From: a virus
Lineage: Duplodnaviria > Heunggongvirae > Uroviricota > Caudoviricetes
Reading direction: 5' to 3' (one strand)
Length of the DNA: 4,296 nucleotides
Virus record (IMG/VR): IMGVR_UViG_3300029229_000093
Notes under the pieces: generated by a model
Told to the model about the DNA's origin: nothing
What the model saw: the letters and a program-made list of their open reading frames with translations, nothing else
Databases searched by the model: none
Shown here: piece after piece, positions 1 to 4,296 of the stretch
Layout of the letters: every line of letters starts with the position of its first letter
Position numbering within the stretch: position 1 is the first letter of the stretch
Program-made: the position numbers and the translations under genes

Positions 1-24
1 TTTTTGTTTTTATTTTCAACGCAT

Positions 25-54
25 TTGAAGTTCTGGACGGTGCCGGAATAGAAT
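25..54 (+). promoter_or_regulatory. Candidate sigma70 promoter upstream of the first ORF
   Basis: TTGAAG (25-30), 18-bp spacer, TAGAAT (49-54). Sequence match only. Confidence 0.25.
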
Positions 55-132
55 CAAAAATACTTAAGTAGCGCGCAGGGATAAGAGGGATGGTCCCTTA
101 AAGGGGAGAGCTAATTATCCGGAAGGATTCTG

Positions 133-384
133 ATGATGAACATCGAAGAACTGCGTAAAATTTTTTGTGAAGATGGCCTCTATGCTGTGTGCGTTGAAAA
201 TGGAAATATTGTTAGTCATTACCGCATTGTGTGTTTGCAAAAAAATGGGGCTGCGTTAATTAATTTTGTGGATGCCCGAGTGACGGACGGATTTATCTTG
301 CGCGACGGTGAGTTTGTCACTTCATTACAGGTATTGAAAGAGATCGGAATAAAAGCTGGCTTTTCTGCTTTTTCAGAAGAATAA
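133..384 (+). CDS. Hypothetical small prophage protein (83 aa)
   Basis: Intact ORF with ATG at 133 (second ATG at 136) preceded by SD-like GGAAGGA (121-127). Same strand as the downstream phage genes. Size and position resemble small proteins of the Qin nin-like region (possibly rem-like), but I cannot verify this. Confidence 0.55.
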   Translation: MMNIEELRKIFCEDGLYAVCVENGNIVSHYRIVCLQKNGAALINFVDARVTDGFILRDGEFVTSLQVLKEIGIKAGFSAFSEE

Positions 385-450
385 ACTCATCTACAATCTT
401 GCGCGGGGCTGAACTCCCGCTGAGTAACACCGTGCCACCGGAGAAAACCG

Positions 451-729
451 ATGGCACGCAACGCAAAATATTACAAACATGATAATTTGACCGTTCTTGC
501 CCACACGCACGAGCGGTATTCTCACGCATTTAAGTCAGACTGGTACCAGCATCCCCCATGCACTGAAGAACAGGCCGAATGGCTGATTCATAACTACCGC
601 AGACGTGGATATGAGTTTAGGAAAGCCCTCACCCTCGATTATCGTCACTGGATAATCTACGTCAGACTCCCTTATTCCGAACGCCCACCGCGTCCGTCCC
701 GCACATTCCAGCAACGCATCTGGAGGTAA
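451..729 (+). CDS. Hypothetical basic, aromatic-rich protein (92 aa)
   Basis: ORF with ATG at 451 preceded by GGAG (439-442). Stop TAA 727-729 lies just before the next gene's SD and start, giving an operon-like arrangement. No recognisable motifs. Confidence 0.5.
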   Translation: MARNAKYYKHDNLTVLAHTHERYSHAFKSDWYQHPPCTEEQAEWLIHNYRRRGYEFRKALTLDYRHWIIYVRLPYSERPPRPSRTFQQRIWR

Positions 730-730
730 C

Positions 731-1786
731 GTGCGGGTATTACTTCGACCTGTTCTGGTACCGGAACTCGGGCTGGTGATCGTTAAGCCGGGCCGTGAAT
801 CCATGCCGGTATTCCACAATACCCGGGTACTGGTGGAGCCGGAACCGAAAAGCATGCGTAATCTGCCGTCCGGGGTCGTTCCTGCCGTTCGCCAGCCGCT
901 GGCGGAGGATAAATCATTACTGCCATTTTTCAGCGACGAACGAGTGATTCGTGCTGCTGGTGGCGCTGGCGCATTGTCTGACTGGTTACTGCGCCATGTT
1001 AAATCCTGCCAGTGGCCACACGGCGATTATCACCACAGTGAAACCGTCATTCACCGTTATGGTACCGGCGCAATGGTGTTGTGCTGGCACTGCGACAACC
1101 AGCTGCGCGACCAGACCTCCGAATCACTCGGGCAACTTGCTCACCAAAACCTGTCTGCATGGATGATTGACGTCATACGCCATGCAATGAATGGCTCGCA
1201 GGAACGGGAATTATCGCTGGCTGAATTATCCTGGTGGGCGGTCCGCAATCAGGTGGCGGACGCGCTACCGGAAGCGGTATTACGTCGTTCGCTGGGGTTG
1301 CGTGCGGAAAAAATCCGCTCAATGTACCGTGAAAGCGACATCGTACCGGGAGAGCAGACCGCCACCAGCATACTGAAGCAGCGCACAAAAAATCTTGCGC
1401 CGCTGCCTCACGCCCACCAGCAAAACCCGCCACAGGAAGAGACGGTGGTCAGCATTGCCGTTGATCCGGAGTCACCGGCTCAGTATCTCCAGCGCCAGAA
1501 ATCACAACGGGAAGAGATGCCTGTATACACGCGTTGGGTAAAAACGCAGAAATGCATGACGTGTGGCAATCAGGCAGATGATCCGCATCACATCATTGGT
1601 CATGGACTGGGAGGGATGGGAACAAAGGCTGATGATTTGTTTGTTATTCCGCTGTGCCGTAAATGCCATAGCGAACTACACGCCGGGGTAAAAGATTTTG
1701 AAGAAAAACACGGCAGCCAGCTGTTGTTGCTGATTCGTTTTTTAATGCACGCGAGAAATTCGGGTGTTCTGAAGTGGAAAGCATAA
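731..1786 (+). CDS. ydfU: DUF968-family prophage protein (YdfU-like) with C-terminal HNH/zinc-finger-like Cys/His cluster
   Basis: 351-aa ORF. GTG start at 731 with strong SD GGAGG (722-726); alternative ATG at 803. C-terminus carries C-x2-C...HH...C-x2-C-H (CMTCGNQADDPHHIIGHG...CRKCHSELH, about nt 1553-1681). Length and lambdoid context match the E. coli Qin protein YdfU (about 349 aa) from memory. Confidence 0.75.
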   Translation: MRVLLRPVLVPELGLVIVKPGRESMPVFHNTRVLVEPEPKSMRNLPSGVVPAVRQPLAEDKSLLPFFSDERVIRAAGGAGALSDWLLRHVKSCQWPHGDYHHSETVIHRYGTGAMVLCWHCDNQLRDQTSESLGQLAHQNLSAWMIDVIRHAMNGSQERELSLAELSWWAVRNQVADALPEAVLRRSLGLRAEKIRSMYRESDIVPGEQTATSILKQRTKNLAPLPHAHQQNPPQEETVVSIAVDPESPAQYLQRQKSQREEMPVYTRWVKTQKCMTCGNQADDPHHIIGHGLGGMGTKADDLFVIPLCRKCHSELHAGVKDFEEKHGSQLLLLIRFLMHARNSGVLKWKA

Positions 1787-2160
1787 ATGACTGAACGCAT
1801 AGAATTTGTTTTGCCTTNNNNNNNNNNNCGCCAACGGTGAACACTTACTGGCGACGTCGTGGCAGCACATATTTTGTATCAAAAGTCGGTGAGCGTTATC
1901 GCCGTGATGTGGCGCTAATTGTTCGCCAGCAGCGGCTGAAATTAAACCTGTCCGGAAGGCTGGCGATAAAGATTATTGCAGAGCCACCGGATAAGCGCCG
2001 TCGTGACCTGGACAATATCCTGAAGGCACCACTGGATGCGCTGACGCATGCCGGACTACTTATAGACGACGAGCAGTTTGATGAAATCAATATTGTGCGC
2101 GGTCAGCTCGTTCCTGGTGGGCGGCTGGGGATAAAAATCACAGAACTGGAGTGCGCATGA
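1787..2160 (+). CDS. rusA: RusA-family Holliday-junction resolvase, interrupted by an N-run
   Basis: ATG at 1787 abuts the upstream stop (TAAATG) and encodes MTERIEFVLP before the N-run. After the gap the frame reads ...PTVNTYWRRRG...DKRRRDLDNILKAPLDALTHAGLLIDDEQ..., matching the RusA RRRDLDN catalytic region. Stop TGA 2158-2160. The two halves are out of frame across 11 Ns, so the true gap length is probably not 11. Confidence 0.7.
1818..1828. other. Run of 11 ambiguous bases (assembly gap or masked bases)
   Basis: Literal n characters in the sequence, inside the rusA reading frame. Confidence 0.99.
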
Positions 2161-2846
2161 ATAACCAGTATTTACAGTTTGTGCGTGAGCAGCTCATTAT
2201 CGCCACCGCTGATTTGAGTGGGGCAACAAAAGGTCAGCTTGAAGCCTGGCAGGAGAATGCCATGTTCGATACAGGGCGTTACAGGCGTAAAAAAATCCGG
2301 TACCGCGATGAAGTGACCGGAAAAATGATAACGCGGGATAATCCACCAATCCCGGGAAAACAATCGCTGGCGAAGGGGACGTCAATTCCTCTGGTCAGTC
2401 AGGTTGCTTTTTCTACATCATCATGGCGGCGGGCTGTTTTGTCTCTTGAAGAACATCATAAAGCCTGGTTGTTGTGGTGTTACGGCGAGAGTATTTGTTG
2501 GGAATATCAGATCGCGATAACACAGTGGGCGTGGAATGAATTTAATACTCAATCCGGTACCAGAAAAATTGCAGGGAAAACGCAGGAACGCCTGAAAAAA
2601 TTAATCTGGCTGGCTGCACAGGATGTCAGGAGATGGGTTATAGGACATGATATCTACCAGCAACAGGAGCTTGCCCGTCTGTGTGGGATTAAGCCTGACA
2701 ACTGGAGCCACAATTATGTGAGCTACTGGCGTGAAATACTCGACATTTTTATGAACCTCGATACCGAATCTCTGATTTGCACTGTGAAAAGGAGATCTCA
2801 ACAAAAAGCGGCATTTTTGCAGCGAGATATTGCAAAAGTCAATTAG
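2157..2846 (+). CDS. Putative late-gene antitermination protein Q (lambdoid Q family, 229 aa)
   Basis: ATG at 2157 overlaps the rusA stop (ATGA, 2157-2160), with SD GGAG (2147-2150). Stop TAG 2844-2846. Position directly after rusA and directly before a promoter plus short-leader terminator is the classic lambdoid Q-pR'-tR' arrangement. The ORF track also offers an upstream GTG at 2151. Family assignment is by synteny and size, not a verified alignment. Confidence 0.6.
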   Translation: MNNQYLQFVREQLIIATADLSGATKGQLEAWQENAMFDTGRYRRKKIRYRDEVTGKMITRDNPPIPGKQSLAKGTSIPLVSQVAFSTSSWRRAVLSLEEHHKAWLLWCYGESICWEYQIAITQWAWNEFNTQSGTRKIAGKTQERLKKLIWLAAQDVRRWVIGHDIYQQQELARLCGIKPDNWSHNYVSYWREILDIFMNLDTESLICTVKRRSQQKAAFLQRDIAKVN

Positions 2847-2858
2847 ATAGCATATATT
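2830..2858 (+). promoter_or_regulatory. pR'-like late promoter (sigma70 -35/-10)
   Basis: TTGCAA (2830-2835), 17-bp spacer, TATATT (2853-2858). Overlaps the 3' end of the Q ORF. Predicted start near 2865. Confidence 0.45.
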
Positions 2859-2869
2859 TTATGTAAATG

Positions 2870-2878
2870 TGATATATT
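2870..2878 (+). promoter_or_regulatory. Second -10-like element (TGaTATATT): candidate promoter-proximal pause / Q-engagement site, or alternative extended -10 promoter
   Basis: TG (2870-2871) plus TATATT (2873-2878), 20 bp downstream of the first TATATT. Lambdoid late promoters use a -10-like repeat in the early transcribed region for sigma-dependent pausing. Confidence 0.3.
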
Positions 2879-2893
2879 GCTGTAAAGTGTATA

Positions 2894-2920
2894 AACCCGC
2901 TCAAATGTGCGGGTTTTTTG
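2894..2920 (+). terminator. Rho-independent terminator (tR'-like) ending a short late leader RNA
   Basis: Stem AACCCGC (2894-2900) pairs with GCGGGTT (2909-2915) around an 8-nt loop TCAAATGT, followed by a T6 run (2914-2919). Confidence 0.75.
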
Positions 2921-2949
2921 CTTAACTCTGTGGACCTTTTTATCTGTAG

Positions 2950-2975
2950 TTGTAATATATGGATATTGTTACAAT
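2950..2975 (+). promoter_or_regulatory. Inverted repeat TTGTAA/TTACAA overlapping a candidate extended -10 promoter (TGtTACAAT) just upstream of the kinase gene
   Basis: TTGTAA (2950-2955) and TTACAA (2969-2974) are reverse complements separated by 13 bp. TG (2967-2968) plus TACAAT (2970-2975) forms an extended -10, about 7 bp before the kinase SD. Confidence 0.3.
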
Positions 2976-2992
2976 TTAGGTCGGTGAGCTTA

Positions 2993-3757
2993 ATGGAAGA
3001 ACAGCACGGTAATTACTTTATAAAACGAATTCAGTTGATTGGAAGAGGGGCATTTGGCTTTGTTGAACACGTTAAGGTTTACAACCTCAATAAAGGTGAA
3101 TGCGGGGATTATGCTAGAAAGGTTTTAGCACCCGAAAAACCAGAGCTTTTGGCGCAAATAGAGCAGTTTAGAAGGCGTTTTAAAAGGGAGGTTGTGTATC
3201 AATCACATTGCGTACATAGCAATATTGTTCCTATTTATTTGTGCGATTTGTTTGTTGAGAATCCATGGTTCATTATGGATAAAGCAGAATGTGATCTTGA
3301 GCACGAAATAACGAACAACCTTCTTACAACAGATCAAAAAATTTCAATAGTGAAAATGGTATTAGATGGTGTAGCTTACATCCATGCCAAAGGCTATTTA
3401 CACAGAGATATAAAACCCTTTAATGTTTTGCGATTTAGCGACGGAACATACAAGGTGTCTGATTTTGGTCTGGTAAAAGATACGAATCCCGAAGGGGATA
3501 CCACTAAATTGACCGAGATCGGTACCCGTATGGGAAGTACAAGATATATGGCTCCCGAGATTTTATATAATGCAGAGTATTCAGTTAAGACTGATGTTTA
3601 TGCTGTGGGACGGTTAATTGAAGACTTAAATTTAGATGATAAAAAAATAAAGCCTATCATAGCTAAGTGCACAAGGATGGATAAAGATGATAGATATCAG
3701 ACAATAGATGATGTGGCGTTTGATTTTGCGCATTCTTTTTTAAGGAGTGAGTCATGA
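2993..3757 (+). CDS. Eukaryotic-like (Hanks-type) Ser/Thr protein kinase, catalytic domain only (254 aa)
   Basis: Start ATG at 2993 with SD GGTGAG (2983-2988). Read directly: Gly-rich loop IGRGAFGFV (3038-3064), VAIK-type lysine in YARKV (K at 3119-3121), catalytic loop HRDIKPFN (3401-), DFG (3461-3469), APE (3551-3559), subdomain IX Asp in KTDVYAVG. Stop TGA 3755-3757. The longer ORF-track start at 2918 is rejected because it overlaps the terminator. Confidence 0.85.
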   Translation: MEEQHGNYFIKRIQLIGRGAFGFVEHVKVYNLNKGECGDYARKVLAPEKPELLAQIEQFRRRFKREVVYQSHCVHSNIVPIYLCDLFVENPWFIMDKAECDLEHEITNNLLTTDQKISIVKMVLDGVAYIHAKGYLHRDIKPFNVLRFSDGTYKVSDFGLVKDTNPEGDTTKLTEIGTRMGSTRYMAPEILYNAEYSVKTDVYAVGRLIEDLNLDDKKIKPIIAKCTRMDKDDRYQTIDDVAFDFAHSFLRSES

Positions 3758-4296
3758 TTCAGCTGATAGCGACTTCATCATTCTCGTATCCAAAAGAACC
3801 AGGTAGGGTCAACGAAGATTCATTGCTTCCTCCAAAAATTGTAGGAGACGGCGTCTTATTTGCCGTAGCTGATGGTGTAGGTTCATACTCTGGTGCCAGT
3901 TATGCTTCATCCATGGCAATCGCTGAACTTTCAGCATTGACAAGTTTATCTTTTGATGCAGTTCCGAATGTATTTGCTGAAGTTAAGCGAAAAGTTATGT
4001 CGTTAGCTGAAGTTAATGATGAGTTCGATAAAGCTGCTACTACACTTACCTTTTGTTATGTTTGTGATAGCGGAATTATTATTGGTCATATTGGTGATTG
4101 TCGCTTGTATTGCATTGGAGAAAAGAAAGCATATCAATTGACGAAGGACGATACCAGACATCAGATGTTAATTGATCAGAATATTTTTAAACCCAGAGAT
4201 TTGAAGAATAAACCGGGAAAAAATATCTTAACGACTGCCATAGCCTCAAATGTTGATATGGAATACGACTGTGATTTTATCCCGTGGAAAGATTTG
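3754..4296 (+). CDS. PP2C-family (PPM) Ser/Thr protein phosphatase, 5' portion (181 codons, continues past window end)
   Basis: ATG at 3754 overlaps the kinase stop (ATGA), with SD AAGGAG (3742-3747). PP2C motifs read directly: RVNED (motif 1), FAVADGVGS (DGxGG-like, D40/G41 at 3871-3876), TTLT, IGHIGDCRLY (GDSR-like, 4093-4098), LTKDDTRH (LTxDH-like), NILTTAIAS. No stop before 4296. Confidence 0.85.
   Translation, partial: MIQLIATSSFSYPKEPGRVNEDSLLPPKIVGDGVLFAVADGVGSYSGASYASSMAIAELSALTSLSFDAVPNVFAEVKRKVMSLAEVNDEFDKAATTLTFCYVCDSGIIIGHIGDCRLYCIGEKKAYQLTKDDTRHQMLIDQNIFKPRDLKNKPGKNILTTAIASNVDMEYDCDFIPWKDL

What the first reader, a model, noticed from the sequence alone, without database searches (positions are those of the whole stretch)
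2830..2995. Cargo sits in the Q-controlled slot equivalent to stx, so expression is predicted to be induction-coupled
The order Q, then promoter, then short leader with terminator, then cargo mirrors Q-pR'-tR'-stx in Shiga-toxin phages. By inference, Q-modified RNA polymerase would read through the 2894-2920 terminator and express the kinase and phosphatase strongly only after prophage induction. A module switched on in a cell committed to lysis could act on host physiology late in infection or be packaged for the next host.
Basis: inference. Interest (0 to 1): 0.7.

Follow-up and report, generated by a model that had tools for sequence, protein, structure and literature searches.

The report
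Late-gene switch before kinase–phosphatase cassette
This is the ordinary late-gene switch of a phage-82-type prophage (promoter, pause site and stop signal governed by the Q protein). It is followed by an inserted kinase–phosphatase gene pair that seems to carry its own promoter, so the pair is probably made in the dormant prophage as well as after induction.

Summary
Positions 2830-2920 hold a phage-82-type late promoter pR' (-35 TTGCAA, -10 TATATT). After it come an AAA start, an extended -10-like sigma70 pause element (TGaTATATT, +6 to +14) and an intrinsic terminator (2893-2920). All of this lies directly after a Q82-family Q gene. The module recurs in at least 120 viral contigs, and 92 of 99 distinct variants have a terminator.

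Homology to prophages without the kinase stops at the terminator, so the kinase–PP2C pair is an insertion in the Q-to-lysis slot, the slot that stx2 occupies in 933W. Relatives of the pair sit in the late operon behind all three unrelated Q families. Q-driven read-through after induction is therefore very likely.

"Only after induction" is not supported. Nine enterobacterial copies keep a promoter-like pair, T[AG]GAC[CT]-16/17-TA[AT]NNT, 30-36 nt before the kinase start (window 2931-2958). Ten of eleven copies have a terminator-like hairpin after the phosphatase. That is a classic moron. Distant relatives lie next to a CI repressor or next to defence genes.

The most likely behaviour is dual-mode expression, closer to stx1 than to stx2. 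The regulation is known; the cargo is an uncharacterised member of a known kind.

The parts
2157..2846 (+). Q antiterminator gene, phage 82 family (229 aa)
   Evidence: Pfam PF06323, E 3e-84. PHROG 304. 67% identical to phage 82 Q and 63% to phage 434 Q. It is a mosaic: nucleotide homology to PPompW phages ends at 2622, and the last ~74 aa are diverged.
2830..2858 (+). Late promoter pR': -35 TTGCAA (2830-2835), 17-nt spacer holding the presumed Q-binding element, -10 TATATT (2853-2858)
   Evidence: The QBE lies between the -35 and -10 elements of lambdoid late promoters according to PMC4914094. Its sequence was not tested here.
2865..2867 (+). Predicted transcription start (+1 = 2865), AAA
   Evidence: It lies 7 nt after the -10. 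AAA is invariant in alignment A1. Wild-type 82 pR' starts with AAA (PMC5001585). This is an inference.
2870..2881 (+). Sigma70-dependent pause element: extended -10-like TGaTATATT (+6 to +14) plus discriminator GCT (+15 to +17). Predicted pause at +24 to +26 (2888-2890).
   Evidence: TGnTATnnT is invariant. It is the third-best -10(+TG) element in the window. Positions match the 82 pR' description in PMC5001585. The pause site itself is inferred.
2893..2920 (+). Intrinsic terminator tR' (8-bp stem, 8-nt loop, T6). The terminated leader RNA would be about 53-56 nt.
   Evidence: Stems differ by compensating changes between loci. 92 of 99 variants have such a hairpin. Homology to prophages lacking the kinase ends here, at 2919.
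2921..2992 (+). Cassette-linked 5' region: left edge of the inserted kinase–PP2C module
   Evidence: It differs at only 2 of 72 nt between the window and the E24377A variant, although the pR' region differs at about 11 of 90 nt. It is attached to a different pR' in L112.
2931..2958 (+). Candidate cassette promoter: TGGACC (2931-2936), 16 nt, TAATAT (2953-2958). Predicted start near 2965.
   Evidence: The same kind of pair, T[AG]GAC[CT]-16/17-TA[AT]NNT, ends 30-36 nt before the start codon in nine enterobacterial copies whose flanking sequence is otherwise unalignable. About 5% of shuffles per sequence reach the score. Slid positional windows give 0 of 9. It is predicted only.
2948..2976 (+). 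Inverted repeat / hairpin overlapping the candidate -10 and start. It includes the extended -10-like TGTTACAAT (2967-2975).
   Evidence: There is one compensating difference against E24377A (2956 T>G with 2968 G>C). It is not conserved in L112. Its role is unknown.
2983..2988 (+). Ribosome-binding site GGTGAG
   Evidence: Read from the sequence. GGTGAG / GGTGGA is conserved in L112, L241 and L242.
2993..3757 (+). Hanks-type Ser/Thr kinase, kinase domain only (254 aa). GRGAFG, HRDIKPFN, DFG and APE motifs are present.
   Evidence: Pfam Pkinase, E 1.5e-33. PHROG 2361. PADLOC hits to mad6, PD-T4-6 and Stk2 cover the kinase domain only. GC is 36-38% against 46-59% in the phage backbone.
3754..4296 (+). 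PP2C Ser/Thr phosphatase, first 181 of 247 aa. Its start overlaps the kinase stop (ATGA).
   Evidence: Pfam PP2C_2, E 3.6e-12. The full gene is annotated in E. coli 55989. The pairing is kept in every relative examined.

Best explanation
Positions 2830-2920 are the late-gene control module of a phage-82-type lambdoid prophage.

How the switch works:
- RNA polymerase starts at pR' (+1 about 2865).
- Sigma70 re-binds the extended -10-like element at +6 to +14 and polymerase pauses near +24 to +26.
- Without Q, polymerase stops at the hairpin 2893-2920 and gives a leader RNA of about 55 nt.
- With Q, made only after derepression, Q bound between the -35 and -10 elements loads onto the paused polymerase. 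The polymerase then reads through this terminator and all later ones.

The cargo:
- The kinase–PP2C pair is a mobile two-gene cassette inserted immediately after that terminator, in the accessory-gene hot spot between Q and the lysis genes.
- The cassette is a moron. It brings its own weak sigma70 promoter (2931-2958) and its own terminator, which lies beyond the window.

Predicted expression therefore has two modes. There is a basal level in the lysogen from the cassette promoter, plus any leak through tR'. There is then a large increase when Q-modified polymerase sweeps through after induction.

Status of each step:
- Shown: the sequence elements, their conservation, the insertion boundary and the recurring genomic position.
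- Inferred: the start sites, the pause site, the activity of both promoters, and what the kinase and phosphatase do. A toxin/antitoxin-like or anti-phage role is only suggested by analogy and by neighbouring genes.
For: Module identity:
- Q belongs to the Q82 family.
- The -35, -10, AAA start and TGnTATnnT are invariant in seven diverged loci.
- The positions fit published 82 pR' features (PMC5001585; PMC4914094).
- The motif occurs in at least 120 viral contigs, and 92 of 99 variants have a terminator, against 9 of 495 shuffles.
- A P21-type holin is the first gene after the module in 38 of 97 loci. Other loci have varied cargo there.

Insertion:
- Homology to NADC1036 and VE-F5, which lack the kinase, ends at 2919.
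- The cassette is AT-rich.

Late-operon position:
- Ten enterobacterial lineages carry the cassette co-oriented in the late operon.
- Seven have it between Q and the lysis genes, behind PF06323, PF03589 or PF06530 Q proteins.
- Three have it between the lysis genes and terminase.
- L115 has a lambda-type pR', pause element and terminator in front of the cassette.

Own promoter and terminator:
- The promoter-like pair is conserved at a fixed distance from the start codon.
- Terminator-like hairpins lie 5-115 nt after the PP2C gene in 10 of 11 copies.

Use outside the late operon:
- Ferrimonas has CI repressor, cassette, integrase.
- Haemophilus has RecT/SSB, cassette, integrase.
- Aeromonas has it beside AbiE and a McrA-like HNH gene.
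- Xanthomonas has it beside a NACHT protein.
Against: - There is no transcript, start-site or protein evidence for any step.
- The cassette promoter hexamers are weak (4/6 and 4/6 in the window; PWM 6.9 against 10.4 for pR').
- The score threshold and positional window of the test were chosen after seeing the data. The copies are homologous, so part of the conservation could be descent.
- phiES15 and Flotzy do not show the same element at the same distance.
- The cassette terminator in E. coli 55989 is modest and was not listed by the tool's own scan.
- The strong bias of enterobacterial copies for the late operon could equally mean the function is tied to the lytic phase.
- The Q-binding element could not be checked.
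Confidence: 0.6

Rival explanations
1. Strictly induction-coupled, stx2-like. The cassette has no functional promoter of its own. The tR' terminator keeps it silent in the lysogen, and it is expressed only as part of the Q-antiterminated late transcript. It would then act on host physiology during the lytic phase.
For: - All ten enterobacterial lineages have the cassette co-oriented inside the late operon, behind three unrelated Q families or right after the lysis genes.
- The cassette promoter-like hexamers are weak.
- The predicted 5' UTR fold pairs the first bases after tR' (2923-2929) with the ribosome-binding region in the window, E24377A and L112. That would only matter for a transcript coming from pR'.
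Against: - The promoter-like pair is conserved at a fixed distance in nine copies whatever lies upstream.
- Terminator-like hairpins follow the cassette.
- Relatives sit in lysogeny modules and defence-gene neighbourhoods where no Q control exists.
- From background knowledge, the Q-to-lysis and lysis-to-terminase slots are the usual places for lysogen-expressed morons.
Confidence: 0.25
2. Q-independent cargo. The prophage late switch is no longer used (cryptic prophage, inactive Q, or mismatched Q-binding element after the recombination at 2622). The hairpin then merely ends the Q / pR' transcripts, and the cassette is expressed only from its own promoter.
For: - Q is a mosaic whose C-terminal 74 aa and promoter region come from a different lineage than its N-terminal part.
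- The cassette has its own promoter-like and terminator-like signals.
Against: - The Q reading frame is intact and full length against the Pfam model.
- The diverged C-terminal part and the promoter region are inherited together in all 49 E. coli genomes that have them, as expected for a matched pair.
- The E. coli 55989 prophage has a complete set of integrase, replication, lysis and head genes.
Confidence: 0.08

Closest known systems
Phage 82 late promoter pR' with its Q-binding element, sigma70-dependent pause (+25) and terminator (Roberts and Hochschild laboratories; PMC5001585, PMC4914094)
   Same: - The Q family is the same (67% identity).
- Q ends inside the promoter.
- The AAA start, the extended -10-like pause element at +6 to +14 and the G/C discriminator at +15 to +17 all match.
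- A terminator follows.
   Different: - The discriminator is GCT, not GCC.
- The base at +25 is G, with U at +24 and +26, so the pause may shift by one base.
- The leader belongs to the short class (hairpin starts at +29), as in phage 434, not the long class.
- The Q C-terminus and the -35/-10 spacer differ from the PPompW / 82-like version.
Q-pR'-qut-tR'-(tRNAs)-stx2AB-lysis arrangement of Shiga-toxin phage 933W
   Same: - The cargo is co-oriented between the Q-controlled terminator and the holin.
- Several further terminators lie in the interval.
- In E. coli 55989 the same Ile-Arg-Arg tRNA trio and a large ORF before the holin are present.
   Different: - The 933W record describes its Q as similar to the H19B and DLP12 Q proteins. 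I did not compare it with the window's Q.
- The kinase cassette sits directly after tR', upstream of the tRNAs, not at the stx position.
- The cassette seems to have its own promoter. From background knowledge, that is more like stx1, which has an iron-regulated promoter of its own, than stx2.
Morons of lambdoid phages (background knowledge: Juhala et al. 2000; Hendrix et al. 2000; examples are lambda bor and lom)
   Same: - It is an extra transcription unit with its own promoter-like and terminator-like signals.
- Its base composition deviates from the backbone.
- It is present or absent between otherwise related phages.
- It is located next to the lysis cassette.
   Different: Promoter activity and lysogen expression are not shown. 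It is co-oriented with the late operon, unlike bor.
KKP kinase-kinase-phosphatase module of Pf and other prophages (PMC11341870)
   Same: It is a prophage-borne Hanks-type kinase with a PP2C phosphatase partner. In KKP the phosphatase is the antitoxin to toxic kinases, and the module defends against lytic phages and modulates prophage induction.
   Different: - KKP has three genes in the order phosphatase, kinase, kinase, with CSD and FHA domains on the kinases.
- KKP is found in P2, P4, Mu-like and Pf prophages.
- Here there are two genes in the order kinase, phosphatase. The kinase is 254 aa with no extra domain, and the host is a lambdoid late operon.
Stk of phage 933W, and the single-gene kinase defences PD-T4-6 and Stk2
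   Same: These are phage- or host-borne Hanks-type kinases linked to exclusion of other phages. PADLOC profiles of PD-T4-6 and Stk2 match the kinase domain.
   Different: - 933W stk lies in the cI (pM) operon, not the late operon.
- It is only 24% identical to the window's kinase.
- These kinases are longer and have no phosphatase partner.
- All NCBIfam matches are far below their cut-offs.

Membership tests
Q82-type late control module (pR' / QBE / pause / tR') | Q protein of the phage 82 family encoded immediately upstream | tested here: met
   PF06323, E 3e-84. 67% identity to phage 82 Q over 229 aa.
Q82-type late control module (pR' / QBE / pause / tR') | Sigma70 promoter overlapping the 3' end of Q | tested here: met
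   TTGCAA-17-TATATT at 2830-2858. Both hexamers are conserved in seven loci.
Q82-type late control module (pR' / QBE / pause / tR') | -10-like (extended -10) pause-inducing element in the initial transcribed region, about +6 to +14, with a discriminator at +15 to +17 | tested here: met
   TGaTATATT at 2870-2878 and GCT at 2879-2881. TGnTATnnT is invariant. Positions are as described for 82 pR'.
Q82-type late control module (pR' / QBE / pause / tR') | Intrinsic terminator downstream of the pause site | tested here: met
   2893-2920. Present in 92 of 99 motif variants against 9 of 495 shuffles.
Q82-type late control module (pR' / QBE / pause / tR') | Q-binding element between -35 and -10 that is recognised by the cognate Q | not testable with these tools
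   The location is known from PMC4914094.
Q82-type late control module (pR' / QBE / pause / tR') | Sigma70-dependent pause and Q-dependent terminator read-through | not testable with these tools
   This needs in vitro transcription or reporter assays.
Stx2-type late-operon cargo | Cargo co-oriented between the Q-controlled terminator and the lysis genes | tested here: met
   E. coli 55989 layout compared with 933W. Relatives have Q, cassette, holin.
Stx2-type late-operon cargo | Expression depends on pR' and Q because the cargo has no effective promoter of its own | tested here: inconclusive
   A promoter-like pair conserved in position precedes the kinase. It is weak and untested.
Moron | Own promoter upstream of the inserted gene or genes | tested here: inconclusive
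   In silico only: TGGACC-16-TAATAT at 2931-2958, conserved in nine copies. The test parameters were chosen after seeing the data.
Moron | Own terminator downstream | tested here: met
   Terminator-like hairpins lie 5-115 nt after the PP2C gene in 10 of 11 enterobacterial copies. L115 6511-6530 is listed by the tool. In the window's lineage it lies outside the window (L001 18560-18583).
Moron | Present or absent between related phages, with deviating base composition | tested here: met
   The same pR'-tR' occurs without the cassette in NADC1036 and VE-F5. GC is 36-38% against 46-59%.
KKP module | Three genes (PP2C, kinase, kinase) with CSD and FHA domains on the kinases | tested here: not met
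   There is one kinase of 254 aa with only a Pkinase domain, followed by PP2C. The definition is in PMC11341870.
PD-T4-6 / Stk2 kinase defences | Full-length match to the family profile, and anti-phage activity | tested here: inconclusive
   PADLOC profiles match only over the kinase domain (for example 11-201 of 327). NCBIfam hits are below their cut-offs. Activity was not tested.

The most novel reading that the evidence does not exclude
The two-gene Hanks kinase / PP2C cassette is an uncharacterised, widespread moron of enterobacterial lambdoid phages. It has repeatedly settled in the two slots flanking the lysis genes, behind all three unrelated Q families.

It would work in two modes. At a low level in the lysogen it acts as a kinase-toxin / phosphatase-antitoxin sensor that excludes other phages. 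It is then massively co-induced with the lysis genes, where it could reprogramme the host or affect lysis timing.
Probability: 0.35. Interest if true: 0.6.

Novelty: new member of a known kind. Interest (0 to 1): 0.4.

Why it matters
The regulatory part is textbook and adds only another well-conserved example of the phage 82 late switch.

The useful result concerns the cargo:
- A compact kinase–phosphatase pair recurs as a self-contained unit in the late operons of many enterobacterial prophages, including those of pathogenic E. coli (EAEC 55989, ETEC E24377A, APEC BEN2908).
- It also occurs near defence genes elsewhere.
- This is directly testable with simple reporter and phage-challenge experiments.

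Tried and rejected
- **Chance promoter and terminator:** rejected by conservation and shuffles.
- **Known RNA family or leader-peptide attenuator in 2817-2959:** only sub-threshold Rfam hits, driven by the hairpin. The ATG-TGA at 2867-2872 is not conserved.
- **tRNA genes in the window:** none.
- **Solved structure for this Q family:** none found by sequence.
- **Extended -10 TGTTACAAT (2967-2975) as the cassette promoter:** it is the top -10(+TG) score in the window. The TG is lost in E24377A and the element is altered in L112, so it is not the conserved feature.
- **TTGTAA (2950-2955) as a -35 for TACAAT:** the spacer is only 14 nt.
- **MAFFT alignment of cassette upstream regions:** uninformative because the flanks are too diverged. 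An alignment anchored at the start codon was used instead.
- **First viral-contig pattern scan:** it used a spacer one base too long and found one contig. It was repeated correctly.
- **The species-representative genome collection:** it holds no close copy of the kinase; the best is 50% identity.
- **Literature searches for this cassette, for phiES15 and for PD-T4-6:** they gave no study of its expression. Only the KKP paper is related.
- **Membership in KKP, PD-T4-6 or Stk2:** not supported.
Full report
**What the window is.**
The window is the nin-to-Q end of a lambdoid prophage of the PPompW / Qin type. In order it holds:
- rem (133-384);
- a small ORF (451-729);
- a DUF968 gene (731-1786);
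- rusA, interrupted by a run of N at 1818-1829;
- a Q gene (2157-2846);
- a 146-nt gap;
- a Hanks-type Ser/Thr kinase (2993-3757);
- the first 181 codons of a PP2C phosphatase (from 3754).

The closest complete records are E. coli chromosomes. The intergenic region is 100% identical in EAEC 55989, ML35, VR50 and BEN2908. An 87-93% variant occurs in ETEC strains such as E24377A.

In 55989 the prophage is integrated next to ompW and looks complete. Downstream of the phosphatase come a methylase remnant, tRNA-Ile/Arg/Arg, a stretch with several terminators, a large DUF6645 gene, then holin, lysozyme, Rz and the head genes.

**Checking the observation.**
- Q is a full-length member of Pfam PF06323 (E 3e-84). 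It is 67% identical to the Q protein of phage 82 and 63% identical to that of phage 434.
- The promoter TTGCAA-17-TATATT lies at 2830-2858 and overlaps the last Q codons. It ranks second among all + strand sigma70-like sites in a simple PWM scan.
- The hairpin at 2893-2916 with a T-run at 2914-2919 is the best terminator-like site in the window. It folds at about -13.5 kcal/mol.

- Taking the AAA at 2865-2867 as +1, the sequence TGaTATATT occupies +6 to +14, followed by GCT at +15 to +17.
- PMC5001585 describes the phage 82 late promoter in these terms: a wild-type AAA start; a -10-like pause-inducing element that is close to consensus and includes an extended -10; a GCC discriminator at +15 to +17; an AT-rich stretch; and a pause at +25/+26 with U at the RNA end.
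- The PPompW-type variant of the motif (AAATCTGATATTTTGCCGATTTTGTA) fits every one of these points.
- The window's variant fits all but two details: GCT for GCC, and U at +24 and +26 with G at +25. The pause is therefore predicted at +24 to +26 (2888-2890).

**More than chance.**
- The composite pattern occurs once in the window and in none of 200 shuffles.
- An alignment of seven loci was built: the window, E24377A, phage 434, E. coli NADC1036, phage PhiR47_2, Enterobacter phage CobraSix and PPompW_EH2246.
- In it the -35 TTGCAAAA, the T, A and final T of the -10, the AAA start and TGnTATnnT are invariant, while neighbouring bases vary.
- Of 99 distinct 170-nt variants, 92 have a terminator-like hairpin. 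It begins either at +28/29 (a short-leader class that includes the window and phage 434) or at +44 to +53. Only 9 of 495 shuffles have one.
- The stems differ between loci by compensating changes.
- The phage 434 record annotates a terminator at the homologous place.
- The region is thus a bona fide, conserved Q82-type pR' / pause / tR' module.

PMC4914094 shows that 82 Q loads at the +25 pause, needs the Q-binding element and reads through a downstream terminator in vitro. It places the Q-binding element between the -35 and -10 elements. In the window that spacer is 2836-2852. I could not test it.

**Where the cargo starts, and what the slot is.**
- Two E. coli prophages (NADC1036, VE-F5) share the promoter-leader-terminator at about 80% identity but carry other genes downstream. 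The similarity runs from 2848 to 2919 and stops at the end of the terminator.
- Conversely, the 72 nt between the terminator and the kinase start differ at only 2 positions between the window and E24377A, although the pR' region differs at about 11 of 90.
- In IMG/VR contig L112 the same 72 nt and a 93%-identical kinase are joined to a different, phiES15-like pR'.
- The cassette is AT-rich: 36-38% GC against 46-59% for the backbone.
- It is therefore an insertion whose left edge is at about 2921.
- Among 97 viral loci with the motif, the first gene after the module is a P21-type holin in 38. In the others there is varied cargo (membrane proteins, DUF1327, TerB-like proteins, methylases, an esterase) before the lysis genes.
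- This is the interval in which 933W carries its tRNAs and stx2AB. The annotated order there is Q, pR', qut, two terminators, tRNAs, terminator, stx2AB, esterase, S, R.
One refinement applies: the cassette sits directly after tR' and upstream of the tRNA trio, not at the stx position itself.

**How the cassette is distributed.**
The kinase belongs to a family of about 250-aa, kinase-domain-only proteins found across Gammaproteobacteria. In every context I examined it is followed by a PP2C gene. I looked at about 17 contexts.

*Enterobacterial lambdoid phages and prophages.* The pair is always co-oriented inside the late operon.
- Between Q and the lysis genes:
  - E. coli;
  - Cronobacter phage phiES15;
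  - L112;
  - Yersinia, L115 / L242, behind a lambda-type Q (PF03589) with a lambda-like pause element AATCATGGG and a terminator;
  - a Raoultella-like contig, behind a PF06530 Q;
  - Hafnia, behind a PF06323 Q;
  - Providencia, behind a PF03589 Q and a methylase.
- Between the lysis genes and terminase:
  - phage Flotzy;
  - Enterobacter;
  - Serratia.

*Outside the Enterobacterales.* The position is different.
- Ferrimonas: between a CI-type S24 repressor and the integrase.
- Haemophilus: after RecT/SSB and before the integrase.
- Aeromonas: beside AbiE and a McrA-like HNH gene.
- Xanthomonas: beside a NACHT-type NTPase and SymE.
- Pseudomonas putida: among transposases.
- Vibrio: between Ig-domain proteins.

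**What this means for expression.**
- In phiES15, L112, Yersinia, Hafnia, the Raoultella-like contig and Providencia the cassette lies between the late terminator and the holin.
- In lambdoid phages the late genes are served by pR' (background knowledge). Polymerase modified by Q must therefore transcribe the cassette to reach the lysis genes.
- Q-dependent transcription after induction is therefore very likely for the window too (my estimate is about 0.85).

**Why "only after induction" is doubtful.**
- With upstream regions anchored at the start codon, nine enterobacterial copies show the same arrangement: T[AG]GAC[CT], 16 or 17 nt, then TA[AT]NNT, ending 30-36 nt before the start codon.
- In the window this is TGGACC at 2931-2936 and TAATAT at 2953-2958.
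- The surrounding bases are too diverged to align.
- What lies upstream differs between copies: tR' of three Q families, a methylase gene, or Rz.
- Yet the first T and the A of the -10, its last T, and the GAC core of the -35 persist.
- About 5% of shuffles of each sequence reach the score in that positional window. Sliding the window by 15 or 25 nt gives 0 of 9.
- The threshold and the window were set after I had seen the pattern, and the copies are related. The nominal joint probability (about 1e-9 for seven lineages) is therefore too optimistic. The signal is still clear.
- A terminator-like hairpin follows the phosphatase gene within 5-115 nt in 10 of 11 enterobacterial copies (L115 6511-6530; in 55989 at L001 18560-18583, outside the window).
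- Promoter, genes, terminator, odd base composition and presence/absence between related phages together define a moron (background knowledge: Juhala et al. 2000; Hendrix et al. 2000).
- Morons are typically expressed from the prophage.
- Together with the relatives that sit in lysogeny modules and defence neighbourhoods, this argues that the pair is also made in the uninduced lysogen.
- The behaviour would then resemble stx1, which has its own promoter as well as pR' read-through (background knowledge), rather than stx2.
- I put this dual-mode reading at about 0.6 and the strictly induction-coupled reading at about 0.25.
- Leak through tR' from a constitutively active pR' would add to basal expression. 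That is an inference from the behaviour of lambda pR'.

**What the cargo may do.**
- The kinase has all catalytic motifs in the sequence: GRGAFG, a lysine in ARKVL, HRDIKPFN, DFG and APE.
- The phosphatase start overlaps the kinase stop (ATGA at 3754-3757), which suggests coupled translation.
- PADLOC profiles for mad6, PD-T4-6 and Stk2 match only the kinase domain.
- NCBIfam hits are all far below their cut-offs.
- The kinase is 24% identical to 933W Stk, which lies in the cI operon.
- The best-characterised analogue is the KKP module of Pf and other prophages. There two kinases are the toxin and a PP2C phosphatase the antitoxin. The module blocks lytic phages and modulates prophage induction (PMC11341870).
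- The present pair does not meet the KKP definition: it has two genes rather than three, the other gene order, and no CSD or FHA domains.
- A kinase-toxin / phosphatase-antitoxin or anti-phage role is therefore an analogy, not a finding.

**Verdict.**
Q-driven expression after induction is very likely. Exclusive dependence on induction is not supported, because the cassette looks like a self-contained moron.
- The regulatory mechanism is already known.
- The cargo is an uncharacterised member of a known kind. It recurs to a notable degree in the two slots flanking the lysis genes, behind all three unrelated Q families.
- I found no publication on it in the searchable library.

Noticed in passing
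window 1818-1829: A run of 12 N lies near the start of rusA. The ORF finder therefore reports a shortened rusA (1837-2160), while E. coli 55989 has a 360-nt gene at the same place.
   Followed up: no
window 2157-2846, break near 2622: Q is a mosaic. Nucleotide similarity to PPompW-type phages ends at 2622. The first ~155 aa are nearly identical to PPompW Q, while the last ~74 aa are only about half identical. The diverged part is always inherited together with this promoter region and the kinase in 49 E. coli genomes.
   Followed up: partly
window 2948-2976: A 10-bp inverted repeat overlaps the candidate cassette -10 and its predicted start. The window and E24377A differ by a compensating pair of changes (2956 T>G, 2968 G>C). 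The repeat is not kept in L112. It could be an operator or an RNA hairpin.
   Followed up: partly
window 2923-2929 with 2986-2992: The predicted fold of the region between tR' and the start codon pairs the first bases after the terminator with the ribosome-binding region. A similar outer stem forms in E24377A and L112. There are too few variants to test covariation.
   Followed up: partly
window 2842-2813, minus strand: A promoter-like site (TTGACT-18-AAAAAT with TG) lies on the opposite strand inside the end of Q. The phage 434 record annotates the antisense promoter paQ and a CII-binding site at the homologous place. The window has TTGC-N6-TCGC instead of TTGC-N6-TTGC.
   Followed up: no
L001 19225-20202 (E. 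coli 55989): The interval after the tRNA trio, where 933W carries stx2AB, holds only a pseudogene fragment and four + strand terminator-like hairpins before the DUF6645 gene.
   Followed up: no
IMG/VR loci L120-L239: The Q82-type late leaders fall into two length classes. In one the terminator hairpin starts at +28/29; in the other it starts at +44 to +53. The long class has an extra conserved segment (CGTCGCCATAGCTTCGTAGGTCGAC) between the pause element and the terminator.
   Followed up: partly
L001 17746-18489 (phosphatase): The PHROG profile that matches the phosphatase is 565 positions long and matches only at positions 273-520. Some phages may therefore encode a longer protein that includes this phosphatase domain.
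   Followed up: no
L245 (Aeromonas) and L250 (Xanthomonas): Distant copies of the kinase–PP2C pair lie beside AbiE and a McrA-like HNH nuclease (Aeromonas), or beside a NACHT-type NTPase and SymE (Xanthomonas). These are neighbourhoods typical of defence islands.
   Followed up: no
window 2867-2872: A minimal ATG-TGA start-stop sits at +3 to +8 of the predicted leader. It is not conserved in other variants, most of which have ATC or ATT.
   Followed up: yes

What the first reader, a model, noticed from the sequence alone, without database searches (positions are those of the whole stretch)
2853..2920. Duplicated TATATT elements 20 bp apart before a very short terminated leader
TATATT occurs at 2853-2858 and again at 2873-2878 (with TG at 2870-2871). 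This resembles lambdoid late promoters, where a -10-like repeat in the early transcribed region pauses sigma70-bound polymerase for Q loading. The implied leader is only a few tens of nucleotides (roughly 35-55 nt depending on which start is used), much shorter than the lambda 6S RNA (about 194 nt), so this may be a compact variant Q-utilisation site.
Basis: partly seen in the sequence, partly recalled or inferred. Interest (0 to 1): 0.5.

Follow-up and report, generated by a model that had tools for sequence, protein, structure and literature searches.

The report
Phage 82-type late promoter and pause site
The two TATATT boxes are the -10 element and the sigma70 pause element of a prophage late promoter of the well-studied phage 82/434 type, sitting directly after its Q antiterminator gene, so this is an ordinary member of a textbook system.

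Summary
TATATT lies at 2853-2858 and 2873-2878, with TG at 2870-2871. A -35 TTGCAA lies 17 bp upstream of the first box, and an intrinsic terminator follows (hairpin 2893-2916, T-run 2914-2919). The gene ending at 2846 encodes a Q antiterminator of the phage 82 family (Pfam PF06323, 67% identical to Q82).

The window matches the published marks of the phage 82 late promoter, read from the inferred start A2865. These are an AAA start, an extended -10-like pause element at +6..+14, a G/C-rich +15-17, and an AT-rich stretch up to the pause site near +25.

Across 101 Q82-family loci (21 non-redundant, Q identity 31-97%) the layout is near-invariant: TTGCAAAA, then 32 bp, then TGATATnnT. It is better conserved than the promoter -10 box.

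The terminated leader is inferred at about 53-57 nt. That is short compared with lambda but normal for this family. Phage 434 and six other lineages have the same short spacing, and most others give about 70 nt.

Function here rests on homology, not experiment. Interest is low.

The parts
2157..2846 (+). Q antiterminator gene, phage 82 family (229 aa). Its last codons overlap the late promoter -35 element.
   Evidence: Pfam PF06323 E=3e-84. It is 67% identical to phage 82 Q over all 229 aa with no gaps. The same gene is annotated as Q in E. coli VR50. PF06323 is the Q82 family according to PMC7171158 and PMC9388147.
2830..2835 (+). -35 hexamer TTGCAA of the late promoter pR' (conserved as TTGCAAAA, 2830-2837).
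   Evidence: Promoter scan. Information content is 1.91 of 2 bits across 21 non-redundant relatives. It is conserved even where it lies after the Q stop codon (Hafnia phage yong2 and phage Flotzy).
2836..2852 (+). 17-bp spacer containing the Q stop codon (TAG 2844-2846). This is the likely position of the Q-binding element.
   Evidence: PMC4914094 places the QBE between the -35 and -10 elements. The spacer has a partly conserved core, aAtTaAA, in the family alignment. The assignment is inferred, and conservation here is confounded by coding constraint.
2853..2858 (+). -10 hexamer TATATT of pR' (the first TATATT).
   Evidence: It aligns with the -10 of relatives (TATATT, TACATT, TATGTT, TATACT), at 1.39 bits.
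2865..2867 (+). Inferred transcription start: AAA, with +1 = A2865.
   Evidence: 82pR' starts with AAA, which causes initiation stuttering. AAAT sits 6 nt after the -10 box, and +2..+4 are conserved at 90% or more in the family. The start has not been mapped here.
2870..2878 (+). Sigma70-dependent pause element (SDPE), TGATATATT. This is the extended -10-like repeat at +6..+14 (the second TATATT plus the TG).
   Evidence: 82pR' has a -10-like element with an extended -10 sequence ending just before the +15-17 discriminator. TG scores 1.86 bits and the hexamer 1.51 bits. T+9, A+10, T+11 and T+14 are conserved at 90% or more. The distance from the -35 to the TG is 40 bp in every locus except one copy with a 1-bp deletion.
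2879..2881 (+). Discriminator-like GCT at +15..+17 (GCC in 82pR' and most relatives).
   Evidence: One search reports that GCC at +15-17 is required for the 82 pause. The family consensus is gcC. The window and L033 have GCT.
2888..2890 (+). Predicted pause position, +24..+26 (U, G, U).
   Evidence: Inferred from the 82pR' pause at +25/+26, where the site is set by the G/C segment at +15-17 and a U 3' end is preferred. Not measured here.
2893..2919 (+). Intrinsic terminator tR'. The stem pairs 2893-2900 with 2909-2916, the loop is 8 nt, and the T-run is 2914-2919 (+50..+55).
   Evidence: Terminator scan. The leader RNA fold gives -15.9 kcal/mol, z = -2.7, and the hairpin is present in both the MFE and centroid structures. 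Relatives carry hairpins of different sequence at the equivalent place.
2993..4296 (+). First genes downstream of tR': a Ser/Thr kinase (2993-3757) and a PP2C phosphatase (3754 to beyond the window end). These are cargo genes placed ahead of the lysis genes.
   Evidence: Pfam Pkinase and PP2C hits. In the near-identical VR50 prophage they are followed by tRNAs, an esterase, a holin, a lysozyme and a lysis protein.

Best explanation
Positions 2830-2919 are the late-gene control cassette (pR', sigma70-dependent pause element, tR') of a lambdoid prophage that uses a phage 82-type Q antiterminator.

Sigma70 holoenzyme binds TTGCAA (2830-2835) and the first TATATT (2853-2858) and starts at the AAA at 2865. 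Sigma70 stays on the early elongation complex. It re-binds the non-template strand at the extended -10-like TGATATATT (+6..+14, the second TATATT). This holds the polymerase in a scrunched pause near +24..+26.

Without Q, the polymerase escapes and terminates at the hairpin and U-tract at +29..+55, giving an RNA of about 53-57 nt. With Q, made from the gene that ends inside the promoter, Q binds DNA in the promoter region and loads onto the paused complex. The modified polymerase then reads through this terminator and later ones into the kinase and phosphatase genes, the tRNAs and the lysis genes.

Shown here: the sequence elements, their spacing, their conservation, and the family of the Q protein. 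Inferred from the phage 82 literature: the start site, the pause, Q loading and read-through.
For: 1. The upstream gene is a full-length Q82-family Q (PF06323, E=3e-84). It is 67% identical to Q82 without gaps and 63% identical to 434 Q.

2. The published 82pR' landmarks are an AAA start, a -10-like element with an extended -10 that ends before +15, GCC at +15-17, an AT-rich +18-25, and a pause at +25/26 (PMC5001585). With +1 = 2865 the window reads AAA, TG at +6/+7, TATATT at +9..+14, GCT at +15-17 and GTAAAGTG at +18-25.

3. In 101 Q82-family loci (48 unique, 21 non-redundant, Q identity 31-97%) the -35-to-TG distance is 40 bp in every locus that has the motif, except L006 and L007. The -35, the TG and the pause hexamer are the most conserved non-coding blocks (1.91, 1.86 and 1.51 bits, against 0.5-0.7 bits in the flanks).

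4. Gifsy-1 seemed to be an exception. It keeps the same site, displaced behind an inserted gene.

5. Of the first 120 hits to TTGCAAAA-N32-TGATATNNT in a viral contig collection, 77 lie directly after a Q82-family gene.

6. A terminator follows in 43 of 48 unique relatives. The stem sequences differ but the hairpin potential is kept. The window hairpin is stable.

7. Late lysis genes lie downstream in the near-identical VR50 prophage.
Against: Nothing has been measured for this allele: no start-site map, no pause assay, and no test of Q-dependent read-through.

The full 82pR' sequence could not be retrieved. The only phage 82 record ends at the Q stop codon, so the match to 82 rests on landmarks stated in text and on close relatives.

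The window deviates from the family consensus at +17 (T instead of C) and at -19 (G of the TAG stop codon). Single mutations at +15-17 halve the pause half-life in phage 82, so the pause may be weaker or shifted here.

Conservation of -35..-19 is partly confounded by the overlapping end of the Q reading frame. The prophage may be defective, so the site could be intact but unused.
Confidence: 0.88

Rival explanations
1. The two boxes are tandem promoters. The second TATATT, with its TG, is an independent extended -10 promoter that starts transcription near 2885. It is not a pause element.
For: TGATATATT is a good extended -10 sequence, and such promoters need no -35 element (established knowledge). 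The sequence is as stated.
Against: A start near 2885 would lie only about 8 nt before the terminator stem and would give an RNA of about 35 nt with no evident purpose. The element keeps an invariant 40-bp phase to the upstream -35 across Q identities of 31-97%, which an autonomous promoter would not need. In phage 82 the homologous element was shown to act as a sigma70 pause site. Some secondary initiation there cannot be excluded.
Confidence: 0.05
2. The site is a relic. It is inherited intact from a functional phage, but the prophage is defective and the cassette no longer controls anything.
For: The near-identical VR50 prophage carries pseudogene fragments downstream, including a truncated methyltransferase. 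The exact 100-bp allele is 100% identical in 30 genomes, which fits recent descent rather than continuing selection.
Against: The Q reading frame is intact and aligns end to end with Q82. In VR50 the holin, lysozyme and lysis genes downstream are annotated as intact. All promoter, pause and terminator elements are intact. This rival concerns present use, not what the element is.
Confidence: 0.05
3. The pair is a chance occurrence of AT-rich hexamers in an AT-rich intergenic region and has no function.
For: TATATT is expected about 2.9 times in the window on both strands. A close same-strand pair arises in about 2-2.5% of shuffles.
Against: Both boxes sit in blocks conserved at fixed spacing in dozens of independent lineages, next to the same gene family.
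Confidence: 0.01

Closest known systems
Phage 82 late promoter region (82pR', its sigma70-dependent pause element and terminator) with Q82
   Same: Same Q protein family (PF06323, 67% identity). Same -35 TTGCAA overlapping the end of Q. Same AAA start and same extended -10-like pause element at +6..+14. A G/C-rich +15-17 and an AT-rich stretch lead up to the pause site near +25. An intrinsic terminator lies within the first 100 nt.
   Different: The pause hexamer is TATATT here and TATTTT in the close relatives that fit all the published 82 marks (PPompW, 689R5). Positions +15-17 read GCT, not GCC. The +18-25 sequence differs. The terminator T-run starts at +50, against about +64-66 in those relatives. 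The complete 82pR' sequence itself was not available for direct alignment.
Phage 434 late control region (OL657226, Q82-like Q with an annotated terminator)
   Same: Same architecture and the same short leader. The T-run lies at +47..+54 in 434 and +50..+55 here. The sequence TGTATAAACCCGC leading into the terminator stem is shared.
   Different: 434 Q is 63% identical to the window Q and 89% identical to Q82. The 434 pause element is TGGTATGTT followed by GTA. The downstream genes are membrane proteins, not a kinase and phosphatase pair.
Lambda pR' / qut / 6S RNA with lambda Q
   Same: The logic is the same. A sigma70 promoter is followed by a -10-like repeat that pauses the sigma70-containing polymerase. 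Q binds DNA in the promoter, loads at the pause and suppresses a downstream terminator.
   Different: Lambda Q belongs to an unrelated protein family (PF03589). The pause is at +16/17, not about +25, because the pause element lies 9 bp closer to the start. Termination is at +193, not about +55.
Phage 21 / 933W pR' with Q21
   Same: The same regulatory cassette: a Q gene, a promoter, a sigma-dependent pause element, a terminator and the late genes.
   Different: Q21 belongs to a third, unrelated family (PF06530). The window Q does not match that family in Pfam.

Membership tests
Phage 82-type Q-utilisation cassette (pR'-SDPE-tR' of the Q82 family) | It lies immediately downstream of, and overlaps the 3' end of, a Q gene of the Q82 family (PF06323). 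| tested here: met
   PF06323 E=3e-84. 67% identity to Q82 over the full length. The -35 starts 17 nt before the end of the stop codon, as in relatives.
Phage 82-type Q-utilisation cassette (pR'-SDPE-tR' of the Q82 family) | A sigma70 promoter with -35 TTGCAA, a 17-bp spacer and a TAnnnT -10, followed by an AAA start. | tested here: met
   The sequence elements are present and conserved. The AAA start of 82pR' is stated in PMC5001585. Actual initiation has not been measured.
Phage 82-type Q-utilisation cassette (pR'-SDPE-tR' of the Q82 family) | An extended -10-like pause element (TGnTAnnnT) at +6..+14, which is 40 bp from the start of the -35. | tested here: met
   TGATATATT lies at 2870-2878. 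The spacing is 40 bp here and in all aligned relatives except L006 and L007. The position agrees with 82pR'.
Phage 82-type Q-utilisation cassette (pR'-SDPE-tR' of the Q82 family) | A G/C-rich discriminator (GCC) at +15..+17, followed by an AT-rich stretch up to the pause site. | tested here: inconclusive
   The window has GCT then GTAAAGTG. The consensus is gcC. In phage 82, single changes at +15-17 to A halve the pause half-life. The effect of C to T at +17 is unknown.
Phage 82-type Q-utilisation cassette (pR'-SDPE-tR' of the Q82 family) | An intrinsic terminator lies between the pause site and the late genes. | tested here: met
   An 8-bp stem plus a T6 run at 2893-2919. Lysis genes lie downstream in the near-identical VR50 prophage.
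Phage 82-type Q-utilisation cassette (pR'-SDPE-tR' of the Q82 family) | A Q-binding element is recognised by the cognate Q. | not testable with these tools
   The QBE is reported to lie between the -35 and -10. The spacer is partly conserved, but no 82 QBE sequence could be retrieved and binding cannot be computed.
Phage 82-type Q-utilisation cassette (pR'-SDPE-tR' of the Q82 family) | A sigma70-dependent pause near +25 and Q-dependent terminator read-through. | not testable with these tools
   This needs in vitro transcription or reporter assays. It is inferred here from homology only.
Lambda-type qut site | The Q protein belongs to the lambda family (PF03589), the pause element lies at about +1..+6, and the leader is about 194 nt. 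| tested here: not met
   The Q is PF06323 only. The pause element is at +6..+14 and the terminator ends at about +55.
Phage 21 / 933W-type qut site | The Q protein belongs to the Q21 family (PF06530). | tested here: not met
   There is no PF06530 hit and the Q is PF06323.

The most novel reading that the evidence does not exclude
The short-leader class is the one in which the terminator stem begins only 3-5 nt after the sigma70 pause site and the terminated RNA is about 53-57 nt. It is seen here, in phage 434, phiES15, yong2, Flotzy and two other lineages. This class could be a functionally distinct design of the Q82-type site. It would require Q to make the polymerase termination-resistant within about 30 nt of loading. 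It could therefore serve as a natural test of whether Q82-family proteins act as a closed nozzle or as a NusA-dependent shield.
Probability: 0.08. Interest if true: 0.3.

Novelty: new member of a known kind. Interest (0 to 1): 0.13.

Why it matters
This locates the late-gene switch of this prophage. Transcription of everything downstream is predicted to depend on Q acting at this site, including the kinase and phosphatase cargo genes, the tRNAs and the lysis cassette.

It adds no new principle, because the mechanism was worked out on phage 82. The comparative by-products may be of modest use to people studying the Q82 family, which is the only Q family with no match among solved structures. 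Those by-products are the invariant 40-bp phasing of the -35 and the pause element, a pause element conserved more strongly than the promoter -10, and two preferred leader lengths.

Tried and rejected
1. Rfam search of 2700-3100 at a permissive E-value. It gave only sub-threshold hits to the Leu and Trp leaders and a few sRNAs, all resting on the terminator hairpin and all far below gathering scores. I rejected them.

2. Direct alignment with the phage 82 late promoter. The only phage 82 record held (X92588) stops at the Q stop codon. Searching papers for literal sequence strings of the pause region found only unrelated papers. The supplement with the template sequences is not held, and PMC3058920 is not held. 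I relied on landmarks stated in text instead.

3. A loose literature search on Q82, 82Q and t82 returned polyglutamine papers and was useless.

4. A PDB sequence search with the Q protein found no relative with a solved structure, only a marginal unrelated hit at E=0.006.

5. Gifsy-1 first looked like a family member without the site. Reading further downstream showed the site displaced behind an inserted gene.

6. I considered whether conservation of TTGCAAAA merely reflects the Q coding sequence. I rejected this because the block is also conserved where it lies wholly after the stop codon (L101 and L102).

Full report
**The observation**

The window reads ...GATATTGCAAAAGTCAATTAGATAGCATATATTTTATGTAAATGTGATATATTGCTGTAAAGTGTATAAACCCGCTCAAATGTGCGGGTTTTTTGC.... 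TATATT occurs on the + strand at 2853-2858 and 2873-2878 and nowhere else on that strand. TG lies at 2870-2871, so the second box is TGATATATT, an extended -10 form. The consensus scan pairs the first box with TTGCAA at 2830-2835 across a 17-bp spacer. It also reports a terminator-like hairpin at 2893-2916 followed by a T-run.

On statistics alone the pair is only mildly unusual. It appears in 2.5% of whole-window shuffles and 2.2% of shuffles of the 32%-GC intergenic stretch. The composite of -35, -10 and extended -10 appears in 0.25% of shuffles. The two boxes share only ATATATT, so they are not a duplication in the usual sense.

**Context**

The window is the nin/late-control region of a lambdoid prophage. 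It holds, in order:
- a DUF968 protein (731-1786);
- RusA;
- a 229-aa Q antiterminator (2157-2846, Pfam PF06323, E=3e-84);
- a 146-bp intergenic region that contains the finding;
- a Ser/Thr kinase (2993-3757) and a PP2C phosphatase (from 3754).

PF06323 is the phage 82 Q family (PMC7171158 and PMC9388147). The protein is 67% identical to Q82 over its whole length without gaps. It is 63% identical to phage 434 Q and about 78% identical to the Q of the PPompW and 689R5 phages.

A 99%-identical prophage in E. coli VR50 continues after the phosphatase. It carries a methyltransferase fragment, three tRNAs, a SASA-family esterase, a holin, a lysozyme and a lysis protein. The intergenic region therefore sits exactly where a lambdoid late promoter is expected. 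The exact 100-bp allele is present in 30 of 5,426 complete E. coli genomes, including strain 55989.

**Comparison with the characterised system**

Bird, Strobel and Roberts (PMC5001585) describe 82pR' as follows:
- an AAA start that stutters;
- a -10-like pause-inducing element that is closer to consensus than lambda's and includes an extended -10;
- GCC at +15-17, which is needed for the pause;
- an AT-rich segment at +18-25;
- major pauses at +25/+26, with sigma70 engaging at an RNA length of 21.

The PPompW and 689R5 phages fit every mark: TATATT-TCATGC-AAATC-TGATATTTT-GCC-GATTTTGT. Laid over them, the window reads TATATT-TTATGT-AAATG-TGATATATT-GCT-GTAAAGTG. This places +1 at A2865, TG at +6/+7, the second TATATT at +9..+14 and the predicted pause at about +24..+26 (2888-2890).

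The terminator stem spans +29..+52 and the T-run spans +50..+55. The inferred terminated RNA is therefore about 53-57 nt. The leader folds to -15.9 kcal/mol (z = -2.7), and the terminator hairpin is present in both the MFE and centroid structures.

**Family-wide test**

I collected 101 loci that encode Q82-family proteins, from species-representative genomes, viral contigs and named phages. They give 48 unique post-Q sequences and 21 representatives that are less than 90% identical over the 85 nt compared.

In every locus that has the motif, except L006 and L007, TTGCAA(AA) lies exactly 40 bp upstream of the TG of TG(A/G)TATnnT. L006 and L007 are an E. coli copy and a Shigella copy that share a 1-bp deletion.

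| Block | Information content (bits, maximum 2) |
|---|---|
| -35 hexamer | 1.91 |
| TG | 1.86 |
| Pause hexamer | 1.51 |
| Promoter -10 | 1.39 |
| Flanks | 0.5-0.7 |

T+9, A+10, T+11 and T+14 are conserved at 90% or more. By general knowledge of -10 elements, these correspond to the positions that matter most for sigma70 recognition.

The pattern holds down to 31-35% Q identity (phage Flotzy and Hafnia phage yong2). In those two phages TTGCAAAA lies after the stop codon, so its conservation cannot be explained by coding constraint.

Gifsy-1 looked like an exception. Its Q gene has a replaced 3' end and is followed by an inserted antirepressor-like gene. The canonical site (TTGCAAAACTGGATTAAAACGGCTATATTTTATGTAAATCTGATATCGTCGCC) sits just after that insert.

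As a reverse test I scanned viral contigs for TTGCAAAA-N32-TGATATNNT. Of the first 120 hits, 77 lie directly after a Q82-family gene in the same orientation. Nearly all the rest look like chance hits inside coding DNA of AT-rich phages.

**Leader length**

| Class | T-run start | Unique sequences (of 48) |
|---|---|---|
| Short | +47..+50 | 7 |
| Middle | +64..+76 | 33 |
| Long | further downstream | 3 |
| No terminator by my criterion | - | 5 |

The short class holds the window type, the L080 type, phage 434, L008, phiES15, yong2 and Flotzy. The middle class includes the 82-like PPompW group. Some of the five sequences without a terminator have visibly mutated stems.

Stem sequences differ between lineages (CCCGC/GCGGG, CTGCC/GGCGG, CCACC/GGTGG, GCCTCG/CGAGGC) while hairpin potential is kept. 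The window shares the run TGTATAAACCCGC with phage 434.

So the leader is short relative to lambda, where termination is at +193. It is ordinary for this family, and the same spacing occurs in a classical phage.

**Mechanism**

The best-supported reading is the textbook one. Sigma70 holoenzyme starts at 2865. Retained sigma70 region 2 re-binds the non-template TATATT at +9..+14, helped by the TG. The complex scrunches and pauses near +25. Q, bound in the promoter region, loads onto the paused complex. The modified polymerase ignores the terminator at +29..+55 and later terminators.

The elements, their spacing, their conservation and the protein family are shown here. Initiation, pausing, Q loading and read-through are inferred from phage 82.

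The window has two small departures from the consensus. Position +17 is T instead of C, and the pause hexamer is closer to the -10 consensus (TATATT, not TATTTT). These could shift pause strength or position. With G at +15, U at +24 and G at +25, a pause at +24 would fit the elemental pause pattern. That is my inference.

**Rivals**

A second autonomous extended -10 promoter at 2873-2878 is possible in principle. It would give a pointless RNA of about 35 nt, and it does not explain the invariant phasing to the upstream -35. Chance is excluded by the comparative data. A relic in a defective prophage is possible, but that concerns present use, not identity.

**Novelty**

This is an uncharacterised allele of a well-characterised element. 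The most novel reading left open is that the short-leader class is functionally distinct. I give that a probability of about 8%. No relative of the Q82 family is among solved structures, so natural variants of its loading site have some practical value. The finding itself is ordinary.

Noticed in passing
window 2993-3757 and 3754-4296: A Ser/Thr kinase and a PP2C phosphatase sit directly behind the late terminator, ahead of the tRNAs and lysis genes. The kinase matches anti-phage defence kinase models: mad6 (E=6e-40), PD-T4-6 (E=1e-34) and Stk2 (E=1e-27). The phosphatase has no PADLOC hit. Cronobacter phage phiES15 also has a kinase right after its Q82-family Q and short leader. This may be a Q-controlled or independently expressed defence cargo.
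   Followed up: partly
L098 / L225 (Gifsy-1, NC_010392 about 33470-33520) and L110: In Gifsy-1 the 3' end of the Q gene is replaced and an antirepressor-like ORF (STM2616) is inserted after it. The canonical 82-type promoter and pause site, with the last codons of the original Q, survives about 0.65 kb downstream of Q, just after that ORF.
   Followed up: partly
window 2822-2835, minus strand: In phage 434 a CII-binding site (TTGCN6TTGC) and the -35 of the antisense promoter paQ are annotated on the opposite strand, across the pR' -35. The window has TTGCAATATCTCGC there, one mismatch from the CII consensus. The promoter scan also lists a minus-strand promoter-like site at 2842->2813.
   Followed up: no
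window 1818-1829: A run of 12 N lies inside the rusA gene. In the near-identical VR50 prophage only about 3 bases (ACC) lie at that place. The N-run is therefore a placeholder that does not preserve length or reading frame.
   Followed up: partly
window 2949-2975: A weak inverted repeat, TTGTAA (2950-2955) and TTACAA (2969-2974), lies in the AT-rich stretch just upstream of the kinase start codon. The stretch is conserved in the L080-type relatives. It could be a local promoter or operator for the kinase, or nothing.
   Followed up: no
L006 / L007 (E. coli ECMA0423, Shigella flexneri SFBU1023): These two copies carry a 1-bp deletion next to the -10 box, giving a -35-to-TG distance of 39 bp, and a changed pause hexamer (TGATACTTT). 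They were the only loci retaining the motif that broke the 40-bp phasing, and they may be decaying prophages.
   Followed up: no
window 2872-2892: The minimum-free-energy fold of the leader adds a weak AU-rich hairpin, pairing 2872-2878 with 2886-2892, that overlaps the pause element. It is absent from the centroid structure.
   Followed up: no

What the first reader, a model, noticed from the sequence alone, without database searches (positions are those of the whole stretch)
2850..4296. Compositional break: the cargo is markedly AT-richer than the phage backbone
By eye, the sequence from the Q 3' end onward is dominated by A/T-rich codons, whereas 400-2800 is GC-balanced to GC-rich. This marks the kinase-phosphatase pair as a horizontally acquired moron of different origin, inserted exactly at the late-promoter junction.
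Basis: seen in the sequence. Interest (0 to 1): 0.5.

Follow-up and report, generated by a model that had tools for sequence, protein, structure and literature searches.

The report
AT-rich kinase-phosphatase cassette after phage Q
The drop in G+C after the phage Q gene is real and marks a mobile two-gene cassette (a protein kinase plus its phosphatase) sitting in the prophage slot where Shiga toxin genes sit in other phages; this is an ordinary kind of phage mosaicism, though the cassette's function has not been studied.

Summary
G+C is 51.1% in 731-2846 and 37.7% in 2993-4296 (p=2e-14). The best change point is near 2733 (plateau 2400-2850). GC3s is 0.28-0.32 in the cargo, 0.45-0.55 in the backbone and 0.56 in host core genes.

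The cargo is a catalytically intact Hanks-type Ser/Thr kinase (2993-3757). It overlaps by 4 nt (ATGA) a PP2C phosphatase (3754 onward, cut by the window end).

Cassette-free E. coli prophages with the same backbone place the left junction at 2880/2881, just after the predicted late promoter pR'. The right junction lies about 85 nt past the PP2C stop, and a terminator hairpin sits at each end. The order Q-pR'-tR'-cargo-tRNAs-nanS-p-holin matches the stx slot of phage 933W.

The kinase-PP2C-terminator cassette recurs in other temperate phages of Gammaproteobacteria. It is found behind three different Q families, behind Rz, behind N, and behind cI-like repressors.

In 59 of 59 viral contigs it is AT-richer than its flanks (mean -10 points). 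Its G+C still tracks flank G+C (slope 0.53). Low G+C is therefore a lineage trait of the cassette, not the fingerprint of one donor.

The function is inferred only: probably a kinase-toxin/phosphatase-antidote exclusion or defence module. The compositional finding itself is ordinary.

The parts
2151..2846 (+). Late-gene antiterminator Q (231 aa, Pfam PF06323). It is the last backbone gene, and its 3' third (2622-2846, 43.6% G+C) is a separate mosaic block.
   Evidence: Pfam 282.5 bits. Homology to PPompW phages stops at 2622. G+C by thirds.
2733..2734 (.). Maximum-likelihood G+C change point (51.8% to its left within 401-2733, 37.1% to its right). The likelihood plateau spans 2400-2850.
   Evidence: LLR 33.7-40.9 against a shuffle maximum of 8.1.
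2830..2858 (+). Predicted late promoter pR': -35 TTGCAA (2830-2835), 17-nt spacer, -10 TATATT (2853-2858). The -35 lies inside the end of Q.
   Evidence: Consensus scan. The sequence is conserved in E24377A, PPompW and E. coli 7/2. The role is inferred from its position after Q.
2873..2878 (+). A second TATATT, a -10-like repeat in the initially transcribed region. It is a candidate sigma-dependent pause / Q-loading element (inferred).
   Evidence: Read from the sequence. It is the last stretch conserved with the cassette-free site.
2880..2881 (.). Left junction of the inserted block, relative to the cassette-free prophage of E. coli 7/2.
   Evidence: The local alignment of window 2706-2880 to L100 6200-6374 ends here.
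2893..2919 (+). Intrinsic terminator hairpin (AAACCCGC-loop-GCGGGTTT plus a T run): tR' of this Q type, upstream of the cassette.
   Evidence: 1 found, 0.1 expected. The same stem is present in PPompW, which lacks the cassette. Identity between the two E. coli cassette variants jumps from 72-87% to 95-99% across it.
2950..2975 (+). AT-rich inverted repeat TTGTAAT...GTTACAA in the kinase leader, overlapping a TGnTACAAT extended -10-like motif (2967-2975). Function unknown.
   Evidence: Fold. One U.G to G-C double change in E24377A. No canonical promoter was called here.
2993..3757 (+). Stand-alone Hanks-type Ser/Thr protein kinase, 254 aa, 37.1% G+C. Shine-Dalgarno GGTGAG at 2983-2988.
   Evidence: Pfam Pkinase 1.5e-33. 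All catalytic motifs are invariant across 26 homologues. 100% identical copy annotated in E. coli MS 196-1.
3754..4296 (+). PP2C (PPM) Ser/Thr phosphatase, first 181 of 247 codons (runs off the window), 38.3% G+C. Its start overlaps the kinase stop (ATGA). Shine-Dalgarno AGGAG at 3743-3747.
   Evidence: The full-length identical copy L001:12905-13648 matches PP2C_2 at 2.8e-14. Motif residues N20, D22, D40, G41, H112, D115, R117, D195, D233 and D234 are invariant. Closest solved relative is PstP 1TXO.
1..400 (+). A second AT-rich block (39.8% G+C) at the left end, containing the rem-like ORF 133-384. It shows that the backbone is itself compositionally mosaic.
   Evidence: Annotated as 'protein Rem' in relatives.

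Best explanation
The break is the left edge of a roughly 1.7-kb AT-rich mobile cassette made of kinase, PP2C and a terminator. It sits in the late-operon leader of a lambdoid E. coli prophage, between Q/pR'/tR' and the tRNA-nanS-p-lysis genes. This is the slot that holds stx in phage 933W.

Shown:
- the compositional and codon-usage shift;
- the gene identities and intact catalytic motifs;
- presence/absence junctions against cassette-free relatives;
- recurrence of the same cassette in several different slots of many temperate phages;
- a family-wide AT offset of about 10 points that still tracks the host's G+C.

The low G+C is therefore a long-standing property of this accessory-gene lineage, not the mark of a recent jump from one low-GC donor.

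Inferred mechanism of expression: in an uninduced lysogen, transcripts from pR' stop at the 2893-2919 hairpin. After induction, Q-modified RNA polymerase reads through both hairpins. Kinase and phosphatase then become the first late products, made in fixed ratio through the ATGA translational coupling.

Inferred function (about 0.4): the kinase is a growth-arresting toxin held in check by its cognate phosphatase, giving a phosphorylation-based exclusion or abortive-infection module like KKP, or like rexAB and 933W Stk. Relatives are wired as cI-kinase-PP2C operons, which are expressed in lysogens.
For: - Composition.
- Genes and motifs.
- Context: Q-kinase-PP2C-(methyltransferase remnant)-tRNA(CAT)/Arg(TCG)/Arg(TCT)-nanS-p-holin-lysozyme-Rz-terminase. 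933W has the same order with stx in the cargo position.
- Empty sites and junctions.
- Rarity of the cassette (50 of 5426 genomes) against the ubiquity of its right flank (2864 of 5426). Another cargo, an ompC-like porin, occupies the same slot in strain E94.
- Same cassette behind Q of PF06530 (Raoultella), PF03589 (Yersinia, Providencia) and PF06323 (Hafnia, E. coli), and in phiES15.
- Same cassette behind Rz in Flotzy and 4 IMG/VR contigs, behind cI-like repressors in 4, and behind N in 1.
- Same cassette in islands or other prophages of Pseudomonas, Vibrio and Haemophilus.
- PP2C lies immediately downstream in 59 of 62 viral contigs, mostly with a 4-nt overlap.
- A terminator directly follows PP2C in nearly all copies. 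There is none between cI and the kinase.
- The cassette is AT-richer than its flanks in 59 of 59 contigs (mean -10.3 points). In 42 de-duplicated loci the slope is 0.53, r = 0.74, Wilcoxon p = 2e-8.
- Functional precedent: in KKP the kinases are the toxin and the PP2C is the antitoxin, and the module defends against phage (PMC11341870).
- The kinase matches defence-kinase profiles mad6, PD-T4-6 and Stk2.
Against: - No sigma-70 promoter was detected between the tR' hairpin and the kinase start in this copy or in the Raoultella copy. Expression in the lysogen, which a defence role requires, is therefore unsupported here.
- The PADLOC hits cover only the generic kinase domain and score about as well as Pfam Pkinase.
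- The cassette differs from KKP in gene order, gene number and domains.
- No paper in the searched library describes this cassette, so the function rests on analogy.
- The two flanking hairpins each resemble the single tR' of different cassette-free relatives. The event may therefore have been recombination between two phages rather than a simple insertion.
Confidence: 0.8

Rival explanations
1. The pair is a lytic-cycle (late) effector, not a lysogen-expressed moron. It would be made only after Q antitermination and would reprogramme host or phage proteins by phosphorylation during late development, lysis timing or counter-defence, as the T7 gp0.7 kinase does early in infection. The phosphatase would limit or reset the signal.
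For: The cassette lies downstream of pR' and of a terminator, on the late strand, with no own promoter detected. In every lambdoid copy it is co-oriented with the late operon, either right after Q/tR' or right after Rz. stx in the same slot is chiefly Q-dependent (established knowledge; layout).
Against: The same cassette is fused to cI-like repressor operons without an intervening terminator in 4 of 20 diverse viral contigs. It also sits in non-late contexts in Haemophilus, Vibrio and Pseudomonas. Yersinia and Hafnia copies have promoter-like sites between tR' and the kinase. A constant own terminator is the hallmark of an autonomous unit.
Confidence: 0.35
2. The low G+C is the un-ameliorated fingerprint of a recent transfer from a low-GC donor genome (for example Providencia, Pasteurellaceae or Morganellaceae, 35-41% G+C).
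For: Cassette G+C (37-38%) is close to the genomic G+C of such taxa. The offset to the flanks is smallest there: Haemophilus -4, and low-GC viral contigs -6 to -7. Rare codons ATA, AGA and AGG make up 7% of kinase codons.
Against: Even in the lowest-GC contexts the cassette is still below its flanks (59 of 59). Cassette G+C rises with flank G+C (slope 0.53), which indicates long residence in each host range. The closest protein relatives (74-83% identity) are in Raoultella and Cronobacter prophages, with equally AT-rich cassettes in 52-53% G+C flanks. The two E. coli variants have already diverged by 1-5%.
Confidence: 0.12
3. The shift is not a real feature. It would be ordinary regional heterogeneity, or a by-product of the amino-acid composition of the two enzymes.
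For: About half of the G+C deficit does come from amino-acid composition: the expected G+C with host codon usage is 46-49%, against a host value of 52-53%. Other AT-rich patches exist in the window (1-400) and in the prophage (20-21 kb of L001).
Against: GC3s of 0.28-0.32 lies 5-6 standard deviations below host genes. The change-point LLR is four times the largest value from shuffles. The dinucleotide signature distance of 102 is in the top 5% of host fragments, which average 63 +/- 21. The break coincides with independently mapped recombination junctions.
Confidence: 0.03

Closest known systems
Morons of lambdoid phages (concept of Juhala, Hendrix and co-workers from the HK97/HK022 comparison; cited from my own knowledge)
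   Same: An extra transcription-unit-sized block present in some but not other otherwise homologous phages. It has sharp junctions in intergenic DNA, deviant (AT-richer) composition and a factor-independent terminator at its 3' end. It occupies the classical slots after Q, after Rz, after cI and after N.
   Different: No own promoter could be detected in this copy. It may be expressed only by Q read-through.
stx locus of Shiga-toxin phage 933W (NC_000924)
   Same: Same slot and same neighbours: Q, pR', terminator(s), cargo, ileZ-argN-argO-type tRNAs, nanS-p esterase, holin, lysozyme.
   Different: The cargo is a kinase/phosphatase pair placed before the tRNAs instead of a toxin placed after them. 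The Q family is also different.
KKP kinase-kinase-phosphatase module of Pf and other prophages (Nat Commun 2024, PMC11341870)
   Same: A prophage-borne Hanks kinase plus PF13672 PP2C phosphatase cassette, spread among temperate phages of Gram-negative bacteria. In KKP the kinases are toxic, the PP2C is the antidote, and the module aborts infection by lytic phage.
   Different: KKP is a triplet in the order PP2C-kinase-kinase. Its kinases carry CSD and FHA domains, and it sits mainly in P2, P4, Mu and Pf prophages. Here there are two genes in the order kinase-PP2C. The kinase is a bare 254-aa domain, and the hosts are lambdoid phages.
Stk of phage 933W (kinase in the cI/pM operon; reported to exclude HK97, from my own knowledge)
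   Same: A eukaryote-like kinase carried by a lambdoid prophage. Four relatives of the present cassette occupy the equivalent position downstream of cI.
   Different: Only 24% identity over 215 residues. Stk is 348 aa, has no partner phosphatase, and was not retrieved by tblastn at 1e-8.
Single-kinase defence genes PD-T4-6 and Stk2, and MADS mad6 (PADLOC models)
   Same: The kinase domain matches their profiles at E = 1e-27 to 6e-40.
   Different: The matches cover only the catalytic domain (query residues 7-208). Those proteins are longer (about 290-660 aa) or belong to multi-gene systems that are absent here. None has an adjacent PP2C as a defining part.

Membership tests
Hanks-type (eukaryote-like) Ser/Thr protein kinase, Pfam PF00069 | Profile match above the curated threshold | tested here: met
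   116.7 bits against a cut-off of 31.7.
Hanks-type (eukaryote-like) Ser/Thr protein kinase, Pfam PF00069 | Catalytic motifs: glycine loop, ATP-anchoring Lys, alphaC Glu, HRDxKxxN, DFG, APE, and the Asp/Arg of subdomains IX/XI | tested here: met
   G17, G19, G22, K43, E66, H137, R138, D139, K141, N144, D157, F158, G159, E189, D201 and R234 are invariant in 26 homologues.
Hanks-type (eukaryote-like) Ser/Thr protein kinase, Pfam PF00069 | Phosphotransfer activity | not testable with these tools
   Needs an enzyme assay.
PPM / PP2C protein phosphatase, Pfam PF13672 / PF00481 | Profile match above the curated threshold | tested here: met
   PP2C_2 53.6 bits against 24; PP2C 22.5 against 20.3. The test used the full-length identical copy in L001.
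PPM / PP2C protein phosphatase, Pfam PF13672 / PF00481 | Metal-binding acidic residues of motifs 1, 2, 8 and 11, and the GD(S/C)R motif | tested here: met
   RVNED(22), AD(40)G, HIGD(115)CR, SD(195)G and D(233)D(234) are invariant in 25 homologues. Residues after 181 lie outside the window.
Moron (autonomous extra transcription unit in a phage genome) | Present or absent between otherwise homologous phages, with sharp junctions | tested here: met
   E. coli 7/2 and PPompW lack it. The junctions are at 2880/2881 and about 85 nt past the PP2C stop.
Moron (autonomous extra transcription unit in a phage genome) | Factor-independent terminator at the 3' end | tested here: met
   L001 13719-13742. 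It is present after PP2C in nearly all copies examined. It lies outside the window.
Moron (autonomous extra transcription unit in a phage genome) | Own promoter | tested here: inconclusive
   None was called in 2920-2992 or in the Raoultella copy. Promoter-like sites are present in the Yersinia copy (10 of 12 matches; 4 found against 0.5 expected) and the Hafnia copy.
Moron (autonomous extra transcription unit in a phage genome) | Composition differs from neighbouring genes | tested here: met
Moron (autonomous extra transcription unit in a phage genome) | Expressed from the repressed prophage | not testable with these tools
   Needs RNA-seq or 5'-RACE of a lysogen.
KKP kinase-kinase-phosphatase module | Triplet in the order PP2C-kinase-kinase | tested here: not met
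   Two genes in the order kinase-PP2C, here and in 59 of 62 viral contigs.
KKP kinase-kinase-phosphatase module | Kinases fused to a cold-shock domain (PfkA) and an FHA domain (PfkB) | tested here: not met
   A 254-aa protein with kinase-domain matches only, Pkinase and the overlapping PK_Tyr_Ser-Thr.
933W Stk-type prophage kinase | Specific sequence relatedness and location in the cI operon | tested here: not met
   24% identity. This copy lies after Q, not after cI.
PD-T4-6 / Stk2 / MADS (PADLOC) | Full-length profile match and the system's own gene architecture | tested here: inconclusive
   Strong matches, but to the kinase domain only. No mad genes are adjacent, and the Stk2-type C-terminal region is absent. 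PD-T4-6 is defined only as a lone kinase.
Stx-phage-type late-region cargo slot | Order Q, pR', tR', cargo, ileZ/argN/argO-type tRNAs, nanS-p, holin, endolysin | tested here: met
   L001 annotation and tRNA scan, compared with 933W.

The most novel reading that the evidence does not exclude
The kinase-PP2C-terminator cassette is a minimal two-gene, phosphorylation-based toxin/antidote (type VII-like) abortive-infection or superinfection-exclusion module. It would be a stripped-down relative of KKP that temperate phages of Gammaproteobacteria trade between their classical moron slots (after cI, N, Q and Rz). Its uniformly low G+C would then be functionally relevant, for example keeping it under H-NS-type silencing until infection or induction.
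Probability: 0.35. Interest if true: 0.55.

Novelty: new member of a known kind. Interest (0 to 1): 0.3.

Why it matters
The compositional break itself only re-states a well-known rule: phage accessory genes are AT-richer than their backbones.

Three things are useful beyond that.

1. The break led to exact junctions for a cargo cassette in the medically important Q-to-lysis slot, the same slot that carries Shiga toxin genes.
2. The cassette is a conserved, uncharacterised kinase/phosphatase pair found in roughly 30 sequence clusters across Gammaproteobacteria. Its phage contexts resemble those of known exclusion genes, which makes it a concrete candidate for a simple phosphorylation-based defence or takeover switch.
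3. The family-wide AT offset tracks host G+C with a slope of about 0.5. This is a clean example showing that low G+C should not be read as evidence for a recent foreign donor.

Tried and rejected
- The genome-contig scan with the kinase alignment was swamped by generic Hanks kinases, because the back-translated motifs were HRDxKPxN and DFG. Only one true family member was recovered. Context was obtained instead from exact-protein look-ups and the IMG/VR scan.
- Literature searches for this cassette found no description of it. Only the KKP paper served, as an analogue. Two searches failed on syntax.
- An extended -10 promoter (TGTTACAAT, 2967-2975) was considered as the cassette's own promoter. 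It was rejected as evidence: there is no -35, the TG is lost in the E24377A variant, and about 0.2-0.3 such motifs are expected by chance.
- Membership in PD-T4-6, Stk2 or MADS was not accepted, because the matches are at domain level only.
- Relatedness to 933W Stk was rejected (24% identity).
- The Rfam scan gave only a sub-threshold Leu_leader match over the terminator (27 against 50 bits), which I take as chance.
- Q has no sequence-detectable solved structure, so the pR'/pause/Q-binding assignments stay inferential.
- The whole-window source was not found among complete E. coli genomes. The best full-length match to 1-2900 is 92.3%, although 2101-4296 is near-identical to MS 196-1 (100% over 2601-4296, 89-94% in 2401-2600).
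- Structure prediction was not run. The sequence motifs already settle the fold and the catalytic competence.
Full report
**1. Observation**

The sliding-window profile shows 52-59% G+C across roughly 400-1700 and 44-51% from about 1500 to 2800. It drops to 35-41% from about 2700 to the end of the window. By segment:

| Segment | G+C |
|---|---|
| 400-2800 | 51.6% |
| 731-2846 | 51.1% |
| 2847-2992 (intergenic) | 32.2% |
| 2993-3757 | 37.1% |
| 3754-4296 | 38.3% |
| 2993-4296 | 37.7% |

- The contrast between 731-2846 and 2993-4296 gives chi2 = 58, p = 2e-14.
- A likelihood change-point search puts the single best split after 2733. The LLR is 33.7, or 40.9 without the first 400 bases, against a maximum of 8.1 in 200 shuffles. 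The plateau is flat from about 2400 to 2850.
- Recursive segmentation yields three blocks: 1-400 (39.8%), 401-2733 (51.8%) and 2734-4296 (37.1%).
- The break is therefore real and strong. It begins inside the 3' third of Q and the promoter region, not exactly at 2850.
- The window has a second AT-rich block at its left end.

**2. Codon level and host comparison**

I used 28 core genes from a 50-kb stretch of an E. coli chromosome that carries an identical copy of the cargo.

| Gene set | GC3s | CAI-like index |
|---|---|---|
| Host core genes | 0.556 +/- 0.047 | 0.695 +/- 0.041 |
| Kinase | 0.316 (z = -5.2) | 0.49 |
| PP2C | 0.280 (z = -5.9) | 0.55 |
| DUF968 | 0.547 | 0.64 |
| RusA | 0.496 | 0.56 |
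| Q | 0.449 | 0.55 |

- Within the 25-kb prophage, the two cargo genes have the lowest G+C and GC3s of all 23 genes tabulated.
- Encoding the same two proteins with host codon frequencies would give 46.3% and 48.7% G+C, against the observed 37.1% and 38.3%. Roughly half of the deficit is amino-acid composition and half is synonymous choice.
- The dinucleotide-signature distance to host DNA is 102. Host 1.3-kb fragments average 63 +/- 21, so the cargo is in the top 5%. The backbone scores 53.

**3. What the genes are**

- ORF 133-384 is annotated as 'protein Rem' in relatives; 451-729 is a small conserved hypothetical gene.
- 731-1786 is a DUF968/YdfU protein with an HNH-like C-terminus.
- About 1787-2160 is RusA.
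- 2151-2846 is a Q antiterminator of Pfam PF06323 (282 bits).
- 2993-3757 is a 254-aa protein kinase (Pkinase, 1.5e-33). The glycine loop, K43, E66, HRDIKPxN, DFG, APE, D201 and R234 are invariant in 26 homologues.
- Its stop overlaps (ATGA) the start of a PP2C phosphatase. The full-length, 100% identical copy matches PF13672, and all metal-binding motifs are conserved. The nearest solved relative is M. tuberculosis PstP.
- Between Q and the kinase lie a promoter-like site (TTGCAA-17-TATATT, 2830-2858) and an intrinsic terminator (2893-2919). Only 0.1 terminators are expected by chance in this stretch. I read these as pR' and tR'.

**4. Genomic context**

- Bases 2850-4296 are 100% identical to a chromosomal prophage of E. 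coli MS 196-1. They occur in 50 of 5426 complete E. coli genomes, always on chromosomes.
- The gene order there is rem..DUF968-RusA-Q-kinase-PP2C-(methyltransferase remnant)-tRNA(CAT, annotated Ile)-tRNA-Arg(TCG)-tRNA-Arg(TCT)-nanS-p esterase-holin-lysozyme-Rz-terminase.
- Phage 933W has the same order, with stxAB as the cargo. The cassette therefore occupies the stx-type slot of the late operon.

**5. Boundaries**

- PPompW-type phages share 1-2622 at 90.6% identity. They diverge in the Q 3' end, share the pR' region and the stem of the hairpin, and then run straight into tRNAs.
- E. coli 7/2 has the same rem-orf-DUF968-RusA-Q backbone and no cassette.
  - The window aligns with it up to 2880, directly after a second TATATT.
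  - The DNA following PP2C aligns with it again from the 3' half of that phage's single terminator hairpin onward.
- In E24377A, which carries a second variant of the cassette, identity to the window is 72-87% across 2400-2900. It jumps to 95-99% from the hairpin onward.
- The right flank (hairpin, small ORF, DNA methyltransferase, tRNAs) is present in 2864 of 5426 genomes without the cassette.
- In strain E94 the same slot holds an ompC-like porin gene.
- The inserted block therefore runs from 2881 to about 85 nt past the PP2C stop, roughly 1.7 kb. Each of the two terminators that bracket it has a counterpart acting as the only tR' in a cassette-free relative.

**6. The cassette elsewhere**

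- Homologues of both proteins co-occur across Gammaproteobacteria. Examples are Cronobacter, Raoultella, Yersinia, Hafnia, Providencia, Proteus, Xenorhabdus, Aeromonas, Vibrio, Pseudomonas and Pasteurellaceae.
- Exact-protein look-ups show Q-kinase-PP2C-holin in three genera, each with a different Q family:
  - Raoultella, Q of PF06530;
  - Yersinia, Q of PF03589;
  - Hafnia, Q of PF06323.
- Providencia has Q-methyltransferase-kinase-PP2C-holin.
- The inducible Cronobacter phage phiES15 has Q-kinase-PP2C-lysis. Escherichia phage Flotzy has the pair after Rz.
- In Pseudomonas, Vibrio and Haemophilus the pair sits in islands or other prophage regions.
- An IMG/VR scan gave 62 viral contigs with a family kinase. 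In 59 of them PP2C follows immediately, mostly with the same 4-nt overlap.
- The upstream neighbour in 20 diverse contigs was as follows:
  - Q: 3;
  - Rz/spanin: 4;
  - a cI-like repressor on the same strand: 4;
  - N: 1;
  - KilA-N, Bro-N, DUF3560 and MT-A70: 1 each;
  - unknown: 4.
- A terminator follows PP2C in almost every copy. There is none between cI and the kinase.
- An exhaustive profile-free search finds only about 30 clusters (at 50% identity) of this stand-alone 250-aa kinase type.

**7. Meaning of the low G+C**

- In 13 genome loci the cassette has 34-44% G+C and is always below its flanks.
- In 59 of 59 viral contigs it is lower, on average by 10.3 points, with a range of 2.1-17.6.
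- In 42 de-duplicated loci, cassette G+C rises with flank G+C (slope 0.53, r = 0.74). The constant offset is -9.4 points (Wilcoxon p = 2e-8).
- This is not what a recent jump from one low-GC donor would give. It fits a long-lived accessory-gene lineage that partly tracks its hosts while staying AT-rich.
- The break is thus a valid flag for a module with its own history, but not evidence for a particular foreign origin.

**8. Mechanism (inferred)**

- Expression. In the repressed prophage, any pR' transcript should stop at 2893-2919. After induction, Q-modified polymerase should read through both hairpins and make the kinase and phosphatase the first late products. Translation would be coupled through ATGA. 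No canonical promoter was detected between the hairpin and the kinase start here or in Raoultella. Yersinia and Hafnia copies do have promoter-like sites there.
- Function. The closest worked example is KKP. There, prophage kinases are toxic, a PF13672 phosphatase is the antidote, and a phage protein that blocks the phosphatase triggers abortive infection (PMC11341870).
- The cI-kinase-PP2C-terminator operons among relatives mirror lambda cI-rexAB and 933W cI...stk (the lambda part is from my own knowledge). This points to a lysogen-expressed exclusion role for the family.
- I put this at about 0.4. A late, Q-dependent host-takeover role is the main rival, at about 0.35.

**9. Comparison and novelty**

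- The cassette is not KKP: it has two genes, the opposite order, and no CSD or FHA domains.
- It is not a relative of 933W Stk (24% identity).
- It matches the PD-T4-6, Stk2 and mad6 profiles only over the kinase domain.
- It is annotated generically in RefSeq and in phage genomes. I found no functional study in the searched library.
- The finding as stated, a compositional break at a phage cargo, is ordinary. The cargo is a new, uncharacterised member of known kinds: a moron, and a prophage kinase/phosphatase module.

**10. Verdict**

  1. The break starts inside Q.
  2. AT-richness is a lineage trait, not a donor signature.
  3. An own promoter is unproven.
- Interest is low to moderate.

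Noticed in passing
window 1818-1828: A run of 11 N sits near the start of rusA. Relatives (E24377A, PPompW) have only 3 bases (ACC) at this position. The run is 8 bases too long and artificially breaks the rusA reading frame, which is why the ORF list shows rusA starting at GTG 1837.
   Followed up: yes
window 1-400: There is a second AT-rich block (39.8% G+C; rem-like ORF 133-384 with GC3s 0.36), just downstream of where hokD lies in relatives. The backbone is therefore compositionally mosaic too.
   Followed up: partly
window 1400-1900 and 2400-2620, against L001/L002/L003: Further mosaic breakpoints lie inside coding regions. Identity to MS 196-1 falls from 100% to 59-70% across the DUF968 3' end and rusA 5' end. 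Identity to E24377A falls to 72-75% in the middle of Q. No complete E. coli genome matches 1-2900 better than 92.3%.
   Followed up: partly
L001 14135-14384 (about 490 nt downstream of the cassette; outside the window): Three phage tRNA genes carry anticodons CAT (annotated Ile, so ATA-reading after lysidine modification), TCG and TCT, as ileZ-argN-argO do in 933W. The kinase is unusually rich in exactly these rare codons: ATA 8, AGA 6 and AGG 4 of 254, or 7.1% against 0.43% in host core genes.
   Followed up: partly
window 2950-2975: An inverted repeat TTGTAAT...GTTACAA lies between tR' and the kinase start and folds as an AU-rich hairpin. The E24377A variant changes both partners of one pair (U.G to G-C). 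It could be an operator or an RNA element. One compensatory change is weak evidence.
   Followed up: partly
L096 1582-2679 (E. coli E94); L097 and L100: The same Q-to-methyltransferase slot holds an ompC-like porin gene on the opposite strand in E94, and nothing in FDAARGOS_1264 and 7/2. Further downstream, the Q-to-holin interval variably carries TerB, DUF3927 and IraM genes. The region is a cargo hot spot.
   Followed up: partly
L116, L117, L126, L131 (IMG/VR contigs), about 3150-5500: In these contigs the kinase-PP2C pair follows a cI-like repressor gene on the same strand (HTH, in two cases with Peptidase_S24). There is no terminator between them and a strong terminator after PP2C. This is the layout of lambda cI-rexAB.
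   Followed up: yes
L001 20001-21000: Another 38% G+C island lies between Rz and the small terminase subunit, with small ORFs including YlcI/YnfO. It is the bor-type moron slot of the same prophage.
   Followed up: no
window 2151-2846: The PF06323-type Q protein has no sequence-detectable relative among solved structures. The only hit is a spurious E = 0.006 match.
   Followed up: no
window 2817-2919: A sub-threshold Rfam match to the Leu operon leader (27.4 bits against a gathering score of 50) covers the pR'-tR' leader. It is probably driven by the terminator hairpin and is a chance match.
   Followed up: no

What the first reader, a model, noticed from the sequence alone, without database searches (positions are those of the whole stretch)
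2940..2992. Possible independent promoter and operator-like inverted repeat between the terminator and the kinase
TTGTAA (2950-2955) and TTACAA (2969-2974) form an inverted repeat overlapping an extended -10 (TGtTACAAT, 2967-2975) immediately before the kinase SD. This could allow repressible expression in the lysogen, independent of Q. That would fit a defence or lysogenic-conversion role, in addition to late expression.
Basis: seen in the sequence. Interest (0 to 1): 0.5.

Follow-up and report, generated by a model that had tools for sequence, protein, structure and literature searches.

The report
Own promoter of a prophage kinase-phosphatase cassette

Summary
They are not more than chance gives, with P about 0.15 for any such repeat in this AT-rich 72-nt spacer.

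They are not conserved. The TG is TC in the other common E. coli allele.

About 35 diverged copies of the same kinase-PP2C cassette point to a different element. It has two blocks with sigma-70 geometry at a fixed distance from the kinase ATG:
- -35 TGGACC, 2931-2936
- 16-bp spacer
- -10 TAATAT, 2953-2958
- predicted start A2965, giving a 28-nt leader

The cassette usually also has a terminator after the phosphatase gene. It sits at several classic accessory-gene positions in prophages: after Q, after the spanin genes, after CI and after N. Here it sits just downstream of a phage-82-type late promoter, pause element and terminator.

An independent promoter is therefore plausible. A repressor operator is unsupported. 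No transcript data were available.

The parts
2157..2846 (+). Phage-82-type antiterminator Q gene (229 aa).
   Evidence: Pfam PF06323 Phage_antiter_Q, E 3e-84. PHROG 304, E 6e-103. RefSeq annotates it the same way in strain 118UI. The phage 434 record labels its homologue 'Q82-like'.
2830..2858 (+). Late promoter pR': -35 TTGCAA at 2830-2835, 17-bp spacer, -10 TATATT at 2853-2858. The inferred start is A2865.
   Evidence: Listed by the consensus scan. Second-best sigma-70 score on the + strand of the window (10.7 bits). Both hexamers are conserved in phage 434. The +1 follows from the published phage 82 layout, where +15 to +17 is GCC (PMC5001585). The E24377A allele has TATTTTGCC there and the window has TATATTGCT.
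2870..2878 (+). Sigma-70-dependent pause element of pR' (TGaTATATT, an extended -10-like repeat at +6 to +14). The expected pause at +25/+26 is 2889/2890.
   Evidence: PMC5001585 says the phage 82 pause element carries an extended -10 sequence, is engaged at a transcript length of 21 nt, and pauses RNA polymerase at +25/+26. It is one of the four + strand TGNTANNNT matches in the window.
2893..2920 (+). Intrinsic terminator tR': an 8-bp G+C-rich stem followed by a T run. It ends the short pR' transcript (about 52-56 nt) in the lysogen.
   Evidence: Terminator scan. RNA fold of 2865-2925: -15.9 kcal/mol, z = -2.73.
2931..2936 (+). Proposed -35 hexamer of the cassette promoter (TGGACC), 16 bp upstream of the -10.
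   Evidence: In the anchored alignment of 12 effectively independent cassettes, T at -35 is found in 9 of 12 and G at -33 in 10 of 12 (P 4e-6). The flanking columns are at random identity (0.283 against 0.279 expected). L116 has TAGACC and L007 has TGGATC.
2951..2958 (+). Proposed -10 region of the cassette promoter: TG followed by TAATAT (hexamer at 2953-2958).
   Evidence: GTA[AG]NNT lies 35-43 nt upstream of the ATG in 16 of 35 non-redundant cassettes, against 1.0 expected. A generic sigma-70 matrix puts its best hit there in 12 of 34 loci, against 3.3 expected (P 5e-5). The window site scores 7.5 bits, rank 12 of 4250 positions.
2965..2965 (+). Predicted transcription start of the cassette promoter (A), giving a 28-nt leader.
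   Evidence: The position 12 nt downstream of the first T of the -10 is A or C in all 16 aligned cassettes, A in 10 of them. This is an inference. No transcript data were available.
2950..2955 (+). It overlaps the proposed -10 region (-15 to -10).
   Evidence: Its conservation is explained by the -10 block.
2967..2975 (+). In the proposed reading this is +3 to +11 of the leader.
   Evidence: Scores 7.7 bits, rank 10. The TG is lost in the E24377A allele. In L116 the segment has diverged (CCTACATT, with a 2-nt deletion just upstream at 2960-2961). L007, L010 and L013 have no counterpart.
2983..2987 (+). Shine-Dalgarno sequence GGTGA, 5 nt before the ATG.
   Evidence: The block GTCGGTG is conserved across the E. 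coli alleles and in the Raoultella and metagenome cassettes. The Yersinia cassette has GGCGGTG.
2993..3757 (+). Stand-alone Ser/Thr protein kinase (254 aa).
   Evidence: Pfam Pkinase, E 1.5e-33. PADLOC kinase models mad6 and PD-T4-6, E 6e-40 to 1e-34. PHROG 2361. Catalytic residues K43, HRD, N144, DFG and APE are invariant among 25 homologues.
3754..4296 (+). PP2C-family phosphatase gene, cut off by the window end. Its ATG overlaps the kinase stop codon (ATGA).
   Evidence: Pfam PP2C_2, E 3.6e-12. Full length is 247 aa in E24377A. The pair recurs in nearly all related loci.

Best explanation
**What it is**
Positions 2921-2992 are the promoter and leader of a self-contained two-gene cassette, kinase followed by PP2C phosphatase. 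The cassette is inserted directly after the late control region of a lambdoid prophage. That control region consists of a phage-82-type Q gene, pR', the pause element and tR'.

**The promoter**
It is a modest sigma-70 promoter:
- -35 TGGACC at 2931-2936
- 16-bp spacer
- -10 TAATAT at 2953-2958, preceded by TG
- predicted start A2965
- a 28-nt leader carrying the Shine-Dalgarno GGTGA

**How it would work**
- In the lysogen, pR' transcripts stop at tR', so this promoter alone would give low, Q-independent expression of both genes. The two genes are translationally coupled through an ATGA overlap.
- After induction, Q-modified polymerase from pR' reads through tR', the cassette and the cassette's own terminator into the late genes. 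The cassette is then also expressed late.

The inverted repeat and the TGtTACAAT are incidental features of one allele group. Their left half is the real -10 region and their right half lies in the leader.

**Shown and inferred**
- Shown: sequence conservation, geometry, mosaic boundary and gene contexts.
- Inferred: promoter activity, the start site, expression in the lysogen, and any defence role of the kinase-phosphatase pair.
For: 1. **Fixed-position block.** A conserved block tGTAAatT lies 35-43 nt upstream of the ATG in 16 of 35 non-redundant cassettes, against about 1 expected from shuffles.
2. **Sigma-70 geometry.** Anchored on that block, T-35 (9/12) and G-33 (10/12, P 4e-6) appear at the 17-bp spacing sigma-70 uses, and A or C at +1 (12/12). 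The flanks are at random identity (0.283 against 0.279).
3. **Independent model.** A generic sigma-70 matrix not fitted to these data puts its best hit at the same distance from the ATG in 12 of 34 loci, against 3.3 expected (P 5e-5).
4. **Mosaic boundary at tR'.** Against E24377A, Q and pR' are 85-87% identical, while 2921-2992 is 97.2% and the kinase 97.3%. Against L116, Q is 53%, 2921-2992 is 78% and the kinase 87%.
5. **The region travels with the kinase.** Related Q82-type Q/pR' regions occur in 1523 E. coli genomes, but the similarity stops at or before 2901. Positions 2921-2992 are found only next to the kinase, in 49 genomes.
6. **Many different positions.** The cassette sits after three unrelated Q families, after spanin or LysC genes, after CI repressors and after N. 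Only a host-recognised signal carried by the cassette itself can be common to all of these.
7. **Own terminator.** Most cassettes (23 of 34 scanned) have an intrinsic terminator after the PP2C stop codon, 19 of them starting within 40 nt. The E24377A example folds at -22.3 kcal/mol.
Against: - No transcript start or reporter data exist for any of these loci. I found no paper on this cassette.
- The window's own hexamers are weak, 4 of 6 each with a 16-bp spacer. The simple consensus scan did not list the site.
- The GTA[AG]NNT pattern was defined after looking at the data, and only about half of the cassettes carry it.
- Extra conserved positions (T-18, G-16, T-14, G-13) are not in register with the canonical extended -10 TG at -15/-14. 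They are unexplained and could mark a protein-binding site instead.
- All copies share ancestry, so the counts are not fully independent.
Confidence: 0.6

Rival explanations
1. An extended -10 promoter (TGtTACAAT, 2967-2975) starts transcription at about 2982. A repressor binds the TTGTAA-N13-TTACAA dyad and controls it.
For: - The -10 matches the consensus at 5 of 6 positions and has a TGn in this allele. It scores 7.7 bits, rank 10 of 4250.
- A perfect 6-nt dyad involving the region around it has a local P of about 0.03.
- Both arms are kept in the two E. coli alleles.
Against: - The TG is TC in 19 of 49 E. coli genomes.
- L116 has diverged across this segment: 10 of its 16 differences from the window within 2921-2992 fall in 2960-2977.
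- L007, L010, L013 and more distant cassettes have no counterpart. No other cassette has a dyad (P > 0.25 in all).
- There is no -35.
- A start near 2982 would put the Shine-Dalgarno sequence at the very 5' end of the mRNA.
- The cassette encodes no DNA-binding protein.
- The prophage holds no second copy of the dyad.
- It shows no likeness to the prophage's immunity-region repeats or to the Fur, LexA or CRP consensus.
- Any 6-nt repeat in this spacer has P = 0.15.
Confidence: 0.1
2. There is no functional promoter in 2921-2992. The kinase and phosphatase are pure late genes, made only when Q lets pR' transcription pass tR', as for stx2. The conserved blocks serve something else in the read-through RNA or DNA.
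For: - The cassette is co-oriented with pR', with no terminator between tR' and the kinase.
- In seven loci it sits directly after a Q gene.
- The window's hexamers are weak.
Against: - The same two-block element sits upstream of cassettes placed after spanin genes, N or other genes, where no Q-controlled terminator precedes it.
- Its T-N-G / 17 bp / TA-NNN-T / +1 A pattern is what sigma-70 reads.
- The RNA of this region has no significant structure and no Rfam match reaches threshold.
Confidence: 0.18
3. The conserved block around -18 to -7 (T-N-G-N-TGTAAatT) is mainly the binding site of a host factor, or a promoter for a polymerase form other than plain sigma-70 holoenzyme. Expression would then be conditional rather than constitutive.
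For: T-18 (11/12), G-16 (8/12), T-14 (10/12) and G-13 are conserved but out of register with the canonical extended -10.
Against: - No dyad or direct repeat is conserved.
- No consensus I tried matches.
- The -35 and -10 spacing and the +1 are fully accounted for by sigma-70.
Confidence: 0.1

Closest known systems
Prophage 'morons' with their own promoter and terminator (Hendrix/Juhala concept; lambda bor and lom, HK97 examples). Cited from my own knowledge.
   Same: - Extra genes with no role in lytic growth.
- Inserted between genes that are adjacent in related phages.
- Carry a promoter-like element upstream and an intrinsic terminator downstream.
- Found at the classic positions: after Q/tR', after Rz, after cI.
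   Different: Promoter activity here is inferred from conservation only. This cassette lies inside the late operon and is co-oriented with it, so it should also be read from pR' after induction.
stx genes of Shiga-toxin phages, in the same Q-tR'-to-lysis slot (PMC7547250).
   Same: - Accessory genes placed directly downstream of pR'/tR' and upstream of the lysis genes.
- Late expression by Q antitermination.
- The 118UI and E24377A prophages even share the tRNA genes and the nanS-like esterase (SASA family) gene typical of Stx phages.
   Different: The cargo is a kinase-phosphatase pair, not a toxin. The own promoter of stx1 is controlled by Fur (my own knowledge), whereas no Fur box is found here.
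Phage 82 late control region: Q82, pR', sigma-dependent pause at +25, terminator (PMC5001585).
   Same: - PF06323 Q protein.
- Promoter TTGCAA-17-TATATT.
- Extended -10-like pause element at +6 to +14.
- GC(C/T) at +15 to +17.
- Terminator about 30 nt further downstream.
   Different: This is the neighbour of the finding, not the finding itself. It does explain the other TGNTANNNT match, at 2870.
KKP kinase-kinase-phosphatase module of Pf and other prophages (PMC11341870).
   Same: A prophage-borne Ser/Thr kinase plus PP2C phosphatase. In KKP this acts as a phosphorylation-based toxin-antitoxin and defence module and is widespread in temperate phages.
   Different: KKP has three genes in the order PP2C-kinase-kinase, with larger kinases, one of them fused to a cold-shock domain (CSD). 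Here there are two genes in the order kinase-PP2C, and the kinase is a bare 254-aa domain. No function has been tested for this pair.
PD-T4-6 and Stk2 single-kinase defence systems (PADLOC models; PMC9519451).
   Same: The kinase matches the PD-T4-6 models (E 1e-34) and the Stk2 model (E 1e-27) over the kinase domain. PD-T4-6 protected when cloned with its native promoter.
   Different: The matches cover only the generic kinase domain of longer profiles. Those systems have no phosphatase partner.

Membership tests
Sigma-70 promoter (proposed site, -10 at 2953-2958) | A -10 hexamer with T-12, A-11 and T-7. | tested here: met
   TAATAT at 2953-2958. The same three positions are kept in 16 cassettes at the same distance from the ATG.
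Sigma-70 promoter (proposed site, -10 at 2953-2958) | A -35 hexamer 16-18 bp upstream. | tested here: met
   TGGACC (4 of 6) at 16 bp. T-35 and G-33 are conserved at 17 bp in the other cassettes.
Sigma-70 promoter (proposed site, -10 at 2953-2958) | Transcription starts 6-8 nt downstream of the -10, with sigma-70 holoenzyme. | not testable with these tools
   No transcript data. Only a conserved A or C at the predicted +1.
   TGtTACAAT is present in this window.
   The TG is TC in the E24377A allele. L116 has diverged across the segment. L007, L010 and L013 have no counterpart.
Repressor operator | Dyad symmetry overlapping the promoter. | tested here: met
   A 6/6 dyad (8/10 when extended), spanning -15 to +10 of the proposed promoter. 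A dyad of this size is expected by chance in 15% of shuffles.
Repressor operator | The dyad is conserved, or co-varies, in related loci. | tested here: not met
   None of the cassettes outside the two close E. coli alleles has a dyad better than shuffles.
Repressor operator | A cognate DNA-binding protein, or further copies of the site, in the element. | tested here: not met
   The cassette proteins are a kinase and a PP2C only. The site occurs once per locus. The immunity-region repeats are different.
Moron (autonomous accessory transcription unit in a prophage) | Inserted between genes that are adjacent in related phages, and found at various positions. | tested here: met
   Found after Q (three families), spanin or LysC, CI, and N. 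There is a mosaic boundary at tR'. In 1523 genomes the related Q/pR' region has no similarity past 2901.
Moron (autonomous accessory transcription unit in a prophage) | Own terminator downstream. | tested here: met
   A hairpin plus T run after the PP2C stop codon in 23 of 34 cassettes scanned, 19 of them starting within 40 nt. E24377A: L004 4866-4893. This lies outside the window.
Moron (autonomous accessory transcription unit in a prophage) | Expressed in the lysogen. | not testable with these tools
   No expression data found.
KKP module | Three genes in the order PP2C-kinase-kinase, with larger kinases, one fused to a cold-shock domain (CSD). | tested here: not met
   Two genes in the order kinase-PP2C. 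The kinase is 254 aa and has only the Pkinase domain (definition from PMC11341870).
Phage-82-type late control region (neighbouring feature) | PF06323 Q protein, pR', an extended -10-like pause element at about +6 to +14, and a terminator. | tested here: met

The most novel reading that the evidence does not exclude
The kinase-PP2C pair may be an undescribed two-gene, phosphorylation-based toxin-antitoxin or anti-phage module that travels between temperate phages as a complete unit, with a conserved promoter and terminator.

Its promoter carries extra conserved bases (T-18, G-16, T-14, G-13). These could make expression conditional on a host factor rather than constitutive.
Probability: 0.3. 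Interest if true: 0.55.

Novelty: new member of a known kind. Interest (0 to 1): 0.3.

Why it matters
If the promoter works as proposed, the kinase and phosphatase are made in the uninduced lysogen. That is the condition for any role in superinfection exclusion or lysogenic conversion, and it affects roughly 1% of complete E. coli genomes, among them strains 55989, E24377A and VR50.

It also gives exact bases to mutate and an exact 5' end to look for, in a cassette that recurs across many Gammaproteobacterial prophages.

For the scan itself, the lesson is that a good-looking extended -10 with a dyad in AT-rich spacer DNA can be chance. In this case comparison of diverged copies moved the likely promoter by 17 bp.

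Tried and rejected
- **The prophage's own operators.** The repressor/YdaS intergenic region of the 118UI prophage has different repeats.
- **Further copies of the dyad.** TTGTAA-N8-18-TTACAA across 190 loci: one copy per kinase locus, none elsewhere in the prophage.
- **RNA structure.** The fold of 2921-3010 is no better than shuffles. Rfam gives only sub-threshold hits driven by the terminator hairpin.
- **Species-wide genome scan.** The same query on viral contigs gave the useful set.
- **"Cassettes after cI lack a promoter".** I dropped this idea. L126 has a TATATT at nearly the same distance from the ATG, so absence cannot be claimed.
- **Literature.** Searches for this cassette or its protein accessions found nothing specific.
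- **Minus-strand reading.** The reverse complement of the conserved block (TTTACA) reads as a -35, but it has no matching -10, so I rejected it (inspection).

Full report
**Setting**

The window is the nin/Q end of a lambdoid prophage of E. coli. The part I compared (2700-3300) is identical to strains 118UI and VR50 and 99.7% identical to 55989. The genes in order are:
- DUF968, 731-1786
- RusA, 1837-2160
- a PF06323 antiterminator Q, 2157-2846
- a stand-alone Ser/Thr kinase, 2993-3757
- the start of a PP2C phosphatase, 3754 onward

Downstream in complete genomes lie a DNA methyltransferase (or a remnant of one), tRNA genes, a nanS-like esterase (SASA family) gene and the lysis genes. This is the slot that stx genes occupy in Shiga-toxin phages.

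**The late control region upstream of the finding**

The Q protein is of the phage 82 type; the phage 434 record calls its homologue "Q82-like". The best promoter-like site near it is TTGCAA (2830-2835), 17 bp, TATATT (2853-2858).

The published phage 82 layout has an extended -10-like pause element, GCC at +15 to +17, and a pause at +25/+26 (PMC5001585). It fits exactly:
- The E24377A allele reads TGaTATTTTGCC and the window reads TGaTATATTGCT.
- So +1 is A2865, the pause element is 2870-2878, and the pause falls at 2889/2890.
- The terminator at 2893-2920 ends a transcript of about 52-56 nt.

This accounts for one of the window's four + strand TGNTANNNT matches. It also shows that the finding lies just outside the Q-controlled switch.

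**Check of the observation**

None of it exceeds chance:
- There are 22 inverted repeats of 6 nt or more in the 251 nt around it.
- 15% of dinucleotide shuffles of the 72-nt spacer hold a perfect 6-nt repeat with a 3-20 nt gap.
- TGNTANNNT occurs 7 times, against 8.9 expected.
- TACAAT has no -35 at a usable distance.
- A start about 7 nt downstream of it (around 2982) would leave the Shine-Dalgarno GGTGA (2983-2987) at the extreme 5' end of the mRNA.

**Alleles in E. coli**

The spacer occurs only next to this kinase, in 49 of 5426 complete genomes, as two alleles. The second allele (19 genomes, including E24377A) differs at two positions in the spacer.

A third allele from IMG/VR (L116, kinase 93% identical) differs from the window at 16 positions within 2921-2992. 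Positions 2933-2959 carry two changes and 2978-2992 one.

**Diverged copies of the cassette**

Protein searches and context look-ups gave about 35 non-redundant loci with a kinase 36-76% identical to this one. In nearly all of them a PP2C gene follows.

The cassette sits at several positions:
- after Q proteins of three unrelated Pfam families (PF06323, PF06530, PF03589)
- after Rz-like spanin or LysC genes
- after CI-type repressors
- after N
- after KilA-N, Bro-N and other genes

Lined up on the start codon, the upstream regions share nothing alignable except two things. One is the ribosome-binding block. The other is a block tGTAAatT, 35-43 nt upstream of the ATG, in 16 of 35 loci where shuffles give about 1.

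Anchored on that block:
- Columns 23 and 21 nt upstream of its first T are T (9/12) and G (10/12, P 4e-6).
- The column 12 nt downstream is A or C in all.
- Flanking columns are at random identity (0.283 against 0.279).

That is the sigma-70 pattern: T-35, G-33, a 17-bp spacer, T-12 A-11 ... T-7, and +1.

A generic sigma-70 matrix built from textbook frequencies, not from these data, puts its best hit at the same distance from the ATG in 12 of 34 loci, against 3.3 expected (P 5e-5).

In the window the element is TGGACC (2931-2936), 16 bp, TAATAT (2953-2958), with the predicted start at A2965.

**The spacer belongs to the cassette, not to the phage backbone**
- Against E24377A, identity jumps from 85-87% (Q, pR') to 97% (spacer, kinase).
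- Against L116, it jumps from about 50% (Q, pR') to 78-87% (spacer, kinase).
- Related Q82-type regions in 1523 genomes lose similarity at or before 2901.
- Most cassettes have an intrinsic terminator after the PP2C stop codon: 23 of 34 scanned, 19 of them starting within 40 nt (E24377A example).

Promoter, two translationally coupled genes (ATGA overlap at 3754-3757) and terminator together make the classic autonomous accessory unit of temperate phages.

**The operator idea**
- No other cassette has a dyad at this place.
- The dyad occurs once in the prophage.
- It is unlike the repeats in the prophage's repressor/cro region and unlike common host or phage operator consensus sequences.
- The cassette encodes no DNA-binding protein.
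- As RNA the region is not unusually structured, and no Rfam family matches at threshold.

**What remains open**

The promoter is inferred, not shown. In this window its hexamers are weak.

Conserved T-18, G-16, T-14 and G-13 are unexplained by the canonical extended -10 register.

The role of the kinase-phosphatase pair is unknown. The nearest described systems are the KKP module (PMC11341870) and the single-kinase defences PD-T4-6 and Stk2. This pair differs from them in gene number, gene order and domain content.

**Verdict**

This is an ordinary but cleanly resolved case. The operator is not supported.

Noticed in passing
window 2993-4296; loci L007, L010, L013, L116, L122-L171: The kinase-PP2C pair is a widespread two-gene cassette in Gammaproteobacterial prophages. 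It is found after Q (three unrelated families), after spanin or LysC genes, after CI repressors and after N. I found no paper that describes it.
   Followed up: partly
aligned cassettes; window 2947-2952: Positions -18 (T), -16 (G), -14 (T) and -13 (G) upstream of the proposed -10 are conserved. They are one base out of register with the canonical extended -10 TG.
   Followed up: partly
window 2857-2877 and 2940-2960: A 21-nt direct repeat, 76% identical. The first copy spans the pR' start and the beginning of its pause element. The second spans the spacer and -10 of the proposed kinase promoter. It may be chance in AT-rich DNA.
   Followed up: no
window 3640-3647; L001: The kinase gene holds a run of A's. 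In strain 118UI one A is missing, which shifts the frame and truncates the kinase to 218 aa. Strain 510016 has a shortened, disrupted kinase gene.
   Followed up: partly
L002 (strain SY033) 4270 onward; window 2968/2969: An IS1 element sits directly after window position 2968, inside the proposed leader. It is accompanied by a deletion of 2969-3531, and an IS3 element interrupts Q.
   Followed up: partly
window 25-54: The highest-scoring sigma-70-like site on the + strand of the window (TTGAAG, 18 bp, TAGAAT; 11.7 bits). It lies upstream of the small ORF at 133-384, which RefSeq calls Rem in E24377A.
   Followed up: no
window 1819-1829: A run of 11 N interrupts the 5' part of the RusA gene. 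The listed ORF start at 1837 is therefore probably not the true start. An ATG at 1788 overlaps the DUF968 stop codon.
   Followed up: no
L004 4866-4893 (outside the window): A strong intrinsic terminator follows the PP2C gene of the E24377A allele. The late operon therefore needs Q-modified polymerase to get past the cassette as well as past tR'.
   Followed up: partly
window 3754-3757: The kinase stop codon and the PP2C start codon overlap (ATGA). This suggests translational coupling, as in many toxin-antitoxin pairs.
   Followed up: no

What the first reader, a model, noticed from the sequence alone, without database searches (positions are those of the whole stretch)
2993..4296. Kinase plus PP2C phosphatase pair carried as late-operon cargo of a lambdoid prophage
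Two adjacent, overlapping genes encode a complete Hanks-type kinase catalytic core (G-loop, Lys, HRD, DFG and APE all intact, so predicted active) and a PP2C-type phosphatase with its metal-binding motifs. Such pairs are typical of Gram-positive and actinobacterial signalling, not of enterobacterial phage late regions. Phage-encoded kinases elsewhere (Staphylococcus Stk2; Stk of phage 933W, which lies in a different genomic region) mediate abortive infection or exclusion. A kinase with a cognate phosphatase in this slot suggests a reversible phospho-switch for defence, superinfection exclusion or host takeover. This exact arrangement is not one I recognise as characterised.
Basis: partly seen in the sequence, partly recalled or inferred. 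Interest (0 to 1): 0.85.

Follow-up and report, generated by a model that had tools for sequence, protein, structure and literature searches.

The report
Prophage kinase–phosphatase cargo cassette
Just after the late-gene switch of an E. coli lambda-like prophage sits a mobile two-gene cassette encoding an intact protein kinase and the phosphatase that should reverse it; it is probably a small, untested relative of a known phage-borne kinase/phosphatase poison-antidote defence system.

Summary
Window 2993-3757 encodes a 254-aa Hanks-type Ser/Thr kinase with every catalytic motif. Overlapping it by ATGA, 3754-4296 encodes the first 181 of 247 residues of a PP2C phosphatase; the last two metal-binding motifs lie beyond the window. 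Pfam scores and predicted folds agree.

The pair is not an oddity of this prophage. It is an AT-rich cassette that travels as a unit across Gammaproteobacteria. 78 of 80 viral contigs with a phosphatase relative have the kinase just upstream. It recurs in three prophage slots (antiterminator Q to holin, lysis genes to terminase, next to integrase) and in non-phage islets. An empty-site comparison shows it inserted about 18 nt into the late transcript, bringing its own upstream terminator. The native late terminator now follows the phosphatase. Both genes are under purifying selection (dN/dS 0.04 and 0.13), even in a prophage remnant.

I found no paper on this two-gene family. The closest known system is KKP (phosphatase plus two kinases, 2024), a toxin-antitoxin module for phage defence and lysogeny control. 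My best reading is a minimal one-kinase analogue of KKP. Function, trigger and expression in lysogens are untested. It is a new variant of a known kind, of moderate interest.

The parts
2157..2846 (+). Late antiterminator Q (229 aa from the RefSeq ATG; the mechanical ORF starts at GTG 2151). It is the conserved phage gene that defines the slot.
   Evidence: Pfam PF06323 Phage_antiter_Q, E 3.2e-84. RefSeq annotates 'bacteriophage antitermination protein Q' at L001 19308-19997.
2830..2858 (+). Candidate late promoter pR' (TTGCAA, 17 nt, TATATT), overlapping the 3' end of Q. The block from here to 2882 is conserved with prophages that lack the cassette.
   Evidence: Consensus scan, 9 of 12 matches. 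Conservation through ...TTGC(C/T)G at 2882 in alignments A2 and A5. That this is pR' is an inference from position and from the 933W annotation.
2883..2883 (.). Left junction of the cassette. Homology to the empty site (E. coli JBEHAAB-19-0176, L098) ends after 2882, roughly 18 nt into the predicted late transcript.
   Evidence: Alignments of occupied and empty sites.
2893..2923 (+). Intrinsic terminator carried by the cassette (AAACCCGC-loop-GCGGGTTT followed by a T-run). It replaces the native tR' as the first terminator after pR'.
   Evidence: Terminator scan: 8-pair stem with 5 G-C pairs, 1 site found against 0.2 expected. The terminator is conserved with the cassette in E. coli group B and in the 83%-identical cassette of L127, which sits behind a different late-promoter region.
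2924..2992 (+). Leader of 69 nt with only weak promoter-like hexamers: TGGACC 2931-2936, 16 nt, TAATAT 2953-2958; alternatively TACAAT 2970-2975. Shine-Dalgarno GGTGAG at 2984-2989.
   Evidence: Read directly from the sequence. The scan tool reports no promoter here at its threshold. A 76-nt stretch ending at the ATG (the last 3 T of the terminator's T-run, the 69-nt leader, and 4 further nt from an extraction offset) differs at 2 positions between allele groups A and B, against a third-codon-position rate of 8.5%. Promoter status is unproven.
2993..3757 (+). Stand-alone Hanks-type Ser/Thr protein kinase, 254 aa. It has a catalytic domain only, with no sensor, membrane or accessory domain.
   Evidence: The catalytic loop HRDIKPFN is of the Ser/Thr type. 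No hydrophobic segment was found.
3754..3757 (+). ATGA overlap of the kinase stop and the phosphatase start, suggesting translational coupling.
   Evidence: Read from the sequence. The same overlap occurs in 8 of 11 family loci.
3754..4296 (+). PP2C (PPM) Ser/Thr phosphatase, residues 1-181 of 247. The gene continues 201 nt beyond the window. In the full locus it is followed by the native tR'-like terminator.
   Evidence: The right junction and the terminator GGCTGC..GCGGCC-T5 are homologous to the empty-site tR'.

Best explanation
The region is a self-contained, horizontally mobile two-gene cassette of the 'moron' kind (extra cargo inserted between conserved phage genes), carried by lambdoid and other prophages.

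Proposed mechanism. The cassette works as a phosphorylation-based toxin-antitoxin and abortive-infection module, a one-kinase analogue of KKP. The bare kinase is the toxic effector: once its activation loop is autophosphorylated, it phosphorylates many host and/or phage proteins. The co-translated PP2C phosphatase continuously erases those marks and keeps the kinase off. When another phage infects, a phage product inhibits or titrates the phosphatase, or the balance of the two proteins is otherwise upset. Kinase activity then runs free and stops cell growth or phage development, which protects the lysogen population and the resident prophage.

Consequence of the insertion site. The cassette lies between pR' and the native tR' and carries its own upstream terminator. 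It is therefore insulated from unmodified pR' transcription in the lysogen. It must be read through at high level, kinase and phosphatase together, when Q fires during induction.

What is shown and what is inferred. Shown here: enzyme identities and intact active sites, operon structure, mobility, insertion anatomy, and purifying selection. Inferred: toxicity, antidote action, trigger, expression in lysogens, and anti-phage effect.
For: (1) Both enzymes are intact, and their catalytic residues are invariant across the family. The folds are confirmed.

(2) The pairing is obligate. Every full locus examined has kinase then phosphatase, usually with an ATGA overlap. 78 of 80 IMG/VR loci with a phosphatase relative have the kinase directly upstream. 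Kinase and phosphatase divergence co-vary (r = 0.85, Mantel p about 2e-4).

(3) The cassette behaves as mobile cargo. Its GC is 0.34-0.43, below the flanks in every host, including Xanthomonas (0.64) and Pseudomonas putida (0.58). There is a presence/absence polymorphism with a defined empty site. The cassette differs by 3-5% between two E. coli backbones whose Q genes differ by 15%.

(4) Its location does not depend on the lytic programme. It sits behind three unrelated Q families, after the lysis genes, beside integrase, next to a PM2-like prophage, and in islets with no phage genes nearby: next to a NACHT protein and a SymE toxin in Xanthomonas, and next to transposases in P. putida.

(5) Its neighbours include defence genes. 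In Aeromonas the same Q-to-holin slot also holds AbiEi/AbiEii and an SRA-HNH nuclease.

(6) It is retained under purifying selection (kinase dN/dS 0.037, phosphatase 0.131), including in the E24377A prophage remnant, which has lost its head and tail genes.

(7) There is a terminator after the phosphatase in most loci.

(8) There is precedent. KKP is a prophage PP2C-plus-kinase toxin-antitoxin that defends against T4 when the T4 protein Gp59 inhibits the phosphatase (PMC11341870). Defence-kinase profiles hit the kinase domain: PD-T4-6 at 1e-34, Stk2 at 1e-27, MAD6 at 6e-40.
Against: No experiment or expression data were available. No convincing sigma-70 promoter lies between the cassette's upstream terminator and the kinase. 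The candidates are weak, and the TG of the extended -10 is lost in allele group B. Expression in the lysogen, which a defence role requires, is therefore unproven.

The most frequent position is the first genes after pR', which argues for Q-dependent expression in the lytic phase.

The PADLOC hits cover only the generic kinase domain, and the phosphatase has no significant defence-profile hit (best 0.0027).

In KKP a single kinase is neither active nor toxic, and the kinases' CSD and FHA domains are required. This kinase has neither domain, so the analogy may not carry over.

Selection measured between the two alleles may predate the decay of the prophages.
Confidence: 0.5

Rival explanations
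1. Lytic-phase host takeover or counter-defence. The pair is a true late gene set, expressed only when Q antiterminates. The kinase phosphorylates host proteins, as the T7 kinase does when it disarms defences. The phosphatase erases phosphorylation made by host or rival-prophage defence kinases (Stk2, PD-T4-6 or KKP type), or simply acts as a safety catch against leaky kinase expression.
For: The cassette sits about 18 nt into the pR' transcript, upstream of the native tR', and has no strong promoter of its own. The commonest slots are inside the late operon, from Q to holin and from the lysis genes to terminase. There is precedent for a promiscuous phage kinase used as an anti-defence weapon (PMC13645617). 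The apparently intact prophage of strain 55989 carries the cassette.
Against: The same pair occurs beside integrase, at prophage ends and in islets without phage genes, where no Q can drive it. It stays under purifying selection in a remnant lacking structural genes. Late timing is poor for counter-defence. Terminators on both sides of the cassette suggest autonomous transcription.
Confidence: 0.2
2. Regulator of lysogeny or induction, which is the second function of KKP. The kinase/phosphatase balance sets the phosphorylation state of a host nucleoid or silencing protein, or of a phage regulator. This would tune induction of this prophage or of co-resident prophages.
For: KKP controls Pf prophage induction through phosphorylation of MvaU (PMC11341870). 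E. coli strains that carry the cassette are polylysogens (one search shows many related Q regions per genome).
Against: No target is identifiable from the sequence. The cassette is found in very different phage types and in non-phage islets, which is hard to reconcile with a phage-specific regulatory target. The kinase has no DNA- or RNA-binding domain or FHA domain.
Confidence: 0.12
3. Lysogenic conversion unrelated to phages. The pair modifies host physiology, for example stress tolerance, division, persistence or virulence, to the benefit of the lysogen.
For: The slot is the one used by stx and other conversion genes. Carriers include the pathotype strains 55989 (EAEC), E24377A (ETEC) and BEN2908 (APEC).
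Against: The cassette is present in only 50 of 5426 complete E. coli genomes, with no evident restriction to one pathotype. The family spans environmental Vibrio, Pseudomonas and Xanthomonas. Its neighbours are conflict-system genes rather than virulence genes.
Confidence: 0.1

Closest known systems
KKP (PfpC phosphatase with PfkA and PfkB kinases) of Pf6, P2, P4 and Mu-like prophages (Guo et al., Nat Commun 2024, PMC11341870)
   Same: Both are prophage-borne cargo in Gram-negative bacteria. Both combine a PF13672-type PP2C phosphatase with Hanks-type (PF00069) kinase(s) in one operon. Both are horizontally mobile. The logic proposed here (kinase as toxin, phosphatase as enzymatic antidote, phage protein as trigger) is taken from KKP.
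   Different: KKP has three genes in the order phosphatase, kinase, kinase. Its kinases carry a cold-shock domain and an FHA domain that are required for activity, and a single KKP kinase is inactive. PfpC has a region beyond the phosphatase domain. The cassette here has two genes in the order kinase, phosphatase. Its single kinase is a 254-aa catalytic domain only, and its phosphatase is a 247-aa catalytic domain only. It sits in lambdoid late-operon slots.
Stk of Shiga-toxin phage 933W (prophage kinase that aborts HK97 infection; the function is recalled from the literature, not read here)
   Same: Both are eukaryote-like kinases carried by an E. coli lambdoid prophage.
   Different: Identity is 24%, over the C-lobe only (E 6e-13 in a pairwise comparison). 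933W Stk has HFD instead of HRD, is 348 aa long, lies between N and cI on the other strand, and has no partner phosphatase.
Single-gene kinase defence systems Stk2 (Staphylococcus) and PD-T4-6 (E. coli), and the MAD6 kinase of the methylation-associated defence system (MADS)
   Same: The kinase catalytic domain matches their PADLOC profiles (MAD6 6e-40, PD-T4-6 1.4e-34, Stk2 1.3e-27).
   Different: The matches cover only the generic kinase domain of much longer profiles (for example positions 11-201 of 327, 160-348 of 500 and 51-243 of 659). Those systems have no dedicated PP2C partner. The NCBIfam MAD6 score is 62.5 against a cut-off of 460.
Housekeeping kinase/phosphatase pairs: PknB with PstP, and Stk1 with Stp1 (Actinobacteria, Firmicutes)
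   Same: The two folds are the same and the genes are adjacent. The closest solved PP2C structures are Stp1 and PstP, and PknB is among the top kinase matches.
   Different: Those proteins are membrane-anchored, carry PASTA or other sensor domains, and are core chromosomal genes. The proteins here are soluble and domain-minimal. They score far below the equivalog cut-offs (PknB_PASTA_kin 103 against 450; Stp1_PP2C 96.5 against 230), and they are mobile cargo.

Membership tests
Hanks-type (eukaryote-like) Ser/Thr protein kinase, Pfam PF00069 | Profile score above the curated cut-off | tested here: met
   116.7 bits against a cut-off of 31.7, E 1.5e-33.
Hanks-type (eukaryote-like) Ser/Thr protein kinase, Pfam PF00069 | Complete catalytic motif set: G-loop, VAIK Lys, alphaC Glu, HRDxKxxN, DFG, APE, subdomain XI Arg | tested here: met
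   G17/G19/G22, K43, E66, H137-R138-D139-K141-N144, D157-F158-G159, E189 and R234 are invariant in 24 family members. The Lys in the catalytic loop indicates Ser/Thr rather than Tyr specificity (established kinase knowledge).
Hanks-type (eukaryote-like) Ser/Thr protein kinase, Pfam PF00069 | Bilobal kinase fold | tested here: met
   AlphaFold pLDDT 88.3, pTM 0.85. Foldseek TM 0.70-0.75 to BTK, Src and PknB. The activation loop, residues 162-180, is modelled at low confidence.
Hanks-type (eukaryote-like) Ser/Thr protein kinase, Pfam PF00069 | Phosphotransfer activity | not testable with these tools
   Needs an in vitro kinase assay or phosphoproteomics.
PP2C / PPM phosphatase, Pfam PF13672 and PF00481 | Profile score above the curated cut-off | tested here: met
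   PP2C_2 scores 53.6 bits against 24 for the full-length protein and 46.7 bits for the window fragment. PP2C scores 22.5 bits against 20.3.
PP2C / PPM phosphatase, Pfam PF13672 and PF00481 | Metal-binding aspartates in the conserved motifs | tested here: met
   D22, D40-G41, D195-G196 and D233-D234 are invariant in 11-member and 28-member alignments. Only the first two motifs lie inside the window.
PP2C / PPM phosphatase, Pfam PF13672 and PF00481 | PP2C beta-sandwich fold | tested here: met
   pLDDT 92.1. TM about 0.78 to S. aureus Stp1, M. tuberculosis PstP and tPphA.
Stp1/IreP equivalog (NCBIfam NF033484) and Stk1/PknB PASTA kinase (NF033483) | Score above the equivalog cut-off | tested here: not met
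   96.5 against 230, and 103.3 against 450. No PASTA or membrane segment.
KKP kinase-kinase-phosphatase module | Three genes: a PP2C followed by two kinases | tested here: not met
   One kinase followed by one PP2C in all 16 fully examined loci and in 78 of 80 viral contigs.
KKP kinase-kinase-phosphatase module | Kinases fused to a cold-shock domain (PfkA) and an FHA domain (PfkB) | tested here: not met
   Pfam finds only the kinase domain in the 254-aa protein. The 120 best family members listed (305 at E <= 0.001) are 217-284 aa long and, apart from two with one extra kinase-related entry, carry kinase Pfam domains only.
KKP kinase-kinase-phosphatase module | Carried mostly by prophages or mobile elements | tested here: met
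KKP kinase-kinase-phosphatase module | Kinase toxicity neutralised by the phosphatase; anti-phage protection | not testable with these tools
   Requires expression and plaque assays.
PD-T4-6 / Stk2 single-kinase defence systems (PADLOC) | Full-length match to the system's profile | tested here: inconclusive
   E-values are strong, but only the generic kinase-domain part of each profile aligns.
933W Stk family | Close sequence relationship and location between N and cI | tested here: not met
   24% identity over 215 columns; different slot and strand.
Phage 'moron' (autonomous cargo unit between conserved phage genes) | Present in some otherwise collinear phages and absent in others; base composition unlike the flanks | tested here: met
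   Empty site L098 against occupied sites L001 and L100. GC 0.38 against 0.47-0.51, and lower than the flanks in all 12 loci.
Phage 'moron' (autonomous cargo unit between conserved phage genes) | Own terminator downstream | tested here: met
   A hairpin followed by a T-run lies after the phosphatase in most loci. In E. coli it is the displaced native tR'.
Phage 'moron' (autonomous cargo unit between conserved phage genes) | Own promoter active in the lysogen | tested here: inconclusive
   No site reaches the scan threshold between 2917 and 2992. Only weak, partly conserved hexamers are present.

The most novel reading that the evidence does not exclude
The cassette is a Q-gated phospho-switch used by the phage itself, not a defence of the lysogen. 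It is silent behind its own terminator during lysogeny. At induction it is fired as the very first late genes. The promiscuous minimal kinase then reprogrammes or disarms the host, and the PP2C strips the phosphorylation laid down by kinase-based host or rival-prophage defences (Stk2, PD-T4-6 or KKP type). That would make it the first phage-encoded anti-defence phosphatase paired with an anti-defence kinase in a temperate phage.
Probability: 0.18. Interest if true: 0.78.

Novelty: new variant of a known kind. Interest (0 to 1): 0.55.

Why it matters
If the cassette works as proposed, it is the simplest form yet of a phosphorylation-based toxin-antitoxin immunity module. It has one bare kinase domain and one bare PP2C domain, about 1.6 kb in all, with no sensor or adaptor domains.

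That would make it a tractable system for three questions: how a phage trigger unbalances a kinase/phosphatase pair, which bacterial proteins are lethal phosphorylation targets, and how such modules move between phage backbones.

It also occupies the Q-to-lysis slot that carries Shiga toxin genes. This shows the slot to be a general cargo and defence hotspot in lambdoid phages. The cassette's position raises a testable regulatory point: it is flanked by terminators and sits downstream of the Q-loading site, so it could have dual expression, low and autonomous in lysogens and high and Q-driven on induction.

The family is widespread. More than 300 kinase clusters and 124 viral contigs were found, and about 0.9% of complete E. 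coli genomes carry it. It is annotated only generically.

Tried and rejected
(1) The genome-contig scan with the kinase alignment was wasted. The back-translated motifs (HRDxKPxN, SDFGL) are generic, so 79 of 80 loci were unrelated kinases from other phyla. Only L004 (Pseudomonas koreensis) belongs to the family. Contexts were obtained instead from exact-protein look-ups and from a viral-contig scan with phosphatase-specific motifs.

(2) DNA search of the phage collection found nothing. Only protein-level search revealed phiES15 and Flotzy.

I repeated it with proteins from a database search.

(4) The idea that the kinase belongs to the 933W Stk family was rejected.

(5) The idea that it is a Stk1/Stp1 or PknB/PstP orthologue pair acquired from Gram-positive bacteria was rejected. 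The scores are far below the equivalog cut-offs, and the family is native to gammaproteobacterial mobile elements.

(6) Promoter hunting in the 69-nt leader gave only weak hexamers. The attractive extended -10 (TGTTACAAT, 2967-2975) loses its TG in allele group B and is not conserved in L127. I do not claim a promoter.

(7) An 11-nt direct repeat flanks the cassette. It is perfect only in allele group A, and similar-length chance repeats occur nearby. I do not interpret it as a target-site duplication.

(8) Rfam found no RNA family in the window.

(9) The DefensePredictor paper and the E. coli functional-selection paper do not describe a Hanks-kinase/PP2C pair. Searches for the RefSeq protein accessions in the literature returned nothing.

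(10) More divergent cassette alleles (Flotzy type, Enterobacter type) are absent from complete E. coli genomes at the DNA level.
Full report
**What is in the window**

The 4296-nt window is the boundary between the nin region and the late region of a lambdoid prophage.
- It holds two small ORFs with no Pfam match (133-384 and 451-729).
- It holds a DUF968/HNH protein (731-1786).
- It holds RusA, interrupted by a run of N at 1818-1829.
- It holds a Q antiterminator (2157-2846; PF06323, E 3e-84).
- After a 146-nt spacer come the two genes of the finding.

The window is 100% identical to E. coli MS 196-1. There it lies in a prophage inserted next to ompW, with this gene order: int, xis..., DUF968, RusA, Q, kinase, phosphatase, truncated DNA methyltransferase, tRNA-Ile/Arg/Arg, SASA esterase, holin, lysozyme, terminase, and so on. 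This is the slot that carries stx in phage 933W.

**Checking the observation**

The kinase (2993-3757, 254 aa) scores 116.7 bits on Pfam Pkinase against a cut-off of 31.7.
- In an alignment of 24 family members from many gammaproteobacterial genera, every Hanks motif is invariant: G17/G19/G22, K43, E66, HRD-x-K-xx-N at 137-144, DFG at 157-159, E189 of APE, D201 and R234.
- The catalytic loop HRDIKPFN is of the Ser/Thr type.
- The AlphaFold model is confident (pLDDT 88.3) except for the activation loop (162-180). It superposes on PknB, BTK and Src kinase domains at TM 0.70-0.75.
- The protein is a bare catalytic domain, with no membrane segment and no extra domain.

The phosphatase starts at 3754, overlapping the kinase stop by ATGA, and runs off the window after residue 181.
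- The full protein, taken from the identical genome, is 247 aa. It passes the Pfam PP2C_2 and PP2C cut-offs.
- Its closest solved relatives are PstP and Stp1.
- Its metal-binding aspartates (D22, D40, D195, D233/D234) are invariant in the family.
- It is modelled at pLDDT 92.1 as a PP2C fold, with TM about 0.78 to Stp1, PstP and tPphA.

The caveat is that the two C-terminal metal motifs are not inside the window.

**The pair is a unit**

The kinase search returned 305 clusters at E <= 0.001; the 120 best listed are 217-284 aa (most about 250) and, with two minor exceptions, carry kinase Pfam domains only. They come from Enterobacterales, Pseudomonas, Vibrio, Aeromonas, Haemophilus, Xanthomonas and metagenomes. 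The phosphatase search gave a mirror-image family of proteins about 245-255 aa long.
- In each of 16 loci read in full, the kinase is followed at once by the phosphatase. Among the 11 loci whose junction I read, 8 have the ATGA overlap.
- Of 80 IMG/VR viral contigs retrieved with phosphatase-specific motifs, 78 have a kinase relative directly upstream.
- Pairwise identities of the kinases and of the phosphatases co-vary (r = 0.85, Mantel p about 2e-4, 15 loci).

**The pair is mobile cargo**

Its GC content is 0.34-0.43, lower than its surroundings in every host, including Xanthomonas (flanks 0.64) and Pseudomonas putida (0.58).

Within prophages it occupies at least three slots.
1. Between Q and the holin, behind three unrelated antiterminator families. 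PF06323 Q occurs in E. coli. PF06530 Q occurs in Raoultella. PF03589 Q occurs in Yersinia, Providencia and Aeromonas.
2. Between the lysis genes and terminase (Escherichia phage Flotzy, Enterobacter hormaechei, Serratia).
3. Next to integrase (Haemophilus and several viral contigs).

It also lies in other settings.
- At the edge of a PM2-like prophage in Vibrio.
- At the end of a P2-like tail cluster, beside a Panacea-domain gene, in Pseudomonas syringae.
- In islets without phage genes. In P. putida these hold transposases and a PNP_UDP_1 protein. In Xanthomonas they hold a NACHT protein and a SymE toxin.
- In Aeromonas caviae the Q-to-holin interval also holds AbiEi/AbiEii, an SRA-HNH nuclease and a methyltransferase.

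**Anatomy of the insertion in E. coli**

Fifty of 5426 complete E. coli genomes carry the cassette, in two allele groups.
- Group A: at least 99.8% identical to the window, about 29 genomes, including 55989, BEN2908 and VR50.
- Group B: about 95% identical, about 20 genomes, including ETEC E24377A.

A collinear prophage without the cassette (JBEHAAB-19-0176) serves as the empty site. Its order is Q, then a conserved promoter-like block (TTGCAA, 17 nt, TATATT at window 2830-2858), then a terminator (CTGCCGTCAGGCGG-T8), a small ORF, the methyltransferase and the tRNAs.

In the occupied sites, homology stops after window 2882, about 18 nt past the predicted start of the late transcript. It resumes at that same terminator, which now lies downstream of the phosphatase.

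The inserted DNA begins with its own intrinsic terminator (2893-2916 plus a T-run; 1 site found against 0.2 expected by chance). That terminator and part of the leader travel with the cassette. They are conserved in an 83%-identical cassette (L127) that sits behind a different late-promoter region.

Between groups A and B the kinase differs by 2.9% and the phosphatase by 4.7%. The flanking Q gene differs by 14.9% and the 150 nt after the phosphatase by 16%. The cassette has therefore moved between backbones. In group A the insertion is accompanied by loss of the 5' part of the methyltransferase gene.

**Selection and decay**

Between the two allele groups, dN/dS is 0.037 for the kinase (19 synonymous and 3 non-synonymous differences) and 0.131 for the phosphatase (23 and 12).

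The E24377A copy sits in a remnant that has lost its head and tail genes. The 55989 prophage looks intact. In one genome (SY033), Q, the kinase and the phosphatase are all broken by IS elements.

**Expression: what can and cannot be said**

Without Q, transcripts from the late promoter should stop at the cassette's upstream terminator. With Q they should read through both genes. This is an inference from the anatomy and from established lambdoid biology.

Whether a promoter inside the 69-nt leader gives expression in lysogens is unresolved.
- The scan finds none at its threshold.
- The candidates are weak.
- One of them, TGTTACAAT, is not conserved.
- A 76-nt stretch ending at the ATG (the leader plus the last three T of the terminator's T-run; the extraction also ran 4 nt over) differs at only 2 positions between the allele groups, against a third-codon-position rate of 8.5%. 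This is a marginal hint of constraint.

**Comparison with what is known**

Literature searches found no paper on a two-gene Hanks-kinase/PP2C cassette in lambdoid phages.

The nearest system is KKP (PMC11341870).
- It is a PP2C followed by two kinases that carry cold-shock and FHA domains.
- It is found in more than 1200 clusters, mostly in Pf, P2, P4 and Mu-like prophages.

The present cassette fails KKP's defining architecture: it has one kinase, no accessory domains and the reverse gene order. In KKP a single kinase is inactive.

Other candidates fit less well.
- PADLOC profiles for PD-T4-6, Stk2 and MAD6 match only the generic kinase domain.
- 933W Stk is a distant relative in another slot.
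- Scores against the Stk1/Stp1 and PknB equivalog models fall far below their cut-offs.

**Interpretation**

The obligate pairing, the mobility, the conflict-system neighbours, the occurrence outside any late operon, and the retention under purifying selection in a dead prophage all favour a cell-level benefit. The most likely one is a minimal phosphorylation-based toxin-antitoxin and abortive-infection module (confidence about 0.5).

The main rival is a Q-driven lytic-phase function, either host takeover or counter-defence (about 0.2). It is favoured by the position just after the late promoter and by the lack of a clear internal promoter.

Regulation of lysogeny (about 0.12) and other lysogenic conversion (about 0.1) remain possible.

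**Verdict**

The finding is real and correctly identified. This two-gene family itself appears uncharacterised and is easy to test. I rate it a new variant of a known kind, interest 0.55.

Noticed in passing
window 2888-2898, and L001 21650-21660 (2 nt after the phosphatase stop, beyond the window): A perfect 11-nt direct repeat, TGTATAAACCC, brackets the unit made of terminator, kinase and phosphatase in allele group A. It is imperfect (9 of 11) in group B and absent in the related cassette of L127. Other 10-11-nt repeats occur by chance in the same 1.9 kb. It could be a recombination scar or chance.
   Followed up: partly
L103 (Aeromonas caviae prophage) 5454-13919: The Q-to-holin interval is a cargo hotspot. 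It holds umuDC-like genes, the kinase-phosphatase pair, Com plus an N6/N4 methyltransferase, an SRA-HNH nuclease and AbiEii/AbiEi, all between the antiterminator and the holin.
   Followed up: no
L185 (E. coli 55989 prophage) 13602-14501 and 27363-28992: The same prophage backbone carries further candidate conflict genes: a SMEK-domain protein in the early region, and an sce7726-family protein plus a 'beta family' protein between the lysis genes and terminase.
   Followed up: no
L001 21798-22085 compared with L100 14214-15263 and L098 2752-3801: In allele group A the DNA methyltransferase downstream of the cassette is reduced to its 3' 288 nt, and the small ORF before it is lost. In group B both are intact. 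A deletion therefore accompanied or followed the insertion in group A.
   Followed up: partly
L101 (E. coli SY033) 995-5879: Here the Q gene, the kinase and the phosphatase are each interrupted by IS3 or IS1 copies. This was the only decayed copy among the 50 carriers.
   Followed up: partly
window 1818-1829: A run of 12 N interrupts the 5' part of the RusA gene (RusA is L001 18952-19311, which equals window 1801-2160). It is masking or an assembly gap in the window, not biology.
   Followed up: yes
phosphatase protein against phrog_5650: The phosphatase matches positions 273-520 of a 565-position PHROG profile. Some phage members of that family may therefore carry an N-terminal extension of about 270 residues, possibly a fused kinase. 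No fusion appeared among the 120 best database hits.
   Followed up: partly
kinase model md4c9239e913b: The top Foldseek PDB matches are tyrosine kinases (BTK, Src, FGFR), ranked alongside PknB, although the catalytic loop is of the Ser/Thr type. The region from APE to the subdomain XI Arg is short (E189 to R234), which suggests a reduced alphaG region.
   Followed up: no
window 133-384 and 451-729: Two small ORFs upstream of DUF968 (83 and 92 aa) have no Pfam match. The first has the same length and position as the gene annotated 'protein Rem' in the 55989 prophage (L185 17292-17543). Identity was not checked.
   Followed up: no
L090 (P. putida) 12357-13880 and L096 (Xanthomonas) 9682-11646: In the loci without phage genes, the pair lies next to a 507-aa PNP_UDP_1 protein with transposases, and next to a 654-aa NACHT protein with a SymE toxin. 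These may be independent defence genes.
   Followed up: no

What the first reader, a model, noticed from the sequence alone, without database searches (positions are those of the whole stretch)
3754..3757. ATGA overlap couples kinase and phosphatase translation, giving toxin/antidote-like logic
The kinase stop TGA (3755-3757) overlaps the phosphatase start ATG (3754-3756), with a strong SD AAGGAG inside the kinase 3' end. Tight coupling would keep their stoichiometry fixed, as expected if unopposed kinase activity harms the cell and the phosphatase buffers it, like a toxin-antitoxin or abortive-infection switch.
Basis: partly seen in the sequence, partly recalled or inferred. Interest (0 to 1): 0.55.

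Follow-up and report, generated by a model that had tools for sequence, protein, structure and literature searches.

The report
Prophage kinase–phosphatase cassette with overlapping genes
The four-base overlap is real but is an ordinary operon junction; the notable thing is what it joins, a small protein kinase and its opposing phosphatase that always travel together between prophages and look like an untested two-gene relative of known kinase-based toxin/antidote phage-defence modules.

Summary
In detail: the kinase stop (TGA, 3755-3757) overlaps the phosphatase start (ATG, 3754-3756), with AAGGAG at 3742-3747. An ATGA overlap is not special in itself; RusA/Q in the same window (2157-2160) has the same geometry.

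The genes are a 254-aa Hanks-type Ser/Thr kinase and a 247-aa PP2C phosphatase. Both have all catalytic residues. They form an AT-rich cassette just after antiterminator Q and its terminator, the slot that holds stx in 933W-type phages.

- **Pairing:** the pair is conserved across about 30 lineages of Gammaproteobacteria, always kinase then phosphatase. The junction overlaps in 27 of 30 lineages.
- **Translation signals:** the phosphatase ribosome-binding site is stronger than the kinase's in 29 of 30 lineages.
- **Autonomy:** 18 of 30 lineages have their own terminator.
- **Location:** the cassette sits in prophage accessory slots, including directly after cI, and in islands next to GajA or a NACHT protein.
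- **Decay:** five independent events inactivate only the kinase; none inactivates only the phosphatase.

This fits toxin/antidote logic, as shown experimentally for the three-gene KKP module. Toxicity and defence remain untested here. The ratio is more likely "phosphatase at least equal to kinase" than fixed. I class it as a new variant of a known kind, of moderate interest.

The parts
2157..2846 (+). Antiterminator Q gene (context). Its ATG at 2157-2159 overlaps the RusA stop at 2158-2160 by the same ATGA.
   Evidence: Pfam Phage_antiter_Q, 3.1e-84. RefSeq annotation of the identical prophage. Sequence read.
2830..2858 (+). Promoter-like site TTGCAA-17-TATATT, a pR'-like late promoter candidate.
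   Evidence: Consensus scan only. Its position relative to Q matches pR' of 933W. Inferred, not shown.
2893..2916 (+). Intrinsic terminator (8-bp G+C-rich stem followed by a T-run), tR'-like. The cassette begins just downstream.
   Evidence: -16.5 kcal/mol for the 50-nt stretch 2881-2930 that contains it. An equivalent hairpin is present in the Cronobacter, Raoultella and phiES15 homologous loci.
2993..3757 (+). Stand-alone Hanks-type (RD) Ser/Thr protein kinase, 254 aa.
   Evidence: Pfam Pkinase, 1.5e-33. PHROG 2361, 8.5e-98. The catalytic residues G17/G19/G22, K43, E66, H137-R138-D139, K141, N144, D157-F158-G159, E189, D201 and R234 are invariant in 27 homologues.
3641..3647 (+). A7 tract inside the kinase. 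The A6 allele frameshifts the kinase to 218 aa and leaves the phosphatase intact.
   Evidence: Alignment with E. coli 118UI and an IMG/VR contig. Annotation of 118UI. The same 1,504-nt allele occurs in 5 complete genomes.
3742..3747 (+). Shine-Dalgarno AAGGAG for the phosphatase, embedded in kinase codons Leu-Arg-Ser.
   Evidence: Sequence. Duplex energy -8.7 kcal/mol against -5.3 for the kinase's own SD.
3754..3757 (+). ATGA stop/start overlap (the finding).
   Evidence: The same -4 geometry is found in 21 of 30 family lineages.
3754..4296 (+). PP2C/PPM Ser/Thr phosphatase. The first 181 of 247 codons lie in the window; the gene runs 201 nt plus the stop codon beyond the window end.
   Evidence: Pfam PP2C_2, 3.6e-12. 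Full gene in L001 12905-13648. The metal-binding residues D22, D40-G41, G114-D115, S194-D195-G196 and D233-D234 are invariant in 10 homologues. The closest solved relatives are PstP and Stp1.

Best explanation
The ATGA is the internal junction of a two-gene operon. The operon is a self-contained mobile cassette (a moron) inserted behind Q and its terminator in a lambdoid, Stx-phage-like E. coli prophage.

Gene 1 is a minimal, domain-less Hanks-type RD Ser/Thr kinase. Gene 2 is a minimal PP2C phosphatase. The most likely function is a phosphorylation-based toxin/antidote switch of the abortive-infection or exclusion type.

**Proposed mechanism.**
- The kinase is the effector. It would arrest the cell by phosphorylating host and/or phage proteins if left unopposed.
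- The phosphatase is the continuously co-produced antagonist. It keeps the kinase activation loop (conserved Thr174) and the substrates dephosphorylated.
- Three features act together so that no message can give kinase without at least as much phosphatase: the order kinase then phosphatase, the stop/start overlap, and a weak kinase SD against a strong phosphatase SD.
- A trigger then tips the balance. Candidates are an infecting phage's protein that blocks the phosphatase or activates the kinase, or a loss of new synthesis.

**Shown here:** gene identities and intact active sites, obligate pairing, junction geometry, SD asymmetry, an own terminator, movement between accessory slots and defence islands, and kinase-biased decay.

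**Inferred:** toxicity, the direction of antagonism on the activation loop, the defence phenotype and the trigger.
For: 1. **Both enzymes look active.** All canonical catalytic residues are invariant.
2. **Obligate pairing.** Every kinase-anchored context has the PP2C immediately downstream. That covers 9 protein look-ups plus 2 phage records. Of 70 kinase-anchored IMG/VR loci, 65 have both genes full length and none has an intact kinase without the phosphatase.
3. **Junction.** It overlaps in 27 of 30 lineages and leaves at most a 3-nt gap in 29 of 30.
4. **SD asymmetry.** The phosphatase SD is stronger than the kinase SD in 29 of 30 lineages. Means are -7.8 and -4.5 kcal/mol, Wilcoxon p = 5e-6.
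5. **Autonomy.** G+C drops from about 0.5 to about 0.37 at the cassette. A terminator lies within 200 nt after the phosphatase in 18 of 30 lineages, against 1.1 expected from shuffles.
6. **Location.**
   - Behind three unrelated Q families.
   - Between the lysis genes and the small terminase subunit.
   - In 6 lineages directly downstream of the cI-like repressor on the same strand, the lysogen-expressed slot used by lambda rexAB (own knowledge) and by stk of 933W.
   - Outside phages: next to GajA at 2.5e-208 in P. koreensis, next to a NACHT protein in Xanthomonas, and near a PNP-type effector-like protein in P. putida.
7. **Decay asymmetry.** Five independent kinase-only inactivations leave the phosphatase intact:
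   - an A7 to A6 frameshift;
   - a 10-bp deletion;
   - a nonsense codon;
   - two different 5' deletions.

   Set against these are one case with both genes hit by IS elements and no case of phosphatase-only loss.
8. **Precedent.** KKP shows that prophage Ser/Thr kinases are toxic, that a PP2C is the antitoxin, and that a phage protein inhibiting the phosphatase triggers defence (PMC11341870).
Against: - No experiment exists on this family.
- The kinase hits to PADLOC defence models (mad6, PD-T4-6, Stk2) cover only the generic kinase core. The PD-T4-6 models are known to pick up a gene present in every S. thermophilus genome analysed (PMC11514479).
- The phosphatase has no meaningful defence-family hit.
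- The decay asymmetry rests on 5 events (binomial p = 0.03). Two of them come from a phosphatase-anchored sample. In samples that were not anchored on the phosphatase the count is 3 to 0 (p = 0.125).
- In this window the cassette lies behind a terminator that only Q-modified polymerase should read through. Promoter-like sites upstream of the kinase are not enriched across lineages (12 of 30 against 8.4 expected). Expression in the lysogen is therefore unproven here.
- Kinase/PP2C operons with overlapping genes also exist as housekeeping signalling pairs such as Stk1/Stp1 and PknB/PstP (own knowledge), where nothing is toxic.
- Toxin-first gene order is the minority arrangement in classical toxin-antitoxin systems (own knowledge).
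Confidence: 0.5

Rival explanations
1. Lytic-cycle module. The pair is transcribed with the late genes after Q antitermination. It rewires the dying host, or disarms host defences, for the benefit of the induced phage, as the T7 kinase does. The phosphatase limits or times the kinase activity.
For: In this window and in at least 5 other lineages the cassette is the first thing after Q and its terminator. In 5-6 lineages it lies between the lysis genes and the terminase, so it sits inside the late operon. Promoter-like sites upstream are not enriched. Phage kinases that broadly phosphorylate host proteins and disarm defences are documented (PMC13645617).
Against: - The same cassette sits directly after cI in 6 lineages, a lysogen-expressed position.
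- It also occurs in chromosomal islands with no phage genes, where a late-lytic role makes no sense.
- Among 50,697 phage records it is found in only three, all temperate lambdoid-type genomes, and in no virulent phage.
- T7K is a different kinase type, with DPV in place of DFG.
- Carrying its own terminator in 18 of 30 lineages marks it as an independent unit.
Confidence: 0.15
2. Non-toxic signalling pair or lysogenic-conversion factor. The two enzymes set the phosphorylation level of particular host or prophage regulators, changing physiology or prophage induction without any killing or defence logic. One example is a nucleoid protein, as KKP does with MvaU.
For: The closest curated models are housekeeping pairs: Stk1-type PASTA kinase at 1.6e-29 and Stp1/IreP phosphatase at 1.7e-27. 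KKP itself also regulates lysogeny through MvaU phosphorylation. Co-transcribed kinase/PP2C pairs are a normal signalling design (own knowledge). About 86% of E. coli carriers keep both genes intact.
Against: - Both proteins score far below the cut-offs of those curated families (103 against 450 bits, and 96 against 230 bits).
- The kinase has no sensor, membrane or docking domain to receive a signal.
- Patchy presence (50 of 5,426 E. coli genomes), high mobility and neighbourhood with defence genes are not typical of housekeeping signalling.
- The kinase-only decay bias and the weak/strong SD design are not predicted by a symmetric regulator.
Confidence: 0.25
3. About the overlap only: it is plain genome compaction, typical of phage operons, with no selected role in balancing the two proteins.
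For: RusA/Q in the same window and head-tail joining/portal in the same prophage have the identical 4-nt overlap. The exact geometry varies within the family (-8, -4, -1, 0, +3, +16), so ATGA itself is not required.
Against: Close apposition together with a strong SD is retained in 29 of 30 lineages despite free variation of the kinase C-terminal residues. The SD asymmetry is systematic. This suggests selection on phosphatase translation, though not on the ATGA as such.
Confidence: 0.3

Closest known systems
KKP (kinase-kinase-phosphatase) module of Pf6 and other prophages (Guo et al. 2024, PMC11341870)
   Same: Both are prophage-borne, horizontally mobile cassettes of Hanks-type Ser/Thr kinase(s) plus a PP2C (PF13672) phosphatase. 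In KKP the kinases are the toxin and the phosphatase the antitoxin. Defence is triggered when a phage protein (T4 Gp59) inhibits the phosphatase. This is the same logic proposed here.
   Different: KKP has three genes in the order PP2C-kinase-kinase. Its two kinases carry FHA and cold-shock domains that are essential for toxicity, and neither kinase is toxic alone. Here there is one kinase of 254 aa with no extra domain, the order is kinase-PP2C, and both proteins are about 250 aa. No direct sequence comparison with KKP proteins was possible with these tools.
Stk of phage 933W (Friedman et al. 2011; cited in PMC9122126)
   Same: It is a eukaryote-like kinase carried by a lambdoid Stx prophage of E. 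coli. It lies in the cI operon and is reported to cause abortive infection when a heterologous phage activates it (paper title seen; gene position). Six lineages of the present cassette occupy the same post-cI slot.
   Different: It is only 24% identical over the core. Stk is 348 aa, has HFD instead of HRD, and has no partner phosphatase.
Stk2 (Staphylococcus), PD-T4-6 (E. coli) and MAD6 kinases of defence systems
   Same: All are Hanks-type kinase cores used as defence effectors. The best PADLOC hits of the kinase are mad6 at 6e-40, PD-T4-6 at 1e-34 and Stk2 at 1e-27.
   Different: The matches cover only the generic catalytic core (for example profile positions 11-201 of 327). Those proteins are longer and act without a dedicated phosphatase. 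The NCBIfam MAD6 score is 62.5 bits against a cut-off of 460.
Housekeeping kinase/PP2C pairs (PknB/PstP, Stk1/Stp1, PrkC/PrpC)
   Same: They use the same two enzyme folds, encoded side by side. The PP2C resets the activation-loop phosphothreonines of an RD kinase (own knowledge). PstP and Stp1 are the closest solved phosphatases, at 2e-11 and 1.5e-7.
   Different: Those kinases are membrane receptors with PASTA or other sensor domains. The usual gene order is phosphatase first, and they are core genes rather than mobile ones. Scores here fall far below the family cut-offs.
Kinase toxins of toxin-antitoxin systems (HipA/HipB) and type VII systems
   Same: A kinase acts as the growth-arresting toxin. 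In type VII systems the antitoxin is an enzyme that reverses or blocks the toxin by chemical modification (KKP was assigned to this type).
   Different: HipA is a different kinase fold and HipB neutralises it by binding. No homology was seen here.

Membership tests
Hanks-type (eukaryote-like) Ser/Thr protein kinase, RD class | Gly-rich loop, VAIK Lys, alpha-C Glu, HRD catalytic loop with Arg, DFG, APE, and conserved Asp/Arg of the C-lobe | tested here: met
   G17xG19xxG22, K43, E66, H137-R138-D139-x-K141-xx-N144, D157-F158-G159, E189, D201 and R234 are invariant in 27 sequences. Pfam PF00069, 116.7 bits against a cut-off of 31.7.
PP2C/PPM metal-dependent Ser/Thr phosphatase | Conserved acidic residues that bind the two Mn/Mg ions (motifs I, II, VIII, XI) | tested here: met
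   D22 (NEDS), D40-G41 (ADGVG), G114-D115, S194-D195-G196 and D233-D234 are invariant in 10 homologues. PF13672, 46.7 bits against a cut-off of 24 on the 181 window residues. The query aligns to PstP.
KKP module | Three genes in the order PP2C, kinase, kinase | tested here: not met
   There are two genes in the order kinase, PP2C in every locus examined. The definition is given.
KKP module | Kinases fused to an FHA domain (PfkB) and a cold-shock domain (PfkA) | tested here: not met
   Only Pkinase/PK_Tyr_Ser-Thr domains were found in the 254-aa protein and in the 120 best homologues listed.
KKP module | Kinase activity toxic; PP2C catalytic activity neutralises it | not testable with these tools
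   This needs expression experiments. The only indirect support is the kinase-only decay bias and the SD asymmetry.
PD-T4-6 / Stk2 / MAD6 defence kinases | Full-length match to the family profile or curated cut-off | tested here: not met
   PADLOC matches cover only the catalytic core. NCBIfam antiphage_MADS6 scores 62.5 bits against a cut-off of 460.
Toxin-antitoxin system (functional class) | Adjacent co-transcribed genes; antidote always accompanies the toxin | tested here: met
   The genes are adjacent in all loci examined, and no intact kinase lacks a phosphatase.
Toxin-antitoxin system (functional class) | Toxin arrests growth when the antidote is lost or inhibited | not testable with these tools
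   No experimental data were found in the library.
Prophage moron (autonomous accessory unit) | Foreign base composition, own terminator, own promoter, variable presence and position between related phages | tested here: inconclusive
   - The G+C drop is met.
- A terminator is present in 18 of 30 lineages against 1.1 expected.
- Variable position and presence are met.
- An own promoter is not demonstrated: 12 of 30 against 8.4 expected.

The most novel reading that the evidence does not exclude
This is the type example of an unnamed, widespread family of minimal two-gene "kinase-PP2C" immune switches in prophages and defence islands of Gammaproteobacteria. The phosphatase is the guarded or sensed component. 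A single domain-less kinase is enough as the abortive-infection effector. That would make it the simplest known phosphorylation-based toxin/antidote defence system. A homopolymer tract (A7) might also allow the toxin to be switched off.
Probability: 0.35. Interest if true: 0.6.

Novelty: new variant of a known kind. Interest (0 to 1): 0.45.

Why it matters
If the cassette is a toxin/antidote defence switch, it reduces the KKP principle to its minimum: one bare kinase and one bare phosphatase. That would make it an easy system for asking three questions: how a phage is sensed through a phosphatase, which phosphorylations stop a cell, and how such modules spread.

The cassette occupies the same slot as Shiga toxin genes in related prophages. 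It is present in known pathogenic strains (55989, E24377A, VR50). It may therefore influence which phages can superinfect those strains, or how they induce.

The finding as stated, an ATGA overlap, is routine. It should not be used on its own as a marker of toxin-antitoxin logic.

Tried and rejected
- **Genome-contig scan.** The scan with the full kinase alignment chose generic kinase motifs (HRDxKPxN, DFG). I replaced it with protein look-ups and two IMG/VR scans, one anchored on the phosphatase and one on the kinase N-terminus.\n- **PADLOC kinase hits.** I considered them as evidence of membership in PD-T4-6, MAD6 or Stk2 and rejected that. The matches cover the core only, the scores are far below curated cut-offs, and the PD-T4-6 models hit a gene present in every S. 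thermophilus genome analysed.\n- **Kinase-phosphatase fusion.** PHROG 5650 is a 565-position profile that the phosphatase matches only at positions 273-520, which suggested fusion proteins. None was found among the 120 best phosphatase homologues listed; all are 239-259 aa.\n- **Literature searches.** Searches for the RefSeq protein accessions and for a described two-gene kinase/PP2C defence system found nothing beyond KKP.\n- **Own promoter and operator.** No own promoter could be demonstrated. The 6-bp inverted repeat at 2950-2955/2969-2974 is only partly kept in Cronobacter, so I dropped it as an operator candidate.\n- **933W Stk.** I tested it as a possible homologue. It shows only 24% core identity and is a non-RD kinase.\n- **Not run.** I did not run structure prediction or fold search, because sequence motifs already settle fold and activity and a model would not test toxicity.
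Full report
**1. The observation**

The sequence at 3741-3760 reads t-AAGGAG-tgagtc-ATGA-ttc.
- The ORF in the kinase frame ends with TGA at 3755-3757.
- The next gene starts with ATG at 3754-3756.
- AAGGAG lies at 3742-3747, six bases upstream of that ATG.

The window is 100% identical to a prophage of E. coli MS 196-1. RefSeq annotates exactly these limits there (kinase 2993-3757, phosphatase from 3754, offset 9151).

The predicted pairing of this Shine-Dalgarno (SD) sequence with the 16S 3' end is -8.7 kcal/mol. Only 1.6% of positions sampled in the window reach that value.

The overlap is not remarkable by itself. The RusA stop and the Q start at 2157-2160 in the same window form the same ATGA. 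The 25-kb prophage stretch contains three 4-nt overlaps among about 25 same-strand junctions.

**2. What the genes are**

The upstream gene encodes a 254-aa protein that is nothing but a protein-kinase domain (Pfam Pkinase, 1.5e-33).
- In an alignment of 27 homologues every catalytic residue of a Hanks-type kinase is invariant.
- This includes the Arg of HRD, so it is an RD kinase.
- A Thr in the activation loop (T174) is nearly invariant.

The downstream gene is cut by the window end after 181 of 247 codons. It is a PP2C phosphatase (PF13672). All metal-binding acidic residues are invariant in 10 homologues. Its nearest solved relatives are PstP and Stp1.

Both enzymes are therefore predicted to be active. 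Neither has a sensor, membrane or docking domain.

**3. Where the pair sits**

The window is the late-control region of a lambdoid prophage. The gene order is two small unknown genes, a DUF968/HNH protein, RusA and antiterminator Q. After Q come a promoter-like site (2830-2858), a strong intrinsic terminator (2893-2916), and then the kinase.

Downstream in the full prophage lie:
- a terminator-like hairpin just after the phosphatase;
- a DNA methyltransferase gene lacking its 5' part;
- tRNA-Ile, tRNA-Arg and tRNA-Arg;
- the nanS-p-type esterase and the lysis genes.

This is the architecture of phage 933W, in which the same region carries stx.

G+C falls from about 0.5 to about 0.37 exactly at the cassette. 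Only 50 of 5,426 complete E. coli genomes carry it, whereas about 1,190 carry the neighbouring part of Q. It is an acquired accessory unit.

**4. The pair is a conserved, mobile two-gene cassette**

Homologues of the kinase (305 hits) and of the phosphatase (227 hits) are all stand-alone proteins of about 240-285 aa. They come from Enterobacterales, Vibrionales, Pasteurellales, Aeromonas, Pseudomonas and Xanthomonas.

Pairing:
- Every context I read has the phosphatase immediately after the kinase.
- Two scans of IMG/VR added 80 phosphatase-anchored and 70 kinase-anchored viral loci.
- Of the kinase-anchored loci, 65 have both genes full length. Three have a broken kinase with an intact phosphatase. 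One is cut by the contig end. One very divergent locus has a phosphatase whose N-terminus does not align.

Junction geometry, with loci collapsed to 30 lineages at 70% phosphatase identity:

| Junction (nt) | Lineages |
|---|---|
| -4 (ATGA) | 21 |
| -8 | 3 |
| -1 | 3 |
| 0 | 1 |
| +3 | 1 |
| +16 | 1 |

The last residues of the kinase vary freely, but the purine-rich SD is kept.

**5. Translation signals are asymmetric**

In 29 of 30 lineages the phosphatase SD pairs more strongly with the anti-SD than the kinase's own SD. Means are -7.8 and -4.5 kcal/mol, Wilcoxon p = 5e-6. In this window the values are -8.7 and -5.3.

Three features combine here: a weak start for the kinase, a strong start for the phosphatase, and a stop/start overlap. 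Together they mean that a message cannot yield kinase without phosphatase, and probably yields more phosphatase.

A strong internal SD allows fresh initiation as well as re-initiation, so the ratio is biased rather than fixed (inference).

**6. Positions of the cassette**

| Position | Lineages and evidence |
|---|---|
| Behind three unrelated Q families (PF06323, PF06530, PF03589) and before the lysis genes | At least 6 lineages |
| Between Rz/spanin and the small terminase subunit | 5-6 lineages |
| Directly downstream of a cI-like repressor on the same strand | 6 lineages |
| Near Bro/antirepressor genes or the early-left region | |
| Chromosomal islands outside prophages | Next to a full-length GajA (2.5e-208) in P. 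koreensis; next to a NACHT NTPase in Xanthomonas; near transposases and a PNP-type effector-like protein in P. putida |

The post-cI position is the slot of lambda rexAB (own knowledge) and of stk in 933W. It is transcribed in lysogens.

An intrinsic terminator follows the phosphatase within 200 nt in 18 of 30 lineages, against 1.1 expected from shuffles. Promoter-like sites upstream are not enriched (12 of 30 against 8.4 expected).

**7. Decay is one-sided**

Five independent events inactivate only the kinase and leave the phosphatase open reading frame intact:
- an A7 to A6 slip at 3641-3647 that truncates the kinase to 218 aa (five complete E. coli genomes and one viral contig);
- a 10-bp deletion at 3124-3133 that removes the N-lobe;
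- a nonsense codon (L249);
- two different 5' deletions in a Pasteurellaceae-type lineage (L167/L169 and L173).

In one genome, IS elements have hit both genes. I found no locus with an intact kinase and a lost phosphatase.

This is what toxin/antidote logic predicts, but the numbers are small. Five of five gives p = 0.03, and two of those events come from a phosphatase-anchored sample. In samples that were not anchored on the phosphatase the count is three to none (p = 0.125).

**8. Most likely mechanism**

The best-supported reading is a phosphorylation-based toxin/antidote switch carried as a moron.
- RD kinases generally need activation-loop phosphorylation, and PP2C partners remove it, as with PknB/PstP (own knowledge).
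- The phosphatase can therefore hold both the kinase and its substrates in the off state.
- An event that blocks the phosphatase or activates the kinase would release a burst of phosphorylation that arrests the cell.

This logic has been shown experimentally for the prophage KKP module. There the kinases are jointly toxic, the PP2C catalytic motifs are needed for rescue, and T4 Gp59 triggers defence by inhibiting the phosphatase (PMC11341870). Single-kinase precedents exist in Stk2 and in 933W Stk.

I put this reading at about 0.5.

**9. Rivals**

- **Late-lytic host-takeover or anti-defence module (0.15).** The position behind Q favours it. The post-cI and non-phage contexts, and the absence from virulent phages, speak against it.
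- **Non-toxic regulatory or lysogenic-conversion pair (0.25).** This cannot be excluded without experiments. KKP itself also regulates lysogeny. The lack of any input domain, the mobility, the SD design and the decay bias fit it less well.
- **Overlap as simple compaction.** The ATGA as such may be no more than that. What seems selected is close apposition plus a strong phosphatase start.

**10. Comparison with known systems and novelty**

- Membership in the Hanks kinase and PP2C superfamilies is met.
- Membership in KKP is not met: two genes rather than three, reversed order, no FHA or cold-shock domains.
- Hits to the PD-T4-6, MAD6 and Stk2 models cover only the kinase core and fall far below curated cut-offs. 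PD-T4-6 models are known to label a gene found in every S. thermophilus genome analysed.
- 933W Stk is 24% identical and is not an RD kinase.
- I found no paper describing this two-gene cassette. The library is not complete.

I therefore class it as a new variant of a known kind: it works like KKP but is not a member, and its function is untested.

**11. Verdict**

It is not new in principle and is not proven.
- Interest: 0.45.
- The most novel reading still open is a widespread minimal kinase/PP2C immune switch. I give it a probability of about 0.35, and it would deserve about 0.6 if true.

Noticed in passing
window 1818-1829: A run of 12 N lies inside the RusA gene (1787-2160). It is a masked or unresolved stretch, so the ORF listing starts the RusA ORF only at 1837.
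   Followed up: no
window 2157-2160: A second ATGA stop/start overlap joins the RusA stop (TGA 2158-2160) and the Q start (ATG 2157-2159). It has the same geometry as the finding, in an unrelated gene pair.
   Followed up: yes
window 2830-2916: A promoter-like site (TTGCAA-17-TATATT, 2830-2858) starts within the last codons of Q and runs just past its stop (2846). A strong terminator follows at 2893-2916. Together they look like the pR'/tR' late-control unit. An equivalent terminator precedes the cassette in Cronobacter, Raoultella and phiES15.
   Followed up: partly
window 2950-2955 and 2969-2974: A 6-bp inverted repeat, TTGTAA...TTACAA, lies 19 nt upstream of the kinase ATG. It is only partly kept in the Cronobacter homologue and may be chance.
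   Followed up: partly
window 3641-3647: An A7 homopolymer lies in the kinase. The A6 allele, found in five complete E. coli genomes and one IMG/VR contig, truncates the kinase to 218 aa and separates it from the phosphatase by 103 nt. It could be a recurrent off-switch, shared ancestry or a sequencing artefact.
   Followed up: partly
window 3124-3133: This 10-bp stretch is deleted in E. coli 510016 and in an IMG/VR contig. The deletion destroys the kinase N-lobe, including the region after K43, while the phosphatase stays intact.
   Followed up: yes
L001 13798-14384 (downstream of the window): The cassette is followed by a DNA methyltransferase gene lacking its 5' end and by tRNA-Ile, tRNA-Arg and tRNA-Arg, as in 933W. 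In E. coli 504211 the methyltransferase is complete. The insertion in this prophage therefore seems to have removed its 5' part.
   Followed up: partly
L004 2294-4432 (P. koreensis): A full-length Gabija GajA gene (2.5e-208) lies about 1.4 kb upstream of a family member of the cassette, on the opposite strand. I did not look for GajB.
   Followed up: partly
L256 (E. coli SY033): Three IS elements (IS3, IS1, IS3) have landed in Q, in the kinase and in the phosphatase of one prophage copy. This is the only case seen with both cassette genes destroyed.
   Followed up: yes
window 133-384 and 451-729: Two small conserved phage genes of unknown function match PHROG 340 and PHROG 1212 and have no Pfam match.
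   Followed up: no

What the first reader, a model, noticed from the sequence alone, without database searches (positions are those of the whole stretch)
2993..3757. Kinase is a bare catalytic core with no sensor, membrane or dimerisation extensions
The 254-aa protein begins about 15 residues before the Gly-rich loop and ends about 50 residues after subdomain IX/XI with an acidic tail (DDKKIKPIIAKCTRMDKDDRYQTIDDVAFDF...). No hydrophobic transmembrane stretch or PASTA/FHA-like region is visible. Regulation therefore probably comes from expression timing and the partner phosphatase rather than ligand sensing. The HRDIKPFN catalytic loop is Ser/Thr-type, though dual specificity cannot be excluded from sequence alone.
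Basis: seen in the sequence. Interest (0 to 1): 0.45.

Follow-up and report, generated by a model that had tools for sequence, protein, structure and literature searches.

The report
Minimal prophage kinase paired with phosphatase
This is a stripped-down but apparently functional protein kinase that always travels with a matching phosphatase as a two-gene add-on in dormant bacterial viruses, where it most likely acts in virus–host conflict, though nobody has tested that.

Summary
ORF 2993-3757 encodes a 254-aa Hanks-type Ser/Thr kinase and nothing else. An in-frame stop at 2870-2872 caps any N-terminal extension at 25 aa. No transmembrane segment and no second Pfam domain were found. All catalytic residues are invariant in 46 homologues.

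It is smaller than a standard catalytic core. About 30 residues that form helix αG in PknB, Stk1, StkP and 933W Stk are missing, in every family member.

The kinase is half of a mobile two-gene cassette. A 247-aa PP2C phosphatase follows, usually with a 4-nt ATGA overlap, in all 75 loci examined. Here the cassette is a 1.77-kb low-GC insert just after the late promoter pR' and a terminator, downstream of antiterminator Q. That is the slot where related phages carry a methylase or Shiga toxin genes. In other phages the same pair sits directly behind the cI repressor, or between the lysis and terminase genes.

Best reading: a kinase/phosphatase switch gated by activation-loop phosphorylation (Thr174). 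It probably acts as a toxin/antitoxin-like exclusion or host-modifying module, a minimal relative of the KKP system. The molecular part is well supported. The biological role is inferred. New variant of a known kind; moderate interest.

The parts
2151..2846 (+). Antiterminator Q gene (context, not part of the cassette)
   Evidence: Pfam Phage_antiter_Q 3.2e-84. RefSeq annotation.
2830..2858 (+). pR'-like late promoter, TTGCAA-17-TATATT, followed by a -10-like GATAT element near 2870
   Evidence: Promoter scan. Conserved in a prophage that lacks the cassette and in phiES15. Same position as the annotated pR' of 933W. The function is inferred.
2881..4296 (+). Low-GC foreign block, 32-39% GC against about 54% in the flanks. 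It continues 349 nt beyond the window, 1765 bp in all.
   Evidence: blastn against the empty-site prophage L091 gives boundaries at L001 12032/13796; GC per segment computed; composition profile.
2893..2922 (+). Intrinsic terminator hairpin plus T-tract, in the tR' position but inside the foreign block
   Evidence: 8-bp stem with 5 GC pairs, then TTTTTT. Stable in the RNA fold. The empty-site phage and phiES15 have a different hairpin at the same place.
2983..2988 (+). Shine-Dalgarno-like GGTGAG, 4 nt before the ATG
   Evidence: Read from the sequence. A GAG motif recurs before the start codon in homologous loci.
2993..3757 (+). Kinase CDS, 254 aa: minimal Hanks-type Ser/Thr kinase
3041..3058 (+). 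Gly-rich loop GRGAFG (residues 17-22)
   Evidence: G17, G19 and G22 invariant in 46 sequences.
3401..3424 (+). Catalytic loop HRDIKPFN (residues 137-144), Ser/Thr type, RD kinase
   Evidence: H137, R138, D139, K141 and N144 invariant.
3461..3559 (+). Activation segment, DFG to APE (residues 157-189), with conserved S/T170, T174 and T/S182
   Evidence: T174 is Thr in 45/46 sequences; position 170 is Ser or Thr in 43/46. This is the only low-pLDDT region of the model, 163-178.
3626..3649 (+). αF-αH junction (residues 212-219): the place where about 30 residues (helix αG) are missing
   Evidence: HMMER alignments to Stk1 and StkP jump from chain residue 209 to 240, and from 228 to 262. BLASTP to 933W Stk shows a 31-aa gap. 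The model has only two helices after αF.
3754..4296 (+). PP2C phosphatase CDS, first 181 of 247 codons. Its start overlaps the kinase stop (ATGA at 3754-3757).
   Evidence: Pfam PP2C_2 3.6e-12, or 2.8e-14 for the full-length protein. Metal-binding D22, D40, D115, D195, D233 and D234 invariant in 29 homologues. RefSeq annotation.

Best explanation
The ORF encodes an active, minimal Hanks-type Ser/Thr kinase. It is an N-lobe plus a trimmed C-lobe that lacks helix αG, with no accessory domain.

It is one half of a self-contained, horizontally mobile two-gene cassette. The other half is a translationally coupled, equally bare PP2C phosphatase.

Proposed mechanism (inferred):
1. The kinase is an RD kinase that switches itself on by phosphorylating its activation loop (conserved Thr174 and Ser/Thr170).
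2. The co-made PP2C removes those phosphates, and those on substrates, keeping the system off or at a set point.
3. When the balance tips, the kinase phosphorylates host or phage proteins in trans. The balance could tip through a change in relative expression, or because an incoming phage protein blocks the phosphatase or activates the kinase.
4. The most likely payoff for the prophage is exclusion or abortive infection of competing phages, or control of host physiology. That would make it a toxin/antitoxin-like module, as shown for the three-gene KKP system.

In this particular prophage the cassette sits after pR' and a terminator. Its main transcription is therefore predicted to be Q-dependent (late), with only read-through expression in the lysogen.
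For: Shown:
- Kinase fold and every catalytic residue are conserved.
- The family is uniformly 241-264 aa.
- αG is absent.
- A PP2C lies immediately downstream, on the same strand, in 62/62 IMG/VR loci and 13/13 genome or phage loci. In 50 of these the genes overlap by 4 nt.
- The PP2C metal-binding residues are invariant.
- The cassette is a low-GC insert with defined boundaries.
- It is found in lambdoid and Mu-like prophages, other prophages and genomic islands. One copy lies next to a NACHT protein and one near HicAB.
- In at least 4 non-redundant viral contigs it lies directly behind a CI-type repressor in the same orientation. That is the position of λ rexAB (from general knowledge) and of 933W stk.
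- Activation-loop Thr174 is conserved.

Against: - No experiment exists for this family in the literature I could search.
- PADLOC hits (mad6, PD-T4-6, Stk2) cover only the generic kinase core and score about the same as Pfam Pkinase, so they do not place it in any defence family.
- In KKP the accessory CSD and FHA domains and a second kinase are required for toxicity. Both are absent here, so the analogy may fail.
- In this prophage the cassette lies behind a terminator in the late operon, and no σ70-like promoter scoring at least 9/12 lies between the terminator and the start codon. That is not the obvious arrangement for a gene that must be on in lysogens.
- Promoter-like sites upstream of the family are no more frequent than in shuffled sequence: 11/36 loci against 28%.
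Confidence: 0.55

Rival explanations
1. A lytic-cycle helper. The pair is expressed late from pR' under Q control, and the kinase phosphorylates host proteins to favour the phage's own late development. This would resemble host takeover by the unrelated T7 gp0.7 kinase. The phosphatase limits damage or resets targets.
For: - Here, in phiES15 and in a Yersinia prophage the pair lies directly after Q, pR' and a terminator.
- In about 7-11 other phages it lies between the lysis genes and terS, which is also late-operon territory.
- No separate promoter is detectable.
Against: - The same cassette is found behind cI, in the lysogenic operon, in at least 4 non-redundant phages, and in non-phage islands.
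- The Q-to-holin and Rz-to-terS intervals are recurrent insertion sites for accessory genes that are not all lytic functions (the methylase, tRNA and stx genes).
- Only 50 of 5426 complete E. coli genomes carry it, while 1365 carry a related Q region without it. It is dispensable for this phage type.
Confidence: 0.22
2. A lysogeny or induction regulator. The kinase phosphorylates a host nucleoid or repressor protein to tune prophage silencing, and the phosphatase reverses it, as KKP does with MvaU.
For: - KKP controls Pf prophage production through MvaU phosphorylation (PMC11341870).
- The pair is linked to cI in several phages.
Against: - Nothing in the sequence points to a specific target.
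- Members also occur outside prophages.
- The kinase has none of the nucleic-acid-binding or phosphopeptide-binding domains that KKP kinases need.
Confidence: 0.13
3. A decaying or non-functional remnant: a truncated kinase (missing αG) that is no longer active, carried passively.
For: - The C-lobe is shorter than in solved kinases.
- The neighbouring methylase is truncated.
- A few family loci are rearranged or degraded: L144 and L149.
Against: - The deletion is family-wide and old. At least 27 clusters at 50% identity have the same length.
- 22 positions are invariant, including all catalytic ones.
- The model is confident: pLDDT 89.9, pTM 0.86.
- The partner's catalytic residues are invariant.
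- The pair keeps its 4-nt overlap across genera.
Confidence: 0.04

Closest known systems
KKP (PfpC-PfkB-PfkA) prophage kinase-kinase-phosphatase module (Guo et al. 2024, PMC11341870)
   Same: - Prophage-borne Hanks-type Ser/Thr kinase(s) with a PP2C_2-type phosphatase in one operon.
- Found in Gram-negative temperate phages and mobile elements.
- Opposing activities form a plausible toxin/antitoxin pair.
   Different: - KKP is three genes, ordered phosphatase-kinase-kinase. Here there are two genes, ordered kinase-phosphatase.
- KKP kinases are about 300-430 aa and need C-terminal CSD or FHA domains and each other for toxicity. This kinase is 254 aa with no extra domain and lacks αG.
- KKP sits mainly in P2, P4, Mu and Pf prophages.
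933W Stk (kinase in the cI operon of Shiga-toxin phage 933W)
   Same: - A eukaryote-like kinase encoded by a lambdoid prophage as an accessory gene.
- Some members of the present family occupy the same cI-downstream position.
   Different: - Only 24% identity.
- Stk is 348 aa with a complete Pkinase domain (profile 9-253/263), including the αG segment, plus a C-terminal extension.
- It has HFD instead of HRD.
- No phosphatase is adjacent.
- Its reported role, excluding phage HK97, is from my memory of Friedman et al. 2011 and was not checked here.
PD-T4-6 (E. coli single-gene Ser/Thr-kinase defence; Vassallo et al. 2022, PMC9519451)
   Same: - Hanks-type kinase from the E. coli accessory genome.
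- PADLOC PD-T4-6 models hit the kinase core.
   Different: - PD-T4-6 is a single 1311-nt gene (436 aa) with a full kinase domain plus about 150 extra residues.
- The hits here cover only profile positions 11-201 of 327, at scores equal to generic Pkinase.
- No phosphatase partner is part of the PD-T4-6 system as it was defined.
PknB/PstP, Stk1/Stp1, PpkA/PppA chromosomal kinase-phosphatase pairs
   Same: - RD kinase with an activation-loop Thr.
- PP2C partner in the same operon.
- The C-terminal 'RYQT' motif matches PknB (PknB sequence from memory).
   Different: - Those kinases carry a transmembrane segment and PASTA, vWA or other sensor domains, and have helix αG.
- They are core-genome regulators of growth, division or type VI secretion, not mobile cassettes.

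Membership tests
Hanks-type (eukaryote-like) protein kinase, Pfam PF00069 | Pfam score above the gathering threshold | tested here: met
   116.7 bits against a cut-off of 31.7.
Hanks-type (eukaryote-like) protein kinase, Pfam PF00069 | Catalytic signature: GxGxxG, VAIK Lys, αC Glu, HRDxKxxN, DFG, APE, subdomain XI Arg | tested here: met
   G17/G19/G22, K43, E66, H137-N144, D157-G159 and E189 invariant; R234 in 45/46.
Hanks-type (eukaryote-like) protein kinase, Pfam PF00069 | Complete bilobal fold including C-lobe helices αF, αG, αH and αI | tested here: not met
   [not shown]
Hanks-type (eukaryote-like) protein kinase, Pfam PF00069 | Kinase activity and Ser/Thr versus Tyr specificity | not testable with these tools
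   The motifs HRDIKPFN and GSTRYMAPE are Ser/Thr-type. Confirmation needs an in vitro assay.
KKP module (PMC11341870) | Gene triplet ordered PP2C, kinase, kinase | tested here: not met
   Two genes, kinase then PP2C, in 75/75 loci. No second kinase adjacent. Definition taken.
KKP module (PMC11341870) | Kinases carry a C-terminal CSD (PfkA) or FHA (PfkB) domain | tested here: not met
   Only Pkinase domains were found; the protein ends 20 aa after subdomain XI.
KKP module (PMC11341870) | PP2C_2 (PF13672) phosphatase in the same operon; located in a prophage | tested here: met
   PP2C_2 2.8e-14. Lambdoid prophage context.
KKP module (PMC11341870) | Kinase toxicity neutralised by the phosphatase; anti-phage defence | not testable with these tools
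   Needs expression and phage-challenge experiments.
PD-T4-6 (PADLOC / Vassallo 2022) | Single-gene system; kinase of about 436 aa matched over its whole length | tested here: not met
   The best PD-T4-6 model matches positions 11-201 of 327 at 117.7 bits, equal to generic Pkinase. PD-T4-6 gene length.
Stk2 (staphylococcal kinase defence) | Match to the full Stk2 profile (500 positions) | tested here: not met
   Only profile positions 160-348 are matched, 94.7 bits.
PASTA/PknB-type receptor kinases | Transmembrane helix and extracellular sensor (PASTA) repeats | tested here: not met
   No hydrophobic segment (maximum KD19 of 1.06) and no further domain; the protein ends at residue 254.
Phage 'moron' (independently acquired accessory cassette) | Foreign composition, and insertion between genes that are adjacent in related phages | tested here: met
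   32-39% GC against about 54% in the flanks. The empty-site relative L091 has a small ORF plus an intact methylase instead.
Phage 'moron' (independently acquired accessory cassette) | Own promoter and own terminator | tested here: inconclusive
   By eye, a hairpin plus T-run lies just past the PP2C stop in the sequence printed, beyond the window; the consensus scan did not list it. No promoter scoring at least 9/12 lies between the 5' hairpin and the start codon, and there is no family-wide enrichment.

The most novel reading that the evidence does not exclude
A two-gene 'KP' module forms a complete phosphorylation-based toxin/antitoxin or abortive-infection system. It consists of an αG-less minimal Hanks kinase and a bare PP2C. 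It needs none of the accessory domains or the second kinase that KKP requires. It is widespread in temperate phages of Gammaproteobacteria and in E. coli occupies the same late-operon slot as Shiga toxin genes. Sensing would be done by the catalytic domains themselves, with a phage protein blocking the phosphatase or docking on the trimmed C-lobe.
Probability: 0.3. Interest if true: 0.6.

Novelty: new variant of a known kind. Interest (0 to 1): 0.42.

Why it matters
- Prophage kinase/phosphatase modules have only recently been shown to control lysogeny and phage defence. This family would be the smallest version: two catalytic domains and nothing else. That makes it a clean system for asking how a kinase-based immune or takeover switch senses its trigger without a sensor domain.
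- The family-wide loss of helix αG is also useful for kinase structural biology. By my recollection αG is a substrate- and partner-docking surface in many kinases; that was not checked here.
- For E. coli genomics, it identifies another cargo of the Q-to-lysis hot spot that carries Shiga toxin in related phages.
- If it turns out to be only a generic accessory kinase, the finding remains a correct but ordinary annotation.

Tried and rejected
1. The genome-contig scan with the family alignment was swamped by generic kinases, because the conserved patterns chosen were HRDIKPxN and YKVSDFGL. Only L005 was a family member. I used exact-protein look-ups and IMG/VR instead.
2. In the representative-library search, the top of the list is polluted by giant multi-kinase proteins whose scores add up. 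Four that seemed to match the C-terminal tail (P0197, P0252, P0218, P0153) are generic multi-domain kinases, not fused relatives.
3. The PADLOC hits to mad6, PD-T4-6 and Stk2 looked like a defence assignment, but they cover only the kinase core at generic scores. I rejected them as evidence of membership.
4. I tested whether the cassette carries its own promoter. None scores at least 9/12 between the terminator and the start codon, and there is no enrichment across 36 loci against shuffles.
5. The BFVD structure search returned only generic giant-virus and retroviral kinases.
6. A longer upstream start with a hydrophobic 25-aa leader (KD19 of 1.51) was considered and rejected. The TTG lies in the terminator T-tract, has no Shine-Dalgarno sequence, and the extension is not conserved.
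7. Literature searches for a characterised two-gene kinase-PP2C phage module found only KKP.
8. I could not obtain PfkA, PfkB or PfpC sequences, so relatedness to KKP components was not measured.

Full report
**1. What the window is**

The window is a piece of an E. coli lambdoid prophage. Window 2850-4296 is 100% identical to strain MS 196-1, and 50 of 5426 complete genomes match it at 95-100%. The gene order is:
- DUF968/HNH protein, 731-1786
- RusA
- antiterminator Q, 2151-2846, Pfam Phage_antiter_Q 3.2e-84
- the kinase, 2993-3757
- a PP2C phosphatase that runs off the window end

In the full genomes the pair is followed by a 3' remnant of a DNA methyltransferase, then tRNA-Ile/Arg/Arg, a nanS-p-type esterase and the lysis genes. 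This is the backbone of Shiga-toxin phage 933W (Q, pR', terminators, ileZ/argN/argO, stx2AB, esterase, S), but without stx.

**2.

- The ORF encodes 254 aa. Motif positions: GRGAFG 17-22, K43, E66, HRDIKPFN 137-144, DFG 157-159, APE 187-189, D201, R234.
- Pfam finds only Pkinase (1.5e-33) and PK_Tyr_Ser-Thr, whether the 254-aa protein or the longest possible 279-aa ORF is scanned.
- An in-frame stop at 2870-2872 limits any extension to 25 aa from a TTG at 2918. That codon lies in the T-tract of a terminator hairpin.
- M1 is nearly invariant in 46 homologues, and homologous ORFs begin at the same Met. RefSeq also annotates 765 nt.
- Hydropathy gives no membrane segment (maximum 19-residue mean 1.06).
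- The 'acidic tail' is real in composition (pI 4.8). In the AlphaFold model it forms two confident helices, 220-226 and 238-250. Only the last four residues are disordered.

**3. It is a real, probably active kinase**

- The model is confident: pLDDT 89.9, pTM 0.86. The only low-confidence stretch is the activation loop, 163-178.
- About 300 homologues were found. The 120 listed are 217-284 aa, nearly all 241-264, from Gammaproteobacteria: Raoultella, Yersinia, Hafnia, Providencia, Xenorhabdus, Pseudomonas, Vibrio, Aeromonas, Haemophilus and Xanthomonas.
- In a 46-sequence alignment, 22 columns are invariant, including every catalytic residue.
- In a library of 1.8 billion representatives, every single-stretch match to essentially the whole profile is 244-263 aa.
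- Among 66 complete copies in fetched loci, lengths are 241-264 aa with a median of 254.
- The catalytic loop (HRDxKxxN) and P+1 loop (GSTRYMAPE) are of the Ser/Thr type. This classification rests on established kinase knowledge, not on an assay.

**4. It is less than a catalytic core**

- The Pfam match stops at profile position 187 of 263.
- HMMER alignments to S. aureus Stk1 and S. pneumoniae StkP run to the end of αF, then restart 30-33 residues later. For Stk1 the jump is from residue 209 to 240; for StkP from 228 to 262. Both with the single sequence and the family profile.
- BLASTP against 933W Stk shows the same 31-residue gap.
- The model has only two helices between αF and the C-terminus.
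- From my knowledge of the PknB sequence, the missing block is the αG helix and its flanking loops. The retained part (…IKPIIAKCTRMDKDDRYQT…) corresponds to αH and the subdomain XI Arg.
- The deletion is family-wide: there is no insertion at that point in any of the 46 sequences.
- From memory, not checked here, αG is a docking surface for substrates and partners in several kinases and is used in PknB front-to-front dimers. Its absence suggests that substrate and partner docking differ here.

**5. The kinase never occurs alone**

- The next gene starts at 3754 within ATGA and encodes a PP2C_2 phosphatase: 247 aa, Pfam 2.8e-14.
- Its homologues are also bare, 234-259 aa, and come from the same taxa.
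- D22, D40, D115, D195, D233 and D234 are invariant in 29 sequences.
- I examined 62 family loci from IMG/VR and 13 from genomes and phages. A PP2C follows on the same strand in all 75. One is cut by a contig end, and two are rearranged or degraded. In 50 cases the genes overlap by exactly 4 nt.
- No third gene is conserved.

**6. The pair is a mobile cassette**

- Comparison with a related prophage that lacks it (L091) puts the boundaries at window 2881 and 4645-equivalent, a block of 1765 bp.
- The block has 32-39% GC against about 54% for the flanking Q, RusA and methylase sequences.
- It replaces a 65-aa ORF and the 5' two-thirds of an N6 methyltransferase.
- Relatives of the Q region occur in 1365 genomes, but only 47 carry Q and the start of the kinase together.

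Across about 31 non-redundant viral contigs, the neighbours show recurrent insertion sites:

| Side | Neighbour | Count |
|---|---|---|
| Upstream | endolysin | 7 |
| Upstream | Rz-like spanin | 4 |
| Upstream | Q | 3 |
| Upstream | CI-like or other repressors | about 6 |
| Downstream | small terminase | about 9-11 |
| Downstream | holin | 3 |
| Downstream | integrase | 2 |
| Downstream | antirepressor | 2 |

In L111, L112, L121 and L126 the order is cro-like gene (divergent), then CI-type repressor, kinase and PP2C, with 80-130 nt between repressor and kinase. This is the position of stk in 933W and, from general knowledge, of rexAB in λ.

Other copies lie in:
- a Mu-like head region
- a Haemophilus prophage early region
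- a P. putida island with transposases
- next to a NACHT protein in Xanthomonas
- a small Aeromonas chromosomal islet

**7. Expression in this prophage**

- A σ70-type promoter (TTGCAA-17-TATATT, 2830-2858) overlaps the end of Q. It is followed by a -10-like GATAT element. Both are conserved in the empty-site prophage and recognisable in phiES15. This matches the pR'/qut layout annotated in 933W.
- The first terminator downstream is the hairpin at 2893-2916 plus a T-run. It belongs to the foreign block but sits where the other phages have their own tR'.
- No promoter scoring at least 9/12 lies between it and the start codon.
- The inference is that transcription of the pair here depends mainly on Q antitermination, that is late after induction, or on terminator read-through.
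- This cannot be a general property of the family, given the cI-linked copies.
- A test for dedicated promoters across 36 loci was negative: 31% of loci against 28% in shuffles.

**8. Mechanism**

Shown:
- an intact RD kinase
- an intact PP2C
- obligatory pairing with translational coupling
- conserved hydroxyl residues in the activation loop: T174 in 45/46 sequences, S/T170 in 43/46
- a mobile, prophage-biased distribution

Inferred:
- autophosphorylation on T174/S170 activates the kinase
- the PP2C reverses it
- the pair forms a switch whose output is phosphorylation of host or phage proteins

The best-documented analogue is KKP. There, two prophage kinases are jointly toxic, a PP2C neutralises them, and phage T4 Gp59 triggers defence by inhibiting the phosphatase. 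The module also tunes prophage induction through MvaU (PMC11341870). KKP differs in gene number, gene order and its dependence on CSD/FHA domains, so this is not a KKP member. It may work like one.

The rival readings are a late-expressed host-takeover function, a lysogeny regulator, or an inactive remnant. I weigh them in the rival section of this report. The remnant idea is strongly disfavoured by conservation.

**9. Known families**

- PADLOC hits to mad6 (6e-40), PD-T4-6 (1e-34) and Stk2 (1e-27) cover only the kinase core, at scores similar to generic Pkinase.
- PD-T4-6 itself is a single 436-aa gene.
- 933W Stk is 24% identical, 348 aa, has a complete kinase domain and has no adjacent phosphatase.
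- Only 34 records in the phage collection matched the kinase by tblastn. The only matches at 40% identity or better are phages Flotzy and phiES15, both carrying the same pair.
- PHROGs files the kinase under phrog_2361 'serine-threonine kinase' and the phosphatase under an unnamed family.
- I found no paper describing this two-gene module. That is a limit of the library searched, not proof of absence.

**10. Verdict**

- the kinase is a sub-minimal, αG-less Hanks kinase
- it is one half of a conserved, mobile kinase-PP2C cassette
- the cassette is inserted in the Q-to-lysis hot spot of an Stx-phage-like prophage

The phosphatase partnership is solid. Expression timing holds for this copy only. 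Absence of sensing is untestable.

Novelty: a new, simpler variant of a known kind of system. Interest is moderate, because the biology is plausible but untested.

Noticed in passing
window 2881-4296 (continues to L001 13796); L091 4729-6013: The kinase-PP2C block replaced a 65-aa ORF and the 5' two-thirds of an N6 DNA methyltransferase that are intact in a related prophage. Only a 288-nt methylase remnant is left downstream.
   Followed up: yes
L001 11308-17579; L176 (933W) 12206-18001: The prophage backbone has the Shiga-toxin-phage late-region layout (Q, pR', tR', tRNA-Ile/Arg/Arg, nanS-p esterase, holin) but no stx genes. The kinase cassette lies between Q and the tRNAs.
   Followed up: partly
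L111, L112, L121, L126 (about 3800-6500 in each): In these viral contigs the same kinase-PP2C pair lies 80-130 nt downstream of a CI-type repressor in the same orientation, with a divergent Cro/YdaS-like gene. This is an immunity-operon position, like 933W stk.
   Followed up: yes
L155 921-2956; L156 1554-3565: Related kinases of 438-443 aa (kinase core plus a C-terminal extension of about 190 aa with no Pfam match) are also followed by a PP2C. They are an extended cousin of the two-gene module.
   Followed up: partly
window 1818-1828: A run of 11 N interrupts the 5' end of the rusA gene. The reading frame from the ATG at 1787 cannot be followed across it.
   Followed up: partly
window 2948-2976: An AU-rich hairpin (inverted repeat around TTGTAA...TTACAA) lies just upstream of the kinase ribosome-binding site. 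For the leader as a whole, z = -2.2 against shuffles. Its function is unknown.
   Followed up: partly
L001 about 13718-13745 (beyond the window end): By eye, a GC-rich hairpin followed by a T-run (GGCTGCTATCAGGCGGCCTTTTT) lies just after the PP2C stop, inside the low-GC block. It looks like the cassette's own terminator, but the consensus scan did not list it.
   Followed up: partly
L144 1-2700: This IMG/VR contig has internal duplications within both the kinase and the PP2C genes. This could be a rearrangement or an assembly artefact.
   Followed up: partly
PHROG phrog_5650 (match to L001 12905-13645): The PHROG profile that the PP2C matches is 565 positions long, and the PP2C covers only 273-520. 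The kinase does not match the first half. What occupies it is unknown.
   Followed up: no
window 133-384 and 451-729: Two small ORFs (83 and 92 aa) upstream of the DUF968 gene have no Pfam match.
   Followed up: no
window 731-1786: The DUF968 protein also matches an HNH-nuclease model (HNHc_6, 3.3e-07) in its C-terminal part.
   Followed up: no
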